Shown piece after piece: positions 1-64,000 of a DNA stretch of 64,000 bases. The notes below the pieces were generated by a model. That model saw nothing but the letters and a program-made list of their open reading frames with translations, was not told the DNA's origin and did not search any database. The position numbers and the translations under genes were made by a program. The stretch is from a virus, in the IMG/VR virus record IMGVR_UViG_3300020159_001932, positions 68,603 through 132,602 of that record. The stretch is one strand, 5' to 3'. The stretch's first letter is position 1; each line of letters opens with the position of its first letter.

Positions 1-3000
1 CGGGTCCTTTAAATAATTCAGGTGCTGCATCTGGGCCATTTAATATTATATCTGTTGTAATATTGAATAACTTTTTAATCGAGGAGGTTGTTATTTCTCC
101 GCCGGTTAGTACAGTATTAATAACTTGTGTACCTACAGGAATATTTGCCGGTGGTACTAAGATTGGGCACGTATCGTTTTGTACAATTAACTGCGATAGA
201 TAACTTATGTAATCAATAGCACCTATAGTCTGAACTTCTTGGCCGGCAATTACACTAGTTACACCTCTATAGTATGCTTTTCCGCTTTCAATACTTTTTT
301 CGTTGCCACCAAATGCCATATCGTAGGCCATGTTTTCTACGAGTATTCCTGCATCTCTATAGCATAGCTGTCTGTTATAATTAAAAGTGTTCAATGTTTG
401 ATTTAAAAAGGCAATTACTTCAGACTGAATAAAAGTTCTGTTAGCCATTAAGATATCATAAGAATTTAAAACTCCAGTTGATGTATTTGTAGCTAAATTA
501 ATTGGCACACGTTCGCCTACAACAGACGGACCATTACGAATAATATTAGTAATTGTATCAATGTTATGTTGTAATGTTTCAATTTCAAAATTTGTGCCTG
601 CGTTATATCCAACATATACCTGAGGAACACTAAGTTGGTAAGGACTTAGAATTTGATCTCCTCTTACAATCGACGGTACAATACTCTTAATAAAATTGTA
701 AGCAGCAGTAGTAGCAGGAATTTCATTTGGAGATCCTAGAGTAGATGTACTATTATTATCGTAATAATATACACCACTCTTTATACTTTGTAAATTTCCG
801 CCATGTAGTAAATCATAGGCCACACTTTCTAAAATATATCCTACATCTCTACGACACTTGGTCTGACTATAACCGTATACAAATGTATCGTTGATATATG
901 CAATAAGTTCAGATTGTATAAATGCTCGGTTGGCATGTATAATTGCAGCAGCATTTCTTACATTTTCAGAACTTGATTCTGCTAACCCTAATGGAGTTTT
1001 TTCTTCAACAACACCTGGGCCGCCTGAAATAATACTTGTAATGTAATCAATATTACCTTGTGCAACTAGTGCTTCTTGAATTGTTCCAGGTGTAACACTA
1101 CTAGTATCTTGAGGAGTTGCGCCAAACGGTGCTGGTACTTCGATGCCCTGCACTACATAATATAATAATTCTTTTAAGTAATTGTAGGCCGCTGTAGTTT
1201 GTACAGTTTGACCAGATATTGCGGTATTGCCTGTATATCCGTAATAATAGACTCCACTTTGTACAGCTTGCCTATTTCCTCCGTATAACAAATCAATACT
1301 AATCGAGTCTAGCATGTAACCAACATCTCTTGCACATTTTTCTTGGTCGTAGACAAACCCAAGAGTCTTTGTCGATTCAACAAATGCAATAACTTCTGCT
1401 TTTAAATAATTTCTATTTGCTTGTAACAAATTGTAAGCATTTATTACATTGGTAATTGTACTTGCAGTTAGAGAATTAGGAACAATTATATCAGTTACAC
1501 CTGCTGTGCCGGATGACAAAATATTTGTTATTACAGAAAAATCTGTAGATAAAGTTGTTGCCTCAGCAGATGTGGCAGCAGGCAAAGATATATTTTGTGT
1601 TACTGTGCTTTGATATCTTAACCCTGTTACATCATTTTGCACAATTTTTTGTGCAAGACTATTTAAATAATTAATTGCATTTGTGGTTGTAGTAATCTCG
1701 CTACCAATTGTTCCAACATAGTTGTCTTGGTTCCAATATTGAATACCTGCAAATGCTGACTGACTTCTTCCGCCAAATAATACGTCTTGTGCAACAGCAT
1801 CAACAATTAGTCCTGTATCTCTACTACACTTGGCCTGGTCGTATGAATAAAGAGGAACCAAGTTATTAGAATCAATGTAATTAATAGTATTATCTTTAAT
1901 TGTCTCAATATTTGAAATTATTGCATTGTAGGCAGCTACGGTATTAACGTTAGTACTTGGTAATCCATTTGAAATTACTTGATCTGTTACACCTACTGTA
2001 CCTGTATTTAAAATTCCAAGAATTATATCAAAGTTATTTCCAACTATTGTACCTTGGCCAGCACCACCAGCGCCGGTCGCTAATGTTACTGCTGAATTTT
2101 TAACAAATGTAATAGCTGCAATGGTTGCAGTAATTTCATTTGGAATATCTCCAGTATATGTACCTTGATTCCAATATTGTAATCCAGCAAATGTGCTATC
2201 GCTGGTACTATCTTGCAACATATCTTGTGCAATAGCATCAACAATTAATCCTGTGTCCCTGTAACACTTAATTTGATTATATGAAAAAGATCCGCTATTA
2301 AATGTTGCATCAACCCAGGCAACTGTCTGGCTTTGAATAAATGGTTTATTTGCTAGTAACAAAGTTCTAGCATTAAAAAACCCTTGTGTTTGTTTACCAG
2401 CATTAATACTTTGACCAATACTAATAGAGCCCGATTGTACATTTACAACAATACTAGCAGTATTTGATCCCCAAGAACTTAAACCTATTGCTAAAGGAAT
2501 TTGAACAGTTTGGTTAGGAAGGAACATTGTTCCATCTCGGAGCCAAGGTCCACTTTGATTTGTACAGTTTTGAATATATGGTGATTGGAATAAGTCAATT
2601 CTGTTGTCGCCAGTCTGTGGAGGGAAGGCAGCACAATATGCTCCTCTATTAAATCCTTCAGTGTATTGACCTTCTAATCTGCCGCTACGGCCATTTAAGA
2701 AATTCATGTAATTTAAATAACAACCGCTGTTTACATGAAATAAATCTTGTGTTTTGTTTATAGGTTCAATAAATGTAGTACGAATATCACTGCCACGCAC
2801 ACTGGTGTAGGGTTTCATAACCAGAGGATTGTCTTCTAAGTATCTTCCTGCACTTACTAATATTTGTGTACCTGGCTGATAATACGGACTATTCATTGCA
2901 CCACCAATTGTACGGCATGCTCGACTAGCATCCATTGCACGGCCATCGTTGGTGTCGTTGCCGTCCATGGTTACATACAAAGTATTTGTAACCACTGGTG

Positions 3001-3955
3001 CAGTTCCTATAGGATTTTGGCCTCTTACACGAATATCACCAAATACATCTGTCATTCCGCCGCCGGGTGCAATCGTTAAATTGCTTGCAGTACTGCCTAA
3101 AAATTTAGAATATATTTTGTTTAAATATGCATCAGCCCAAGCATAGTCTTGTCCACCAATAGATCCTGTGTTATCCCCAGCAGAGTAAATATTTCCGCCA
3201 ACATTAATGTCAGCGCCAATACCAGCTCCTCCTGTTACTACTAATGCACCATTGTCAATAGAAGTAGAATTGGTGCTATCTTCTATGGCAACTGCACCGC
3301 CAATATTAACATCACCTAATACTCCAGCTCCTCCTTCAACGGTAAGTGCTCCTGTAGTTGGACTTGATGATACCTCACTGGATAATATTGCTATTCTGTC
3401 TGTTGAAATTTTTCCAGTGTAGGGGTTATATCGCAGGCCTCCAACATCTAAGTTTTCATCAAAGGGATCTGCATAAAGTTGTGCTCCTTGCAAGACCAAA
3501 CCTTCTGCATCTGTAAACAATGGATAGAATTCTTGATCTTCATTTGTTTCTAGAACAGCAATGTTTGAGGAGGTAGTAGCGGTGTTTGCCGCAGCGATTC
3601 GACCATAAATGAATCCACCTACTGCAAGATCTTTTTCAATGCCCACACCGCCATCAAAATATGCTTGTGCTAGTCTACGTTGTGCAGTAGTACTGAATAA
3701 ACTCTGATCAATTGGATATAAAGGATCGCTGCCAGAGGGATTGCTAATGTTTCCGACGTTGGCGCTGTTACTTCTTACAAGAACAACTACCCCTGTACTA
3801 CCAACAACACCAAGATTTCCAACTGCTCCAACAAAGTTAGATTGTATTAATGTAAGAGTATTAGCTTGTGTAAACCTGGTAATTCCAAGTGGGGACGATA
3901 CTGAACCGCTTTGCGGTGCAACTGCTCTTGTTCCCGATTGTCTTGTTCCAGCCAT
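1..3955 (-). CDS. Large virion structural protein (>1318 aa, truncated at the window edge) with a pectin-lyase-like beta-helix region and five CxRD repeats
   Basis: Absent from the ORF track because it has no stop in the window. ATG at 3953-3955 is preceded by AAGGA and a TAAATA box. The frame reads MAGTRQSG... and is still open at position 2 (...IILNGPDAAPELFKGP). It contains LYVTMDGNDTNDG...SPYIQNCT and repeated Y.Q.KC.RD.G motifs. Confidence 0.85.
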   Translation of the reverse strand, partial: MAGTRQSGTRAVAPQSGSVSSPLGITRFTQANTLTLIQSNFVGAVGNLGVVGSTGVVVLVRSNSANVGNISNPSGSDPLYPIDQSLFSTTAQRRLAQAYFDGGVGIEKDLAVGGFIYGRIAAANTATTSSNIAVLETNEDQEFYPLFTDAEGLVLQGAQLYADPFDENLDVGGLRYNPYTGKISTDRIAILSSEVSSSPTTGALTVEGGAGVLGDVNIGGAVAIEDSTNSTSIDNGALVVTGGAGIGADINVGGNIYSAGDNTGSIGGQDYAWADAYLNKIYSKFLGSTASNLTIAPGGGMTDVFGDIRVRGQNPIGTAPVVTNTLYVTMDGNDTNDGRAMDASRACRTIGGAMNSPYYQPGTQILVSAGRYLEDNPLVMKPYTSVRGSDIRTTFIEPINKTQDLFHVNSGCYLNYMNFLNGRSGRLEGQYTEGFNRGAYCAAFPPQTGDNRIDLFQSPYIQNCTNQSGPWLRDGTMFLPNQTVQIPLAIGLSSWGSNTASIVVNVQSGSISIGQSINAGKQTQGFFNARTLLLANKPFIQSQTVAWVDATFNSGSFSYNQIKCYRDTGLIVDAIAQDMLQDSTSDSTFAGLQYWNQGTYTGDIPNEITATIAAITFVKNSAVTLATGAGGAGQGTIVGNNFDIILGILNTGTVGVTDQVISNGLPSTNVNTVAAYNAIISNIETIKDNTINYIDSNNLVPLYSYDQAKCSRDTGLIVDAVAQDVLFGGRSQSAFAGIQYWNQDNYVGTIGSEITTTTNAINYLNSLAQKIVQNDVTGLRYQSTVTQNISLPAATSAEATTLSTDFSVITNILSSGTAGVTDIIVPNSLTASTITNVINAYNLLQANRNYLKAEVIAFVESTKTLGFVYDQEKCARDVGYMLDSISIDLLYGGNRQAVQSGVYYYGYTGNTAISGQTVQTTAAYNYLKELLYYVVQGIEVPAPFGATPQDTSSVTPGTIQEALVAQGNIDYITSIISGGPGVVEEKTPLGLAESSSENVRNAAAIIHANRAFIQSELIAYINDTFVYGYSQTKCRRDVGYILESVAYDLLHGGNLQSIKSGVYYYDNNSTSTLGSPNEIPATTAAYNFIKSIVPSIVRGDQILSPYQLSVPQVYVGYNAGTNFEIETLQHNIDTITNIIRNGPSVVGERVPINLATNTSTGVLNSYDILMANRTFIQSEVIAFLNQTLNTFNYNRQLCYRDAGILVENMAYDMAFGGNEKSIESGKAYYRGVTSVIAGQEVQTIGAIDYISYLSQLIVQNDTCPILVPPANIPVGTQVINTVLTGGEITTSSIKKLFNITTDIILNGPDAAPELFKGP

Positions 3956-3985
3956 TATCTTATTCCTTTAGGGTATTTATTCGTT

Positions 3986-4495
3986 TTAGTATATGTATAA
4001 TTCAACTGAGCTAATCTTCGGAGTTGTCTTATGTGGCCAAGCTGGATGACTTTGAAATCTTAATACTACTCCAAATGTAGGGTCTTGCACCATTGATCTA
4101 TCTAAGTTAGTTACATTCCATTTATCAATACTACTTCCATATACTTTTTCTGGGTGTACCTCTAAATTGGCTCGATTATCTCCGATAAGAGTTTCATTCA
4201 GGCATAGTTGTACAGTCTCATCTGTAATTCTTCCGCCGCGGTTTATTAAAACTTTGCATTCAATTCCCGATATAGTATCAGGTAGATTTTCAAAATTAAA
4301 TCCTGATGCTCGTAAAAAATAAGTTTTCATTTTAATATCATTACGAGGTTGTCGTGCAATATGCAACAACGGTGACGATGTAGATATAGAAGTCCCGGAC
4401 AATATTAACGAAACATCTGCGCTATTCCACGTAATGTGCGATTCATCTTCTGCATATTGTTCAAGTATAGATGGGGATGTCCAATTGGTGCTCAT
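3986..4495 (-). CDS. Hypothetical late protein, probably structural
   Basis: ORF track 3986..4534. Start moved to ATG 4495 (MSTNW) because the upstream part overlaps a terminator and a TAAATA box lies 4 nt before this ATG. Confidence 0.65.
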   Translation of the reverse strand: MSTNWTSPSILEQYAEDESHITWNSADVSLILSGTSISTSSPLLHIARQPRNDIKMKTYFLRASGFNFENLPDTISGIECKVLINRGGRITDETVQLCLNETLIGDNRANLEVHPEKVYGSSIDKWNVTNLDRSMVQDPTFGVVLRFQSHPAWPHKTTPKISSVELYIY

Positions 4496-4532
4496 CCTGT
4501 ATTTACCAGATATTATTATCTGTGCATAAAAC

Positions 4533-4556
4533 AAAAAGGACTCCTAAGAGTCCCTT
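4533..4556 (-). terminator. Rho-independent terminator
   Basis: GGACTC-ctaa-GAGTCC stem followed by a U-tract on the minus strand, just after the 222-aa gene. Confidence 0.75.
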
Positions 4557-4575
4557 TGCTTAATTTAATTTAAAA

Positions 4576-5244
4576 TTAAACGTTGGCAATTGTAACAATT
4601 CCTGTAGCAGGACTTGTAATATTCCAACCAACACTTTGATTGTTGTTATATAAGAAACTACCGCTTGCTGTAGATTGTGTAATAATTGCACGGCGTGCTG
4701 TTAGTTTTGTAACATAGTATGTGCTACCGTTTCCGTCTGTAGCAACTAGGTTCATTTCACCAGCAGCCAATGTACTTGTGTTAACAAGTTTACATTGGCC
4801 AATACCGTCTGATGTTCTAACTAGATAACGCTTACTAGCTTCTTGTTTAACAATATCAGCAATAAGTGCGCTACCACCTGGCAAATATGCTCTTGTGTTT
4901 AAACCATTTTGAAGAGTAGTAGTCATTGTATAGGTAAATGTAGCCACTGTACCAGTTGTTCCGCCTGTAACAGTTGCAGTAGGCGTGCTTGTATAACCAC
5001 TACCACCGTCTGTTAATGTTACTGTTGCAACATTACCTAAATTATTTGTTGTTACATTACCAGTTGCAGTTTGTCCTCCTGCAATTTGTGGCGCTGTAAA
5101 TGTTAAACTAATTGTTGTACTAGTTGTATAAAGTGTACCAGTATTGTTGTTAGCAATAGTAGCAACACTTTCACCACCTACGCCTTCGCCTGTAATTGCT
5201 ACGTTTGTGTTAGCAAAAAATTTCTTTTTAATTGGACGTCCCAT
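4576..5244 (-). CDS. Thr/Gly-rich virion structural protein, possibly head decoration
   Basis: 222 aa with a GGSGYTSTPT motif, strong AAGGAG RBS and own late promoter, immediately downstream of the capsid gene. Confidence 0.6.
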   Translation of the reverse strand: MGRPIKKKFFANTNVAITGEGVGGESVATIANNNTGTLYTTSTTISLTFTAPQIAGGQTATGNVTTNNLGNVATVTLTDGGSGYTSTPTATVTGGTTGTVATFTYTMTTTLQNGLNTRAYLPGGSALIADIVKQEASKRYLVRTSDGIGQCKLVNTSTLAAGEMNLVATDGNGSTYYVTKLTARRAIITQSTASGSFLYNNNQSVGWNITSPATGIVTIANV

Positions 5245-5318
5245 TTTGTTTCTCCTTAAAATATAATGACGTTCTAGGTCTACGCAGATGGAACTGCATA
5301 ATACTTAGAATAGTATTT

Positions 5319-5349
5319 AACAAAAAACCCGCCGAAGCGGGTTTTTGTT
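5319..5349 (-). terminator. Rho-independent terminator of the major capsid transcript
   Basis: Minus strand reads CCCGC-TTCG-GCGGG-TTTTTT, a C(UUCG)G tetraloop typical of T4-like terminators. Confidence 0.9.
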
Positions 5350-5372
5350 CTGCATTTAAAGCTAGTAATGAA

Positions 5373-6560
5373 TTACTTATAGCTTGTATTATCAGAATTG
5401 ATAGACACCTTACCTAGGTAGTCGGCAGCGTTACCTAAAGAAGACGCTGTGTTTGTTAACTCGACGTAACCGTAACGAGTTAAGAAGCCAACTACTGGCT
5501 CGAATGTTGCTGGGTCTAGAACAACACCAGAGCTCATTAGAGGAATGTATGGGCAATAGAACGCAGCAGCGTCTGCTTCGCTAGAACCTTTGTATCCAAT
5601 TAGAACTTGGTTGTCTTCGATTGTTTGTGAACCACTGTCTGGTAGATAAGCATCAACATAAATTCTCATAGCACCGTTCAATGTACCAACAAACTTGGTG
5701 TTTGTTGGAGCTTCGAATGTACCTTCTGTTGTACGAGCAAATGCGCTGGTAGTAGCAGACTGTAGAATTGTTAGAGCTTGGTTAGAAACAACAGCCCAGT
5801 TACCTGCACCACGACGTGTACGCTGAGCAATTAAGTTAGCAACACGGTTGATTTGGATAGCAAGAGCAGCGTGCTCGTCACCGACGAATGTAGCTGTACC
5901 AGAAACTAGAGCTTGGTCATATGTTTCTTCTACTGTACCTAGAGCACGTAGGCTTGCTAGGATTTCTTGGTCAATTTCAGCAGTAATTTCTTGTGCTAGA
6001 GCAGCCATGATTTCTGCTTCGATGTCAATACCTTGTTGGGCTTGTGCATCTTGAGCAGCTTCAAAAGTCCAACGAGCAGATAGCTTGCGGCTCTTTGCTT
6101 CAACTGGGCTCTTCAAGATTTGAATGCTCATACGCTTACCTGGTTGACCTTCTAAAGTAGAAGTAGCAGCAGCACGTGGTGTTGTTGCATTGTCGTTACC
6201 AGAATATGCCTGGGCAATCTTGAATGGGCTTAGTGCCTCTTCACCTGCTACAACTTCGTTACTGGAATCAGCATAACGAACACGTAGAGTATGAATTTGA
6301 CCAACTGGACCTGTCATTGGCTGAACACCAATAATTTCGTTGGCAATAACTGTCGGCATAACACGACGAATTACTGGAAGAATAACACGGTTAAGTGTTG
6401 CAACGTTTCCTGCGCTTGTTGCACCTGCTGTGGCACTTTCACCCAAGTACTTGCGTGTGTTTTCTAGGCATACTGCCATAGAACTGCGACGGGTACCGGC
6501 TAGGCCTTCAAGCAGAGCCTCTTTGGTCTCTGACCATCTTTCATTTAATAGTTGTGACAT
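5373..6560 (-). CDS. gp23: Major capsid protein (T4 gp23-like)
   Basis: IIGVQPMTGPVGQI, AKSRKLSARWTFEAAQD, EITAEIDQEI, FYCPYIPL and TFEPVVGFLTRYG motifs. Confidence 0.97.
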   Translation of the reverse strand: MSQLLNERWSETKEALLEGLAGTRRSSMAVCLENTRKYLGESATAGATSAGNVATLNRVILPVIRRVMPTVIANEIIGVQPMTGPVGQIHTLRVRYADSSNEVVAGEEALSPFKIAQAYSGNDNATTPRAAATSTLEGQPGKRMSIQILKSPVEAKSRKLSARWTFEAAQDAQAQQGIDIEAEIMAALAQEITAEIDQEILASLRALGTVEETYDQALVSGTATFVGDEHAALAIQINRVANLIAQRTRRGAGNWAVVSNQALTILQSATTSAFARTTEGTFEAPTNTKFVGTLNGAMRIYVDAYLPDSGSQTIEDNQVLIGYKGSSEADAAAFYCPYIPLMSSGVVLDPATFEPVVGFLTRYGYVELTNTASSLGNAADYLGKVSINSDNTSYK

Positions 6561-6577
6561 TTATTGTCTCCTTGAAA

Positions 6578-7672
6578 TTATTTTGTAAGACCCGCCAACT
6601 TGCGGATATCTACAATATTGTCTAAGCCTACCTCGGGCTTGCTTTCACGATTTCCTGTTATTTCTGCACCTTCTGATAACATTGCTTTTTTAGGAGCAAC
6701 AGATTTTCTTTGGCCTTCCATAACTGCTGGTAGGTACTTGTCGAAAGCCTCATTTAGTTTCCTAGTCTGAACAGACTCAAGAAGTTCTTTCATGATCTCT
6801 CTTTTACTAGCATCTAACGGTGCTAGCAACTCGCCCATAACTGCCTTACGTTCCATCAAGTCTTTTGTTACTCGAATTTCGCGCTGGGTAGATTCTACTA
6901 GAGATTCTTTTTCTGCTACGGCTTGTTTTGCTTCTGCAAGTTCTTGCTCTTTCTTAGAAATAATCTTTAACAATTTACTTGTTTCAGACTTTTCATTTAG
7001 ATAAGAACCGGCAAACTCTTGTGCAAATGCTTCATAAATTTTGCGACCAAAGTCGTTGTTACGGGCACTGTCAATATCTTCTTTCAATTGCTTGATTTCA
7101 GTTGTTAACTTATTTGTGACTGTATTTTCAACTACCTTAGAGGCATGTTTGATAAAGTTTTGCTTAATATCTTCAAACTTGCTTTTTGCTTCGCGAACTA
7201 ACTTGACTTTTGTTTCTGCTAGGTCCTTCTTGTCAACAGCAAATTCATTGATTTCTTTTGCTAGAGCGTGAACCACAAATTGCTCTAACTTGCTAAAGTT
7301 CTCGGAAACTTTTTTACGGTCACCTTGGAACTCAACTAATTCTTTACCTAATTGATTAATAACAAACCCTTCTAACTTCTTAGCATCTTCAGAAATACGT
7401 TGTGTATATCTTGCTTTTGCTTCGGCTAGTGCCTGTTTGTCGTTATACAATTCGGACATCTCAGCAACCAATCTGTCGCTTAACATCTTGTCGATTGCTT
7501 CAACCATAAGACTCTTATCATGAGTATATTTTTGAGCAAACTCTTCACGAAGTTCTGCGGTGATTTGGTCGCGATTCTCTTGAATCTTAGCAGCAAGGGC
7601 GGCTTCGACAACATTTTTTGTCTCTTCCGTCATTACGCCTGACTCAACTAATTGTTTGAATGCGTCCAACAT
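6578..7672 (-). CDS. gp22: Prohead core scaffolding protein (gp22-like)
   Basis: Helical, Glu/Lys-rich, contains FGRKIYEAF; lies between protease and capsid genes. Confidence 0.85.
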   Translation of the reverse strand: MLDAFKQLVESGVMTEETKNVVEAALAAKIQENRDQITAELREEFAQKYTHDKSLMVEAIDKMLSDRLVAEMSELYNDKQALAEAKARYTQRISEDAKKLEGFVINQLGKELVEFQGDRKKVSENFSKLEQFVVHALAKEINEFAVDKKDLAETKVKLVREAKSKFEDIKQNFIKHASKVVENTVTNKLTTEIKQLKEDIDSARNNDFGRKIYEAFAQEFAGSYLNEKSETSKLLKIISKKEQELAEAKQAVAEKESLVESTQREIRVTKDLMERKAVMGELLAPLDASKREIMKELLESVQTRKLNEAFDKYLPAVMEGQRKSVAPKKAMLSEGAEITGNRESKPEVGLDNIVDIRKLAGLTK

Positions 7673-7688
7673 TTATTTCTCCTCGGGC

Positions 7689-8321
7689 TTATTTTAGACC
7701 TTTAATAACATTAAGGAGTGCTTCCTTAAGGTATTTCTGGGCCTTTGGATCTTCTTTAACTTCTTGTGCAACACGGAATGCTCTTGAACCGCCACGAGCA
7801 TTCATTAAATGCTCGTAAACTGGTGTAGGATACGCACCGGGCGCACTTGGTTGAGCAACTACGTCTACTGTAATAATCTCAAAATCGGATACATGGCCGT
7901 TCATGTCGTTTACGTTGCCGCTACCACGAGAACTTACACCAAGTTTTACACCACTTTCAAGCATAGTACGTACTAAATTGCCCATTGGAGTAGGTAAAAT
8001 TTTCATTTTACCATATCCATTAGGACCTTCCATCCACATCTGAGTAATCATATGTGACACACGGTCCAAATTCACTTTGAGATCATCAGGATGATCGACT
8101 TCTCCAAGAACACTATAACCATTTTGAATTTGATCATTAAGTGTTTTCACAGCACGTTCAATTTCGTCTACAGGGTAGACACGTTGATTGGCGTTGCGAA
8201 TACCACCTTGAATAGCAATACCCTTCAGGTGAAGTGTTTTGCCATCCTTGTCGTCAGACTCGAGTACTACTCCAGCCTGATCAAAACTTAGGTGTTCTCT
8301 TAAATAAGAAATTTGTCTCAT
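7689..8321 (-). CDS. gp21: Prohead maturation protease (gp21-like)
   Basis: NANQRVYP, LGEVDHP, GVSSRGSG and DVVAQPSAPGA motifs. Confidence 0.95.
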   Translation of the reverse strand: MRQISYLREHLSFDQAGVVLESDDKDGKTLHLKGIAIQGGIRNANQRVYPVDEIERAVKTLNDQIQNGYSVLGEVDHPDDLKVNLDRVSHMITQMWMEGPNGYGKMKILPTPMGNLVRTMLESGVKLGVSSRGSGNVNDMNGHVSDFEIITVDVVAQPSAPGAYPTPVYEHLMNARGGSRAFRVAQEVKEDPKAQKYLKEALLNVIKGLK

Positions 8322-8334
8322 CCAGTTTCTCTAA

Positions 8335-9342
8335 TTAACTATTTTGCGGTAAGAATTGACGCTTTGTAGCTGGATCAATACTTGTCTGACCAGCTTTGTC
8401 ACCTGTACCAGCACCTACTGGGCCTGGACCGGAACCTTTCTTCTCAGCACCGTGACCGCCGGCAACTTTGCTTAATGTCTTAACGCCAGACTTTTTACCG
8501 TCAACGTTTTGTAGACCACTAGCAAACTTTTCACCAGACTCAGGGTTAATACCCTTCATGTGCTTGGCTGGGCTTGTACCTGTGTTAGTACCAGCGGCTG
8601 TTTTTTGGTCGCCTAGAATGTTGTGTGCTGTTGCACCAGTTGTTGGCTTACCTTTGCCAGAACTGATTGGGCTTCTTGTGTTAGTACCGGAAGGCATTGC
8701 GTCACCAGTATTTGCACCAGCGATACCACCTTCGGCAGCACCTCGCTTATCAGCACCGTGACCGTCACTTACTTTTTCACTGTACTCACGTAAACGGCGA
8801 CCTTCAAATGCTGGTTTACCCATCATTTCGTCTCCGCCCATTTCGTCATCACCAGCTGAAAACTCGTCGTCTCCATCTGCACCACCGCCTTGTGCTTGCT
8901 CTAATTCAGCAAACGCGGCTTCTAATTCTTGAATAGCATTCTTGATATCAAAAATTGCTTTGTCTTCTTGGTCTTCGGGTTCTTCTTCATCACCCATATC
9001 GCCCATTCCAACATCACTGCCTAGATCGTCTGTGGCATCACCACCTAGATCATCTTCTTCGTCGTCACCGTCCATCATGTAAGAATCTTCTAGATCCATA
9101 CTTTCGTCGGCTTCTTCGTCAGCAGATTCGTCCATTTCCTCTTCGTCGGATTCGGCGGACTCTTCCATTTCTTCTTCATCGGACTCTTCAGATTCGTCCA
9201 TTTCTTCCTCATCTTCTTCTGCGATAAGGTTTTCGTAAATTTCTCTAGACTTCTCAACAACGATTTCGTGGAAAAGTTCATTGGCTTTATCCATTTCTTC
9301 GTTTACAAGTAAGTCCAACAATTGTTCAAATTTGGTAGACAT
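8335..9342 (-). CDS. Highly acidic prohead core / internal head protein
   Basis: Asp/Glu-rich N-half with repeated EEM(D/E)ES, Gly/Lys-rich C-half, located between portal and protease like T4 gp67/gp68. Confidence 0.6.
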   Translation of the reverse strand: MSTKFEQLLDLLVNEEMDKANELFHEIVVEKSREIYENLIAEEDEEEMDESEESDEEEMEESAESDEEEMDESADEEADESMDLEDSYMMDGDDEEDDLGGDATDDLGSDVGMGDMGDEEEPEDQEDKAIFDIKNAIQELEAAFAELEQAQGGGADGDDEFSAGDDEMGGDEMMGKPAFEGRRLREYSEKVSDGHGADKRGAAEGGIAGANTGDAMPSGTNTRSPISSGKGKPTTGATAHNILGDQKTAAGTNTGTSPAKHMKGINPESGEKFASGLQNVDGKKSGVKTLSKVAGGHGAEKKGSGPGPVGAGTGDKAGQTSIDPATKRQFLPQNS

Positions 9343-9525
9343 GTAATTAATTCTCCTTAATTGGTAGCGGCAAGGCTGTGCGTGTATTTACAGCATAGAT
9401 AATTTTTGCACTAGAAATAGGCCTAAAACGAGTCGTTTTAGACAAAATGACGCAGAGTTTCCTCTGGATTTGATATTTTTTGTTAAAAATATTTAGTTTT
9501 TAACAAAAAAAGTTATCTAACATGT

Positions 9526-9771
9526 TTATGCAGGTGCTGCTTCGGGTGGCGGTGCAGCGTACATTTTTCTAACTAGACCAAGTTCTTCACGTTTTTCTTT
9601 ATCGTGAGCTTCGGCAGCCTTACGTATGTTGTTGATCATACCTAAGGTCAAACGAGTTTTACGAAGATCACTACTTTTTAAGACGCTGGTATCATGTTTA
9701 CTAATGTACCTATTATCGTCTTGAGGATCTCTATGATCACGATTAAAATAAATGAATTCTCTTAATATCAT
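9526..9771 (-). CDS. Small head-module protein
   Basis: 81 aa starting MILREF; TAAATA box 5 nt upstream of the ATG. Confidence 0.7.
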   Translation of the reverse strand: MILREFIYFNRDHRDPQDDNRYISKHDTSVLKSSDLRKTRLTLGMINNIRKAAEAHDKEKREELGLVRKMYAAPPPEAAPA

Positions 9772-9786
9772 AGTTCTATTTATTCT

Positions 9787-11517
9787 TTATGCAGGAGGAG
9801 CAGGCGGTGTACTTTCTGGAGCACCTGCTGAATCTGCAGGTTGACCTTCCCCGCCGGCGGGTGGTGGAGGAGGAGCTGTGGAACTTAGAGAACTCATGTC
9901 TCCTGCAATATTATTTGCAGTTATTCCTTCGCCCCTAAGTTCGCTACTGGCGCTTAGGTATTGATCCTCATCAACATTTTCTTCTTTCCATAAGCGTTCG
10001 TTTTCTGCAACTTCTTCTGTGGTCATTCCTAAGAAACGCTTTAATGCAAATCGTTTACTCATAAACGGAACTGCAACCATGGTATTAAATGTGTTTACAC
10101 GAGCTGTATCCATTTCTGCCTGGCGATAACTAGCAAAGTTTTGAGGAGGATTAAATTTAATTTCAAAAACATTACTGTCTACGTTAATGCCTTGTGTGTG
10201 TAGATACAGTTTAAATTCTGTATCAAACGGATCGTTCAGTAAACTTTGTAGTCGTTCGCAGTATTTGTTAAATCTAAGTTCTTGGATGAATGCTGTTCCA
10301 ACTCGACCATCATTGAAGTTAGATCCTCCGTCGTCGGAACCAGTAGGTAGATAACTGCTAGGTATGCGTAGAGCCCTAAACAACTTATTAGTAAAATATC
10401 TAAGATCATCAATTTCTCCCAAGTTTTGACCACCTTGTAGGATCTCAACTTTAGATCCTCGGCCTTCTGCTGTCTGTGGGAAGAAGTAATCTTCATTGAT
10501 ACTTAATGGGTTATATGCAGCATCAACTACACTTTGAGCACCACCTGTTACACTAGGAATACGGCGCTGATTTACTTCATTTTTAACACGCTCAACGAAA
10601 CTCATAGCCAAGTGACTTGGCATATTACCAACGTCAATATAAAACACTCTGCGCTCTGGAGCACGTTGAATACGGTAAATTAAGATAGCATCTTCAAGCA
10701 ATTCTTTTTGTTTGAATACTTTAAAGATACTTTCCATTAAACTATTACCAAATGGGTAATTGTTATCTAATCCTTCACTCATTGAGATATGAATTACATG
10801 GCGAGCATCGATGGCATATTGATTTTGATTTTGTGTAAACCTACTGCTATTTGCAGTTGTAGGAAACGAACCAACCATGCCACGTGATCCGCCTGCACCA
10901 CCTTGGCCAGTACCATAACTGCCACCAAATTGACTGCCACCACCGTGCTGATTACTAGGTTGAATAGCTGTAGTTGCCAGCGTTTCTAAATTAGGATTAA
11001 AATCTCTAATGTGGTATTGTTCAGGTTTTTTGCCTTCACTTTCGTTGACAATAATTTTATCAACTTTAGCCGGATCTATATACATCCAAGCCTGTGTTTC
11101 TGGATCTCTTACAAAGAAACTATCGCCATACTTAAAAGCATTACGAACAATTTTAAACATACGAATTTTAAATTTGTTCAACTTGGTCCATTGCTGGAGA
11201 TATTTTTTAATAATTTTAATTTCAGTACTGGTTGCTTGATCTTTAAAAAATACCTGGAATGGTGTTCCATTTTCTTCGTTGGCCTGTGTACAAAATTCTG
11301 CTAGGATATCAAATGCGGCATTTACTTCACTGTCAGTATCCATGGTGTCATATTGACCATATCGTTCTAAACGATTAGGATGACCAGCATATATGTCTGG
11401 TAGATAACTGCTATAGTTTGTACGACTTGGGTTTGAACCCATAGATGTACTACTGCCACTAACAGGGCTTAATTTTCCCGAAGTGTTAACTGGAGTAAAG
11501 TATTTTTTCCAAGACAT
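9787..11517 (-). CDS. gp20: Portal vertex protein (gp20-like)
   Basis: LEDAILIYRIQRAPERRVFYIDVGNMP, EDYFFP, GGQNLGEIDDLRYF and ELRFNKYCERLQ motifs. Confidence 0.96.
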   Translation of the reverse strand: MSWKKYFTPVNTSGKLSPVSGSSTSMGSNPSRTNYSSYLPDIYAGHPNRLERYGQYDTMDTDSEVNAAFDILAEFCTQANEENGTPFQVFFKDQATSTEIKIIKKYLQQWTKLNKFKIRMFKIVRNAFKYGDSFFVRDPETQAWMYIDPAKVDKIIVNESEGKKPEQYHIRDFNPNLETLATTAIQPSNQHGGGSQFGGSYGTGQGGAGGSRGMVGSFPTTANSSRFTQNQNQYAIDARHVIHISMSEGLDNNYPFGNSLMESIFKVFKQKELLEDAILIYRIQRAPERRVFYIDVGNMPSHLAMSFVERVKNEVNQRRIPSVTGGAQSVVDAAYNPLSINEDYFFPQTAEGRGSKVEILQGGQNLGEIDDLRYFTNKLFRALRIPSSYLPTGSDDGGSNFNDGRVGTAFIQELRFNKYCERLQSLLNDPFDTEFKLYLHTQGINVDSNVFEIKFNPPQNFASYRQAEMDTARVNTFNTMVAVPFMSKRFALKRFLGMTTEEVAENERLWKEENVDEDQYLSASSELRGEGITANNIAGDMSSLSSTAPPPPPAGGEGQPADSAGAPESTPPAPPA

Positions 11518-11528
11518 ATATGTTTATA

Positions 11529-14000
11529 TTAGGCAAATAAATTGCCATTTAATCCTTTAGTAGCATCAATATTTCTCTTAGTATTGTCAGCAGTGTCCTT
11601 CATATACTTAAGAATTTCTTTCATTGTAGTATTTAATGTTGTTAACTCTAAACTACTTTTTTCCTGGCCGCCTGTATTGCTAGAAACTAACCTAGCTGTA
11701 GCCGCTCCTACATCCTTTATTGCCGAGCCAATTCCTTCTAATACACCAGGACCTTTCATTACTTCTTTTAGTCTTTCTGCTTTGGCAATATCAACTGTGT
11801 TTACAGCTTTACCAAATGCTACAATACCATTTGAATAAGAATTTAATGCTGGTCCAATTTGAGCCAACTGAGGTAGTAGCGGACTTAACTCTGTTATAGA
11901 ATCTTTGATTGCAGCAATTGGGCCACCGCCAGAGAAGAAATTAGTAATCTTAGCACCAATTGCTCCTAGACCAGCAACTACACTACCCGCAGTAAATGCT
12001 ACCATAGCTATACCAAGTGCGCCAATGCCGGCAGCTACAGCAATCAAATTGACTCCATCTATGTTTGCAATTTCTGTTAAACCTTTGGCAAATACTGGCA
12101 AACTTAAACCAATTAATGCTATAGCGGCTGCAATGCCTGCACCTAACAAAGCAATTACACCTGCAACTGCGCCTGCGCCGATTAACATAGGAACAGCAAT
12201 AGGTGCAAGACTTGCTAGTCCCCTACCTAATGCTTTGATAAATCCAACAAACCCTCCGCCACCTGCGCCACCTGCAGCGCCACCTGCGCCGCCCAATGGA
12301 CCCATTGGTGGAGTTGGTGCTCCGCCACCACCCATTAATCTTCCAGCACCACCAAGTACCGCACCGGCAGCGCCGCCGACTGCTCCTGCTCCACTTCTTA
12401 ATATTGCCGCAGCATTGGCCATACGCTGTGCCGCAAGCCAGGCTACAAGAGCAACTACAATACCTTTGACAACTGTACCAGCAGTTCCGAATTGTTCAAA
12501 AAATAAATTGAATTTTTTAAGACCTTCTGCAAGGAACCCAGCTAATGATCCCATCCAACTAGCCACTTTGGACACTGCTGTTAATAAAGGACTAAACACA
12601 TTCCATAGTTCTGCGCCAAGTTCTTTAAATCCTCGCATAGCTTCACTCATGTCGTTGGCTTCTGACTCTTCACGTGCTTTGCGCTTTTCTTCAATAGCAG
12701 CCCTTTGTTTTTCAACATCCTCCATGGTTTCAATACCTTGCTGTGCATTTCTATTTGCTGTTCCAAAAATTGCACCCATGGTACCACTGAATGAACCGCC
12801 CTGCATAATAAGAGCTTTACCAGTATCACCTAAATCTTTCTTTGTTTGGTTTGCAGCTAGTCCTAGTTCGCCACCAGCACGTTTAACATCTGCAACACCT
12901 TTACTAGCATCACCAACTGCATCAGCCATCTTTCTATTAGCAGCAGCCATCTTTGGTGCTACTGCTTCAAACTCTTGTGCGGCCTTGGTAATAGGTGGCA
13001 ATCCTAACAAGCGACTCTGCAATGCTTCTGTTGCACCTTTACCGCCTTTGGCCATAGCTTCTGCCATGGCTATTTGTGCTTTTTCCCTGCCTTTTTCATC
13101 TAAGGTTAATAGATAAGCCTGATAGGCTTGGTTAGCACTAGCTTCTTTAAGTGCTTGTTCTTGTTGTTCTCTGCTCTTTCCTGTTATTTGTGCAAGTTCG
13201 TCTAACTCGTTTAGATAATTTCCTGCGGCAGCACTCAATGCCTTGGTATCTTTCATTTCCTGTGCATTACGTCCACCAGTCATTGCAATATAATTTGCAA
13301 GTCCGCTGTTGACATCTGCCGTGGTATAACCTAGCGCCATTAGTTCTTTACCAACTGGACTTTGAATTAATTCTTTGCCTACCGCACTAAATGCTCGAGC
13401 ACCTTCGTCTGCGGTTCCGCCCATTTTGGCAAATGCCTCACCATTATCTTTCATCACCTTAGAAAATTCTTCTAAAGTAAGATAACTGTTGGCAGCTGCC
13501 ATTCTCATCTGTGTAAGACTACCACTAAAGTTAATACCAGATGCTGATAACTTTTGATATATAGCAAAATTTTCTTCCTGGAATGCCATTAATCTAGACA
13601 TTCCAGAAATTAATATTCCTACAGTTCCACTAAACTGTTGACCAATTCCTGCTAAAAGAGCACTCGATGTTTGGGTGCCATTCATCAAACTTAGAATACT
13701 TTGATTTAATAAATTAAATCTGTTTTGTGTAGCTTGGGCCGACTGAAGTATTTGTTCTCTAGCACGATCGCGAGCTTCTCGTTCGCGTTGTATTGCAGCA
13801 GTATCTTCTTCAACTGCGGCAGTAGCGGCAGCAATAGTTGCAGGATCAACACCAGCAGCCCCAGCAATACCGGCAGCGCCAGAGACAGATCCGCCATTAG
13901 CTTTTACAGCTTCTAATAATTTTAAGAGCGTGGCTTCGCTGGCGGCGTTGTTTAATAAAACATTTTCCGAACCAATTTGTCCTGTTACTTGTTCTGCCAT
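11529..14000 (-). CDS. Probable tail tape measure protein
   Basis: 823 aa, Ala/Gly-rich and helical, with a long hydrophobic stretch in the C-terminal third; adjacent to the gp26/gp51-like pair. Confidence 0.7.
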   Translation of the reverse strand: MAEQVTGQIGSENVLLNNAASEATLLKLLEAVKANGGSVSGAAGIAGAAGVDPATIAAATAAVEEDTAAIQREREARDRAREQILQSAQATQNRFNLLNQSILSLMNGTQTSSALLAGIGQQFSGTVGILISGMSRLMAFQEENFAIYQKLSASGINFSGSLTQMRMAAANSYLTLEEFSKVMKDNGEAFAKMGGTADEGARAFSAVGKELIQSPVGKELMALGYTTADVNSGLANYIAMTGGRNAQEMKDTKALSAAAGNYLNELDELAQITGKSREQQEQALKEASANQAYQAYLLTLDEKGREKAQIAMAEAMAKGGKGATEALQSRLLGLPPITKAAQEFEAVAPKMAAANRKMADAVGDASKGVADVKRAGGELGLAANQTKKDLGDTGKALIMQGGSFSGTMGAIFGTANRNAQQGIETMEDVEKQRAAIEEKRKAREESEANDMSEAMRGFKELGAELWNVFSPLLTAVSKVASWMGSLAGFLAEGLKKFNLFFEQFGTAGTVVKGIVVALVAWLAAQRMANAAAILRSGAGAVGGAAGAVLGGAGRLMGGGGAPTPPMGPLGGAGGAAGGAGGGGFVGFIKALGRGLASLAPIAVPMLIGAGAVAGVIALLGAGIAAAIALIGLSLPVFAKGLTEIANIDGVNLIAVAAGIGALGIAMVAFTAGSVVAGLGAIGAKITNFFSGGGPIAAIKDSITELSPLLPQLAQIGPALNSYSNGIVAFGKAVNTVDIAKAERLKEVMKGPGVLEGIGSAIKDVGAATARLVSSNTGGQEKSSLELTTLNTTMKEILKYMKDTADNTKRNIDATKGLNGNLFA

Positions 14001-14024
14001 TGTTTTCCCATGGTTCTATGCGTA

Positions 14025-14069
14025 TATAAATACTCTAAAGAAGATTGTCCAACATCTTTAAGTTATTTA
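14025..14069. promoter_or_regulatory. Face-to-face pair of T4-type late promoters
   Basis: TATAAATA on + at 14025-14032 and TAAATA on - at 14064-14069, between divergent genes. Confidence 0.65.
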
Positions 14070-14085
14070 TCGGAGATAAAACTAT

Positions 14086-14943
14086 ATGAATTCAAGTCCA
14101 AATCCACTGAGCATGTTTATGCGGCAGCCAAAAATTTACATTAAACTACCCAGCGGAGGTGAGTTTTGGCCTGATGGTACTTTAGATATTCCTGAAAATG
14201 GAGAATTTCCTGTTTATTCAATGACGGCAAAAGACGAACTAATGCTGAAAGTTCCAGATGCGTTAATGAACGGACAGGCCATAGTTGATGTAATTCAGCA
14301 TTGTGTACCAAATATTAAAAACGCATGGGCAACTCCTACTATTGATTTAGACGTGATACTAATTGCAATTAGATTGGCTACCTATGGCGAAATGATGACT
14401 ACTCCTGTTAAATTTACCGATACCTTAGAATTAGAATATCAACTTGATCTTCGAATCGTAATGGATCAACTTATGTCTCAGATTGGGTGGGATCCGGTTG
14501 TGCCTGTTAACGACCATTTAACAATTTTTGTTAGGCCGTTAACATACAAACAACTTAGTTTTGCAGCATTACAGACATTTGAAACTCAAAAAATTATGCA
14601 GGTTGTTAACGACGAAAAAACATCCGAAGAACAAAAAATAAAATTATTCAAAGAAAGTTTTAAGAAATTATCCGATGCAACATTGGGTACCATTGGAGAC
14701 AGTATATCTAGTATTGAAAGCGTTGGCGGTAGTACAGACAATCCTGAACATATCAAAGAGTTTGTAGAAAACATTGACAAAGAAATCTTTAATAAAGTAC
14801 AAAAACATTTAGAAATGTTACGAGATAGAAATACTGTAAAACCAATGATTATACAAGTAACTGATGAAATGCGTGAGCAAGGAGTAACAGGAGATACTGT
14901 TGAAGTTCCTATTACATTCGATCCATCAACTTTTTTCGTATAA
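14086..14943 (+). CDS. gp26: Baseplate hub assembly protein (T4 gp26-like)
   Basis: PKIYIKLPSGG, MTAKDEL.L and DLDVILIAIRLATYGE motifs; ends in TFFV. Confidence 0.8.
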   Translation: MNSSPNPLSMFMRQPKIYIKLPSGGEFWPDGTLDIPENGEFPVYSMTAKDELMLKVPDALMNGQAIVDVIQHCVPNIKNAWATPTIDLDVILIAIRLATYGEMMTTPVKFTDTLELEYQLDLRIVMDQLMSQIGWDPVVPVNDHLTIFVRPLTYKQLSFAALQTFETQKIMQVVNDEKTSEEQKIKLFKESFKKLSDATLGTIGDSISSIESVGGSTDNPEHIKEFVENIDKEIFNKVQKHLEMLRDRNTVKPMIIQVTDEMREQGVTGDTVEVPITFDPSTFFV

Positions 14944-14948
14944 GGCTT

Positions 14949-15164
14949 TTGACACTAGACATTGAAGGCATCAATGCTTTAGTTTCAGATTACGATCAAG
15001 AGTCAAAAGCCTTAAAAGATGAAATTTTTAAAATTTGTTGGTATATGAGAGGTACCCCTATTTCAGAAGGGTACTTACTTTCTTTTGAAGATAGACAGAT
15101 TATTGCAAAAATTATTGAAAAGAATTTAGAAATAACAAAAGAAAGTGGATTACCGTTCTTTTAA
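14949..15164 (+). CDS. gp51-like small hub assembly protein, possibly made only as a -1 frameshift extension of gp26
   Basis: 71-aa ORF with a TTG start and no well-spaced RBS, in the -1 frame relative to gp26 and open back through the slippery site at 14931. Confidence 0.6.
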   Translation: MTLDIEGINALVSDYDQESKALKDEIFKICWYMRGTPISEGYLLSFEDRQIIAKIIEKNLEITKESGLPFF

Positions 15165-15991
15165 ATTATCATTCCTAAAAACCGACTTTCAAATCTAACA
15201 ATCTTGCCTTCGTTAGTGCCAGTTGCCATTCTTTCATTATCAGCATCCAACTCGGCTTGAGTAGGTGCCGCCGGAGCTGCATTTGGATTACCAGGTTTGG
15301 CTTTGTTTGTTTTACTTACAGGAGCATTGGCCATTGTATTAGGTTTATTGCCGCTTAGTTGATTGGCCATATTAGCCATTGCTCCACTATCTGCTGTTCC
15401 TGCTGCTGGTGCTTGACCTGCCGGTGTCGCTGGCTGTTTTTCTGCGGTCTTTTTAGCAATTGTAGCATCAACTGTTTTCTTAACACTCTGTAAATCTCGT
15501 GTTCTTAATGCAGGAATAAGTTTGTTAATTTGTCCTACTCCAACTTTACTTGCTTGATCAGCAGCCGGTGTTGCCGGTGGCTCGCTACCAGCAGGCGCTG
15601 GTGCTCCGCCAGTTGTTGGTGCTGGTGTTGTCGTTCCACTAGCTGTCGGTGCTGCGGCTGTTGGTGCTGCGGCTGTTGGTGCTGCGCCAGACGTTGGTGC
15701 CGGTGCACCTCCGCCTATACTTGCAGGATCTGTTAATGATGGTGTACTTGCAGTTCCGCTAGGTGTAGGTGCAGGAGTAGTTGTTCCTCCGCTGGCATCC
15801 GTTGATGGAACGTCGTCACCGGCGACTGTAGCTTTTCCGGCGGCAAACCCTTTTTTCATTCTTTCCCAGGCACCAGGAATTGCTCCAGCAACTGCGCCAA
15901 CACCTTGGGCAACTGCGCCAACTCCCTTTCCAAGGAAAGAACCTACGCCTTCGTTATTTTGCTCTTCCGCAAGTAATTCATTAATCTTCAT
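15161..15991 (-). CDS. Pro/Ala/Thr-rich putative internal head protein
   Basis: 276 aa with an MKINELLAEE leader; shares the KVGVGQINK.IP.LR.RDL.SV.K.VDAT block with the neighbouring 760-aa protein. Confidence 0.6.
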   Translation of the reverse strand: MKINELLAEEQNNEGVGSFLGKGVGAVAQGVGAVAGAIPGAWERMKKGFAAGKATVAGDDVPSTDASGGTTTPAPTPSGTASTPSLTDPASIGGGAPAPTSGAAPTAAAPTAAAPTASGTTTPAPTTGGAPAPAGSEPPATPAADQASKVGVGQINKLIPALRTRDLQSVKKTVDATIAKKTAEKQPATPAGQAPAAGTADSGAMANMANQLSGNKPNTMANAPVSKTNKAKPGNPNAAPAAPTQAELDADNERMATGTNEGKIVRFESRFLGMII

Positions 15992-16014
15992 TTTAGATAA
16001 TTCCTTATTATATA

Positions 16015-18297
16015 TTAAATTTCTTTTCCTAAAAACTTGCTGTAAAAGCCTTGATATTTACCTTCAGCAGTCGGCTGTTTTCCAGATTGCCGTTTTGACA
16101 ACGTTGCGTCGACATTTTTTTGCACACTTTTAAGATCTCTAACTCTTAGTGTCGGAATAACTTTATTAATTTGTCCTACTCCAACTTTACTTTGCTTTTC
16201 TGCTTCTGGAGTTGGTGGAGGTTCTGCTCCAGGCGGTGCAGTTGTTCCACCAGGTGTAGGTGTCTCACCAGGTGCAGGTGCAGTTGTTCCACCAGGTGCA
16301 GGTGTAGGTGTCTCACCAGGCGCTGGTAGTTTTAAATCTGCAAAGACTTTAGTTACTGTTTCTGCAGGAACTCCTGCACTTTGTAGCACTTTAGCAACTT
16401 CCTCGCTGTCTGTTGGGCTACCGGCTGCTGTCCATGCTTTGTTTAATGCATCAGCTGTAACTCCTCCTGCGGCTGCAGGAGCGGCATCTTTCTTTCCTCC
16501 CATCATTCCTTTGAGAGAATCCATAATGCCTTCTTTAACAGTAGGTTTTAAGACTAGACCGTGTACACGTTGTCCTTTTGATTCTTGCACTAACCACTTA
16601 TGTAGCGTTGCTTGCTTGTCAACATACTTAGACTCTGCAAAACTTTCTTTTAGTCCACGAGTATTTGCAGGTTTGTTTGCCCAGTATTGTTTAGCATTTT
16701 CTGCACCTTGGGCCGCATCTGCCGCTTGCTGTTGCTGTCTTGCTGTAACAGCAGCCTGTTGATCTGGAGTCATTTGGTCCCAAGACGGTGCAGGCTCAAA
16801 TGGCTTGCCAGTTAATCGGTTAATGCCAGGTGGTGTTTCACCTGGCATTCTTCCAGTTGCAGGTTCATCCATTGGCACAGCTCGCATTGGTTGTCCATTT
16901 GGTCCAATTGGTGCAATACCTGCATCAAAGTTTTTACCTATAGTAGGTTCATCCATTGGCACAGCTCGCATTGGTTGTCCATTTGGTCCAATTGGTGCGA
17001 TACTTGGATCTAATGCCCCAACTCCGGACATTCCTCCAGGTACATCTACTGGCTGGCCGCGTACTTTAATAGTTGGCTGCTCTATAGGATTGTTGCCGCC
17101 TGACATATCAGTTGCATTACCTGCACGTAGCGCATCTTTAGCAGCATTGATTTGATCAAGCGTCATTGGGCTACCGTCTGGGTTTGTGTTGGCCTTCATT
17201 GAATCCCAACCTGAGTTTCCTCGTTTAGATCCACTGTCGCCTGGTGTTAAAGGTTCTCCATCTACACCGGTTGTTGCGCCCATTGAAACAGGCCCTTTCA
17301 TATTTGCTTGATTGCTGATACCGGTTTGGCCTGTTATTGCGTGAGCCATTTCTCTGTCAACAGTGTAAGTTGATCCATCGGGTTTGGTAATTGTAACTTG
17401 TCCCCCAGGACCTTTACTAGAATCCATACTGGTAATAGTACCTTCACCGTTTGGCAATTCTTGGCCAACAGTTAAACTTGCACCAGCAAAATCGCTAGGA
17501 GTGTTTATTATCTTACTTTTTCCGTCGGTGCCAGGTGTGCTGCCGGGTGTTTGATTTGTATCATTGCTGCTGCCTGATGTCATTGCACTAACTGCTGTAG
17601 TGGCCAAGTTACCAATAACTGCGCTAGCGCCACCTAACAATGCTGGTTTAATAGCGCCCTTAAATGCCGTTTTCCAATCTTTACCTTGTAGTTTAGCACT
17701 GGCTACAGCTACAGCACCTGCAACTACTGCACCTGTAATTGCACTAGCAACTGCGCCGCCGCCGGGAATCATACTAATAATAGGACCAACCTTGCTGATC
17801 AATCCGCCAATACCTGCGCCAACTGCCGCAAGAATTAATTGTTGTGTTTCAGGTTTCTTAATACCAGATTTAACCCATTGCATTAAACTTTGTTTTGTAG
17901 AACTATCTACACCGGGTAAATTTTGAACTGCTGATGCTGCCTTTTCTTCAAATCCCTGGACTGCACCTGCATCTGGTGCAGGCAAACTTTTTTCCAAATT
18001 TGCTGCTTGATCAGCAGGTAATACTTTATCAACAACCTTTGCAAGCATTCCAGGATCTTTTGGTGCAGTACCAGCACCAGAACCTGCTGCCTGTTTAAAG
18101 ATATTTTGTATTTGATCAGGTGCTAGTGCAACTTCTGCAATATATCTTTCATATCCTCTTATAAAGCCCTCATCTAATTTCTTCCAATGAGGTTGCATTT
18201 CAGGAGTTGAATATAAATTTTCAGATAGGTATTGTTTAATGATTAACTGATCATTCTCGATAATGTCTACTCGATTCAATAAGGTTCTTAGATCCAT
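16015..18297 (-). CDS. Putative internal head / ejection protein with a hydrophobic Gly-rich segment
   Basis: 760 aa, late promoter at 18322-18329, hydrophobic LILAAVGAGIGG...VAVASA region, internal duplication. Confidence 0.6.
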   Translation of the reverse strand: MDLRTLLNRVDIIENDQLIIKQYLSENLYSTPEMQPHWKKLDEGFIRGYERYIAEVALAPDQIQNIFKQAAGSGAGTAPKDPGMLAKVVDKVLPADQAANLEKSLPAPDAGAVQGFEEKAASAVQNLPGVDSSTKQSLMQWVKSGIKKPETQQLILAAVGAGIGGLISKVGPIISMIPGGGAVASAITGAVVAGAVAVASAKLQGKDWKTAFKGAIKPALLGGASAVIGNLATTAVSAMTSGSSNDTNQTPGSTPGTDGKSKIINTPSDFAGASLTVGQELPNGEGTITSMDSSKGPGGQVTITKPDGSTYTVDREMAHAITGQTGISNQANMKGPVSMGATTGVDGEPLTPGDSGSKRGNSGWDSMKANTNPDGSPMTLDQINAAKDALRAGNATDMSGGNNPIEQPTIKVRGQPVDVPGGMSGVGALDPSIAPIGPNGQPMRAVPMDEPTIGKNFDAGIAPIGPNGQPMRAVPMDEPATGRMPGETPPGINRLTGKPFEPAPSWDQMTPDQQAAVTARQQQQAADAAQGAENAKQYWANKPANTRGLKESFAESKYVDKQATLHKWLVQESKGQRVHGLVLKPTVKEGIMDSLKGMMGGKKDAAPAAAGGVTADALNKAWTAAGSPTDSEEVAKVLQSAGVPAETVTKVFADLKLPAPGETPTPAPGGTTAPAPGETPTPGGTTAPPGAEPPPTPEAEKQSKVGVGQINKVIPTLRVRDLKSVQKNVDATLSKRQSGKQPTAEGKYQGFYSKFLGKEI
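16861..16998. repeat. Exact 54-nt direct repeat, 84 nt apart, in frame
   Basis: 16861-16914 equals 16945-16998 and encodes APIGPNGQPMRAVPMDEP twice. Confidence 0.9.
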
Positions 18298-18321
18298 GGT
18301 GTATTCCAGAAAAGTATCTGT

Positions 18322-18329
18322 TATTTATA
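18322..18329 (-). promoter_or_regulatory. T4-type late promoter TATAAATA
   Basis: Exact consensus about 25 nt upstream of the 760-aa gene. Confidence 0.75.
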
Positions 18330-18767
18330 AACGAACTGCGTTCGTTTGCTCTTTCGCTTACGCTCAGAGCATTTTTAACATCGTAGATGTTTAAATATTA
18401 TCCAGATTCTATGGTCACACTTAGCCCGTTTCCGGGCTAAAAAAATAACATTATCCGAGTTCGACAAGTCACACAGCGTTATGGCATTACAGAGGCGGTC
18501 ATCCGGTACCCCGAGCCAAGTCTTTATTATGACGGCAGCTTATGTATATACGCTATCACATACATAAACCCGCAGGTTTTCCCTGCTCTTTTTGCCTATA
18601 TCTACTCTATTCAAACAATCAAACCGCAGGCATTTTGCGATCGTGGTCCTGTAAAGGATACTGATTGAGTACTCTTGACGGCGAGAGATTTCCTTCCCAG
18701 CGATCCGAGATCCTGGTTTCTGGGCACTAGATGTTTGCCAGTGCGAGCTTTTTACCGTTTAAGGAGC
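18329..18767 (-). ncRNA. Candidate large structured non-coding RNA (alternative: replication origin)
   Basis: About 440 nt with no ORF of 60 aa or more and at least nine hairpins. GNRA loops and most G-U wobbles read correctly on the minus strand. Confidence 0.55.
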
Positions 18768-19196
18768 CTAAATTTTAGATTTTATGTGGGAGCCATGTAC
18801 ACGGACTTGTATATGTCCGTTATAATAATCATCAGATTCTAATACTTTTTGGGTAAATTGTTCTCGAGCCTCTATATAACTGCATTCAGCCTTTGATTTA
18901 CAATAAAAAAGTATTTCTCTTTTGAAATTTTCTTTGCCTAGTGATGTGATATCTGCTGTTAAGTTAGGACTGGACCCGTAATATTCCTGCCAGTCGCTGT
19001 CGATTTTGCTTCGAATCTTCTTTTTCTTTTTTGTGCCGTTCTTTAACTTTACAGTCTTGTAGGTCGTTTTACTAAATTTTGCTAACTTTTTGCCTATGTA
19101 TTTTTTATTATTGATTAAATTTGTAATGATGTAGACAAATCCTACGCAATCATCTGGTAGTTGTTTAACTTCTTCATTGTTGTATGTCCACGTCAT
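18768..19196 (-). CDS. GIY-YIG (Seg-like) endonuclease, catalytic domain only
   Basis: GFVYIITN...KKYIGKK, YYGSS, ENFKREIL, conserved Glu and YYN; only 142 aa. Confidence 0.85.
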   Translation of the reverse strand: MTWTYNNEEVKQLPDDCVGFVYIITNLINNKKYIGKKLAKFSKTTYKTVKLKNGTKKKKKIRSKIDSDWQEYYGSSPNLTADITSLGKENFKREILFYCKSKAECSYIEAREQFTQKVLESDDYYNGHIQVRVHGSHIKSKI

Positions 19197-19491
19197 TAGT
19201 TTTTTTTCTAAGATTTGTACCGAGGCCGCTAGTATTTCTATATTTTTGTTTTTTCATTTCTTTACCAAGGGCTTTTTTAATCAGTTTGTCTTCGTTGTAC
19301 GCATCTCTTACTGCTTGTTTGAGTTCTTTTTCAAGTTTGGCTATTTCTTTAATAGACTTACGAACACCTATAGACGAATCAAGACCTAAGTTTTTAACAA
19401 ATATAATATGGTAGTTATGTAAACTTACATGTGCGTCTACATATTTTGAATAAAGTTCTTTATATCGTTCTAAACTTTTATTATTCGACAT
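19174..19491 (-). CDS. Hypothetical basic protein
   Basis: ORF track 19174..19548. The likely start is the ATG at 19491, overlapping the gp46 stop. Confidence 0.55.
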   Translation of the reverse strand: MSNNKSLERYKELYSKYVDAHVSLHNYHIIFVKNLGLDSSIGVRKSIKEIAKLEKELKQAVRDAYNEDKLIKKALGKEMKKQKYRNTSGLGTNLRKKTNDVDIQQ

Positions 19492-21262
19492 AGTCTGCAT
19501 TGTTACTATAGCTGGTAAATCCGTTTTCTTTGACCACATGAAGTACACTATTCACTCGTCCCATAAGTTCATCCTTGTGAGAAATCAGGTAAATGTTTTT
19601 ATTTCTTTCGCGGGCCATCTTTTTAAGTACCGCCAGTGCGCTTTCAACTCCGGCAGAGTCCATGCCAGCATCAACAAGTTCGTCAATAAACAATAAATTA
19701 ATGCTTTGATACAGTCCTTCCCAGACATCACGGAAGGCAAAACTCATAGATAATATCAATCTATTGCGTTCTCCGCGACTTAAATTATCAAAGTCGAGGT
19801 CTTGTCCAAGTTGAGTAATTTGTACAGTAAGGTCATTTTGAAAAATAACTTGATGCGGTAGTCCTAGCTTATCAATATAATAGGTTAATCGCTTGTTTAG
19901 ATAAGTTAAATTTTGATCTATGATTTTTTTTCTTATAAAACTATCTTTATTAGTCAATAACTTGTATAAAAATTCTTGATGATCTTTTAGTTTGGTTAAT
20001 GCATTAATTTTAGTCCAGCTAATTTCTTGAATAGCGGTCTTTTTTAATTCTTCAATCTGTTCGGCATATGGATTAATTTCAACAGCCTTTGCTTCTAAAC
20101 TTTTTTCTAAACTATCTAAATTATTTTTATGTCCAAGTGCTTCGGCTTCGGTTTCGTAGAATGTTGTAGGTTTTCTAGGTAACTCGCCTATTTCTTTGAT
20201 ATCGTTGAGTATTTTATTAAGATCAGTTGTTACCTTGTCTAAATAATTATTAGATTCTTCTAAGTTTGTAATTGCAACAGCAGTCATTTCTTCATGTTTA
20301 TGGTCATGAAGTTGTTGGTCACAGGCGTGACATGTTTTATTTTCTAGACTCTCAAGATCTTTTATATATTTGTTAACAGTCTTCTGTGCTTGAATTACAG
20401 CACTCTCAAGTGTAGCCTTCTGCTTATTAAGATCCCTAAGCGTTTTATCATTGGATACCCATAGTTGTAAAGCAACATGTGCCGCTAATTCAGCAGTTAT
20501 ATCTACTGATTCAAGATTAACAATGGCTCTTCCTAGATTTTCTAATTCAGTTTGTTGTTTATTTTCCCAGGCACTACTTTTTAGTTGTAAGCTATCGATA
20601 CTTTTTTGAACATTTTCATTGGCAGTTTTGATAGCAGCAATTTTAAGTTCTTCTTCTTGGATAGAATCTTTTGTTTCTTTAATTAGACTTTTAAGTGCTT
20701 CTGCCTTTACACTTAGTATGGTAATTCCTAACAATTGCTCAATAACTTCTCGCTGTTCTGCAGCCTTCATACTAAGAAAAGGTTCAGTATAGGTATTAAG
20801 AGCAACAAGATGTTTGAACATTGTATGACTCATTTCAAGCATTTCTTCAATACTTTTTTGAGTTTCTCTGCTATCACCTTGGCTGTCATCGTCAGTTTCT
20901 TCGGTCTTTAATGGGTTATCATTAATAAAAAGTTTAAGTACATTAGGCTTACGACCCCTTTCTATGCGATATTTGTTCCCACCCTTTTCAAATTCAACGG
21001 TTACAAGCATACCCTTGCCGTTAATTTTATTGATTAGATTTTCTTTGCGTATGTTAGTCAGAGCTTGGCCATATAAAGCATAACTCAATGCATTGATCAT
21101 TGTAGTTTTTCCGGTGCCATTGCGACTTCCGGTGTCGTCGCCACCAAGGTCGTGGTTAGATCCAAGAACAAGTGTTAGATGTTCTTTATCAAACCCTACA
21201 GCTTGAGTCTGTGCGCCCACACTCATAAAGTTTTTTACGGTGATATTTTTTAATTTAAACAT
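19481..21262 (-). CDS. gp46: Recombination endonuclease ATPase subunit (gp46 / SbcC / Rad50-like)
   Basis: NFMSVG, Walker A NGTGKTT, CHAC zinc hook, signature LSRGERNR, Walker B LLFIDE, ISH. Confidence 0.95.
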   Translation of the reverse strand: MFKLKNITVKNFMSVGAQTQAVGFDKEHLTLVLGSNHDLGGDDTGSRNGTGKTTMINALSYALYGQALTNIRKENLINKINGKGMLVTVEFEKGGNKYRIERGRKPNVLKLFINDNPLKTEETDDDSQGDSRETQKSIEEMLEMSHTMFKHLVALNTYTEPFLSMKAAEQREVIEQLLGITILSVKAEALKSLIKETKDSIQEEELKIAAIKTANENVQKSIDSLQLKSSAWENKQQTELENLGRAIVNLESVDITAELAAHVALQLWVSNDKTLRDLNKQKATLESAVIQAQKTVNKYIKDLESLENKTCHACDQQLHDHKHEEMTAVAITNLEESNNYLDKVTTDLNKILNDIKEIGELPRKPTTFYETEAEALGHKNNLDSLEKSLEAKAVEINPYAEQIEELKKTAIQEISWTKINALTKLKDHQEFLYKLLTNKDSFIRKKIIDQNLTYLNKRLTYYIDKLGLPHQVIFQNDLTVQITQLGQDLDFDNLSRGERNRLILSMSFAFRDVWEGLYQSINLLFIDELVDAGMDSAGVESALAVLKKMARERNKNIYLISHKDELMGRVNSVLHVVKENGFTSYSNNADYVE

Positions 21263-22275
21263 TATAGGTTATTATAAATTTCTAATAATGTGTTTTTGTC
21301 AAACTGCTCAGACTCAACATTAACTAATTCTTGTGCAACAATCTGATCAACACTTTCAAATTTAGCATCGGGGTTATCGTCAATTGTGCCGTCTATGTTT
21401 GTTTTATCTTGTATGAGACTAATTTCTCTAATATCAAATTCATTGATAAATGTTTCTTTGATAAAGTTAGCTTCTTCGTAGCTAATATCAATATCAAGAT
21501 TGACCTTAAAGTGCATCTTATTTTTCATGATGCTGTCTTTTTTATCAATTAACTCTGAGAGTTTAATAGATCGATATTTAGGACAATCGGGCCAATTAAT
21601 AAAGTTTGGTTCCCCGCCCCAGTCTAAAGTCATCATTCCGCGATCATCATCCCACGCATCTGAAAAATTATGTGGAAATGCATTGCCTATGTACACAACA
21701 TTAGTATTTTTTTGCCTTTTATGAAAGTGTCCACTAAAAATGTAATCAGGCCCATTGAAATCTTCAGCACGTAGCTCTCCGTGATCCGGCATTTGAACCA
21801 TTGCATTCATAAAAAATTTGGGCAATTCAAAATGTCCAAAGATGTATTTGCTCTTGACATCTTTCATAGTTTTCCATTCGTCACCTACCAACCACGGTAC
21901 TAAGGTCACATCACCTATGGTAGTTACTTTTTCGACCACAGTGACGCCTGGAATATGTCTGCCAAATGCTGAACTATGAATATCACGCTTGTCTTTGTAA
22001 AACAGATCGTGATTACCCGGAAACCAAAAGAACTGTTCAAATGCAGCACCTAGCTTTTCCAGGCATCGAAGGCTTGTATCTAGTGTAATTAAGTTAAGAC
22101 TGTTACGGTTATGACTCCAGTCTCCGAGGAAGATTGAAGTTTCGCAACCTTCTTTTTTTGCTTCGTCAATAAACCAGTCTACAAACTCTTCGCAATCTTT
22201 TAAATGAGTAGTTGAGTTTGATTTAAGTCCAAAATGAATGTCAGTAAAACACGCGACCTTTTTAAATAAGGGCAT
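21262..22275 (-). CDS. gp47: Recombination endonuclease nuclease subunit (gp47 / SbcD / Mre11-like)
   Basis: Metallophosphoesterase motifs DIHFG, LGD, GNHD and SGHFH. Confidence 0.95.
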   Translation of the reverse strand: MPLFKKVACFTDIHFGLKSNSTTHLKDCEEFVDWFIDEAKKEGCETSIFLGDWSHNRNSLNLITLDTSLRCLEKLGAAFEQFFWFPGNHDLFYKDKRDIHSSAFGRHIPGVTVVEKVTTIGDVTLVPWLVGDEWKTMKDVKSKYIFGHFELPKFFMNAMVQMPDHGELRAEDFNGPDYIFSGHFHKRQKNTNVVYIGNAFPHNFSDAWDDDRGMMTLDWGGEPNFINWPDCPKYRSIKLSELIDKKDSIMKNKMHFKVNLDIDISYEEANFIKETFINEFDIREISLIQDKTNIDGTIDDNPDAKFESVDQIVAQELVNVESEQFDKNTLLEIYNNL

Positions 22276-22295
22276 CTAATTATTCTCCTATAATA

Positions 22296-22324
22296 ACTTT
22301 AACAGTTTTAGAGATAAAAGTCAA
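22296..22324 (-). promoter_or_regulatory. sigma70-type promoter for the gp47-gp46 operon
   Basis: TTGACT-N17-TAAAGT with TG just upstream of the -10. Confidence 0.6.
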
Positions 22325-23238
22325 GCTCCTGCTTCGCTGTCTTCGTCAAGTTCTTCTTCCAGACTAACTTCTTCACTTTTAGGCATTCGCATGTTCTTGT
22401 ACAATTCTGCCTGTCGTGCAATCTCTTCTGCGTATTCTTGGCTGTTTTGCCGTGTTAGGCTAGGAGTTAATCCGGCTTCTTCTAAGAGGTCATCGCGGAT
22501 GTTTTGACTTTTCTTTTCAATATTAAGAATGCGAGTAAATGAATTTGTAACCGCTGCGGTGTAATATGCAAACGGGTTTTCAGATTTACTTTCGTCAAAC
22601 TGTAGACCAATTTGACTTAGCTGTAGAATAGCCTGGCCCTTCATTTCTTCAATGTAGGTATATCCTCTCCAATTGCTACGTTGTGCATAACGTTCGCTTA
22701 GTTTGATAAACATTCTTCCTAGGTTTTCTGTAATTCGCCCGTGATCTTTGCTAAAATGTCCAGTTTCAATTGGACCTTTCCAGTGACTTTTACCTACGCA
22801 AACTAACTGATCATTTTCATCAAACTTCCAATGCTGGAAGGGCGGAAAGTTAATTTTATCGTGTGCATCAGCAGTGCTCTTAACCGTTTTTTTCCTGCCG
22901 GGTGCCTGCGGAATATGATCAAATGTCATTATTCTTATAACAATATCTTCTTTAGAAATTGTAGTATATACAGGAGTACATTCTGCAAGTTTAATTTTTT
23001 TGTCGCCGCTATTTCTTGCCAATGCAAATGCCTGCATTCCTAAACGTTTGGCCCGATTTCGTTTTGCCTCTGCAACCGTACGAATATTAACTTTGTCTAA
23101 TGTTGGTAAAATAATATCGTACTGCTGATACTCAGGGTTTGTAAAACTTGAATATGAACATTTGCTTCGGTGTATTTCTGCTAACAGGTCTCGATTGTTT
23201 AAATATTTGGTTTTTCTTACTGTCGGAAAAAGAGTCAT
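22321..23238 (-). CDS. gp55: Late-transcription sigma factor (gp55-like)
   Basis: YLNNRDLL, NWRGYTYIEEM and FDESKSENPFAYYT...SF.RILNIEKK motifs; sits beside gp47/gp46 as in T4. Start moved to ATG 23238, which has an AAGGA RBS. Confidence 0.88.
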   Translation of the reverse strand: MTLFPTVRKTKYLNNRDLLAEIHRSKCSYSSFTNPEYQQYDIILPTLDKVNIRTVAEAKRNRAKRLGMQAFALARNSGDKKIKLAECTPVYTTISKEDIVIRIMTFDHIPQAPGRKKTVKSTADAHDKINFPPFQHWKFDENDQLVCVGKSHWKGPIETGHFSKDHGRITENLGRMFIKLSERYAQRSNWRGYTYIEEMKGQAILQLSQIGLQFDESKSENPFAYYTAAVTNSFTRILNIEKKSQNIRDDLLEEAGLTPSLTRQNSQEYAEEIARQAELYKNMRMPKSEEVSLEEELDEDSEAGA

Positions 23239-23262
23239 CTTATTATTGTTATCCTTTGAGTT

Positions 23263-23290
23263 AGTATAACACATGTATACACTGTGTCAA
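23263..23290 (-). promoter_or_regulatory. sigma70-type promoter for gp55
   Basis: TTGACA-N16-TATACT with an extended TGn -10. Confidence 0.7.
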
Positions 23291-23344
23291 CCATATTAAG
23301 TTAGCATTTTATTTATTGGGTAAATAGTAGATAGAGGAAAGAAA

Positions 23345-24244
23345 ATGGCAGATCCAACCAACCCACCAACTAACCCGATTGCGTCTGCAATCGCAAGTCA
23401 AAACAAAATGAAGAATCCTGTGATTTTAGGAGAAGGTCTGCCTCCACTAACTGAGGCCTCAAAAGCATATGTAGCTGTAAATTCTCGAATGGCAGATCTT
23501 TCAAGGGGACCGGTAAGAGACCTTGGCAATATTGAATTTGGTGCAACACCTCAGCAAACAACTGCTGCTACAACAGTTGATGTTAGAAGTTTGCCCGGAA
23601 ATTCTGTTGTAACAAATTCTGACAAGGATATGCGAGTTAAAATTCGTGTGCCATCAAATTATATCACACCGTTAACAGAAGGATCTTCGGATAAAGAGTT
23701 GTCGGGATTAAGGTTTGGAGGGATTATTTTTCCTTATACACCGCAGATATCATATGAGCACAAAGCCGAGTATACTACCCAACAACCGTTGCACAGTAAC
23801 TATGCAATAAATTTTTATAAAAACAGTTCGATAAGTGACATTACTATTACTGGAAAATTTACAGTTCAAAATGAAAAAGAAGGATTGATATACCTTGCAA
23901 CTGTTAGATTACTAAGAGCACTTACCAAAATGCGTTGGGGTGGAAAAATTGGAGACCCAGATAGCGGTGCACCACCGCCTGTTTGTAGATTAGACGGTTA
24001 TGGAGAATTTCTTTTTAAGAATGTTCCTGTGGTTATCCACTCATTTAAAAATGATCTATCAGACGACGTGGACTTTTTCACAGTTGGCAAAGATGGAAAT
24101 GGGCCGTTTGGTCTAAACAGTGTTCCTACTAGGTCGACTATATCAGTGACCTGTAAAGTAGCATACAGCAGAGCAGAAATGCAAGAAATTTCTGTTACCA
24201 AATATTTAGATCCAAAAGCTCTAAGAGGTAAAGGATACTTATAA
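23345..24244 (+). CDS. Tail-tube-fold baseplate protein (tube initiator/cap-like)
   Basis: IIFPYTPQI, ITITGKFT and GAPPPVCRL motifs; first gene of the baseplate operon, with TAAATA at 23321-23326. Confidence 0.6.
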   Translation: MADPTNPPTNPIASAIASQNKMKNPVILGEGLPPLTEASKAYVAVNSRMADLSRGPVRDLGNIEFGATPQQTTAATTVDVRSLPGNSVVTNSDKDMRVKIRVPSNYITPLTEGSSDKELSGLRFGGIIFPYTPQISYEHKAEYTTQQPLHSNYAINFYKNSSISDITITGKFTVQNEKEGLIYLATVRLLRALTKMRWGGKIGDPDSGAPPPVCRLDGYGEFLFKNVPVVIHSFKNDLSDDVDFFTVGKDGNGPFGLNSVPTRSTISVTCKVAYSRAEMQEISVTKYLDPKALRGKGYL

Positions 24245-24543
24245 TGTCTGAGTACAAAAGAACTAGTCCGTATTATATAACACAACAAGGAACATCATAT
24301 CTTGATGTAATGACATGGCGAACTGTTCCTGCAGAAGTGGACGATATCTTGTTCACGGTTACCGCAAGTTATGAAAACAGGCCTGATTTATTAGCATTTG
24401 ATCTTTACAACGATGTTGATCTATGGTGGGTATTCTCAGCAAGAAACCCGTCTATATTAAAAGATCCTGTGTTTGATTTAAAACCAGGTATAAAAATTTA
24501 TCTTCCTAAATTAACCTCAATGAAGAAAACCTTAGGAATTTAA
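24244..24543 (+). CDS. gp53: Baseplate wedge protein (gp53 / LysM-like)
   Basis: RPDLLAFDLY...LWWVF...N...PG.KIYLP. Confidence 0.8.
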   Translation: MSEYKRTSPYYITQQGTSYLDVMTWRTVPAEVDDILFTVTASYENRPDLLAFDLYNDVDLWWVFSARNPSILKDPVFDLKPGIKIYLPKLTSMKKTLGI

Positions 24544-24544
24544 T

Positions 24545-27500
24545 ATGTCTAATACTCCTATTGAAAGAAGAACAACAACATCAAATAACACACCTGTAAC
24601 ATCTAATAAAGATACAGGGCCTGGAGTTAATGTTCTTCACAAATACAGATCCTTTACCTATAATTTTACACTTGCGGCACTAAGAAAAGCCGAAGCGTTT
24701 GATCCTAAAACTTATAGAGATAGCACATTAGATTTAGTTATTTTAAAATCTGGTGGCAAAGGCCCTGCTAGTATTACTCCTAACGTGGTTCCTGTGGACC
24801 GAGAAGAAGAAGTTAAAAAAGAAACTGTCAAGACTGAAACCAAGGGAATATTTTTTAAGAAAACTGTAACAACTGTAACGACATCTACAGAAACAGTGCC
24901 TTACAAAGATTATACTGGTTCTGCATTGGTACAAGGGTTTAATGAAAATAGTCCCGGTCGGTTTGATATGTTTATGGACAATATTGAAATTGAAACATTA
25001 ATGACTGCCGGCGGCGCCCAAGGAGTTTCTCAACCAACTACTCTTACATTTGATGTAGTAGAGCCATACAGTATCAACGGGTTTGTTCAAGCGTTACATG
25101 TTGCATCAATTGCCGCAGGTTATCCAACTTATACCCAAGCAGTATTCGTTTTAAAGATGGAGTTTTGCGGATATCCCGACGGCGATTCTTTTTCACCTCC
25201 GGTAATTGAACCCAAAGGAACACGATATTTTCCAATAACATTAACTGGATTAGAAGTAACCATCGACGAAAAAGGAACAAAATATCAAGTTAAGGCCATT
25301 GCTGCAAATGAAAGAGGATTCGGCAATCCTAGTGAAATAAAAAAATCTGTAAAAATATCTGGCGGAGATGTAAAATCTATTTTGACTAATTTAGCAGATG
25401 GTGTAACTAAACAGGCAAGAGAAGAAAATGCCGAGATTAAAAAAAATAAAGCAGATGCTAATCAACACGATATATACAAAGTTAAATTTCCTTCATGGGT
25501 TGAAGGGAAGGGCTGGGATAACGCCGCGGTTAATAAGATTGGACAAGCAAAGGTAACTGAACTTCTTAAAGATAATGCGCTATACAAATTTCCCGATCCT
25601 GGAGAAGAAAGAAAGCCCACAGCTAACCAGCCTAAAGGACAGCAAACTCCAACTCCTCAACAAAACGCAAAACAACCTGAATCTTTTAAATTGGAACCAA
25701 CCAATCCTGTTGCACAGTTTTCAGAAGGGAAAAATATACACGAGTGTATTACGGCAATTATAAAAGATAGTAAGTATGTAAGAGATATTGTTGAAAAATT
25801 AAGTTCCCCGTCTGAATGGCGTAATGTAGTCGATGACAACGACATGGTCAATTATTTTATGGTCAAGCTAGAAGTTGAAAATCAAGAAGCAATTGATTTA
25901 GATAAAAAGCGTCCATATCAAATTTTTACCTATGTAGTGACTCCTTATAAAATTCTGTACACACGCATTCCTAATTACGGTAGCGAACAGATTGATATAG
26001 AAAAATTAACAAAGTTGTGTCAACGTCAGTATAATTACATCTATACAGGTAATAACTTAGACATAATAAACTTTAAATTAAATTTTAATACTCTATTCTT
26101 TGAAGCGTTACCTACATCTTTAGGTAATACTAAATCACCGCCTTCAAGAGAGGCCGCTGCGCCTGGCAATAATAGTTCAGTTCAACGAAATCCTCCTAAA
26201 CTACAAGATTTAGAAAATAGAGGACTCCCAGCAGCCCCTGTGCAGTCAACAGCAAGAGATACATCCGTTGATAGAGACGCCGGAAATCAAACACAACGAG
26301 ATCCTTATTACGCAATGGCCAAGTCTATGCATAGTGCCATTACAGATTCAAAAGCTAGTATGTTAACTGGCGAGGTAGATATCCTAGGTGATCCTTTTTA
26401 CTTAGTTACTGGCGGAATAGGAAATTATAATCCAGAACCAGAGAGCAAGGAAAATAATAGGACCACCAAAGATGGCGAAGCTACTTTTAACTACGGTGAA
26501 GTATTAATTAGAATCAATTTTAGAAACCCAATTGATATACAACCCCTTAAAAATGGCGGAACAATGTTTTTTGATCCTAAGTTAGTTCCTTTTAGCGGAG
26601 TTTACAGAGTTACAAAAGCAAAATCAACATTTAAAGATGGCATGTTCCGTCAAGCCCTGGAGGTTATTAGACAACCTGGACAACCTGCTCCTGAAGAAGT
26701 TCCTAACAACGATGGAAAAAATGCTCCTTCTAATCCTAGTGAAAGAGTAGATAGTCTACCTGAAATGAGAGATACAGTAAAAGCAGATGTTACTCCTGCC
26801 GCAGTTGATGCGCCTGGTCAACGTCCAGATACAATAAACTTACTTGAACAACAATCAAGGTCGTTGCCAAGTCCTGGTCTGCCTGGGCAATTAAGTAACT
26901 TTACAGCAGCAACTGGCGGTCTTGGCGGAACTATTCCAGTAGCATCTGTTAGTGGTGCAGTAACAAATCCATTGTCGGGTATAACTCGATTAGCAACACA
27001 GGCATATGGAGGAGTTGTTCCCGGAGGATTGAATCAATCAGCTGGGGGAATTCGATTGCAGGCCCGTGCCGCTGTGGGTTTAAGAAATCAAGTGTTGAGC
27101 CCTGCAGGATTAATTACACAAATTGGTCAATCTGTTTCTAAATCTTTTGGACTAACTGGTGCAGCCGGGTCATTGGTAAATCAAGTAGTAGGAATTGCAA
27201 CAGAAAAAATTAGACGTTCAAGTGTTCTAGGATCAGGAATTGGCGCCGGTGCCACGGTGCAGTTTGTGACCAATACTCTAAGTAAAGACAGTACAATTGG
27301 TCAGCAAAATCAATTTTTTGCAGAACCGGTTACAGCAATTCCTACAACAGGACTAGCACAAGGGCTAGATAGAAATACATTAGCAGCAGTCGCAGGATTG
27401 GGCAGTGGCGGTTCCTTAGTTAATAATATTGGTGACAAAGTATTGGCAGTAACTCAAGGAAATAAAACAGATCCTAATGCAATTGCTAATCAATACGGCA

Positions 27501-28117
27501 TTAATCAAAGTCAGCTATCTGGTTTATCACCAAACTTACAGAGCAAACTTATTGACCAGACATCGGCAATAGCAGGAAAAGTTCCAGCAGACACCGACCT
27601 TGGCGTTGCAACCTCGCAAGGAGTTTATGTTAAAGGGTTTGGTGCTGAAGGACTACAAAATATGCCTGCTACGGCTCCATACTCAACTGCTCCGTTGCCG
27701 GCACCGGACAGTGGTTTCTTAAATAGAATTTCTGCTTCTGGCGGCCCACGTGCTCTAGCAAGTGCATTTGGTGTTAACGATGTTTCACAAATTTCACAAA
27801 ATCAAATTTCGTCAGAAACTATTCAAGATGCAGTTTCGTCAACACCACCAACATATCAGAGCCCAACAAACACTACATACGGAAATAAAAATATAGCAGA
27901 TACTGTCGCTAGCGGTCTTAAGTATCTCACAGCTAATAATCAACTTGCAAGTCTTACAGGTCTAGCAGGAACAAGAGAAGGACAATTACTAGCTCTACAA
28001 AATAGATATCCCGGTAGCCCTATAAACATTGTAGGAGACCTAGGAACATCCGCAGCATCAAAGTTTGGTAGCAAGACATCAGGCAAAAGTCCGCTTGATA
28101 AAATAATGATAAGGTAA
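24545..28117 (+). CDS. Probable baseplate hub protein (gp27-like) with a low-complexity C-terminal extension
   Basis: 1190 aa between gp53 and gp5; ILGDP and FSGVYRVTK..STF..G.F.Q.L hub-like motifs. Confidence 0.55.
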   Translation: MSNTPIERRTTTSNNTPVTSNKDTGPGVNVLHKYRSFTYNFTLAALRKAEAFDPKTYRDSTLDLVILKSGGKGPASITPNVVPVDREEEVKKETVKTETKGIFFKKTVTTVTTSTETVPYKDYTGSALVQGFNENSPGRFDMFMDNIEIETLMTAGGAQGVSQPTTLTFDVVEPYSINGFVQALHVASIAAGYPTYTQAVFVLKMEFCGYPDGDSFSPPVIEPKGTRYFPITLTGLEVTIDEKGTKYQVKAIAANERGFGNPSEIKKSVKISGGDVKSILTNLADGVTKQAREENAEIKKNKADANQHDIYKVKFPSWVEGKGWDNAAVNKIGQAKVTELLKDNALYKFPDPGEERKPTANQPKGQQTPTPQQNAKQPESFKLEPTNPVAQFSEGKNIHECITAIIKDSKYVRDIVEKLSSPSEWRNVVDDNDMVNYFMVKLEVENQEAIDLDKKRPYQIFTYVVTPYKILYTRIPNYGSEQIDIEKLTKLCQRQYNYIYTGNNLDIINFKLNFNTLFFEALPTSLGNTKSPPSREAAAPGNNSSVQRNPPKLQDLENRGLPAAPVQSTARDTSVDRDAGNQTQRDPYYAMAKSMHSAITDSKASMLTGEVDILGDPFYLVTGGIGNYNPEPESKENNRTTKDGEATFNYGEVLIRINFRNPIDIQPLKNGGTMFFDPKLVPFSGVYRVTKAKSTFKDGMFRQALEVIRQPGQPAPEEVPNNDGKNAPSNPSERVDSLPEMRDTVKADVTPAAVDAPGQRPDTINLLEQQSRSLPSPGLPGQLSNFTAATGGLGGTIPVASVSGAVTNPLSGITRLATQAYGGVVPGGLNQSAGGIRLQARAAVGLRNQVLSPAGLITQIGQSVSKSFGLTGAAGSLVNQVVGIATEKIRRSSVLGSGIGAGATVQFVTNTLSKDSTIGQQNQFFAEPVTAIPTTGLAQGLDRNTLAAVAGLGSGGSLVNNIGDKVLAVTQGNKTDPNAIANQYGINQSQLSGLSPNLQSKLIDQTSAIAGKVPADTDLGVATSQGVYVKGFGAEGLQNMPATAPYSTAPLPAPDSGFLNRISASGGPRALASAFGVNDVSQISQNQISSETIQDAVSSTPPTYQSPTNTTYGNKNIADTVASGLKYLTANNQLASLTGLAGTREGQLLALQNRYPGSPINIVGDLGTSAASKFGSKTSGKSPLDKIMIR

Positions 28118-28122
28118 TATAG

Positions 28123-30420
28123 ATGGGAATAGAAACAAGACAACGAGGTAAGTTGCCCAGCCCTGGGCCTTTTCTTGCTGAAATTACAAATCATTTAGAT
28201 CCAACGTACATGGGATCTTTAGAAGTATCCTTAATTAAAAATTTACAAAATTCTATTGATAATCAAGAAGATACTTATATTGTAAGGTATCTAAGTCCGT
28301 TCTACGGAGTAACGTCAATTCGTTACGAAGGGAATAACAGCAGCAGTTTTAATGATGTACAAAAATCTTATGGATGGTGGGCTGTCCCTCCGGACGTCGG
28401 AACTGTTGTAATGGTAATTTTTATTGACGGAGATCCTAATCAGGGATATTGGATGGGATGTGTACAAGATCAGTTTCAAAATCACATGGTCCCAGGAATT
28501 GCCGCCAGTCAGGTAACAGCAGCAACACAAGAACAAAAATTAAGATATGGAACAACAAATCTTCCTGTAGCTGAATTTTTAAAAGGAACACAAACATTAA
28601 ACAATCCAAATGTTGATAAAATTCCTAAACCTGTACACCCGTTTGCAGATAGATTAGTTCAGCAAGGATTATTATTAGATACAGTTAGAGGAATAACCTC
28701 AAGTAGCGCAAGGAGAGAAGTACCTAGCGGTGTGTTTGGAATTAGCACACCTGGTCCCCTTGATACAAGCCCTGGCGCAAAAACAGGACAAATAGGATAT
28801 TCAACAAAGCGTACAGCACCAGTTAGCAGACTCGGCGGAAGTACGTTTGTCATGGATGATGGGGACATTAACGGACAAAATGAACTTGTTAGAATTAGAA
28901 CAAGAACAGGCCATCAGATATTATTACACAATAGTCAAGATTTGATTTATATAGCTAATAGCGCAGGTACAGCATGGGTTGAATTAACCAGTAATGGAAA
29001 AATTGATATTTTTGCACAAGATTCAATTTCGATACATTCAGAACAGGATTTTAATTTTAGAGCAGACAGAGATATTAATATTGAAGCAGGACGTAACGTT
29101 AATTTGCGTTCAGTAAAAAATATGGAAACCAACATCGGAGGATATCATTTCCTTTCAATAGATGATTACAGTAAAACTTCTGTTAGAAATGATTTTCATC
29201 TAGCAATTGGCGAAACTGCAAAAATTACATCAATAGGTGATTTTCATTTAAACGTTGGAAAAGATATTAAGGCATCTGCGGTCAGTGATGTTAACTTAAT
29301 TGGTGGAACAGGTGTTAAACTGGGCTCAGGAGGAGTCTTTAGTATAGATTCAAATGGTAATCTTATTATGGTTGGTTCAGCAATTCATATGAACGGTCCA
29401 GCAGCTCAACCGCCTGATCTTGCTGAAACCGCAGAAACACCTCCGTTACTTTCTATCTATTCTCTACCTAACAGGGATGTAAAATACGGCTGGGGTCCTG
29501 ACAAGTTCTATAACACTGGAACTATTAGAACAATCATGCAACGTGTTCCTACACACGAACCTTGGGCACAACACGAGAATATTAATCCTCCAAAATTTAC
29601 ACCTGAAGCTACAGATGTTACCTTGCAAACTTCTCCAGGGTCTGACAGGACTTCTGCAGGAATTCCTCCAAGCCCTAATGCAGGAGTTCAAGCCCCTGCT
29701 AACCAACCTGAAATTGTTCCAGGAACTTGTTCGCCAGAATATGCCACGGATATTAATGCCGCTAGAAGCCAAACAGGAATTGCAGCAATTAAAGCAGCCT
29801 GTGCTAAATTTGGATTAACAAATCCTAATGCTATTGCATCCTTGTTAGGTATTGCAGGCGGCGAAACTAGATGGCAGGTAGTTGAAGAAAACTTTAACTA
29901 CTCCGCAGCAAGATTATTAGAAGTATTTCCTGCCGTATTTAAGGGAGACCAAGAATTAGCTCAAAAATGGGCAGGCAACCCTGGCGGCCAGTTCCCTGAA
30001 TTTATATATGGTTATCAGACAGCCAAGGGCAAAGGACTAGGCAATACTCAACCAGGTGATGGTGCAAAATTTATTGGCAGAGGTTATATTCAAATAACCG
30101 GAAGAGGAAATTACCAAGTATACAAAGATCTAACAGGACATGATTTGATCAATAATCCTCAATTATTAAACGATCCGGCTATTGCCGCCGAAGTTAGTGT
30201 TAAGTACATGCTCCGTAGGTGCAAAGTTGATCCAAACGATCCTGGATACTTTGAAGCAGCAATGAGGGCAGTGGGCGCAAATAATGTGGCAAACGTAAAA
30301 GCTAGAAAGCGAGGATATTACGAATGCTTCCTGGGACAGTTAAAATCAAATGTTGTTCAAACAGGCACCGGCGGCATTCTCACCGACAGTCAAGGAAACC
30401 CGGTTAAAACAGGACAATAA
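28123..30420 (+). CDS. gp5: Baseplate central spike (gp5-like) with a C-terminal GH19 lysozyme/chitinase domain
   Basis: OB-fold PPDVGTVVMVIF.DGD...GYWMG, RTRTGHQI, beta-helix repeats, and ENFNYS...GDGAKFIGRGYIQITGRGNY. Confidence 0.88.
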   Translation: MGIETRQRGKLPSPGPFLAEITNHLDPTYMGSLEVSLIKNLQNSIDNQEDTYIVRYLSPFYGVTSIRYEGNNSSSFNDVQKSYGWWAVPPDVGTVVMVIFIDGDPNQGYWMGCVQDQFQNHMVPGIAASQVTAATQEQKLRYGTTNLPVAEFLKGTQTLNNPNVDKIPKPVHPFADRLVQQGLLLDTVRGITSSSARREVPSGVFGISTPGPLDTSPGAKTGQIGYSTKRTAPVSRLGGSTFVMDDGDINGQNELVRIRTRTGHQILLHNSQDLIYIANSAGTAWVELTSNGKIDIFAQDSISIHSEQDFNFRADRDINIEAGRNVNLRSVKNMETNIGGYHFLSIDDYSKTSVRNDFHLAIGETAKITSIGDFHLNVGKDIKASAVSDVNLIGGTGVKLGSGGVFSIDSNGNLIMVGSAIHMNGPAAQPPDLAETAETPPLLSIYSLPNRDVKYGWGPDKFYNTGTIRTIMQRVPTHEPWAQHENINPPKFTPEATDVTLQTSPGSDRTSAGIPPSPNAGVQAPANQPEIVPGTCSPEYATDINAARSQTGIAAIKAACAKFGLTNPNAIASLLGIAGGETRWQVVEENFNYSAARLLEVFPAVFKGDQELAQKWAGNPGGQFPEFIYGYQTAKGKGLGNTQPGDGAKFIGRGYIQITGRGNYQVYKDLTGHDLINNPQLLNDPAIAAEVSVKYMLRRCKVDPNDPGYFEAAMRAVGANNVANVKARKRGYYECFLGQLKSNVVQTGTGGILTDSQGNPVKTGQ

Positions 30421-30428
30421 ATAGTATT

Positions 30429-30866
30429 ATGCCTTATAAGTCTCTTGAAATTACCAACGCCAACGCAGTTGTTGAACAACCTAAAAAAGTTAGTAACTTT
30501 TACGTAGGGTTTAGTAGCTTGAATCCTGAAAACACAAGTTCTAAGTTGTATGATCTGGAATTAATTAAACAAGATATTTTAAATCAATTTAATACAAGAA
30601 AAGGCGAACGTGTAATGAATCCTTTATTTGGTAGTATTATCTGGGACCTGCTCATGGAACCGTTAACACCCGATGTCAAGGAAGCATTAAATGACGATAT
30701 CACTGCAATATGTAATAGTGACCCTCGTGTAACTCCTACAAATATTACTCTTACAGAATATCCAACAGGTTATATTGTTGAAGCAACATTGGTATTAAAC
30801 GGAACAGATCAGGTAAGCAATATGATTTTAACTTTTGATCAGAAAGCAGGATTAAATGTGCAATAA
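30429..30866 (+). CDS. gp25: Baseplate wedge subunit (gp25-like)
   Basis: TRKGERVMNPLFGSIIWDLLMEP and DPRV motifs. Confidence 0.9.
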   Translation: MPYKSLEITNANAVVEQPKKVSNFYVGFSSLNPENTSSKLYDLELIKQDILNQFNTRKGERVMNPLFGSIIWDLLMEPLTPDVKEALNDDITAICNSDPRVTPTNITLTEYPTGYIVEATLVLNGTDQVSNMILTFDQKAGLNVQ

Positions 30867-30912
30867 TATACCTGGTTTATACATCAAATAAATATTGGTA
30901 TAAAATAATATT

Positions 30913-33900
30913 ATGACTATTCCTTCAACAAACACCAAACTACTAGTTACAGAAGACTGGACAAAGATATACCAGTCTTTTCAAAATGCTGACTTTCAAA
31001 GCTACGACTTTAATACTATTCGTAGGGTATTAATTTCTTATCTTCAAGAAAATTATCCTGAAGATTTTAATGATTTTATTGATAGTAGTGAATATATTGC
31101 TCTAGTTGATCTAATAGCATTTTTAGGACAAAATCTAAGTTTTCGTATTGATCTAAATGCCCGCGAAAATTTCTTAGAAACAGCTCAGCGTCGAGATAGT
31201 ATTTTAAGATTAGCGCAGTTGATTAGTTATGTTCCTAAACGTAATGTTGCATCACAAGGATTGTTAAAAATAACTGCATTATCTACAACAGAAAGTGTTT
31301 TAGATTCTACAGGAGTTAATTTAGCAAATACTACAATTTCTTGGAATGACTCTACCAATGTAAATTGGTACGAGCAATTTACTAGTATTTTAAATGCCGC
31401 AATGCCGGGGTCTACAATTTTTGGAAAACCCAATGACCGTGCAACAATTAATGGAGTATTAACTGAACAGTACTATATCAATAGTTCAAATACAGATGTT
31501 CCTGTATATAATTTCTTAAAAAATATCAACGGTACTTCTATGTCCTTTGAGATAGTCCCTGCATCTTTCAGCGGAGAATCTTATATCTATGAAATGCCGC
31601 CAAAGCCAGCATCATCAGTGAGCCTATTATATCAAAATGATAATAAAGGTTCTAGCAGTGCAAATACAGGATTCTTTGCAATGTTCAAACAAGGAACATT
31701 AGGATTATCAAGTTTTACAATTTCAAATCCTGTTCCAAATGAAATTATTGGAATTAACATTAGCAGTATAAACAATTCTGACGTATGGTTATGGCAGCTA
31801 GATGTTAATGGAGAGTATCCAGGCAGTACTTGGACAAAAGTTCCAGCATTGGCTGGTAATAATGTTATCTATAATAGCCTTAATAAAAATTTAAGAAATA
31901 TGTATAGTGTCACTTCAAGAGACAGTGATCAAATTGATTTAAATTTTGCTGATGGTAGTTTTGGTAACTTGCCTAACGGATCATTTGTTTTATTTTATAG
32001 ACAAAGTAACGGTCTTAGGTATTCTATCAAACCTGAACAATTATCAGGTGTGGTAGTTACGATTCCTTATCTAGGAAAGAATGGACAAAATCATAGCCTA
32101 ACACTTACACTAGGTTTACAATATACAATAAGCAATAGCTCAGAATCTGAAACTAATGCAAGTATTCAGAGAAATGCGCCGCAAACTTACTATACACAAA
32201 ATCGTATGGTTACCGGAGAAGATTACAATATATCTCCTCTAACACTTACAACCAATATATTAAAAGTTAAAAGCATCAATAGAGTTAGCAGTGGAGTTAG
32301 CAAATATTTTGAACTAAGTGATGTAAGCTCAAAATACAGTTCTACAAACATCTTTGGTACAGACGGGTTGTTGTATAAACTTTCAAACGAATATAATTTT
32401 AGTTTTGCATATCAAAGTAGAAATGATATTTTTTCTGTAATTAAACAACAATTAGAGCTCATCATTGACTCAGATGAATTTGCGACTTTTTATATTGACA
32501 ACTATAGAAAACTTAGTCCCGTAGAGTTGAATCGAAATGAAGATGGTTCTTACAATACATCGGCACCGTCTTTCAGATGGAACCTAACAAATCTAGTAGC
32601 AGGTCAAGGCCGCGGATATTTTTATGCCACAGACATATTATATGATGTTGATACTCCGCAGAGTGTTGGATCGTTTACAAGTGGGATATTAAAAAACATA
32701 ACCACTGGTTCATTAATTAAGTTTGTTCCTCCGCTATCTAAAACTGGAAAACAACAATATTTTCTTACCAACGGAAAAATTGTTCCGTCAAAGACTGATA
32801 AAACAGTTGATTATGTTTGGGCAACAGTTACACAAATTATCGGCGATGGATCAAATTATGGAATAGGAAATCTCAGCGACGGTACTGGACCTGTTATTTT
32901 AGGAAATAGAATAGGCGATGGCTCAATACCTGTAGAAATTATTCCTACATTCAAAACAAATTTAGACTATACATTTGAAAATGATTTAGTCGATCTTTGT
33001 CTGTCTCAAAGAAACTTTGGTTTAAGATTTGACTCTGACTTGAGAGACTGGGTAATTGTTGAATCTACAAATATCAATTTGGTTGATCCATTTAGTTTGA
33101 CCAACGAAGGGGATGTGTCAGATAACAATCTTGATACTAGTTGGATGATTGCATTTACATGGACAGGATCGCAATATAATGTGAGATACAGAGTAAAAAA
33201 CTATATCTTCCAAAGCGAGAAACAAACTGGCTTCTTTATTGATAAAAGTGATGTAAATTTTGATTACAAAAATAACACTGTTATTAAAGATAAAATAAAT
33301 GTTCTTTCTATTAATACAAAAACAGGAACCCATGAACCTTTAGGAATTGATTATTCTTGGCAAGTAAATGGTCCTATTACAGAACTTGATGGATATGTTG
33401 ATCCTACAAGAGTAGATATTAGTTTCTATGCACACCAAGATTCTGGAACAATAGGTCAACTTATTGATCCTGATTCTTTTGAAAATATTGTAGGAGGCAC
33501 TAAAAACGGAACCTCTGATGGTGTGGTAATGTTTAAAATCACATCAGATGGAATGGGAATTACTCCTGTTGATACAGAATTATATCTTGTATTTGACACA
33601 GAAAATGCTGCCCGACAATATTTCTCTAATGTGCTAGATGTAGAATACTTATATTATTTCCTTGACTCTAATTCAGTTAAGGTTGTTGACAGTTCAAATG
33701 AATTTGTTTATCAACCAGAATATGTTGCATACTCAGGAAGAAAAGATTTAAGTTTTCATTATCTACATAACAGCGGCGAAGATAGAAGGATAGACCCGAG
33801 TAAAAGCAACATTATAGATGTTTATATGTTAACCTCGGATTATGATTCTCAATTTAGAAACTGGTTACTAACTGGAGCCGGGGATCAACCTAAAGCGCCG

Positions 33901-34368
33901 TCAAGTCAGGCGTTGGAAAGTAGTTATGATGGTATATTAGATCCAATAAAAACTATCAGTGACGAAATTGTTTACCAGCCCGTGAAGTATAAAGTACTGT
34001 TTGGACATTCTGCAGATATTAATCTTAGAGCAACTTTTAAAGCAGTAAAAAATTCATCAAGTACTGTAAGCGATAATGATATAAGATCTAGAATACTCCA
34101 GGGAATTAACGATTTCTTTGCCTTAGAAAATTGGGATTTTGGAAAAAGTTTTTATTTCAGCGAACTATCAACTTACATAATGAATTTATTGACACCAGAT
34201 ATTACTAACTTTGTTATAGTACCTACAGTCAACAACTTTGGTAGTTTATATGAAGTAGCTTGTCAAAGCAATGAAATTTTTATCAGTGGTGCTCTTGCAA
34301 CAGACATTGAGGTAATAGATTCTATTACTGCATCGAGATTGAATACTACCTTGCTTAGTGTTGGATAA
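30913..34368 (+). CDS. gp6: Baseplate wedge subunit (gp6-like)
   Basis: DF..IR..LI.YL, ENFLETAQRRDSILRLA..ISY.P, FADGSFG..P and QNRMVTGEDY motifs. Confidence 0.88.
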   Translation: MTIPSTNTKLLVTEDWTKIYQSFQNADFQSYDFNTIRRVLISYLQENYPEDFNDFIDSSEYIALVDLIAFLGQNLSFRIDLNARENFLETAQRRDSILRLAQLISYVPKRNVASQGLLKITALSTTESVLDSTGVNLANTTISWNDSTNVNWYEQFTSILNAAMPGSTIFGKPNDRATINGVLTEQYYINSSNTDVPVYNFLKNINGTSMSFEIVPASFSGESYIYEMPPKPASSVSLLYQNDNKGSSSANTGFFAMFKQGTLGLSSFTISNPVPNEIIGINISSINNSDVWLWQLDVNGEYPGSTWTKVPALAGNNVIYNSLNKNLRNMYSVTSRDSDQIDLNFADGSFGNLPNGSFVLFYRQSNGLRYSIKPEQLSGVVVTIPYLGKNGQNHSLTLTLGLQYTISNSSESETNASIQRNAPQTYYTQNRMVTGEDYNISPLTLTTNILKVKSINRVSSGVSKYFELSDVSSKYSSTNIFGTDGLLYKLSNEYNFSFAYQSRNDIFSVIKQQLELIIDSDEFATFYIDNYRKLSPVELNRNEDGSYNTSAPSFRWNLTNLVAGQGRGYFYATDILYDVDTPQSVGSFTSGILKNITTGSLIKFVPPLSKTGKQQYFLTNGKIVPSKTDKTVDYVWATVTQIIGDGSNYGIGNLSDGTGPVILGNRIGDGSIPVEIIPTFKTNLDYTFENDLVDLCLSQRNFGLRFDSDLRDWVIVESTNINLVDPFSLTNEGDVSDNNLDTSWMIAFTWTGSQYNVRYRVKNYIFQSEKQTGFFIDKSDVNFDYKNNTVIKDKINVLSINTKTGTHEPLGIDYSWQVNGPITELDGYVDPTRVDISFYAHQDSGTIGQLIDPDSFENIVGGTKNGTSDGVVMFKITSDGMGITPVDTELYLVFDTENAARQYFSNVLDVEYLYYFLDSNSVKVVDSSNEFVYQPEYVAYSGRKDLSFHYLHNSGEDRRIDPSKSNIIDVYMLTSDYDSQFRNWLLTGAGDQPKAPSSQALESSYDGILDPIKTISDEIVYQPVKYKVLFGHSADINLRATFKAVKNSSSTVSDNDIRSRILQGINDFFALENWDFGKSFYFSELSTYIMNLLTPDITNFVIVPTVNNFGSLYEVACQSNEIFISGALATDIEVIDSITASRLNTTLLSVG

Positions 34369-34373
34369 GAAAA

Positions 34374-37300
34374 ATGGCAACAAATAAAATTAATTCAGTA
34401 ACATTATTACCAGAGTTTCTACGCACAGAAAGAAATTCTAAATTCTTATCAAGTACAATTGATCAGTTAATTCAGCCGCCCCAATTAGAACGTATTAATG
34501 GTTATGTAGGGTCTACCCAGACTCCTACATATAATTCTACAGCAGATATCTATCTCTCAAATGGCACACCATATCAATTAGATCCAGCATTAATATTGAG
34601 AGACAATCTTAATAATATAACTGATACTCAAGGATATGATGATCTTATCAACGAAATTTCTGTTAAAGGTGGCTATACAAATAATTTAGATAGACTATTT
34701 AGATCCGAGGTACTATCCTATAATCCTCACATTGATTGGGATAAGCTAGTAAATTATCAGAATTATTTTTGGGTGCCTGAAGGACCTGAGTTAATTGATA
34801 TTGTTTCAGGCACATCTACAGTAATAAATCAAGTATCGGCAACAGTTGAAGTTTTAACGCCAACAGGAACAACATCTACTATTTTATCCAATGGTATGCT
34901 TGTATGTTTTAATAGTCCAAGTGACCCTGAAGAATTTTATGATAAAACATTTTATGTAGAAGGTGTAGGATCTTCAATTAAATTAGTACCTTTTAAACCT
35001 CTATTAGTATCTGAGAGCTTTTTAAACACCTACCCTGATGGGTGGGATTCTCATGAGTTTGATAATTTCCCTTTTGACAACGATAGAGAAATTCCAATAA
35101 TTCCTGAGTACGTGACTATTAATAGGGCAAGTAACGATTCAAATTCGTGGTCTAGATATAATAGATGGGTGCATAAAGATGTTATTAGACTAAGTGCCCA
35201 GATAAACGGTCGAGCGCCAACATATATTAGCAAGGCTCGAGCACAACGACCTATCGTTGAATTTGTACCTAATATTAAACTTCTTAATTTTGGATCAATT
35301 GGAATTGAGCCAGTTGATATTTTTGATAAAGAAATAGAAGATATTTCTACCATTAATAATTCTACGTCAACAATATATCTTGACGGTATTGAACTTGAAG
35401 AAGGTCATAGAATTATTTTTTCTGTTGCTGAAGATCCTGCTGTGGTAGGAAAAATCTATGAGGTAAAATTTGTCAATGTAGGATCTACAAGAAGACTAAC
35501 ATTAATTCCTTCGTATGACACCACTCCGCCAACAGATGCTACTGTTGTTGTATTGTTAGGAGTTGAAAATAACGGCACAGAGTGGTGGTATAATGGAATT
35601 GAGTGGGTGTATGGTCAGCAAAGAATTTCTATTAATCAGGCACCTTTATTTGATTTGTATGACGTTGAAGAAAATAGTTACGGCAATAAAGATTTTTATC
35701 TAAGCGATTTTGCAGGAAATAAAATTTTTAGTTATGCTATTGGCACAGGAACACCGGATCCTTATCTAGGGTTTCCAATCAAATATAAAAATTCAACGGT
35801 AATTGGCGGAATTGTTTTTGAAAATAATCTTTCAACGGATTCAATTGTATTGTCTCAACTTGGAGAGTCAACATACACTATTTTATCAAATGTAGGGTAT
35901 GTTAAAATTGGAAATGAATTCAAAAATGCGTGGGTAAATGCGGTTGAATATCCAATTCCTGTACTTAGTTCTACGGCCACTGGCTTTACAAACTACTATG
36001 AAGAACCTCTAAGTTTAACAAATAATCCATTAAATGGAGTAATATCTGAATTTACAATTAGTGAATTAACTGATCATGTTGACTCTATGGTCAAGCGTAT
36101 GCAATCAGAAATAGCATACGATCCATTGACTAATAAATTAAGAGATCAAGCAGATTATACAAAATACGGTATAAAGTTAATATCTAATATTAATCCAATC
36201 TCTTTTGCTCAAATGTTTGTTGGCAAGAAAGAACATAGCGTTGTTGATTCCATTATTAAATCTGCAAACAAGTATAATAAATTTAAATTATCATTTTTAA
36301 ATGGATTGAATTCTGTAACAGAACAATTAACCCCGGCTGCTGCTGTAGATGAAATTTTGTTAAATTTGAATAAGAGTACAACAGGACAGGCTCCTTATTA
36401 CTATTCCGATATGTTGCCATATGGGACAGCCGAGGTCAATAAAGTATGGACAGTTACCAATCCTACAAACGTATTGTTTCCTTTACTATCTGAATTTGAT
36501 TTGACTACTTTAAGTACAACATCTGTGTTGGTATACTTAAATGGCCTTCAGTTGATTCATGGTATTGATTATGTTTTTAATAAAATAGAATCTACAGTTG
36601 AGTTATTGGTAGAACTTTCTATTGATGATGTAGTACTAGTTAAAGAGTTTCAAGACACTACCGCTTGTTACGTTCCTCCTACTCCTACAAAATTAGGATT
36701 ATACCCAAAGTATATTCCTAGCATTTATTACGACGATACCTATGCATCAGGATCTGTTAAAGTTATTCAAGGGCATGATGGTAGTATAACACTTGCCTAC
36801 AATGATTATAGAGATGCTATAATTTTAGAATTAGAAAAAAGAATTTTTAATAATATAAAGTCTGAATACAGGCCTGAGTTATTAGACATCAACAGTGTAA
36901 TCCCTGGAATATTTAGAGAGACAGAATATAATATACACGAAGTTAATGGTATCTTAGAAAGCGACTTTGTAAGATGGTCTACAGAATATGTAATTGATTA
37001 TGCAGATAACCAATATTTTGATCCAGACGATTCAAGAACATGGAACTTTGCCGAAACATATAATTCCTTTCTGGATGAAAAATTATTTGGATCATGGAGA
37101 CTGATTTTTAAACAGTTCTATGATACTGATCGCCCTCATACACACCCTTGGGAAATGATAGGGTATTCAATCAAACCAGATTGGTGGGAAGGCACCTACG
37201 GTCAGGCTCCTTACACATCAAGTAATGTTGTGTGGGCAGATATGGAAATGGGTTATGATACTAACTCTGATACTATTAATGACAAATATGCACGCCCTGG

Positions 37301-40300
37301 ATTGAGCAATGTATTGCCAGTTGATAGTTTTGGAAACTTAATTGATCCTACTGTTTTAATTTCTGGAATTACAGATTCAAATAAAAGAAGACCGTGGCAA
37401 GTAGGAGATTTAGGTCCTGCAGAAACAGCTTGGAGACGTAGTAGTTATTATCCTTTTGCTGTTCAAAGGTTATTAGCACTGACAAAGCCTGCGTCGTATT
37501 CTTCATTGATGTTTGATGTTAGCCGTGTTAAGAAAAATATTTCTAATCAATGGGTCTACGGCAACGACGAAACATTTTTAAAATTTAAGAATTTATATAT
37601 CAACGGTGAAAATAATAATTTAACCAGCGGGTATAGCGTATTTGTTTCAGAGACTGGTGAGCAGAGATCTGTTGATTATTTAAAAACACTTCGACAAGAT
37701 TTATCCTATGCATCTTACAATCTATTTTTTAAGGTAGGCGGATTTATTGATAAAGATAGCATACAAGTTATCATTGATGCGTATGCTCCTTCGAGTACAA
37801 GTCCCGGGGCTATACTGCCGACCCAAAATTATCAATTGAGACTGAATTCAGGCAATCCTATAAAATCTATAGGCATTACTGGATTAATAATTCAAAAAGT
37901 TAATAACGAATATGTTATAAAAGGATATGATACTCAGCACCCGTTCTTTACATGTTTAACCCCAATAAGAAATTTAAACACTACATCGTTTACAGTTGGA
38001 GGAGAAACTGAATCTTATGTTGTATGGGAAGAAAGTGGCACACGTGGTGCAACTGGCCTATCGGCACAAGATACAATATCTGCTAGTGCTGCTCCAACAG
38101 GCAACTTCTATCAGAAAGGTCAGAATGTATTTTATGGAAATAATTTTTATAAAGTAACAGTTGCACATCGGGCAGGTAGTTCTTTTAATCCTGCGTATTT
38201 TCAACTACTTCCTAAGATTCCTACAATAGGAGGTGTTACTGTTCAAACAGCAGCATCCTTTAATAAAACTGAAACATTGATACCCTACGGTGTATCTTAT
38301 TCAAATGTACAGGATGTGTATGATCTAATTATTGGATACGGACAATGGTTAACAAAGCAAGGATTTATATTTGACGATTACAATGAAGACCTTGAATCTG
38401 TAATGGATTGGTCAATGACCGCCAAAGAATTTTTATACTGGACAACACAAAACTGGGCGTCAGGTAGTATTATTACACTTAGTCCGTTTGCCGATCGACT
38501 AGTTTATAAATCTACAGATTCTGTAGTTAACAATGTATTTGACGAGTTTTATGACTATAGTATTTTGCGGGCTGATGGAACTCCATTCCCAAAAGAAAGT
38601 TTATCAATATCTCGACTTGACGGTACTTGCTTAATTTCGACATTTCCTAATACAGACGGAATTTACAATGCTAGATTAAATCTTGTTAGAAAAGAACATG
38701 CTATAATTTTTGATAATGAAACAATCTTTGGTGACACAGTTTATAATGTTGAAACAGGCGACCGTCAACGAAGAATTAAATTAGTTGGTTTTAGAACCGC
38801 AGGGTGGAACGGCGACTATTTTAGTCCAGGATTTGTTTATGATACTGCTATTGTAAAAGAATGGGAAAGATATCAATCTTATAATGCAGGCAGCACAGTT
38901 CGATTTGGTGGCAATTATTATTCTGCATTAAAAAATGTACCAGGGTCAGATAAATTTGAATTTACAAAATGGAATTTATTAAGAAATAAACCAACATCAG
39001 GACTACTTCCAAACTTTGATTATAAAATTAAACAGTTTGAAGATTTCTATAGTACAGATTCTGACAACTTTGATGAAGCTCAACAGCAATTATCTCAGCA
39101 TCTTGTTGGATATACACCTCGCGTATATTTTAATAATGTGTTCAGTGATCCAATTGCACAATTTAAATTTTATCAAGGCTACATTAAAGACAAAGGTTCC
39201 AATTTAGCAATTTCAAAATTATCAAAAGCATCTCTAGAGACACTTAAAGGAGACATTAGTTATAATGAAGAATGGGCGTTTAGGGTTGGAAATTTTGGAT
39301 CTTTCCCTACCTACGAAGAAATAGAATTTCCATTAGTTGAAGGAACATTTAGAGAAAATCCTCAAATTATACATTTTGTAAATAGTGTTCCAAACAACTC
39401 AGAAAATACATTATTAAATTATGTTGTTCCGAGCAATCTAACAATTTCTCCTAATAACTACAATTCTGAAAATACATTTTTAACAACATCTACGGATCTA
39501 AAACTATTATTGCATTCTGGTTATGTTAGAATAGACGATGTAACAGCTACAGCATACAACGAAAATAGTTTATTAGATATTGCAAATAGTAATCAACTAA
39601 AAGATGGTAATACTATATGGTTAGGATTTAAGGAAGACGGAGGCTGGGATGTATTTAGATATACCTATGTTCCTGCGGCAATAATCGGAGTTTATGTAAG
39701 TGCCCCTGTAGAGGATATTACGTTCACTACACAATACCCTCATGGATTATCTATTGGAGAACTCATAGGTGTAAATCAGTTTAATGAACAAGTTAATGGG
39801 ATTTACAGAGTTAAGGCAATTCCTAGTGCAAAACAATTTACTGTTGCAAGTATGCTTTCTTCAATTGAAAATGCTCCGTTAGAATCTCCCGGTCAGTTAT
39901 TTGTTTTTTCTAGCGTAAGATTTTCTGATTTTGATGTACTACCAAGCGACAAGGTGATCAATAGATTACCTTACGGAACAAAATTTTGGGTTGATGCAAC
40001 CGAGGCACATGGATGGGAAGTTTATCAAAAGACTGACAACTACAATTCTACATCTTATTTTAATGCCGGCCTTCCACTTGCACCTGGTCTAGGAAAAAGT
40101 ATAAGCAAGAGAAAAGGCAGCGACATCGTTGTAGTAGGAGCTCCTAATAACTATAGGGGAACACAATACGGTGTTGTATGGGTATACGACAAAACAGAAA
40201 CAGGCGAATTAAAACCTGTTGTTAGATATCGACTTGGCGGAGAATTTAGCGATCAACTAACTGGGTTTGGTAATGTTATTGTTTATGATGATTTTACTTT

Positions 40301-43300
40301 TACAAGTTCTACGTATGGTCTAGTTTTTGTTGGAGCTCCTTTGGCGTACTCGTTACAGGGCGTTGTTAAAGTTAGTTCAATAAATTCTAAAATACTTACA
40401 GAAGGTACTAGTACCTACATTAGTAGCCCCGACACGACACTGACTAACTTTGGATCTAGTATTTTTGTAGAAAGAAATACTTCTACTAAAACAGTGTTAG
40501 TTGGTGCGGACAATGCAGTATATTCCTACGTTGTAAAAGATTTGAATGGTACTATATCTGTATCCCAGCCAAACAGATTACTATCTACTTCTACATATTC
40601 TATAAGTGGAGCCGATAATGGTTCTTATATAGCAATAGGCGGAAAGCAAAAAGTCTACATCTTTAACAAGGCGCTAAACTTAATTGATACACTAACATCT
40701 AGGTACGCTAGTTTTGGAAAAACTGTAGCCATGTCTCAAAATGGAGACTATCTATTTGTTAGTATACCAGAAATTATAAATGTAGATGAATCTCTTGGGC
40801 AGGTACTAGTATATAAAAATATAAACGGAAAATTTATATACAATCAAACATTAGAAAATCCTGTCCAAGGATTGGGAATGACCTTTGGAAAAGCCATGGA
40901 TATTACTGTCAATGCAGATACATTAGTAATATCTGCATTAGGAGTTAACCATACATTCCCTACTACCTTTGATAAAGGTACTACAATATTTGATGCCGGG
41001 GTTACAGACTTCACAGGAACAGAAGCAAACTCTGGTGCAGTATATGTGTACTGTAGAGAAAATGAACGGTTTATATTGAGCCAGGAAGTAACCGATCCGT
41101 TTGTCTCACAAAATTATGGAACTAACTACGGCACAAGCATTGTTGTTGACGACAACTCGGTTCTTGTTGGTTGTCCTTCCTTGGACAATCCAAATATTAA
41201 ATCTGGGTTCTTTAAATTTGATAAAATTGATACAACAACATGTAGCCTTAAAAAAATAAGATATCAAGAAGATCAAGTTGATTTAGCCCCTGTACAAAAA
41301 ATAGTTTTAATTGATACAGAAAAAGAGCAGGTTATTGACTATCTTGATGTTGTTGATCCTTTAAAAGGACGTATTGCAGGAATTGCAGAACAAGAATTAA
41401 CATATAAGTTAATAAATGATCCTGCAATATATTCTATTGGCATAGCAGGTGTTAACGTAGACACCGCTAAAAACTGGATGGACGAAAAAGTTGGAGAGTT
41501 GTGGTGGGATCTAAGTACCGCAAAGTACATTTGGTATGAACAAAGCACTCTTGATTATAGAAAAAACAACTGGGGTCGATTATTCCCGGGTGCAACAATT
41601 GATGTCTACGAATGGGTTAGAACACCGTTACTACCAACAGAATGGTCTGCTATTGCAGATACTCCAGCAGGATTAACAAGTAATGTTAGTGGACAGCCAA
41701 AATTTGCAGATAATAGTGTAATTTCAGTAAAGCAAATTTATGATAATGTAACAAATAGTTTTAGTAATGTCTATTACTATTGGGTTAAGAATAAAGTCTT
41801 AGTTCCCGATGTTGCAGGCAGAAGAATTAGTTGCTACGAGGTAGGGTCAATTATTGCTGATCCTACAGCCTATGGATTAAAATTTGCATCTATAATTTCT
41901 AAAGATGCAGTATCATTGAGTAATATAGGTTCTATTCCAGTTGATGATAAAATCAGTTTAAATATTTCTAGAAATCTATCAGTTAATAGTCTAACTCCGT
42001 TAAAACATACTGAGTGGTTATTATTGCAAGAAAACTCTGCTAATAATATGCCTCCAATGTTACTAGAAAAGAAAATGATAGACAGTATACTAGGCCATGA
42101 CAGAGATGGCAGAGTAGTGCCTGATATATTCTTAACAGACAGAACAAAGTACGGTATTGGAGTCCGACCTCAACAAACAATGTTTAAAAACAGAGTTGAG
42201 GCATTGCGAAATGTAGTTGAATTTGCAAATAGTATCTTAATCACTGAACCTATTACTGGTAATTATAGTTTTAAAAATTTAAACAAACAAGAAGAAATTC
42301 CTGATCGCTTTACAAATGAATACGACGATGTTGTTGAAGACAACAGCATGTTAGAAGATATTAATACATCTACATTTGTCCGTGCTATCATTAATTGCAC
42401 AGTGAGTGGGTCTGGCGAAATTAGTGATGTATCTATTGCAAATCCAGGAGCAGGGTACGGTACTTTAAACCCTGTTTATAGTTCATCTGGAACATTAATA
42501 GGTTACCAAGGACCTACCTTTACAGACTTTAATTATGATACCTTATTCGATAGCGGTACCACAACATTTAATATTGGAGGGGCTACCTCATTTTTAGGAA
42601 GTTTGCCAAGCCCATATGGAAAAGATCTAAAAATTACCACAGTGGTAAACGAGCAAGGTAGTATAATTTCTGCTAGTGTGCTTCATGCAGGCAAAGGTTA
42701 CAAGTATGGATTTAAATTAATTGCTAGACCACATACAATCATAGTAGAAAGTGATGATACATACAACGGTAAGTGGACTCGCTATGAATTTGATTACATA
42801 ACATACAAGTGGAATAGAGCACATACACAAAGTTTCAATACCACATTATATTGGGACTATGTAGATTGGGTGTCAACTGAATACAATAAATTTAAAGTGT
42901 ATTCTTCAGTTATAGGAAGTCCTTATGAACTATCTGAATTAGATTCAGCCGAGGGTGAATATGTTAAGATTAATAACTCCGGAGATGGTAGATACATTGT
43001 AATAGAAAAAGGACCAAACGATATTGAAGGTACTTACGGTAATGGATATAATTTAGTTTACAAAGAAAAAGGAACTGTTCAGATTAAAAATAGTATCTGG
43101 GACACATCAAATAGTAATCTCAACTGGGATAAAGGAAACACCTATGATGAAACATTATGGGACCAAACACCCGACCTTGAAATACAATATATATTTGATG
43201 CGTTAAAGTACGATATCTTTATTAATAAACTAAAGGTAAACTGGAATTTATTATTCTTTACGTCTGTAAGATATGCATTAACCGAACAAAAGATATTGGA

Positions 43301-46295
43301 TTGGGCATTTAAAACTTCTTTTATTACAGTTGTAAACAATGCAGGAAACCTAGGACAGCCTCCTGTTTATAAGATTCAAGATAGTATTCACTATGAAAAT
43401 TATATCAATGAGGTCAAGCCATACCATACACAAGTTAGAAATTTTGTAACAAATCACTCTATACTCGAACCTAGTAACACTGAAGTCAGCGAACTTGATA
43501 GGACTGCTTCGATTAAATTAAAATTTGACAGAATTACATCTGTACAAGAAACTGAAGATTTTGTTGTTAATGATTTGTTTGTTGCAAGTGGTGTTGATAA
43601 CGAATTCATATTAAGTTGGGTTCCTGATGCTAACAAATTAAAAATTACTGTTAAGATTGACAAGATTCGTGTGTTGAGTAGCAAATACACCATTGTTTAT
43701 TATTCAGAACCTTTTAACGGATATAATAAAAAGTTTGCAAAATTAGTATTTTTAGATGAACTTCCTATAGATGCAAATAAAGTTATATCTATTGAATATA
43801 AGAAAAGTGCTGAAGTATTAAATGCAACAGACCGAGTATTAAGTTATTATACCGCTACTAGTGGAATGGTAGGACTCGATCTAGGGATGTTAATGTACGG
43901 TATTGATTACCCCGGTCCTCGTATAGGGGGACAGTACGAGGGCATTGGATTTACTACTCCTTATGGTGGTACATACCCGTCAAGCTACATTTCTGCTGGA
44001 ACTTGGACCAATGGAATATTAAGTACGGCACTTGGTATCAATCCTGAAGAAAGAATAATTGATGGTGGCATTGGATTCTTGTCTCCTTCATCTGGGTTTG
44101 CTCCAGAAGAAGTTGTTCCTGGATTTGCTATTGATAGCCTAGGAATTAGTGTATATACACAAGGTCCTGCTCCAGCCCCAACGGTATACAGTGAAAACTT
44201 TTCACTAACCAGCGGCAACGGTCTTTTAAGATATCCACTTCCTATATTGCCTCCTACTATAGCAAGCATGACTGTTATTTTTAATGGTGTTTACTTTAAC
44301 TATACCGAAGGATTATTGAACCCTGGAACGTCTGTGTATTCTATAGATTGGGAAAATCTAGAATTATTAGTTCCTGATCAAGATGTCAGCGGAGATGTGG
44401 GATACACTATCATTGGTGTTGGCGGCAGCGAAACTAATGTAGGATTAATTGACTATGAAGTTAATTATACATCTAATACTTCTACAGCAGTAGTAGAGAG
44501 TTTTATTGCTTACAATGTTGTGCAAGACGCCTTTGTATCTGTTAATGGAACAGCAATAACTACATCTACTTCAGTTTATTATGATTTGACATATGACAAT
44601 GTAACTGGAAAAGCTGTTGTAACGGTTCGTAATCTTACCAATTATCAAAATGCAATACAGGTATGGTTCTTTGGAGAAACAAAGGATCTGTTTAATAAAG
44701 TAAGAGATCAAAGTTTTGTTTACAACGGATCTACAACTACATTTACTTTGTTGTATCCTCCTGAAATTGAAGGGCCTGATTCAACTCATGTAATAGTTGA
44801 TTTGATTTCTAATGGTGTCTCGAGAAGGTTATTACCGTCTGACGACAATTTGCCTGGAATATACGATTACATTGTAACGGATAATCAAATAACAATTTAC
44901 CCGTCAGCTAGCTTAACTGTCAATGATACAATTAAAGTAATTACATTTTCAAACCATGATAGCATGGCTATTCGTGTAGATAAATTTGTAGGAGTTCCTA
45001 ATAGACGATTTGTCTTAGACCGTCCTGTTTTAAATGACAAATACATTTGGGTAACTATAAACAAGTTTAACGGAATTGGAGTACCACCGACTACAGTTGG
45101 ATTAATTAACGGAATAGATTTTACTTTATTTGAAGATGATATAACCGTTCAACTTGGTGATGATTGGCCAGTAACAGTTGACGACATTGTTGAAATAAGA
45201 ACAATGGTTGCTCCTACACATCCTACTAATATTCTCGGATATAGAATTTTTAATGATATGTTAGGTGGAACTACATTTACAAGATTAAGTCTTGAAAATT
45301 CTACAAAACTAACACAAATTCTTCTTGCATCAGATGCAGAAATACATGTCGAAGATGCAAGTGTGTTTACTCCTCCGACTGTTCTTTCTAATATTCCCGG
45401 CGTTGCTCTTATCGACGGCGAAAGAATTGAGTTTTTTGAAATTGATGGAAATATTTTAAAACAACTAACACGCGGTACTATGGGTACAGGACCTGCTGAT
45501 TATGTTAATGCTGGTACACGAGTTTTTGATCAAGGTACAGAGCAAATTATTCCTAGTCCAGAAAATACGTTTATTCAAAATACGTTTACCAACACACTAA
45601 CAAATGTGTATCCAATTAGTTTAGTAGATCTTGAAATTACATTCCCTGACTCCGATGACCTTGTTAGATGCGATGGAATACAGTTCTCCAGTGATGAAAG
45701 TATTTCATTGATTGATCAAGTTGAAGTGTATTATGGCGGTTACCAATTAAGAAAATCAGGAAAATACTTCCTTGATACATCTGTTTCATATGACGGTATT
45801 GATGTAAATTCAATAGTTAATAGTGTAAGTACAGTAGATGATTTAGCAACATATGCACCTAATGTAGGAGATGCATTCTTAGTTACCTCAACAAATAAAG
45901 TATGGGTCTACACAGGAACAAGATCTGTTTCAACCTCAACAATAGGATGGATTTATTCTGGTGTAACATATCTTCCACCAGAATTTTCAATTACTACTTC
46001 TAGTGGAACTAACCTATTAGTATTAAATACTGCAACAATTGATATTGTAGATGGTATTCAAGTTACACTAATAAAGAAAGATACAACAGTTGAAGACTCT
46101 TGGAATACAGTTATTTCCACAGGAACAACATTATCATTAATTGATAGTACAACACCGGTTGCTGAATTCTTAAAAACTTCGCCAACAATATTACCAAAAG
46201 AATATTTTAATCAAAGTCAAGATAACGTTCTTAGAAATGAATCTGGACAACCGTTGCTCGATGAAGCAAGTAAAATTTTAACAGGAAATTTTTAA
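34374..46295 (+). CDS. Giant multidomain baseplate/structural protein (3973 aa, in the gp7 position)
   Basis: Uninterrupted ORF after gp6 with FG-GAP-like repeats, CBM-like aromatic motifs and YINEVKPYHT. Confidence 0.75.
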   Translation: MATNKINSVTLLPEFLRTERNSKFLSSTIDQLIQPPQLERINGYVGSTQTPTYNSTADIYLSNGTPYQLDPALILRDNLNNITDTQGYDDLINEISVKGGYTNNLDRLFRSEVLSYNPHIDWDKLVNYQNYFWVPEGPELIDIVSGTSTVINQVSATVEVLTPTGTTSTILSNGMLVCFNSPSDPEEFYDKTFYVEGVGSSIKLVPFKPLLVSESFLNTYPDGWDSHEFDNFPFDNDREIPIIPEYVTINRASNDSNSWSRYNRWVHKDVIRLSAQINGRAPTYISKARAQRPIVEFVPNIKLLNFGSIGIEPVDIFDKEIEDISTINNSTSTIYLDGIELEEGHRIIFSVAEDPAVVGKIYEVKFVNVGSTRRLTLIPSYDTTPPTDATVVVLLGVENNGTEWWYNGIEWVYGQQRISINQAPLFDLYDVEENSYGNKDFYLSDFAGNKIFSYAIGTGTPDPYLGFPIKYKNSTVIGGIVFENNLSTDSIVLSQLGESTYTILSNVGYVKIGNEFKNAWVNAVEYPIPVLSSTATGFTNYYEEPLSLTNNPLNGVISEFTISELTDHVDSMVKRMQSEIAYDPLTNKLRDQADYTKYGIKLISNINPISFAQMFVGKKEHSVVDSIIKSANKYNKFKLSFLNGLNSVTEQLTPAAAVDEILLNLNKSTTGQAPYYYSDMLPYGTAEVNKVWTVTNPTNVLFPLLSEFDLTTLSTTSVLVYLNGLQLIHGIDYVFNKIESTVELLVELSIDDVVLVKEFQDTTACYVPPTPTKLGLYPKYIPSIYYDDTYASGSVKVIQGHDGSITLAYNDYRDAIILELEKRIFNNIKSEYRPELLDINSVIPGIFRETEYNIHEVNGILESDFVRWSTEYVIDYADNQYFDPDDSRTWNFAETYNSFLDEKLFGSWRLIFKQFYDTDRPHTHPWEMIGYSIKPDWWEGTYGQAPYTSSNVVWADMEMGYDTNSDTINDKYARPGLSNVLPVDSFGNLIDPTVLISGITDSNKRRPWQVGDLGPAETAWRRSSYYPFAVQRLLALTKPASYSSLMFDVSRVKKNISNQWVYGNDETFLKFKNLYINGENNNLTSGYSVFVSETGEQRSVDYLKTLRQDLSYASYNLFFKVGGFIDKDSIQVIIDAYAPSSTSPGAILPTQNYQLRLNSGNPIKSIGITGLIIQKVNNEYVIKGYDTQHPFFTCLTPIRNLNTTSFTVGGETESYVVWEESGTRGATGLSAQDTISASAAPTGNFYQKGQNVFYGNNFYKVTVAHRAGSSFNPAYFQLLPKIPTIGGVTVQTAASFNKTETLIPYGVSYSNVQDVYDLIIGYGQWLTKQGFIFDDYNEDLESVMDWSMTAKEFLYWTTQNWASGSIITLSPFADRLVYKSTDSVVNNVFDEFYDYSILRADGTPFPKESLSISRLDGTCLISTFPNTDGIYNARLNLVRKEHAIIFDNETIFGDTVYNVETGDRQRRIKLVGFRTAGWNGDYFSPGFVYDTAIVKEWERYQSYNAGSTVRFGGNYYSALKNVPGSDKFEFTKWNLLRNKPTSGLLPNFDYKIKQFEDFYSTDSDNFDEAQQQLSQHLVGYTPRVYFNNVFSDPIAQFKFYQGYIKDKGSNLAISKLSKASLETLKGDISYNEEWAFRVGNFGSFPTYEEIEFPLVEGTFRENPQIIHFVNSVPNNSENTLLNYVVPSNLTISPNNYNSENTFLTTSTDLKLLLHSGYVRIDDVTATAYNENSLLDIANSNQLKDGNTIWLGFKEDGGWDVFRYTYVPAAIIGVYVSAPVEDITFTTQYPHGLSIGELIGVNQFNEQVNGIYRVKAIPSAKQFTVASMLSSIENAPLESPGQLFVFSSVRFSDFDVLPSDKVINRLPYGTKFWVDATEAHGWEVYQKTDNYNSTSYFNAGLPLAPGLGKSISKRKGSDIVVVGAPNNYRGTQYGVVWVYDKTETGELKPVVRYRLGGEFSDQLTGFGNVIVYDDFTFTSSTYGLVFVGAPLAYSLQGVVKVSSINSKILTEGTSTYISSPDTTLTNFGSSIFVERNTSTKTVLVGADNAVYSYVVKDLNGTISVSQPNRLLSTSTYSISGADNGSYIAIGGKQKVYIFNKALNLIDTLTSRYASFGKTVAMSQNGDYLFVSIPEIINVDESLGQVLVYKNINGKFIYNQTLENPVQGLGMTFGKAMDITVNADTLVISALGVNHTFPTTFDKGTTIFDAGVTDFTGTEANSGAVYVYCRENERFILSQEVTDPFVSQNYGTNYGTSIVVDDNSVLVGCPSLDNPNIKSGFFKFDKIDTTTCSLKKIRYQEDQVDLAPVQKIVLIDTEKEQVIDYLDVVDPLKGRIAGIAEQELTYKLINDPAIYSIGIAGVNVDTAKNWMDEKVGELWWDLSTAKYIWYEQSTLDYRKNNWGRLFPGATIDVYEWVRTPLLPTEWSAIADTPAGLTSNVSGQPKFADNSVISVKQIYDNVTNSFSNVYYYWVKNKVLVPDVAGRRISCYEVGSIIADPTAYGLKFASIISKDAVSLSNIGSIPVDDKISLNISRNLSVNSLTPLKHTEWLLLQENSANNMPPMLLEKKMIDSILGHDRDGRVVPDIFLTDRTKYGIGVRPQQTMFKNRVEALRNVVEFANSILITEPITGNYSFKNLNKQEEIPDRFTNEYDDVVEDNSMLEDINTSTFVRAIINCTVSGSGEISDVSIANPGAGYGTLNPVYSSSGTLIGYQGPTFTDFNYDTLFDSGTTTFNIGGATSFLGSLPSPYGKDLKITTVVNEQGSIISASVLHAGKGYKYGFKLIARPHTIIVESDDTYNGKWTRYEFDYITYKWNRAHTQSFNTTLYWDYVDWVSTEYNKFKVYSSVIGSPYELSELDSAEGEYVKINNSGDGRYIVIEKGPNDIEGTYGNGYNLVYKEKGTVQIKNSIWDTSNSNLNWDKGNTYDETLWDQTPDLEIQYIFDALKYDIFINKLKVNWNLLFFTSVRYALTEQKILDWAFKTSFITVVNNAGNLGQPPVYKIQDSIHYENYINEVKPYHTQVRNFVTNHSILEPSNTEVSELDRTASIKLKFDRITSVQETEDFVVNDLFVASGVDNEFILSWVPDANKLKITVKIDKIRVLSSKYTIVYYSEPFNGYNKKFAKLVFLDELPIDANKVISIEYKKSAEVLNATDRVLSYYTATSGMVGLDLGMLMYGIDYPGPRIGGQYEGIGFTTPYGGTYPSSYISAGTWTNGILSTALGINPEERIIDGGIGFLSPSSGFAPEEVVPGFAIDSLGISVYTQGPAPAPTVYSENFSLTSGNGLLRYPLPILPPTIASMTVIFNGVYFNYTEGLLNPGTSVYSIDWENLELLVPDQDVSGDVGYTIIGVGGSETNVGLIDYEVNYTSNTSTAVVESFIAYNVVQDAFVSVNGTAITTSTSVYYDLTYDNVTGKAVVTVRNLTNYQNAIQVWFFGETKDLFNKVRDQSFVYNGSTTTFTLLYPPEIEGPDSTHVIVDLISNGVSRRLLPSDDNLPGIYDYIVTDNQITIYPSASLTVNDTIKVITFSNHDSMAIRVDKFVGVPNRRFVLDRPVLNDKYIWVTINKFNGIGVPPTTVGLINGIDFTLFEDDITVQLGDDWPVTVDDIVEIRTMVAPTHPTNILGYRIFNDMLGGTTFTRLSLENSTKLTQILLASDAEIHVEDASVFTPPTVLSNIPGVALIDGERIEFFEIDGNILKQLTRGTMGTGPADYVNAGTRVFDQGTEQIIPSPENTFIQNTFTNTLTNVYPISLVDLEITFPDSDDLVRCDGIQFSSDESISLIDQVEVYYGGYQLRKSGKYFLDTSVSYDGIDVNSIVNSVSTVDDLATYAPNVGDAFLVTSTNKVWVYTGTRSVSTSTIGWIYSGVTYLPPEFSITTSSGTNLLVLNTATIDIVDGIQVTLIKKDTTVEDSWNTVISTGTTLSLIDSTTPVAEFLKTSPTILPKEYFNQSQDNVLRNESGQPLLDEASKILTGNF

Positions 46296-46297
46296 AA

Positions 46298-47506
46298 ATG
46301 CCAAACATTAATTTAGTAGCCCAGGTATCAACCGCAACTGATCAAAATTCTTATTTTATTATGTCCGATAACGGATTGGTAAGAAGATTTAGATATGATT
46401 ATCTTAAAGAACAGATAACCGCTACAATTCCTGGAGCCAACAGAACAAATCAAAATTTATTTACTACAAGTTCTGTGAGGTTTAATAGTGTTTCTTTATC
46501 AGACGCCGCTGCGACTGCTTCTGAAAATGAATTTTCATTTACCACTGATTTTTATCATACTGGAAATACAGCCATACAGTTAAATGACGGAATAGGTTCA
46601 ATAAGATTTGGAGGGTTCGACGGCAGTGCTCAAACAATACGAGGTAGAAATATATCTCCCTGGGCACTAACCGCAGTTGCTGCTGAAAACTGGAACTACT
46701 CAGGAAACGTTACAACAAATGCTGGTGTGTCTTGGTACATTCATCAACAGCCTGTTGGCATAAGACTTACCTCAACAAGCAGGCAACGGTTAATACAATC
46801 GACGTCGTTACCATCATCAATTTCGTCTATCCCGCCAATTTTTCAATTATCATTGGGATCTATTGCTGTATTACCTACTAGTACATTAACAGCCTCTAAC
46901 GGAACTCCTATTACTGGATATGCTCCTGGAAGAACAGACTTAAATTTTGTTAACGCTAAAGTGCATCAATACGGAATTCCTACAACTTCACCGGATCCAG
47001 CAAACGTTACCTTACTTGGAACTAATGTCTATATCTTTGAAACTGCTAGAAACAGCACATACTCAGGTCTTAGAGATGCAATTAAAAACGATGATGTAAT
47101 TGGTCAATTTCAATTTAGGGCCATAACAAGCGATAATTCTACAACTTCAACTGGAGCATTAACAGGGTTAATAACTGTTCGTGCAACTGAAGACTTTACA
47201 AATATAGCGCATGGGTCAGAGATATCTCTAAGCACTCAACCTCAACAAGGATATCTTGGACCAACCGATCGTCTAAGATTGTCATCAACATCAAATGTGT
47301 ATGTTAGTGAGTTACATTCTTTTAGAAACAACAGCCAAGACCTTAAAATGACAATTGACGACTCTTCTATAAAAGTATTTGAAAATTTAACATTTGCAGA
47401 TAATAGTGTTCAGACCGGCGCAAGTATAAGCCTTGTAGATTTAAAAACTTTAGTGGCAGACAGCACAAGTTTTGGAGATTTCCAAGCCAGAATAGCCGCT
47501 TTGTAA
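46298..47506 (+). CDS. Hypothetical Ser/Thr-rich structural protein (fibre-like)
   Basis: 402 aa, coupled to the giant gene; FADNSVQT motif near the C-terminus. Confidence 0.55.
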   Translation: MPNINLVAQVSTATDQNSYFIMSDNGLVRRFRYDYLKEQITATIPGANRTNQNLFTTSSVRFNSVSLSDAAATASENEFSFTTDFYHTGNTAIQLNDGIGSIRFGGFDGSAQTIRGRNISPWALTAVAAENWNYSGNVTTNAGVSWYIHQQPVGIRLTSTSRQRLIQSTSLPSSISSIPPIFQLSLGSIAVLPTSTLTASNGTPITGYAPGRTDLNFVNAKVHQYGIPTTSPDPANVTLLGTNVYIFETARNSTYSGLRDAIKNDDVIGQFQFRAITSDNSTTSTGALTGLITVRATEDFTNIAHGSEISLSTQPQQGYLGPTDRLRLSSTSNVYVSELHSFRNNSQDLKMTIDDSSIKVFENLTFADNSVQTGASISLVDLKTLVADSTSFGDFQARIAAL

Positions 47507-47510
47507 TAGG

Positions 47511-47518
47511 TATAAATA
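47511..47518 (+). promoter_or_regulatory. T4-type late promoter TATAAATA
   Basis: Exact consensus 19 nt upstream of the next ATG. Confidence 0.75.
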
Positions 47519-47537
47519 GCATATTGGAACATAAAAA

Positions 47538-48158
47538 ATGAATAGTCAACCTTTTAATAACTTAACCGACAGTGAAAGATTTGCTGTTAAAGGACATATT
47601 AAAATATATGATCCAACTACCAACGAAATTTTTATTGATAAGCCTAATGCAATTCACTATGAAAATTTTAGTCTTGCAATGGCCAGAAGTTTAAGTAACC
47701 AAGGGTTTGGTACTATTTCTGAAATGTGCTTTGGAAATGGCGGAACACGAGTCGATGATACAGGAATTATCACCTATCTAACTCCTAACACCGTTGATTC
47801 TTCCGCAAGTTTATACAATCAAACATACATTAAGTCTATTGATGCCAATAGACCCGGGGATATACTTCCTGATAGAAATAATATGGAAGTTAGGCATGTT
47901 GCAGGTGCTTATTACTCTGACATATTAGTAACATGTTTATTAGATTTTGGAGAACCTAGCGGACAGGAAGCGTTTGATAATGAAACAACATCCAACGGAA
48001 CATTTGTTTTTGATGAACTAGGATTAAGAGCATATAGTCCTGACGGCCCGGGGCTTGGTCCTTTGTTAACTCATGTAATTTTTCATCCTGTTCAAAAATC
48101 ATTGAATAGAATGATACAAATAGACTATACGGTACGTGTACAGAGTCTTTCAAGTTAA
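47538..48158 (+). CDS. Baseplate / fibre-attachment structural protein
   Basis: KGHIKIYD, FGNGG, FDELGL and LLTHVIFHPVQKSLNR.IQIDYTVR motifs. Confidence 0.6.
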   Translation: MNSQPFNNLTDSERFAVKGHIKIYDPTTNEIFIDKPNAIHYENFSLAMARSLSNQGFGTISEMCFGNGGTRVDDTGIITYLTPNTVDSSASLYNQTYIKSIDANRPGDILPDRNNMEVRHVAGAYYSDILVTCLLDFGEPSGQEAFDNETTSNGTFVFDELGLRAYSPDGPGLGPLLTHVIFHPVQKSLNRMIQIDYTVRVQSLSS

Positions 48159-48170
48159 AGGGTGTAACCG

Positions 48171-50024
48171 ATGTCATATATTATATACACCAGTAGCGGT
48201 ACAGTACTAACAACAGTAGCAACAGGTAAAGTTAATACCTCTACTACAAGTTTGACACTTGTAGGACGCGATCTTCTTAATTATGGGCGAGCTTGGAATC
48301 AAAATTTAGTTTATCTTTTAAGTAATTTTGCAAGTCCGAATAATAAATCACCTAAAAATCCTATACTAGGACAAACATGGTACGATTCTACAAGTAAAAG
48401 ATTTAAAGTCTATAAAGGGTCGTCGTTTGAAGCAGTTGGCGGCGTAGAGATAGATAATACAGAACCAGTTGGACAATTTCCAGGTGAATTTTGGTATGAT
48501 CCAGAAAGTAAAAATTTAAATTTTTTAACTGACGAAGATCAATATATAACTTTAACATCATTTCCTATTACCGATCAAAGCGGCTGGAAATATCCCTTAA
48601 CACCTATATATGATACTAATACAAACACTAGACATTTAACTCTGTTAAAATCGTCTGGTGAGGTAGTTGGTGCGTTGTCAAGAGAAGATTTTATAGTTGG
48701 AAAAGACGATTCTACATCTACATTTTCAAGGGCAGGAACAGATTCATTTGTTATTGTTAATGGCCTAACATTAGTTGACGATTTAAGGTTCTCTAACGGT
48801 TTTGTTACAGGTGATTTGACAGTCGGAGGGACTGTAACTGCTCAAAAGTTAATAGTTGAATTTACTACTGTTACAACACAAATTGTAACAACCGACGATA
48901 TTATTAAAACTAGCAATGTATCAAATGCAGTGTCTACTACTACAGGTGCTCTTCAGGTAGCTGGCGGAGCCGGGTTTGGTAAAGATTTATGGATTGGCGG
49001 CAAGGTACGAATCATACAAACATTGAACGTAGGTGGAACTACAACTGTGAGCGGAAGTATTGTTCCGACTGCAACGGGAGTGTACGATCTAGGAACTCCT
49101 TCAAATAGATTTGGTACATTGTATATCAGTAGTTCAACTATAGATTTTGGCAACAGTGCTATAATATCATCATTTGGCAATCAAATAATAATTGATAATT
49201 TAGTTTCAACAAATTCATTATTATCAAATTTAACTGCTGCAAATTTCACAGCTACCACGGCTAAGATTGTTAATGGATTGCAAGTCGGCGGTGAAATAAC
49301 TGCAACCAATGCAACCGTAACAAATAATTTAAGAGTAAACGGTGTTGCAACTGCAACTAATCTAACTGTAACAAACAACTTAAAAGTTAACGGTGCAATT
49401 ACTACTACAAATTTAACAGTAACTGGTGTAGCATCAATACCTGTGCTATCTGGATTTACTGCAACCAATGTAACAATTACAGGCAATTTAAATGTAGCAG
49501 GACATACAACTGTTGGCCCACTGGTATCGTCGGCATTTACTGCCACTACAGCAATAGTAACAGGTAACTTAACTGTATCTGGATATACAAGTGCCGGTCC
49601 ATTAGTAGCAACATCATTTACTGCTACTACAGCAAGAGTAACAGGTAACTTAAACGTAGGCGGTGCAATATATTCAACTGGAAATATTACAGCGTTCTAT
49701 GGTGCTCCTTCTGATTCAAGGTTCAAAGAAAATGTGCGTAATATTGAATCTGCCCTTGCCAAGGTAAAAGAAATTAACGGTGTTACTTTTGATTGGACAC
49801 AAGAGTTTCTAGACAATGAATACAAAAAGAGTGGATTAAATCTAAAAAAACACGACTTAGGAGTTATTGCTCAAGAAGTAGAAGCAGTTGTTCCTGAGGT
49901 AGTTGATACTCGAGATGACGGATTTAAATTTGTTAAGTATGAAAAATTGGCAGGATTATTAATTGAAGCAATTAAAGAGCTTGACACAAAGCTAGAAGAT
50001 ATTAAGAAACAGATAGGAATATAA
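48171..50024 (+). CDS. Tail fibre with a C-terminal intramolecular chaperone (peptidase S74-like)
   Basis: TATN.TV.GNL.V.G repeats, then SDSRFKENV...INGVTFDW...GVIAQEVE.V.PE.V...YEKL..LLIEAIKEL. Confidence 0.85.
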   Translation: MSYIIYTSSGTVLTTVATGKVNTSTTSLTLVGRDLLNYGRAWNQNLVYLLSNFASPNNKSPKNPILGQTWYDSTSKRFKVYKGSSFEAVGGVEIDNTEPVGQFPGEFWYDPESKNLNFLTDEDQYITLTSFPITDQSGWKYPLTPIYDTNTNTRHLTLLKSSGEVVGALSREDFIVGKDDSTSTFSRAGTDSFVIVNGLTLVDDLRFSNGFVTGDLTVGGTVTAQKLIVEFTTVTTQIVTTDDIIKTSNVSNAVSTTTGALQVAGGAGFGKDLWIGGKVRIIQTLNVGGTTTVSGSIVPTATGVYDLGTPSNRFGTLYISSSTIDFGNSAIISSFGNQIIIDNLVSTNSLLSNLTAANFTATTAKIVNGLQVGGEITATNATVTNNLRVNGVATATNLTVTNNLKVNGAITTTNLTVTGVASIPVLSGFTATNVTITGNLNVAGHTTVGPLVSSAFTATTAIVTGNLTVSGYTSAGPLVATSFTATTARVTGNLNVGGAIYSTGNITAFYGAPSDSRFKENVRNIESALAKVKEINGVTFDWTQEFLDNEYKKSGLNLKKHDLGVIAQEVEAVVPEVVDTRDDGFKFVKYEKLAGLLIEAIKELDTKLEDIKKQIGI

Positions 50025-50025
50025 A

Positions 50026-51225
50026 ATGCCATATATTTTAACAAAAACCAATGGAACAATTTTAACAACGGTGCAAGATGCATCGACGGATAACTCTACT
50101 AGCCTGACGTTTGTTGGAAGAAATTATTCAGGATATGGTCGTCCCATTGAAGAAAATTTTGTTAGATTGTTAGAAAATTTTTCCAATACTACAAAACCGA
50201 GTAAACCGGTTCAAGGACAGTTCTGGTTTGACAATACTCCTACTGTACGTAGGATGAAGATTTGTTACGACGGTGCTCGATTTAAAGATATTTCTAATAT
50301 TCCTTATAACTCATCGCCGCCCACTGATCCTAATACTGGAGATTTATGGTGGGATTCTTTAAATAATCAAATTAAAGTCTACGATTCAGTTAATAATATA
50401 TGGATTGCAAGTCAGCCATTTGGTGGTGCAAGCAGTTCCTGGGATTTCGCTAGAATTGAAGACTCTCTGTCTATTGAAAGAGATGCAATCAGCGGCTACC
50501 TGGGTAGTACCTTAACTGTAATATTTTCTGCTAATAGGTATAATACTCTAGCTTCACTTCCTATTAATGCTCGCTTTCCAAAGGTGGCGCCTGGTATTAC
50601 ACTTCCTAATGCCAATCCTGTTACTGGCAGTTCTGCAAATTCTACATCAACTGGATTTCTACTTTGGGGAACAGCAGCTGACGCTTTAAAAACTCAGAAA
50701 GTAGACATAGCAGAAACCGTAAGTACAACTACTCAATATATAACTATTGTTTCAAATACTAACGGTTCGGAAAAATTATATACCACATCTACATTTTACT
50801 TCGAACCGTCGACCAATGTTTTAAATGCAACGGCCTCAAGTGCTTTGTATGCCGACATTGCCGAACGTTATGAAGCAGATGCAATCTATGAGCCTGGCAC
50901 TGTTTTAATGCATGGTGGCAAAAACGAGGTTACTATTGCTATTTTACATGCTACAACAGCAGTAGCAGGAATTGTATCTACAAAACCCGCATATATGATG
51001 AATTCTGAGGCAGGATCTGACGAAACTCACCCCTTTATTGCCTTAAAAGGCCGTGTTCCTTGCAAGATTTGTGGCCCTGTAAAGAAAGGCGACCTACTAG
51101 TTGCCAGCGGATACAAACCGGGTTATGCTACAAAGAAACAAGATTCGGATAGTTCCGATGCTGTAATAGGAAAGGCCCTACAAGATTTTGCAGGGCCTTT
51201 TGGTGTCGTTGAAGTTAAAGTCTAA
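50026..51225 (+). CDS. Fibre-like protein with a C-terminal peptidase-G2-like chaperone domain
   Basis: Same N-terminal module as the previous gene; C-terminal YADIAERY...GIVSTKPAY.MN...ALKGRVPCK...KGDLLV...IGKAL. Confidence 0.75.
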   Translation: MPYILTKTNGTILTTVQDASTDNSTSLTFVGRNYSGYGRPIEENFVRLLENFSNTTKPSKPVQGQFWFDNTPTVRRMKICYDGARFKDISNIPYNSSPPTDPNTGDLWWDSLNNQIKVYDSVNNIWIASQPFGGASSSWDFARIEDSLSIERDAISGYLGSTLTVIFSANRYNTLASLPINARFPKVAPGITLPNANPVTGSSANSTSTGFLLWGTAADALKTQKVDIAETVSTTTQYITIVSNTNGSEKLYTTSTFYFEPSTNVLNATASSALYADIAERYEADAIYEPGTVLMHGGKNEVTIAILHATTAVAGIVSTKPAYMMNSEAGSDETHPFIALKGRVPCKICGPVKKGDLLVASGYKPGYATKKQDSDSSDAVIGKALQDFAGPFGVVEVKV

Positions 51226-52103
51226 ACAGCCATTGGTGCTTTGATAGCATCGTGGCTTTGATAACCTTCTAACTCAATATCTTCCATTTCAAAGTCTGTA
51301 ATAACAGAAATTTCTGGATTTAATTTTAATGTAGGTAGTGGCAATGGCTCTCTAGCCAGTTGTTCTTTTACCTGATCAAAGTGATTAGCGTATATGTGAG
51401 CATCACCAATTGTAATAATTAAATCGCCTACTTCAAAATTACATACCTGTGCAATCATATGAGTAAACAATGCATAACTTGCAATGTTGAACGGCACTCC
51501 CAAAAACATATCTGCACTACGCTGATACATCTGACAACTTAGCTTGCCGTTGTTAACATAGAACTGTGCCATCATATGGCAAGGAGGCAATGCCATAAAG
51601 TCAAGTTCTCCAGGATTCCATGCACTAATAATATGCCGACGACTGTATGGATCTTCTTTTAAACCTGAAATCAATTCTAGTAACTGATCGTGATTTTGGA
51701 GTACAACTTTGTTAATACGGATCAAAGGTTTGCGCCATCTGCGCCATTGCACACCATAGACACGACCCAGGTCCCCAGGATGACGTTGTAGTCGTTTCTT
51801 AACCCAATATGGTGCCTGAGCATTATCAGTCCAGATGGTTTTCTTTTCGCTGAAACGACTTCCGTGCAAAATTTCTCGAAGTCGAAGTTCGTCACCGCTA
51901 CCTTCAATAAACCAAAGTAGTTCACTGACAACGGCTCTCCATGCTAACTTTTTAGTTGTGATAGCAGGAAATCCGTCCTCTAAATTAAACCGCATTTGTA
52001 GACCAAAAATACTACGTGTACCAACACCAGTACGATCTGGTCTATCGTCACCATTCTCTAAAATATTTTTTAGAGAACTGAGGTAAACTTTATCTGAATG
52101 CAT
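51222..52103 (-). CDS. thyA: Thymidylate synthase
   Basis: DRTGVGT, ELLWF, YGVQWR, ALPPCH, YQRSAD.FLGVPFN and GDAHIY motifs. Confidence 0.97.
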   Translation of the reverse strand: MHSDKVYLSSLKNILENGDDRPDRTGVGTRSIFGLQMRFNLEDGFPAITTKKLAWRAVVSELLWFIEGSGDELRLREILHGSRFSEKKTIWTDNAQAPYWVKKRLQRHPGDLGRVYGVQWRRWRKPLIRINKVVLQNHDQLLELISGLKEDPYSRRHIISAWNPGELDFMALPPCHMMAQFYVNNGKLSCQMYQRSADMFLGVPFNIASYALFTHMIAQVCNFEVGDLIITIGDAHIYANHFDQVKEQLAREPLPLPTLKLNPEISVITDFEMEDIELEGYQSHDAIKAPMAV

Positions 52104-52696
52104 TATTCAACTTCTTCAGAGATAACTTCTTTTTTCTTACTCTTTGGAGGATCTAGTGCATCTGCCTGCTTACGCAATGCTTGTGCTTCTTTAAAAAGTT
52201 TATCTGCCTTTGAACGAAGTTGTGTTGGCGAGAGATTTTCAATTTCGCCGAGATCTTCGGCTGGTGAAGAAATAATTTCTTCAGTTTTTTTACTTGTTTT
52301 AGGATTAGGTTTAACACCTTCGCTAATAGCAAGTTGGTCAATTGTTACGCCTCTTTGTTCTGCAATTATTTGATTTAACTCGCTGAGTAATACACTTGCG
52401 TTAGGAGCAGGAGTCATAATAACACCCGAAGTTGGTACCTTCTTGAGTAATCCGTTATTATGCAAGGCATCGAGCATGGTATGGCCATCTGGGAATTTAC
52501 GAACCGCAAGAATATCTGCAAGCTCGTTAGCAGACTGTCCGCTGGTATCTTGAATAAGATTCATCATCGAATCATGCCAAGACTCGGGCAAACTGCCTGC
52601 GCCAACTACTAATGCACTACCTGAATCACCAGGTAGTGTTCTATAAACAACGGCAATTTTTGCACCATTGTTTTTCATTTTTCCTACGTGTTTCAT
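52103..52696 (-). CDS. Hypothetical protein
   Basis: 197-aa ORF with AAGGA RBS, in operon. Confidence 0.7.
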   Translation of the reverse strand: MKHVGKMKNNGAKIAVVYRTLPGDSGSALVVGAGSLPESWHDSMMNLIQDTSGQSANELADILAVRKFPDGHTMLDALHNNGLLKKVPTSGVIMTPAPNASVLLSELNQIIAEQRGVTIDQLAISEGVKPNPKTSKKTEEIISSPAEDLGEIENLSPTQLRSKADKLFKEAQALRKQADALDPPKSKKKEVISEEVE

Positions 52697-52708
52697 AAAT
52701 TTTCCTTT

Positions 52709-52951
52709 TTATTCTGATGCTTGTTGATCAGCATCCTGTGGTTGTGCAGGTGCCACAGCATTTAAAAAATTATTTAAACGATCAAAAACACTGCCTACTG
52801 CGGTTAATTCTGCACCACCAAACGCACCGCGACGAGATGCTGTGTCAATAATAGCACGAATATTTTGCAAATCGTTGATATTTAATTCGGGCTGGGCAGG
52901 CGCACCATTGATATCTTGTCCTGCTACTTGTGCTTGTTCCATATTTTCCAT
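52709..52951 (-). CDS. Hypothetical protein
   Basis: ORF track 52709..52993. Likely start at ATG 52951, after AAGGA. Confidence 0.6.
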   Translation of the reverse strand: MENMEQAQVAGQDINGAPAQPELNINDLQNIRAIIDTASRRGAFGGAELTAVGSVFDRLNNFLNAVAPAQPQDADQQASE

Positions 52952-52964
52952 TTTAAAAGTCCTT

Positions 52965-53243
52965 TTATTTTTTGTGTATATGAGGGCAACCAAGTGTTAG
53001 CATAGTAATTTCTCTAGGATCTTCTAAACCAACTTCAACAACCTCTATCATTTTTTTACTCGAGTCAATTGATAGAGTTTTTTTGATTGCATACCTACTA
53101 TTTAAGTTATAGTTAATCCAGTGGTCTAACATTTTGATATCAACTAAACTAATAGTAATTTTACCAAAATGTTCAGGAATGAAGTCAAGTTTCCTTAACT
53201 TCAACACTCCCAACGGATTAACTTCGCCTCTACTTAGAGCCAT
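52965..53243 (-). CDS. Hypothetical protein
   Basis: 92-aa ORF packed into the operon. Confidence 0.65.
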   Translation of the reverse strand: MALSRGEVNPLGVLKLRKLDFIPEHFGKITISLVDIKMLDHWINYNLNSRYAIKKTLSIDSSKKMIEVVEVGLEDPREITMLTLGCPHIHKK

Positions 53244-53246
53244 GAT

Positions 53247-54506
53247 TTACTTATAATGTGCAGTCTGACCAAACGGAGCAATGATACTATCGTTGCCGTG
53301 AACAATAAACAAAGTGTCACAATACTCTTCATCACCCCAACTACCACAAGGATATCCATCAGTAAACATGATAAACTTTTTAGGGTTGATATCGTTGTCT
53401 TTCATAAATTGCCAGTTGGCTTCAAAATCTGTGCCGCCGCCGCCCATGCATTTATAATCATTGATGTCCTCGGCAGTATCTCCGGTAAATTTTTGATAGT
53501 TATAAATTTCAGTATCAAAGCACCACAGATCTAATTTAAAGTCTTTGTATTCTTCCATAATACCTTTAACTTCGCTTAGGAAATCTTTGGCCATGGTATC
53601 TGAAATACTACCAGACATGTCAATACAAACAGAAACATCAATTGTTTCTTCATTCATCATGCCAGGGAGTATAGCACCACAATGTTGAGATTTGCGGTTA
53701 GGTCTACTGAAACTAAAGTTGCTCTTAAGAATGCTCTGGATATTCATACGCAACATCTGGCGCCAATCCATTTTAGGTTCAGTGAATGATTGGATCATAC
53801 GTGCTACTCCGGCAGGAATCCTGCCAGCACCTGCAGCCTGTGCCGCGGCAACCATAGCCTCTTTAATCTCGTCACGGATCTGTTTCTTTTCTTCAGCAGT
53901 CAGTTTAGGACGCTTACCCTTGCCTTCTCCGTCACCGTCTTGATCATCACCGTCGCCTTCGCCTTCCTCGCCGTCTAGGTGCTCATCGAGCAATTCTCCA
54001 AGATCGTTAATGTTAATTTTAACTGCCTTAGATTCAAGTTCTTCGTAGATTTCTTCGTAGCTCTTACCACGATACTTGTTGTCTTGGAAAATTTTAATCC
54101 AATCTGGCACTTCACCAATGCGCTCATCTTTAAGAATTTGATTAGCGGCATAGTCAGCGGCAATGTTAGACAACTGAGGATCTCGGTTTTCTCGACGACC
54201 CATGTGATCAAATACATTATGTAGGACTTCGTGTGCAAATCCAAACTCAGCCTGCTTAGGAGTGAGTTTATTTACAAAATCGTTATTGTAATAGAAATGC
54301 CGGCCGTCTGTGGCCAAAGTACCGCACCATTCTGTAGCATCTACTAGCTTAAGACGAGTAGCCAAATTGCCAAAGAAAGGATGACGGAGCAAAAGACCAA
54401 TACGAGCCGTAACAAGTTTTTCTACAATTTTGTTCTTTTCGGCTTGTGTAAAATCTCGTTTTTGGATTTTATTGCCTTTTGTAGCAGTGGTGCTCTTTGA
54501 TGACAT
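53247..54506 (-). CDS. HExxH metallopeptidase-like plus vWA domain protein (DUF2201-type)
   Basis: ATDG, AHEVLH, NIAADYAAN, MIDAS motif DMSGS and GGGGTDF. Confidence 0.88.
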   Translation of the reverse strand: MSSKSTTATKGNKIQKRDFTQAEKNKIVEKLVTARIGLLLRHPFFGNLATRLKLVDATEWCGTLATDGRHFYYNNDFVNKLTPKQAEFGFAHEVLHNVFDHMGRRENRDPQLSNIAADYAANQILKDERIGEVPDWIKIFQDNKYRGKSYEEIYEELESKAVKININDLGELLDEHLDGEEGEGDGDDQDGDGEGKGKRPKLTAEEKKQIRDEIKEAMVAAAQAAGAGRIPAGVARMIQSFTEPKMDWRQMLRMNIQSILKSNFSFSRPNRKSQHCGAILPGMMNEETIDVSVCIDMSGSISDTMAKDFLSEVKGIMEEYKDFKLDLWCFDTEIYNYQKFTGDTAEDINDYKCMGGGGTDFEANWQFMKDNDINPKKFIMFTDGYPCGSWGDEEYCDTLFIVHGNDSIIAPFGQTAHYK

Positions 54507-54523
54507 AATAACTTCCTTTAGTG

Positions 54524-54562
54524 TATGTATTTAATTATACACTCAAATTGAAAAAAGTGCAA
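54524..54562 (-). promoter_or_regulatory. sigma70-type early promoter
   Basis: TTGCAC-N17-TATAAT followed by TAAATACATA. Confidence 0.75.
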
Positions 54563-54564
54563 GT

Positions 54565-54590
54565 ATTAAAGGCCCCAAAGGGCCTTTAAT
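54565..54590 (-). terminator. Hairpin, probable terminator after the AAA ATPase
   Basis: Perfect 11-bp inverted repeat ATTAAAGGCCC-caaa-GGGCCTTTAAT. Confidence 0.7.
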
Positions 54591-55672
54591 TAACCTTCCA
54601 TTGCAGTAATAATAAACTTACCGTATTTGTCGTGGAAACGATCAAAGTTCTGCAATTTAGATGCATCAAACGGTAGTTGATAATTTGTCAACGCTACCTT
54701 TGCACCCATAACAACCAATTCGGTTGGAAAATTATCCATCATAAAGCCAAAGAAGTTATCTGCCATAGCATCCCAATCTTTGACTTTCTTCTCGTGTGCA
54801 GTCTGAAGTTCGTAGCACATAGAAACAGTCAATGAATACATCGCAGAAATTTCTTTGATATCGCACTTCTTAACCTTACCTGCCAAAATATCTTCAGGCT
54901 TGGGCATCTGTTTGGCTACTTTGCGGTGAGCCATAAACTTAACAGCGAGACCTTCACCGATAGCACCTGCAACCAAATCGGTTAGTGTGTTTTCTGGCAA
55001 GTCATCGTCTTGCAGAAGTTCACTGACAAAACTCCAAGAACGAGGAGTGGCAAATGCACGACTTGAAGATTTTGGATCAAAGTCGTACAAGTCTTGTTTG
55101 GCAAAGCCAACATAACCGACAACCTGTTCGTGAATACGATTGGTAGTAGCCCACTGGAGCCAATCTTCGTAATCAGATTTTAGTTCAATGTGAACAAAAC
55201 GGTTTGCCAACGGAGCAGGCATACGATAAGTAACACCTTTGTCGGTTTCACGGTTACCGGCAGCAACAATTGAAACACCCTTTGGAAGGATATATGTACC
55301 AACACGACGATTCAAGATCAGCTGATAGGCAGCTGCCTGTGTAGCAGGAGCGGCAGAGTTCAACTCATCCAAGAACAGAATAGCAGTAGACTCAGGATCA
55401 GTGGGCAATTCTGCTGGAGGAGCCCAGGTCATAGAATTTTCTGTACTGTTGTAATAAGGAATACCCTTAATGTCAGTGGGTTCCCACAAACTCAAACGAA
55501 CGTCAATTACATCGCGATTTTGTTCGTCTCCAATTTGTTTGACAATATCGGATTTGCCGATACCTGGAGGACCCCACATAAAAACAGGACGCTGAATTTT
55601 GATACACTTACGAATACTACGTTTGGCTTCGTTAGGAGTAACAGTACGATTTGAAGAAATTTGCTCGGCCAT
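54590..55672 (-). CDS. MoxR-like AAA+ ATPase
   Basis: Walker A GPPGIGKS, Walker B LFLDE, AAGN, PLANRF and TPRSW motifs. Confidence 0.9.
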   Translation of the reverse strand: MAEQISSNRTVTPNEAKRSIRKCIKIQRPVFMWGPPGIGKSDIVKQIGDEQNRDVIDVRLSLWEPTDIKGIPYYNSTENSMTWAPPAELPTDPESTAILFLDELNSAAPATQAAAYQLILNRRVGTYILPKGVSIVAAGNRETDKGVTYRMPAPLANRFVHIELKSDYEDWLQWATTNRIHEQVVGYVGFAKQDLYDFDPKSSSRAFATPRSWSFVSELLQDDDLPENTLTDLVAGAIGEGLAVKFMAHRKVAKQMPKPEDILAGKVKKCDIKEISAMYSLTVSMCYELQTAHEKKVKDWDAMADNFFGFMMDNFPTELVVMGAKVALTNYQLPFDASKLQNFDRFHDKYGKFIITAMEG

Positions 55673-55723
55673 TTTGCGCTTTCAAAAATTTGAGTTTAAA
55701 AATATTGATGCGGTGCGCTTCAA

Positions 55724-55761
55724 TATGTATTAATTATACGCTTATTTTGCAGGTACGTCAA
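55724..55761 (-). promoter_or_regulatory. sigma70-type early promoter
   Basis: TTGACG-N17-TATAAT followed by TAATACATA. Confidence 0.8.
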
Positions 55762-56125
55762 GCGATTTTGCTTTTGCTGTGGTAAATTTTTGAATGTTGC
55801 CAGAAAACAACACAAGTTGTACAGCCATTTTATCGTCAAATACGTAAATTTCTTTTTTACAAAGATACCAAGGACAGGTAATAAAATTGTCTAATCTTAA
55901 AATTAACTGATTGGTATAATCCATTTCGGAGTCAAATCTTACACAATGGGGTTTAACATATCTTGTTAAATTGGCAAACCCTTCATCTGTTAATTTTAAT
56001 CCACCCTTGTCCTTTTTTCTAGGGTTCTGCCACCAGCTGGCAGTAAGTTTTCGAAGGCTTTTTTCGTCTAAAGGAAGCCCCGATTGTTCGGCTATATATT
56101 TGGTTATTTCATTCTTCTTGTACAT
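55742..56125 (-). CDS. Hypothetical protein
   Basis: 127-aa ORF with WWQNPR and GGLKLT; overlaps the upstream gene. Confidence 0.7.
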   Translation of the reverse strand: MYKKNEITKYIAEQSGLPLDEKSLRKLTASWWQNPRKKDKGGLKLTDEGFANLTRYVKPHCVRFDSEMDYTNQLILRLDNFITCPWYLCKKEIYVFDDKMAVQLVLFSGNIQKFTTAKAKSLDVPAK

Positions 56126-56408
56126 TAGTTAACTGTTCGCCTGTGGTTAACTTAAAAACAGTAAAGTCGCTGGTATTGAATGTTTTGTTTAATTTTTCGG
56201 CAAGATTAATAGCATGTCCAGAATTTGAAAAACTAACCTTTTTATATTTTGGTCCCAACTGCTGGGCTACAATACTAGTAGTTTTTAGATTAATTGGTTT
56301 GTCTTTATAAAATACTGCCCAAATAGCATCTGCCTCTAAAACTTGCTCTGTTTTATAGGTTTTTTTATTAGTTACTTCTAATAAGACATTTGGTTTAGGC
56401 CTGCTCAT
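56109..56408 (-). CDS. Hypothetical protein
   Basis: 99-aa ORF with GGAG RBS and a TAAATA box at 56437-56442. Confidence 0.75.
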   Translation of the reverse strand: MSRPKPNVLLEVTNKKTYKTEQVLEADAIWAVFYKDKPINLKTTSIVAQQLGPKYKKVSFSNSGHAINLAEKLNKTFNTSDFTVFKLTTGEQLTNVQEE

Positions 56409-56454
56409 ATATACGATTCTCCGAAAAGTGCGTATATATTTATGAAAAAACCAA

Positions 56455-56667
56455 TTAAAATGTTCCGCCGTTTAATTTGACAACAATGTCTTCCTGCAAT
56501 CCGGATGGAGAGCTTTCTCCTGCAAGTCTTGCTAGTACAACACTAAGGCTATTTTGAAGGTCCGTTACTTCTTTGATAGTTAATGTAAGATTTTTTTGGT
56601 TGGTTTTAACAGCTAGTCTTGCCTTATCTAAAAAATCTTCAATGGGTAATGTGTTTAAATTTTTCAT
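56455..56667 (-). CDS. Hypothetical protein
   Basis: 70 aa, coupled to the upstream gene by an ATGA overlap. Confidence 0.65.
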   Translation of the reverse strand: MKNLNTLPIEDFLDKARLAVKTNQKNLTLTIKEVTDLQNSLSVVLARLAGESSPSGLQEDIVVKLNGGTF

Positions 56668-57143
56668 ACTTTGTTAAGATTATTTAACATCGTTTTCATT
56701 TCTTGTTCTGTTTTAAACGGACCGTGATATGGATATCGTTGTACAGTAATTAGTTTGGGACAAAAACTAGTTGCCCACCCTTTTCCTCTGAGGATAACAT
56801 AGTATCCAGCACAATATCTACTTTTACTCTTTGGACTTTTAGCAAATAAAGGTAGCTTACTTTTAACGCTGTAAACAGGCTCGTAGGGTTTTGTTCTACA
56901 TGGATAGTCATAGATATAATAATTTTTATTATCTATATCTTTTTTAACTTTTTTAACGCCCTCTTCAAAAAGTTCTATTCCGAGTTGTGCTTTAATATCA
57001 GTAAGATTTTTAAAACCTAAAGATTTGCCATTTTTATAAAACACATACCCTTTCTTGTTCTTTGAGATAGCACCGATCTTTTGATTATTATCAGTTACTA
57101 ACCATTCTTTATCGGGCACCAATACCTTGGCTGTGGAATTCAT
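56664..57143 (-). CDS. Hypothetical protein
   Basis: 159 aa, ATGA-coupled to the nuclease gene; CAGYY, FCPK and GPFKT motifs. Confidence 0.7.
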   Translation of the reverse strand: MNSTAKVLVPDKEWLVTDNNQKIGAISKNKKGYVFYKNGKSLGFKNLTDIKAQLGIELFEEGVKKVKKDIDNKNYYIYDYPCRTKPYEPVYSVKSKLPLFAKSPKSKSRYCAGYYVILRGKGWATSFCPKLITVQRYPYHGPFKTEQEMKTMLNNLNKV

Positions 57144-58132
57144 AGTATATACCTCGCATTTAATGGTTCTGCATAACTTTGCACTTGTTCGCTTACTTTT
57201 TGCAAATCATACTCTGCACAAAATTTTAGTAATCTAATACCAACTTGCGGTATGTTTTTTTCTGCTGTAACGGCAGCAGTGATAGTTTCTTTAATTAACA
57301 ATTTAATACTGTCTGGTTGTGCAGCGAGATCGCATAAAATAACATTTCGATTGTAATCGTCTAGTACACGATGCTCTACTCCTTCGTGGTCGGTCCAACG
57401 TTGAAGCATCATGTTGTTCCAAGAATAGCCCTTGGATTCTCTGTCGGCAAATGCCTCACGGAGACCAACCTTATTCTTTGTCCCTTTCTCACGTACTCCC
57501 GGATAAGCACTAAAGATGTTGTCGGAGGTGTCACCACGCATACACTTCTCAAAGAGTAGCCATGTAGGGTCCGGTGCGCCTTTTGCTTCACCAGTTTTCT
57601 TATCTTTAACAGGTTTACCTTTGGCATCAAAGTACCCTTCGTGCGTAGTTGTAATTTCCATTACACCGTTATATTGTTTAACATTAGGTGCAATGAGCTG
57701 TGCAAAGTCTCCGTCTGTGCTAATAACAATATGTTGATCTTCTGGATGACTTTGAATCCATCCTGCAATTAGATCATCTGCTTCAAGTTGCGGGTGTTGC
57801 AAAACTGTACAGTTAGTTTTATTAATAATAAAATCTTTAAACTGATCAAATGTTTCCCAAAATACTCGATCTTCTTCTGCTTCGCGTGGGCTCTGTGCGG
57901 CGCGAGCCTCTGTGCGCTGTCGCTTATAAGGAGCATAATGGTCCTTTCGCCAGCTTCTACCTTCTAAACAGAAGATAATATGGTCGCCTTTAAAGTCCTT
58001 CCACGCCTTACGAACACTGCCAAGAACAGTATGAATACTCATACCAACTTTATCTTCAAGGCTTCCTCGTACTACGTGTCTTGCTCTAAAGAATGTATTA
58101 GCAGTATCTACTAAAATAAATGTTTTAGACAT
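57140..58132 (-). CDS. rnh: 5'-3' exonuclease / T4 RNase H-like flap nuclease
   Basis: ILVD, WRK..Y..YK..R, EADDLI, STDGDFAQL and GDTSDNI motifs. Confidence 0.9.
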   Translation of the reverse strand: MSKTFILVDTANTFFRARHVVRGSLEDKVGMSIHTVLGSVRKAWKDFKGDHIIFCLEGRSWRKDHYAPYKRQRTEARAAQSPREAEEDRVFWETFDQFKDFIINKTNCTVLQHPQLEADDLIAGWIQSHPEDQHIVISTDGDFAQLIAPNVKQYNGVMEITTTHEGYFDAKGKPVKDKKTGEAKGAPDPTWLLFEKCMRGDTSDNIFSAYPGVREKGTKNKVGLREAFADRESKGYSWNNMMLQRWTDHEGVEHRVLDDYNRNVILCDLAAQPDSIKLLIKETITAAVTAEKNIPQVGIRLLKFCAEYDLQKVSEQVQSYAEPLNARYIL

Positions 58133-58569
58133 TAAAAAATCTCAGTTTTACCATCATCACGTAATGCACGATTAACATAACCGGCACCTCTTCTGGACAT
58201 ATCAACACCTTCTTCTCCACCGACATTTCGGCAAAGTTCCATAAACCATTGGTCGACAATTGCTTCATCAGTGTCGCCGGTATATCCTTCTGCTCTTAAT
58301 TGTAATACAAAATATTCGTTCCAGTCAAGTTCAAAAAACCCATTGCGTATATTATCTTTATTAACATGAGTATCCAAAACTGCTACCCAGGGTTCTCTTT
58401 TTTCAGTTGCTAGTTCTTTTGGTGTAAGGCCCGCAATTCTTTTTTCTTCAGCAATACGTTTAGATTCTTCTGCGGCTGCTTCGGCAATTGCTTTAATGCG
58501 TTCCTCTTCCTCGGCAGTTCTTACATATGGCTCTTTAATGCCAAATAACTTTTTAATAAGCTGTTTCAT
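58132..58569 (-). CDS. Hypothetical protein
   Basis: ORF track 58132..58632. Likely start is MKQLIK at 58569, just after the queE stop. Confidence 0.65.
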   Translation of the reverse strand: MKQLIKKLFGIKEPYVRTAEEEERIKAIAEAAAEESKRIAEEKRIAGLTPKELATEKREPWVAVLDTHVNKDNIRNGFFELDWNEYFVLQLRAEGYTGDTDEAIVDQWFMELCRNVGGEEGVDMSRRGAGYVNRALRDDGKTEIF

Positions 58570-58570
58570 A

Positions 58571-59410
58571 TTAAGTACCCCATTCGTTTTTAAACAACGG
58601 TACCTGCAACCTATCGCTATACCGTAATCCATGTTTCATTGCAGCCAATGCTACTGCTTTGTTGTTTAGACTATAAACACTTTCTACTCCGCCTACAGGC
58701 ATCAAATACACAGGACCTTGGAATCCAGCGGCTCTATATTCTTCTGTGGCTTTTAATGCGTCTGCAACATCTTCTTCTGTGGCTACTACAAACTTCAAAT
58801 ATACATAACCATAGTTTTCATAGTCAACAACTACCTTAGGCTTAATAGCATCTTTCCATGGCTCTCCACTAGCTGGAAGTTTAGCACTGACAGAGAATGT
58901 AAACTCTGTGTGACCACTACGCACAGACAAATACTCTTTGAATTTTTCTGTAAGACGCATGGTACCATTTGTTTCAAAGGTAATGTCTTTACAGCCACGC
59001 ATGTCTGGTTGCTCTAGCAAATCTGGAAATGCACGTTGCCAACCTAACAACGGTTCACCGCCTGTAATAACTAAATGCTCGTCACGCCATGCACCAAATG
59101 GTAATGTAGCAACAATGTCTTTAGCTAAACCGTCAACCTCGATCATTGGGCTTAGATCTTTAAATGCAGGATGCCAACTTGCATAACTGTCGCAGCCTGT
59201 GCTAACAAGCGGTAACAATTTGTATTCTGCAAATTCAACAGCACGTTCTGCAACTTTGTCTGCTTCTGTGCTTAGTTCGCCCTTGGGCATACCAAAGCCT
59301 TGGCAAGTAAAGTTACAACCGTATGTTCTTAAGAACACACTAGGCACACCCATAAAGCGTCCTTCGCCTTGGATGCTGTAAAACAATTCTGATACTTTAA
59401 TTTTGCTCAT
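58571..59410 (-). CDS. queE: 7-carboxy-7-deazaguanine synthase (QueE, radical SAM)
   Basis: ELFYSIQGEG...PSVFLRT.GCNFTC...CDS, VITGGEPLL, FETNGT and LKFVV motifs. Confidence 0.88.
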   Translation of the reverse strand: MSKIKVSELFYSIQGEGRFMGVPSVFLRTYGCNFTCQGFGMPKGELSTEADKVAERAVEFAEYKLLPLVSTGCDSYASWHPAFKDLSPMIEVDGLAKDIVATLPFGAWRDEHLVITGGEPLLGWQRAFPDLLEQPDMRGCKDITFETNGTMRLTEKFKEYLSVRSGHTEFTFSVSAKLPASGEPWKDAIKPKVVVDYENYGYVYLKFVVATEEDVADALKATEEYRAAGFQGPVYLMPVGGVESVYSLNNKAVALAAMKHGLRYSDRLQVPLFKNEWGT

Positions 59411-59700
59411 TCAACTGTTTCCTCTTTAAAAATATTTGACCATGTTTGCAGTTTTGATCTTTTGTTTAAAGATGCGGCATAAACAGCAGACTCTTTAAGA
59501 ATACCTTTTTCCATCATTAACTGAATCATACACAACAAATCGCCGGCCTCTTCTTCCAGATGTTCTCTGTTGGTTTTTGGTTTTCCAGGTTTAAAATTAT
59601 CAAGCCCGAATCTAAAACACTTACTAATTGCCTGCGTTACCTCTGCACATTCTTCCTGTGTAATAAGAAGAATTTCATCTATTTTATTGTTGTCGTTCAT
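59407..59700 (-). CDS. MazG-like NTP pyrophosphohydrolase
   Basis: EECAEV..AISK..RFG...LEEEAGDL acidic metal-binding motif. Confidence 0.8.
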   Translation of the reverse strand: MNDNNKIDEILLITQEECAEVTQAISKCFRFGLDNFKPGKPKTNREHLEEEAGDLLCMIQLMMEKGILKESAVYAASLNKRSKLQTWSNIFKEETVE

Positions 59701-59726
59701 TATGAATCCTTGAATAAGATAAGTAC

Positions 59727-59755
59727 ATTATATATGGTTTATTTAGACTTGTCAA
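59727..59755 (-). promoter_or_regulatory. Consensus sigma70 promoter for the MazG-queE-rnh operon
   Basis: TTGACA-N17-TATAAT, exact consensus. Confidence 0.85.
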
Positions 59756-59762
59756 CTTTATT

Positions 59763-60695
59763 ATGAATAATTTAAAAACTATTATTTCTTGGACTCTTAA
59801 CGATTACTGTAAATCGGAATGTAGCTATTGCCCTATTAGTCTACGAGGTGGCGACCTTCCTTCAGAAACGACCGACTATCTCCGAATTGCAAACTTGCTT
59901 ATAGAGTCTTATTCAAAAAAACAACAACGGCAAATTGAATGGATATTTAACGGCGGTGAGCCGCTAGATATGAACGATATTGCTATGTTTTTAAAACTAT
60001 GCAGAACAAACAGTAGTTCGGTAACCTTACACACTAACGGCGGCAGACTATGGCTGGATTGGTGGGCAATCGAACCGTATGTTGATCACCTACACCTTAC
60101 TTTTCATTATTGGCAAAATCCTGCACTTATAAAATATATATCAGATACGTTTCATTCAAAAGGAAAAAAAATTAACATATCGTCTCCTATTAGACATGAC
60201 AATGTACAACAAGATTTAGATAGAGTTATAGAGTTAGAAGAAACGCTTGGATTTCTAATTACCAAAACAATTTTATATAAAGAAGCAGATCCTAGTGCAG
60301 GTATGTTTAATTACAAACATGAAGATCTTAAAAAAATTGATTTTTTTAATAAATCAAAAGATCAACGCGAAAGAATGTTGCAAGAAAAAATTCCTAAAAA
60401 AGTAAAAATACTAGAGGAAAAAATCTATTTTGAAGAAACTACCTGGGATGAGAGATACGAAGATACCTATAACAATAACCCTGTTTATACAGGACAATTA
60501 TGTAATGCAGGTGTTGAATACCTTAATATAGTGGCTAAAGGATGGGTATCTGGTAGCAATTGTAATAATCAACCTCTTGGAAATATATGGCATAATGGTT
60601 GGATGCCTCCTCAAGGTCCTCAAACATGTACTATGAAAGCATGTGTTAACGAGTCGGATCAGCGCATTACAAAGTTTCCTTTGACCTCTGCATAA
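59763..60695 (+). CDS. Radical SAM protein with a Cys-rich (SPASM/Twitch-like) C-terminus
   Basis: CKSECSYC, GGEP, TNG, and C-terminal CNAG...G.V.GSNC...LGNI...C...AC. Confidence 0.85.
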   Translation: MNNLKTIISWTLNDYCKSECSYCPISLRGGDLPSETTDYLRIANLLIESYSKKQQRQIEWIFNGGEPLDMNDIAMFLKLCRTNSSSVTLHTNGGRLWLDWWAIEPYVDHLHLTFHYWQNPALIKYISDTFHSKGKKINISSPIRHDNVQQDLDRVIELEETLGFLITKTILYKEADPSAGMFNYKHEDLKKIDFFNKSKDQRERMLQEKIPKKVKILEEKIYFEETTWDERYEDTYNNNPVYTGQLCNAGVEYLNIVAKGWVSGSNCNNQPLGNIWHNGWMPPQGPQTCTMKACVNESDQRITKFPLTSA

Positions 60696-61143
60696 GATAT
60701 GCTTCGTTGTGGATCCATTTATTGTCGACTAGGAAACCCCATTCACGCCTTTGTGGACCAGGCATGAACAAGGTCCAGCAGTCTGTTCCTTCTTTAAGCT
60801 CAACACGGTGATAGCTATTAGCACTGCAAATACGGAAGTGCCCAGGACCACGCCAATGCCGTGTCTCACTGATCTTGGCACCTTGTGAATCAAAGTTAGG
60901 AGTCCATTCATAATAACCGCCTTTTAAGATAATTGTAGCGTAAGGCCATGGATGATCATGCACATCATCGGGGTCTGACTTAAGAAACTTGTGCAGGAAC
61001 ACATTGAATGGAAACCGCTTTCTGTCGCGGAGAAATACATAATAGCGTTCGAGATACGGTTCATTGTCTTGCCTATCTGTTACAATTCTTTTACGACCTA
61101 ACCGGTCAAGAGTGTTTAATAAAAATTTAGAAAGGAATATCAT
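60667..61143 (-). CDS. Cupin-fold protein
   Basis: HDHPW...GGYYE...HRVEL...WTLF His-rich cupin pattern. Confidence 0.7.
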   Translation of the reverse strand: MIFLSKFLLNTLDRLGRKRIVTDRQDNEPYLERYYVFLRDRKRFPFNVFLHKFLKSDPDDVHDHPWPYATIILKGGYYEWTPNFDSQGAKISETRHWRGPGHFRICSANSYHRVELKEGTDCWTLFMPGPQRREWGFLVDNKWIHNEAYLMQRSKETL

Positions 61144-61366
61144 CGGTGACCTCTTCGGATCTTAATGTAGAAAGACATACGTTGTAATCAATAATAAACG
61201 CTTCCCAACTTTTACGCATAGCCGGCCAACGTTCAATCATTTCTTTGAGTCTGTACCAACTTACCTGATCAAATGTTTTATATTGAACAAATGGATCATT
61301 GATAGTAATAGGCCCGTCATCATAATAATCTGATTCGGGCCATTCTTCATTCAGGTCTGTTTTCAC
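61127..61366 (-). CDS. Hypothetical protein
   Basis: 79-aa ORF overlapping both neighbours. Confidence 0.6.
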   Translation of the reverse strand: MKTDLNEEWPESDYYDDGPITINDPFVQYKTFDQVSWYRLKEMIERWPAMRKSWEAFIIDYNVCLSTLRSEEVTDDIPF

Positions 61367-62342
61367 GATTCTTCATCCAACTATAAGTTGTTTTAACAAT
61401 ATTTTTTAAACTACTATTCTTAGGCATCCAGCTAGTGTCTGTTATAAACTTTCCTGGATTGGCAACCAACTCGTCGGGGTCCCCAATACGCCGTGGACCG
61501 AATTTAAAGTCTACCTGTTTTTCAACAATTTCTTTGACCTGGCTAATAATTTCAGCATTGCTTGATCCAACTCCTGTGCCAAGATTATAGCATTTAAATT
61601 CTCTGTTATTGAGTCTTGCGGCCATTTTTACAGATAATACATGAGCTTCGGCAATATCAGAGACATGTAGATAATCTCTTATACACGTTCCGTCTGTAGT
61701 AGAAAAGTCATTGCCATTGATAATTATAGTATTATTTTCAAGAACACTTTGAACTACTCTAGGAATTAAATGACTATCGTTCCAAATATTTCCTAGGTTG
61801 CCATCGGCATCGCAACCACAGGCATTAAAATAACGTAGAGCAATACCTTTAAATCCGTAGGCACGACAGTGATCTTCGATAATTTGCTCGCACATTAATT
61901 TACTACGTCCGTATGGACTAATTGGATCTTTAATGTCTTGTTCTAACCAAGGGCGAGTATAGTTGTTTCCGTAAACAGCGGCACTACTACTAAAAACAAT
62001 AATACCGCACCAGTCATTTTTAACCAAATCTGATAGCATGGTGTTGGTCTTAAAAACATTGTTATCGTAGTATTCACTGGGATTGTCAATGCTAGGCCCT
62101 ACTAAACTTGTACCAGCACAATGTACAATGGCGCAGGCCTTTTTATCTTGAGCAGAAAACGCCGCAATATTAACGAAGTCGTCAATGATCAATTCATCAA
62201 TGAATTGAGTTCCTTCCTTGATAGTAAATTCGCGATCGATTCCAATTACGCGATATCCTGCCTGCTTAAAGGCCTTGGCAGTATGACTGCCAATGAAGCC
62301 TAAAGCACCTGTAATAATAACAGTATCAATATTTTGACTCAC
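61347..62342 (-). CDS. galE: UDP-glucose 4-epimerase-like extended SDR
   Basis: TGALGFIGSH, FSSSAAVYG, YGRSK, LRYFNACG, DGTCIRDYLHV and RRIGDP motifs. Confidence 0.92.
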   Translation of the reverse strand: MSQNIDTVIITGALGFIGSHTAKAFKQAGYRVIGIDREFTIKEGTQFIDELIIDDFVNIAAFSAQDKKACAIVHCAGTSLVGPSIDNPSEYYDNNVFKTNTMLSDLVKNDWCGIIVFSSSAAVYGNNYTRPWLEQDIKDPISPYGRSKLMCEQIIEDHCRAYGFKGIALRYFNACGCDADGNLGNIWNDSHLIPRVVQSVLENNTIIINGNDFSTTDGTCIRDYLHVSDIAEAHVLSVKMAARLNNREFKCYNLGTGVGSSNAEIISQVKEIVEKQVDFKFGPRRIGDPDELVANPGKFITDTSWMPKNSSLKNIVKTTYSWMKNRENRPE

Positions 62343-63534
62343 GGGTATGCTTTCGATAGTCTGTGCCCATACGGCGCCACTGTGTAGCCTTGCACTCTAC
62401 GCCACCTTCGGCAATAGTACCGGCAGTTTCCATAATGTCACAAATACGATCAATTGTACCATCGGTCCAGTTACTAATCTCTCCCATACGGGGATGTTCT
62501 TCTTTTAACAAAACTTCTAATTTGTTTAAAGCATCCTCGATGCTCCATGGAACATACATACGAGTATGATCATTAGCAAATGTTTCTGGGAAACTACGAT
62601 ATGCTGGATACAATACATTACAACCTAGCGCATCTGCTTCGCTGACAGTATTACTAACCCAGTCTTGTAAAGCACAGTTAAACACTACACGACTGTCGTT
62701 GACAATATTATAGTATTCGTTCTTTTCAAGATCCTGATACAGAGTTAGCATACCTCGATTGCTTAACTCTTGTGTACGTTTCATGTAACTGTTGTTATTG
62801 CTTCGAAGTTTTGAGCCACCGCATACAGCAAATTCAACTCCGCTATTAGGATGTTTTTTATGCCATGCTTCAATTACATCCATATAGAAATCGGGTTGTT
62901 TCTCCTGATCCCAACGTGCAGAAAATACTACACGCTGTTTACGTGCATGAAATGGCTTGATACTTTCTACGCGACTTTGTACCTCGTTCTTTCCAAATGC
63001 TAATCCACTAATATTGTAGAGCGGAGACTTCCACCCGGCAATCTTCATGTGCATTACCATCTCTTCGTTGCTAGCAAGAACACCGTCGACGAATGAGTCT
63101 ACCATCTTTTCATAGTGACCCATAAACTCGCTCATGCCCCATACATGTACGAAATCATCCGGATCGATTGACTGAGCAAGACAACGGACAAATATACGAG
63201 GACGCATACTGCTATCAATCTGATTAAGGATGTAAGGAAGACTTTCGATACCAGGCTGGAACATGTCCTCAAAGTAGATAACATCTTCATGATTAATTTC
63301 TCCAGCCTTCATCATACGAACTAGATTCATCAGTTGGCTCATACCAAAATATGTGCGTCCGTGTGCATCTAACACTTGCCCTGTTACAATGGCCTGGTCA
63401 TTGCCAAGTGTTTCTCCGGGTACCAACATGTAGTCAATACCTCGACGTTTGAACACAGCTTCGTTCCAGTCTTGTAACTGTAATGTATATCGGGCCTTGT
63501 AGGGCTCAAGACCCATGTAGTACAGTTTTCTCAT
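62326..63534 (-). CDS. GT-B fold glycosyltransferase
   Basis: VVFSARWDQEKQP and ALQDWVSNTVSEA..LGC..LYP...SFPE resemble the C-terminal nucleotide-sugar-binding domain. Confidence 0.75.
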   Translation of the reverse strand: MRKLYYMGLEPYKARYTLQLQDWNEAVFKRRGIDYMLVPGETLGNDQAIVTGQVLDAHGRTYFGMSQLMNLVRMMKAGEINHEDVIYFEDMFQPGIESLPYILNQIDSSMRPRIFVRCLAQSIDPDDFVHVWGMSEFMGHYEKMVDSFVDGVLASNEEMVMHMKIAGWKSPLYNISGLAFGKNEVQSRVESIKPFHARKQRVVFSARWDQEKQPDFYMDVIEAWHKKHPNSGVEFAVCGGSKLRSNNNSYMKRTQELSNRGMLTLYQDLEKNEYYNIVNDSRVVFNCALQDWVSNTVSEADALGCNVLYPAYRSFPETFANDHTRMYVPWSIEDALNKLEVLLKEEHPRMGEISNWTDGTIDRICDIMETAGTIAEGGVECKATQWRRMGTDYRKHTRESKY

Positions 63535-63764
63535 TGATTGTTGTAACGTGGTTTAAATTCTTTTTTACCTAGATAAGGTTTACGTTCTCCGTTCCACGCA
63601 GGTCGGGTAAAGTCTTTATATTCTTTAGACCTGTACAAATCTGCAGGGTTATATGGAAGAAGATTAAATCTGCAATGATCGAGCCACTTATCTAGGTCGT
63701 CAAAGATTTTTTCAACTTCGGGTTTCATACGAAGGGTTTTTTGGATATAAGCAGGTTGTGCCAT
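63531..63764 (-). CDS. Hypothetical protein
   Basis: 77 aa, ATGA-coupled to the glycosyltransferase. Confidence 0.7.
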   Translation of the reverse strand: MAQPAYIQKTLRMKPEVEKIFDDLDKWLDHCRFNLLPYNPADLYRSKEYKDFTRPAWNGERKPYLGKKEFKPRYNNQ

Positions 63765-63765
63765 T

Positions 63766-64000
63766 TTAATTTACGTGATAATGATAAGATGAAGGAAATT
63801 TAATGAAGCAGCCGTTTTCGCCGTCTTCACTAACGTCTGCCCAAACCTCTCGGCCTGGGTATCTTGCGACAATTGTAGCGTGAAGATCACGGCTTATCAT
63901 TTCGCAGGATTTGTGGTTGAGTTCGAGTGTGCCATCTGTGTAGCAGTGCTCTAACCAACGCTTAAACTGAATAAACTCAATATCACGATCATCGTGAAAT
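63766..64000 (-). CDS. QueD-like (6-pyruvoyl/6-carboxy-tetrahydropterin synthase-like T-fold) protein, 3' part only
   Basis: Not in the ORF track. Hand translation gives FHDDRDIEFIQFKRWLE...KSCEMISRDL...VSEDGENGC, with stop at 63766-63768. SCE and V.E match the T-fold pattern, but the N-terminal His motifs lie outside the window. Confidence 0.6.
   Translation of the reverse strand, partial: FHDDRDIEFIQFKRWLEHCYTDGTLELNHKSCEMISRDLHATIVARYPGREVWADVSEDGENGCFIKFPSSYHYHVN

Follow-up and report, generated by a model that had tools for sequence, protein, structure and literature searches.

A large structured non-coding RNA with twin seven-nucleotide boxes beside a GIY-YIG nuclease gene of an uncultured freshwater T4-like phage

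A gene for a 142-aa GIY-YIG protein in an uncultured freshwater T4-like phage is followed by a long stretch without open reading frames, which raises the question of what this stretch encodes and whether its product works with the nuclease. The window analyzed here is the whole 64,000-nt stretch of DNA taken from the virus record IMGVR_UViG_3300020159_001932, and a crude ORF tiling identified 18298-18767 (470 nt) as its largest ORF-free stretch. A sequence-only reading had described this gap as the biggest non-coding part of the window, richer in GC than its surroundings, with a structured element directly after the GIY-YIG gene. The description is confirmed by a GC content of 43.4%, compared to 37.8% for the window, and by an RNA that begins at most ~10 nt from the stop codon. 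The second-largest ORF-free stretch (58133-58570) can be read as an open frame in the sequence that was folded, and it is unstructured (z +0.33). No tRNA genes were found in the window.

A structured RNA on the nuclease strand

The gap is a genuine large structured non-coding RNA of ~435 nt on the strand of the nuclease gene, and its annotation should be corrected to an RNA gene. The minus strand of the gap folds at -140.7 kcal/mol (z -3.88), which was equaled by none of 100 shuffled sequences, and the plus strand has a z of -1.66, equaled by 4 of 100. Searches with blastn found matches to the gap in 59 of 80 viral loci anchored on the GIY-YIG gene, many of them spanning most of its length, and covariation was assessed in 40 related gaps aligned with MAFFT without fitting to any structure. 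In this alignment, 80.7% of cells pair compared to 68.2% after shuffling and 36-43% in slid controls, and cells changed on both sides number 518 compared to 180, a value reached by none of 500 shuffles. All nine stems named in the sequence-only reading have the right coordinates and show compensatory changes in related phage contigs. G-U pairs are frequent (columns 148/187 are GU in 38 of 40 gaps and columns 486/509 are UG in 34 of 40) and favor an RNA on the gene strand, as had been argued from GNRA loops and wobble pairs. The proposed multibranch closing stem CAAUCA/UGAUUG stands as well, with 94.6% of cells pairing and double changes at 4 of 6 pairs. The pseudoknot suggested between UGCCU and AGGCA has double changes at 5 of 5 pairs but weaker support, as 61.5% of cells are paired.

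The conserved RNA comprises 14 helices and four pseudoknots and is ~3 times the length of its matching Rfam motif. Its features are as follows, with mutual information (MI) computed on 155 unique RNA copies and columns of these copies numbered with the prefix q.

18329-18762, minus strand: full-length structured non-coding RNA, ~435 nt (blastn, alignment A1, pair counts and MI; ends approximate)
18755-18758, minus strand: 5′ strand ACGG of pseudoknot PK0, partner CCGU in the P3 loop (18678-18681)
18613-18749, minus strand: 5′ domain, RF01718 Polynucleobacter-1 (cmscan, 106.1 bits)
18724-18744, minus strand: helix P1, double changes at 7 of 7 pairs
18698-18715, minus strand: helix P2, double changes at 4 of 7 pairs
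18672-18687, minus strand: helix P3, double changes at 2 of 4 pairs
18662-18667/18616-18621, minus strand: helix P4, double changes at 4 of 6 pairs
18647-18658, minus strand: helix P5, an RF01718 helix
18622-18642, minus strand: helix P6, an RF01718 helix
18593-18597, minus strand: 3′ strand AGGCA of pseudoknot PK1, partner UGCCU in the P6 loop (18628-18632), moderate support
18572-18586, minus strand: helix P7 (pair counts in the 40-gap alignment)
18537-18570, minus strand: long hairpin P8, 91% of cells paired, double changes at 11 of 12 pairs
18482-18533, minus strand: core knot (PK2 through P9 and P10), holding the near-invariant GGUACCGGAUGACCGCC
18529-18533 (GUCAU) and 18498-18502 (AUGAC), minus strand: pseudoknot PK2, 96.0% paired, double changes at 3 of 5 pairs
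18515-18518/18482-18485, minus strand: helix P9, 93.0% paired, double changes at 3 of 4 pairs
18509-18512/18492-18495, minus strand: helix P10 (pair counts in the 40-gap alignment)
18475-18478, minus strand: 3′ strand CGCU of pseudoknot PK3, partner AGCG in the P8 loop (18551-18554)
18450-18460, minus strand: box 1, ACUC and GGAUAAU (7-nt box 18450-18456), preceded by GUGUGAC-N7
18420-18441, minus strand: hairpin P11 between the boxes, UUUAGCCCG-GAAA-CGGGCUAAG (MI of q330/q345 and q334/q341)
18397-18407, minus strand: box 2, AUCU and GGAUAAU (7-nt box 18397-18403), preceded by GUGUGAC-N6
18329-18391, minus strand: 3′ tail with P12, P13 and P14 (MI of q422-427 with q433-438, up to 1.11 bits)
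18377-18391, minus strand: helix P12 (pair counts in the 40-gap alignment)
18348-18370, minus strand: helix P13, conserved UGAGC-GNRA-GCGAAA motif (pair counts in the 40-gap alignment)
18329-18347, minus strand: terminal hairpin P14 (pair counts in the 40-gap alignment)
18322-18329, minus strand: TATAAATA between the RNA and the next gene (start codon 18297), weak likeness to a late promoter
18768-19196, minus strand: 142-aa stand-alone GIY-YIG gene (PF19835, phrog_447, AF2 model)

PK0, which lies outside the Rfam model, anchors the leader that immediately follows the stop codon in the folded RNA. In alignment A1, whose 5′ end is ragged, 49% of PK0 cells pair, and the column pair q10/q90 is AU in 67, GC in 31, UA in 20 and GU in 14 of the 155 copies. 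Leader and loop share a complementarity of ≥5 bp in 104 of the 155, compared to 27% when loops are swapped between sequences. For PK3, 96.3% of cells are paired (5.6-56% in slid controls), double-change cells number 27 compared to 6.7 after shuffling, and q292/q215 reach an MI of 1.13 bits.

The expression data consist of assembled Logan contigs of RNA libraries. One 158-nt contig of run X15 covers 18465-18619 at 97% identity with 4 differences, from a library that may contain DNA and that also holds contigs of both flanking genes; runs X18 and X19 are probably DNA. No contig joint skips from box 1 to box 2, and the joints listed have one contig each at 80% likeness. The word TATAAATA presumably resembles, weakly, a T4-type late promoter, and an ATAAATA-like word recurs at its place in alignment A1. 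It is not enriched in the window (3 copies compared to 8.6 expected by chance), so the late-promoter reading stays a guess. P14 failed a simple terminator scan. A sigma-70 promoter of the RNA's own was considered and rejected: there is one 9-of-12 site ending at 18772, and such sites are no commoner than in shuffled sequences.

The Polynucleobacter-1 motif and the twin boxes

The earlier reading had named a match to a described family as a point against it, and such a match exists for part of the element. The 5′ third is the described family RF01718 (E 5.7e-22, model positions 1-141 of 141, gathering score 37), and the remaining two thirds or so are uncatalogued, with no other Rfam family matching the rest of the gap better than E 0.85. 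The RF01718 helices are paired in 77-95% of cells among the relatives, and the RNA shares with Polynucleobacter-1 the same helices, conserved loops and habitat (Burkholderiales, fresh water). The model, however, describes only ~1/3 of the conserved RNA. It has no counterpart of PK0, of the long hairpin P8, of the knot with GGUACCGG..ACCGCC, of the two boxes or of the UGAGC..GCGAAA hairpin. The copies found here are mostly on T4-like phage contigs rather than in bacteria. The motif table of Weinberg et al. (2010, Genome Biol 11:R31, PMC2864571) marks Polynucleobacter-1 as probably cis-regulatory (“y”). Its position does not bear this out, as ~300 nt of further structured RNA lie 3′ of the motif; the next ORF differs among the phage loci and is on either strand in the bacterial islands described below.

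The best-conserved part of the RNA is its 3′ core. In the complete 346-kb phage behind one of the loci (L048), the twin-box core is present together with the UGAGC..GCGAAA hairpin, but RF01718 has no match, and the 5′ domain is replaced in some jumbo phages and is dispensable in some phages. The orphan motif catalogued in 2010 thus turns out to be an exchangeable 5′ part of a far longer RNA. A literature search on GIY-YIG proteins, structured RNA, T4-like phages and fresh water found no title on this RNA.

Within the core, the word GGAUAAU occurs twice, 53 nt apart, and the two copies covary across the 155 relatives. An exact second copy of the box lies 47-63 nt downstream of the first in 157 of 164 unique RNA copies. 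Both boxes are unpaired in the fold, and each follows GUGUGAC-N6-7-A-YYY. The word itself varies among close relatives while both copies remain identical: q312/q365 are AA in 79 copies, GG in 75 and mixed in 1; q316/q369 are AA in 96 and GG in 59, with none mixed; q313/q366 are GG in 142, CC in 8 and AA in 5; and q318/q371 are identical in 149 of 154. The MI at these four variable positions is 0.95/1.00 bit, 0.96/0.96, 0.50/0.50 and 0.64/0.80, and that of every other column is ≤0.3 bit. Box words in the bacterial islands include AUCAAAA, AGCGAAA, AGAGAAA and AACAAAA, and the pair is identical in 8 of 12 islands.

A partner for the boxes was sought within the RNA and around it. No wobble-tolerant complement that covaries with the boxes was found inside the RNA; partners could lie concealed in linkers that MAFFT aligned poorly. 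A conserved AUUGUUU (q149-155) matches the most frequent boxes as such a complement (45 compared to 20 in controls), but it stays invariant as the boxes change and is therefore read as U/G-rich promiscuity. No third copy or reverse complement occurs at a fixed place near the RNA; matches are scattered, and the bins at -1400 and +300, with 4-5 matches compared to 0.3-0.7 expected, hold too few to use. In the 132-kb record, the window's own box word has 9 and 11 copies, within the range of other box words, and the single 10-mer complement of the box lies inside a coding gene. The box words have no extra fixed site in the 20-kb island regions. In three islands AGCGAAA appears at two further places in the RNA, but the word is kept there when the boxes differ. 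Altogether, no targets of the 7-nt word were found in the flanks, the 20-kb islands or the 132-kb record, and 7 nt is too short for a genome-wide search.

The GIY-YIG protein and other neighbors of the RNA

The 142-aa ORF encodes a GIY-YIG domain alone (PF19835, SegE_GIY-YIG, 4e-33, 114.7 bits compared to a cut-off of 25, residues 3-129) and matches phrog_447 (3.4e-37), in line with the minimal nuclease without a C-terminal DNA-binding region that had been recognized from the sequence. Ten residues are invariant in 62 relatives (F20, Y22, I24, Y33, G35, K37, Y72, S75, E109 and N126), and R93 is kept in at least 90% of them. We take Y22, Y33 with G35, E109 and N126 to be the Tyr of the GIY motif, the Tyr-x-Gly of the YIG motif and the catalytic Glu and Asn. 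An AF2 model shows a single domain (pLDDT 96.2), into which a long basic beta-hairpin is inserted at about residues 40-66. No PDB entry matches in sequence; Foldseek pointed to the I-TevI catalytic domain (1ln0_B, 1mk0) with a probability of 0.95-0.97 and a TM(target) of 0.67, but with E values of 0.14-0.20. By its match to PF19835, which is named after SegE, the protein shares its catalytic domain with the GIY-YIG homing endonucleases (T4 Seg proteins and I-TevI), the I-TevI domain being the best meaningful fold match, and differs in lacking a linker and DNA-binding domain and in its inserted hairpin. Its family occurs in 494 cultured-phage records and comprises 2285 cluster representatives, mostly of 130-170 aa, conserved across Kyanoviridae-type phages. 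The GenBank label “NAD synthetase” on this family is probably wrong, the protein being a stand-alone GIY-YIG nuclease.

The neighboring nuclease gene is present in at least 563 viral stretches and the RNA core in at least 120. Of 69 RNA-anchored loci of the phage lineage, 59 have a GIY-YIG gene immediately upstream of the RNA and 5 others have one at a distance of up to 2 kb (64 of 69). A single-domain PD-(D/E)xK nuclease (PF24608, 6.9e-28) occupies the same slot in three others, and locus L101 has neither enzyme. In 5 phage loci and in most islands, a further ORF stands between enzyme and RNA; where such an ORF follows the GIY-YIG gene, it matches no Pfam family above threshold. A blastn search of the gap against 50,697 cultured-phage records gave no match. 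Kyanoviridae phages that lack the RNA commonly encode a member of the GIY-YIG family, and neither of the two cultured-phage GIY-YIG loci that were inspected contains a large gap or matches RF01718.

The RNA is also present in bacteria. A sample of 151 genomes from the genus of one Polynucleobacter sp. contained 17 with the RNA. In Polynucleobacter, its place is in chromosomal islands that have no GIY-YIG gene, where it is flanked by a DUF6641 gene on one side and the gene of a small tyrosine recombinase on the other, and the island-bearing genomes are large, apparently complete chromosomes. The recombinase gene is found in 12 of 12 islands, 0.85-1.8 kb downstream and on the strand of the RNA. 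Its product has 188-198 aa and is reduced to the catalytic domain (PF00589, residues 16-186 of 198). The RNA is likewise paired with a tyrosine recombinase in other Burkholderiales and on MAG contigs. The islands carry a clamp-loader-like AAA ATPase (phrog_168, 3.1e-21; PF00004, 5e-10), and no publication on DUF6641 was found in the literature search. Searches of the 132-kb record and of 160 phage loci with island proteins (tblastn) were negative. No DUF6641 or PF00589 gene was identified in five jumbo-phage records, three of them ≥99% complete, the DUF6641 search being weak as it was silent in controls too. With neither family found in these jumbo phages, no protein neighbor of the RNA seems universal.

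The GIY-YIG protein looks like a regular neighbor of the RNA and not its dedicated partner. The sequence-only reading had proposed that the RNA is a guide or scaffold for the nuclease, which is not supported, in view of the RNA without GIY-YIG in the islands, of GIY-YIG without the RNA in Kyanoviridae phages, and of the lack of any GIY-YIG column that covaries with the boxes beyond permutation or the gp46 control. Moreover, RNA divergence follows that of gp46 (rho 0.48) better than that of GIY-YIG (rho 0.23). The GIY-YIG to gp46 correlation is also weak (rho 0.26), which could mean exchange or saturation. On the other hand, the variable part of a guide RNA need not covary with its protein, and the strong adjacency to small nucleases in phages, with the constant nearness of a small recombinase in islands, could mean a functional tie that these tests did not see.

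Possible roles and significance of the RNA

We lean, with some caution, toward an autonomous ~435-nt full-length Polynucleobacter-1 RNA that presents two identical single-stranded boxes to a reader in trans. Any word seems to be allowed as long as the two match, and no complement was found in cis, so the boxes are most likely read in trans by base pairing. The RNA, whose compact body is held by the four pseudoknots, would be made at the end of an early gp47-gp46-nuclease gene block. The boxes may then be equivalent sites at which one and the same nucleic-acid sequence docks, and docking would either join two copies of that sequence or bind one partner at two sites. The 142-aa protein would be a conserved stand-alone nuclease of the Kyanoviridae type that works independently of the RNA and, in this lineage, has a fixed seat beside the RNA gene.

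The other readings are each unlikely. The foremost of them makes the RNA a targeting or assembly scaffold for small enzymes without a DNA-binding domain (GIY-YIG or PD-(D/E)xK in phages, the 188-198-aa tyrosine recombinase in islands), with the boxes pairing with two like DNA sites. It draws on the adjacency of GIY-YIG in most phage loci, on the unrelated PF24608 nuclease that fills the same slot in three, and on the catalytic-only recombinase in every island and its pairing with the RNA elsewhere. Strand exchange between two DNA sites would also call for boxes that are identical whatever their word, and the overlap regions of tyrosine recombinases follow an identity rule. This scaffold, however, would have to suit three unrelated folds, each needing its own RNA-binding surface; one of these families is widespread without the RNA, an ORF often intervenes, L101 has neither nuclease, neither box words nor complements lie at a fixed place in the 20-kb islands or phage flanks, no protein covaries with the boxes, and the RNA to GIY-YIG correlation is the weakest of the three. 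We give slightly less credence to a start element for replication or recombination, in which the RNA would serve as an R-loop or primer on template DNA beside gp46/gp47, the boxes helping to grip the DNA, and would have the same role in islands beside the clamp-loader-like ATPase. The place of the RNA at the end of the gp47-gp46 block and the presence of that ATPase fit this role, but an ordinary R-loop requires neither twin identical boxes nor four pseudoknots.

Less probable again is a cis-acting leader or 3′ UTR, either riboswitch-like or an attenuator for the next gene, or a stabilizer of the upstream mRNA. The mark in the 2010 table speaks for it, as do the position of the RNA on the strand of both phage neighbor genes and column q243, which covaries with q345 while both are complementary to q330 and which could mark alternative pairings. 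The next ORF is nevertheless opposite to the RNA in 6 of 12 island regions, the downstream gene family varies among phages (matches like orf760 or orf276 occur in a minority of loci), and an RNA of 435 nt with four pseudoknots greatly exceeds the leaders known. We see very little room for a DNA-level element, the least probable of all these readings, whose boxes would be direct-repeat sites for protein binding or recombination, iteron- or att-core-like, with the RNA secondary. Direct repeats of 7 (+3) bp that are identical whatever the word, near tyrosine recombinases in the islands, would suit such sites, but their spacing varies from 47 to 63 bp, sites ~53 bp apart could not synapse in cis, the five jumbo-phage records hold no tyrosine recombinase, and the flanks of the boxes have the strand-specific G-U pairing and compensatory changes typical of RNA. 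A group I intron was also considered and rejected, as no intron family matched the gap even at E up to 10 and gp46, orf105 and orf760 are complete ORFs.

Several known systems resemble this RNA. The omega-RNAs of HEARO/IscB and of TnpB are large structured RNAs found by comparative genomics beside compact nuclease genes of mobile elements, and they are a precedent for an orphan RNA that proved to be a guide scaffold. In IscB and TnpB, protein and omega-RNA always occur together and the guide is at one end of the RNA, whereas the present RNA and protein are also found separately, the nuclease belongs to the GIY-YIG type, and what varies is a 7-nt word inside the RNA that is doubled. The bridge RNA of IS110 has two recognition modules that agree with each other at some positions, works with a DEDD/serine recombinase and is specific for two different DNAs. 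Both are single RNAs with two separate modules in agreement, but no such recombinase is present here (the neighbors are GIY-YIG, PD-(D/E)xK and tyrosine recombinases), the modules are identical, the RNA is 2-3 times larger, and no target or donor sites were found. GOLLD and ROOL are large multi-pseudoknotted RNAs of unknown function in phages and prophages, and they share with the present RNA its large size, its knots and its occurrence in phages and bacterial mobile elements. The present RNA has no sequence or Rfam match to them, is smaller, does not lie beside tRNA genes and carries twin boxes. To our knowledge, only a handful of bacterial and phage RNAs are equally large and knotted, and those that have been explained are nearly all ribozymes or guide scaffolds. 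The VIPR guide RNAs (bioRxiv 10.64898/2026.04.26.720920) have GGY/NN repeats and are unrelated.

A programmable docking scaffold, in which each box would pair with DNA or RNA of the same short sequence and so unite two copies for small DNA-cutting or DNA-joining enzymes that lack a DNA-binding domain (the GIY-YIG or PD-(D/E)xK nucleases in T4-like phages, the catalytic-only tyrosine recombinase in Polynucleobacter islands), is a long shot that we place just behind the cis-acting leader. If true, RNA would here direct recombination or cleavage by a system that has no relation to CRISPR, omega-RNA systems and bridge RNAs. The twin-box RNA is common in uncultured freshwater T4-like phages and also occurs in integrative islands of a bacterium abundant in lakes. 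Its boxes may be almost any word but are required to match each other, which is a sharp, testable constraint that points to a reader.

A knotted RNA behind the GIY-YIG gene

All genes around the RNA locus lie on the minus strand of the 132.6-kb viral record, and the 470-nt gap behind the 142-aa GIY-YIG ORF is the window's longest stretch without an ORF in a crude ORF tiling. The gap has a GC content of 43.4%, compared to 37.8% for the window, and folds with a z-score of −3.88 on the minus strand and −1.66 on the plus strand.

Features of the RNA locus (window coordinates)
21262-22275, minus: metallophosphatase-type protein, gp47-like
19481-21262, minus: SMC/AAA_23 protein, gp46-like
Between the gp46-like gene and the 142-aa ORF, minus: 105-aa ORF
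18768-19196, minus: 142-aa GIY-YIG ORF
18298-18767: 470-nt gap behind the 142-aa ORF
16015-18297, minus: adjacent gene, 760-aa low-complexity protein (Gly/Ala/Pro/Thr-rich)
15161-15991, minus: adjacent gene, 276-aa low-complexity protein (Gly/Ala/Pro/Thr-rich)

With the 142-aa protein as query, at least 563 viral stretches were found and 80 loci were kept, in 59 of which blastn recovered the gap at 67-80% identity, with many matches covering most of its length. In a MAFFT alignment of 40 related gaps (A1), conservation runs from a few bases past the stop codon to a hairpin ending at 18329. Fourteen helices and three pseudoknots were drawn by combining the window sequence with mutual information among 155 unique copies. 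Pairing on A1 holds in 80.7% of cells vs. 68.2% when shuffled, and cells changed on both sides number 518 vs. 180.5 (0 of 500 shuffles as high), while sliding the partners by 1-3 columns as a control leaves 36-43% pairing. A fourth pseudoknot, joining the P8 loop AGCG with CGCU (18475-18478), is paired in 96.3% of cells and shows double changes in 27 cells vs. 6.7 shuffled. The leader pseudoknot (ACGG at 18755-18758 with the P3 loop) has a complementarity of at least 5 bp in 104 of the 155 copies vs. 27% with loops swapped, and its 49% of paired cells on A1 is due to ragged 5′ ends. The UGCCU/AGGCA pseudoknot suggested by the sequence-only reading is retained with moderate support (61.5% of A1 cells paired). 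In addition, position q243 of the 155-copy set (about 18525) covaries with q345 (AA 64, GG 40, UU 20), and each is complementary to q330, which forms the P11 pair 18438/18423 with q345; this pattern points to a base triple or to AAAG (q243-246) pairing alternatively with the P11 5′ strand.

Part of this RNA is already catalogued, as Rfam RF01718 (Polynucleobacter-1) matches 18613-18749 (minus strand) end to end with 106 bits; no other Rfam family was found in the rest of the gap, allowing E-values up to 10. In the literature searched, Polynucleobacter-1 is named only by its 2010 discovery paper (PMC2864571), where it is tabulated as a probable cis-regulatory element. A variant RNA with another 5′ domain occurs in a complete 346-kb phage record (G305):

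RNA variant
Locus L048, 3430-3900: RNA with another 5′ domain

The RF01718 domain is missing from this variant, which keeps the knot GGUACCGG..ACCGCC, twin boxes that both read AGAUAAU, and the hairpin with UGAGC..GCGAAA; the catalogued motif is thus the replaceable part. One further locus in A1, L072, looks like the same variant.

Several other observations were made in the window. The 760-aa and 276-aa proteins, which have no Pfam, PHROG, or NCBIfam match, are alike at their N-termini and have in common a C-terminal block (...SKVGVGQINK.IP.LR.RDL.SV.K.VDAT...); some of the other phage loci have relatives of these N-termini downstream of the RNA. The second-largest gap of the crude tiling (58133-58570, minus) is unstructured (z +0.33), has an AUG near the 5′ end of the sequence as folded with an open frame after it, and is probably a gene overlooked by the tiling. 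The freshwater-2 RNA (RF02980) matches at 5242-5316 (minus) with 52.5 bits (gathering score 49.9), and its 3′ end, AAGGAGAAA..AUG, places it as a leader immediately before a start codon.

Distribution in phages and bacterial islands

A degenerate pattern of the RNA core, which made no use of the nuclease, matched at least 120 viral stretches and gave 80 loci, 69 of them with enough upstream DNA. The GIY-YIG gene is immediately upstream of the RNA in 59 of the 69 and less than 2 kb away with another ORF intervening in five; a PD-(D/E)xK nuclease replaces it in three, and two have neither nuclease, one of these being merely too short. The L124 replacement protein matches PDDEXK_15 (PF24608, 6.9e-28), and those of L129 and L146 were found from it by tblastn. 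Separately, about a dozen loci carry a 335-385-aa ORF with a 4-nt overlap at the stop codon of the GIY-YIG gene; the RNA match of L034 is immediately 3′ of this ORF. Its Tetraspanin/DUF2157 matches are weak and below threshold; it may be a membrane protein.

Other genes beside the RNA in phage loci
L124 3963-4484, L129 2614-3126, L146 265-771 (RNA set as plus): PD-(D/E)xK gene, 168-173 aa, between gp46 and the RNA
L034 3426-4451, L035 2830-3894, L054 2353-3504, L063 3420-4538: examples of the 335-385-aa ORF

Among 151 genomes sampled from the genus of G001 (contig title Polynucleobacter sp.), 17 have an RF01718 match over threshold, often on large single contigs; so do 4 of 151 sampled from its order, G001 included. 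Twelve island regions of 20 kb (L233-L244) were inspected, 11 of which lie on contigs of 1.8-2.2 Mb. In all 12 the RNA sits in a conserved island: a divergent DUF6641 gene, the RNA, a variable ORF, a small tyrosine recombinase (188-198 aa, catalytic domain alone), two unknown genes, a clamp-loader-like AAA ATPase (present in 11 of the 12), and a full-length integrase of 424 aa. Some genomes have two island copies, including G115 (about 18 kb apart) and G024. The island RNAs keep the whole architecture, and their boxes use other words, identical in 8 of the 12.

The core pattern also matched 14 sequences from bacterial genome bins (L202-L215), all on contigs of MAGs or uncultured bins whose assignments are scattered over unrelated phyla (including Methylococcales, Flavobacteriales, Haliscomenobacter, and Bifidobacterium). 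Of 12 contigs searched by tblastn, five carry GIY-YIG (three also gp46) and two carry island genes; those with GIY-YIG are probably phage DNA mis-binned into bacterial MAGs.

Relation of the RNA to the nuclease

The 142-aa protein is a GIY-YIG catalytic domain (PF19835) with invariant Tyr, Tyr-x-Gly, Glu, and Asn, and its AF2 model (pLDDT 96.2) has the I-TevI catalytic domain as the best meaningful Foldseek match, at a weak E-value. A long basic beta-hairpin is inserted at about residues 40-66. As proposed from the sequence, the protein lacks a DNA-binding domain, yet this is the normal form across its large family: a full HMMER scan found 2285 cluster representatives, mostly of 130-170 aa, and tblastn found the family in 494 records of cultured phages, with identity under 60% throughout; these include cyanophages, Methylophilales phage Melnitz, and Sinorhizobium phages. 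GenBank phage records label it either as "NAD synthetase" (e.g., NC_026923.1 153078-153518, a label also borne by phrog_447) or as a homing/GIY-YIG endonuclease; given the Pfam and fold results, the former is probably an annotation error.

The proposal that the RNA is a guide or scaffold of this nuclease is not supported. No GIY-YIG gene was found in the islands, and in Melnitz and Synechococcus phage ACG-2014d the gene is among nucleotide-metabolism genes with no RF01718 behind it (gaps of 148 and 47 nt). Information between GIY-YIG columns and box positions peaks at 0.11-0.20 bit, with no excess over the 95% permutation null of 0.14-0.19, and gp46, a control for descent only, gives 0.26-0.45 bit. 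In a comparison of 90 loci, the divergence of the RNA correlates more strongly with that of gp46 (rho 0.48) than with that of GIY-YIG (rho 0.23). As the PD-(D/E)xK replacement suggests, the 142-aa protein may be a structure-specific nuclease acting with gp46/gp47.

The twin boxes and their possible reading

Twin boxes in the window
18450-18456, minus: box 1, GGAUAAU, pyrimidine triplet CUC
18397-18403, minus: box 2, GGAUAAU, pyrimidine triplet UCU

Upstream of either box is GUGUGAC, followed by 6-7 variable bases, an A, and the pyrimidine triplet. An exact second copy of the box occurs 47-63 nt downstream in 157 of 164 unique copies. The word itself varies among the 155 copies (AGAUAAU, GGAUGAU, AGAUGAA, GCAUAAU, and others), and the two boxes are concordant: position 1 is AA in 79, GG in 75, and mixed in one; position 2 is GG in 142, CC in eight, and AA in five; position 5 is AA in 96, GG in 59, and never mixed; and position 7 is identical in 149 of 154. 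No other column has more than 0.1 bit in common with position 1, which therefore flips often and independently of descent. No complementary partner of the boxes was found within the collected loci or, allowing wobble pairs, inside the RNA, and no enriched word was found in the 132-kb record. The twin-box constraint is thus one without a partner in cis.

Both in phages and in islands, the RNA has small enzymes that cut or join DNA as its neighbors, the PD-(D/E)xK cases included, and a ribonucleoprotein with these neighbors is one conceivable, though unlikely, function. DUF6641 and tyrosine recombinases are absent from five RNA-bearing jumbo-phage records (three at least 99% complete), the DUF6641 search being negative in controls too, so that no protein neighbor is common to phages and islands; the island proteins also have no relative in the phage DNA examined (the 132-kb record and 160 phage loci). 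A replication primer is slightly less probable still. There is even less reason to favor a cis-regulatory leader, and in the islands the variable ORF that follows the RNA is a different one in different genomes and lies on either strand. That the boxes act as a site at the DNA level is the most improbable of these readings.

The RNA family is real, large, and multiply knotted, and is common to T4-like phages and bacterial islands; it is present once in the source record and once in four of five other phage records searched. The unpaired boxes would most likely be read in trans by base pairing, since any word seems to be accepted as long as it stands in both copies, and the carriers do not all have a protein in common.
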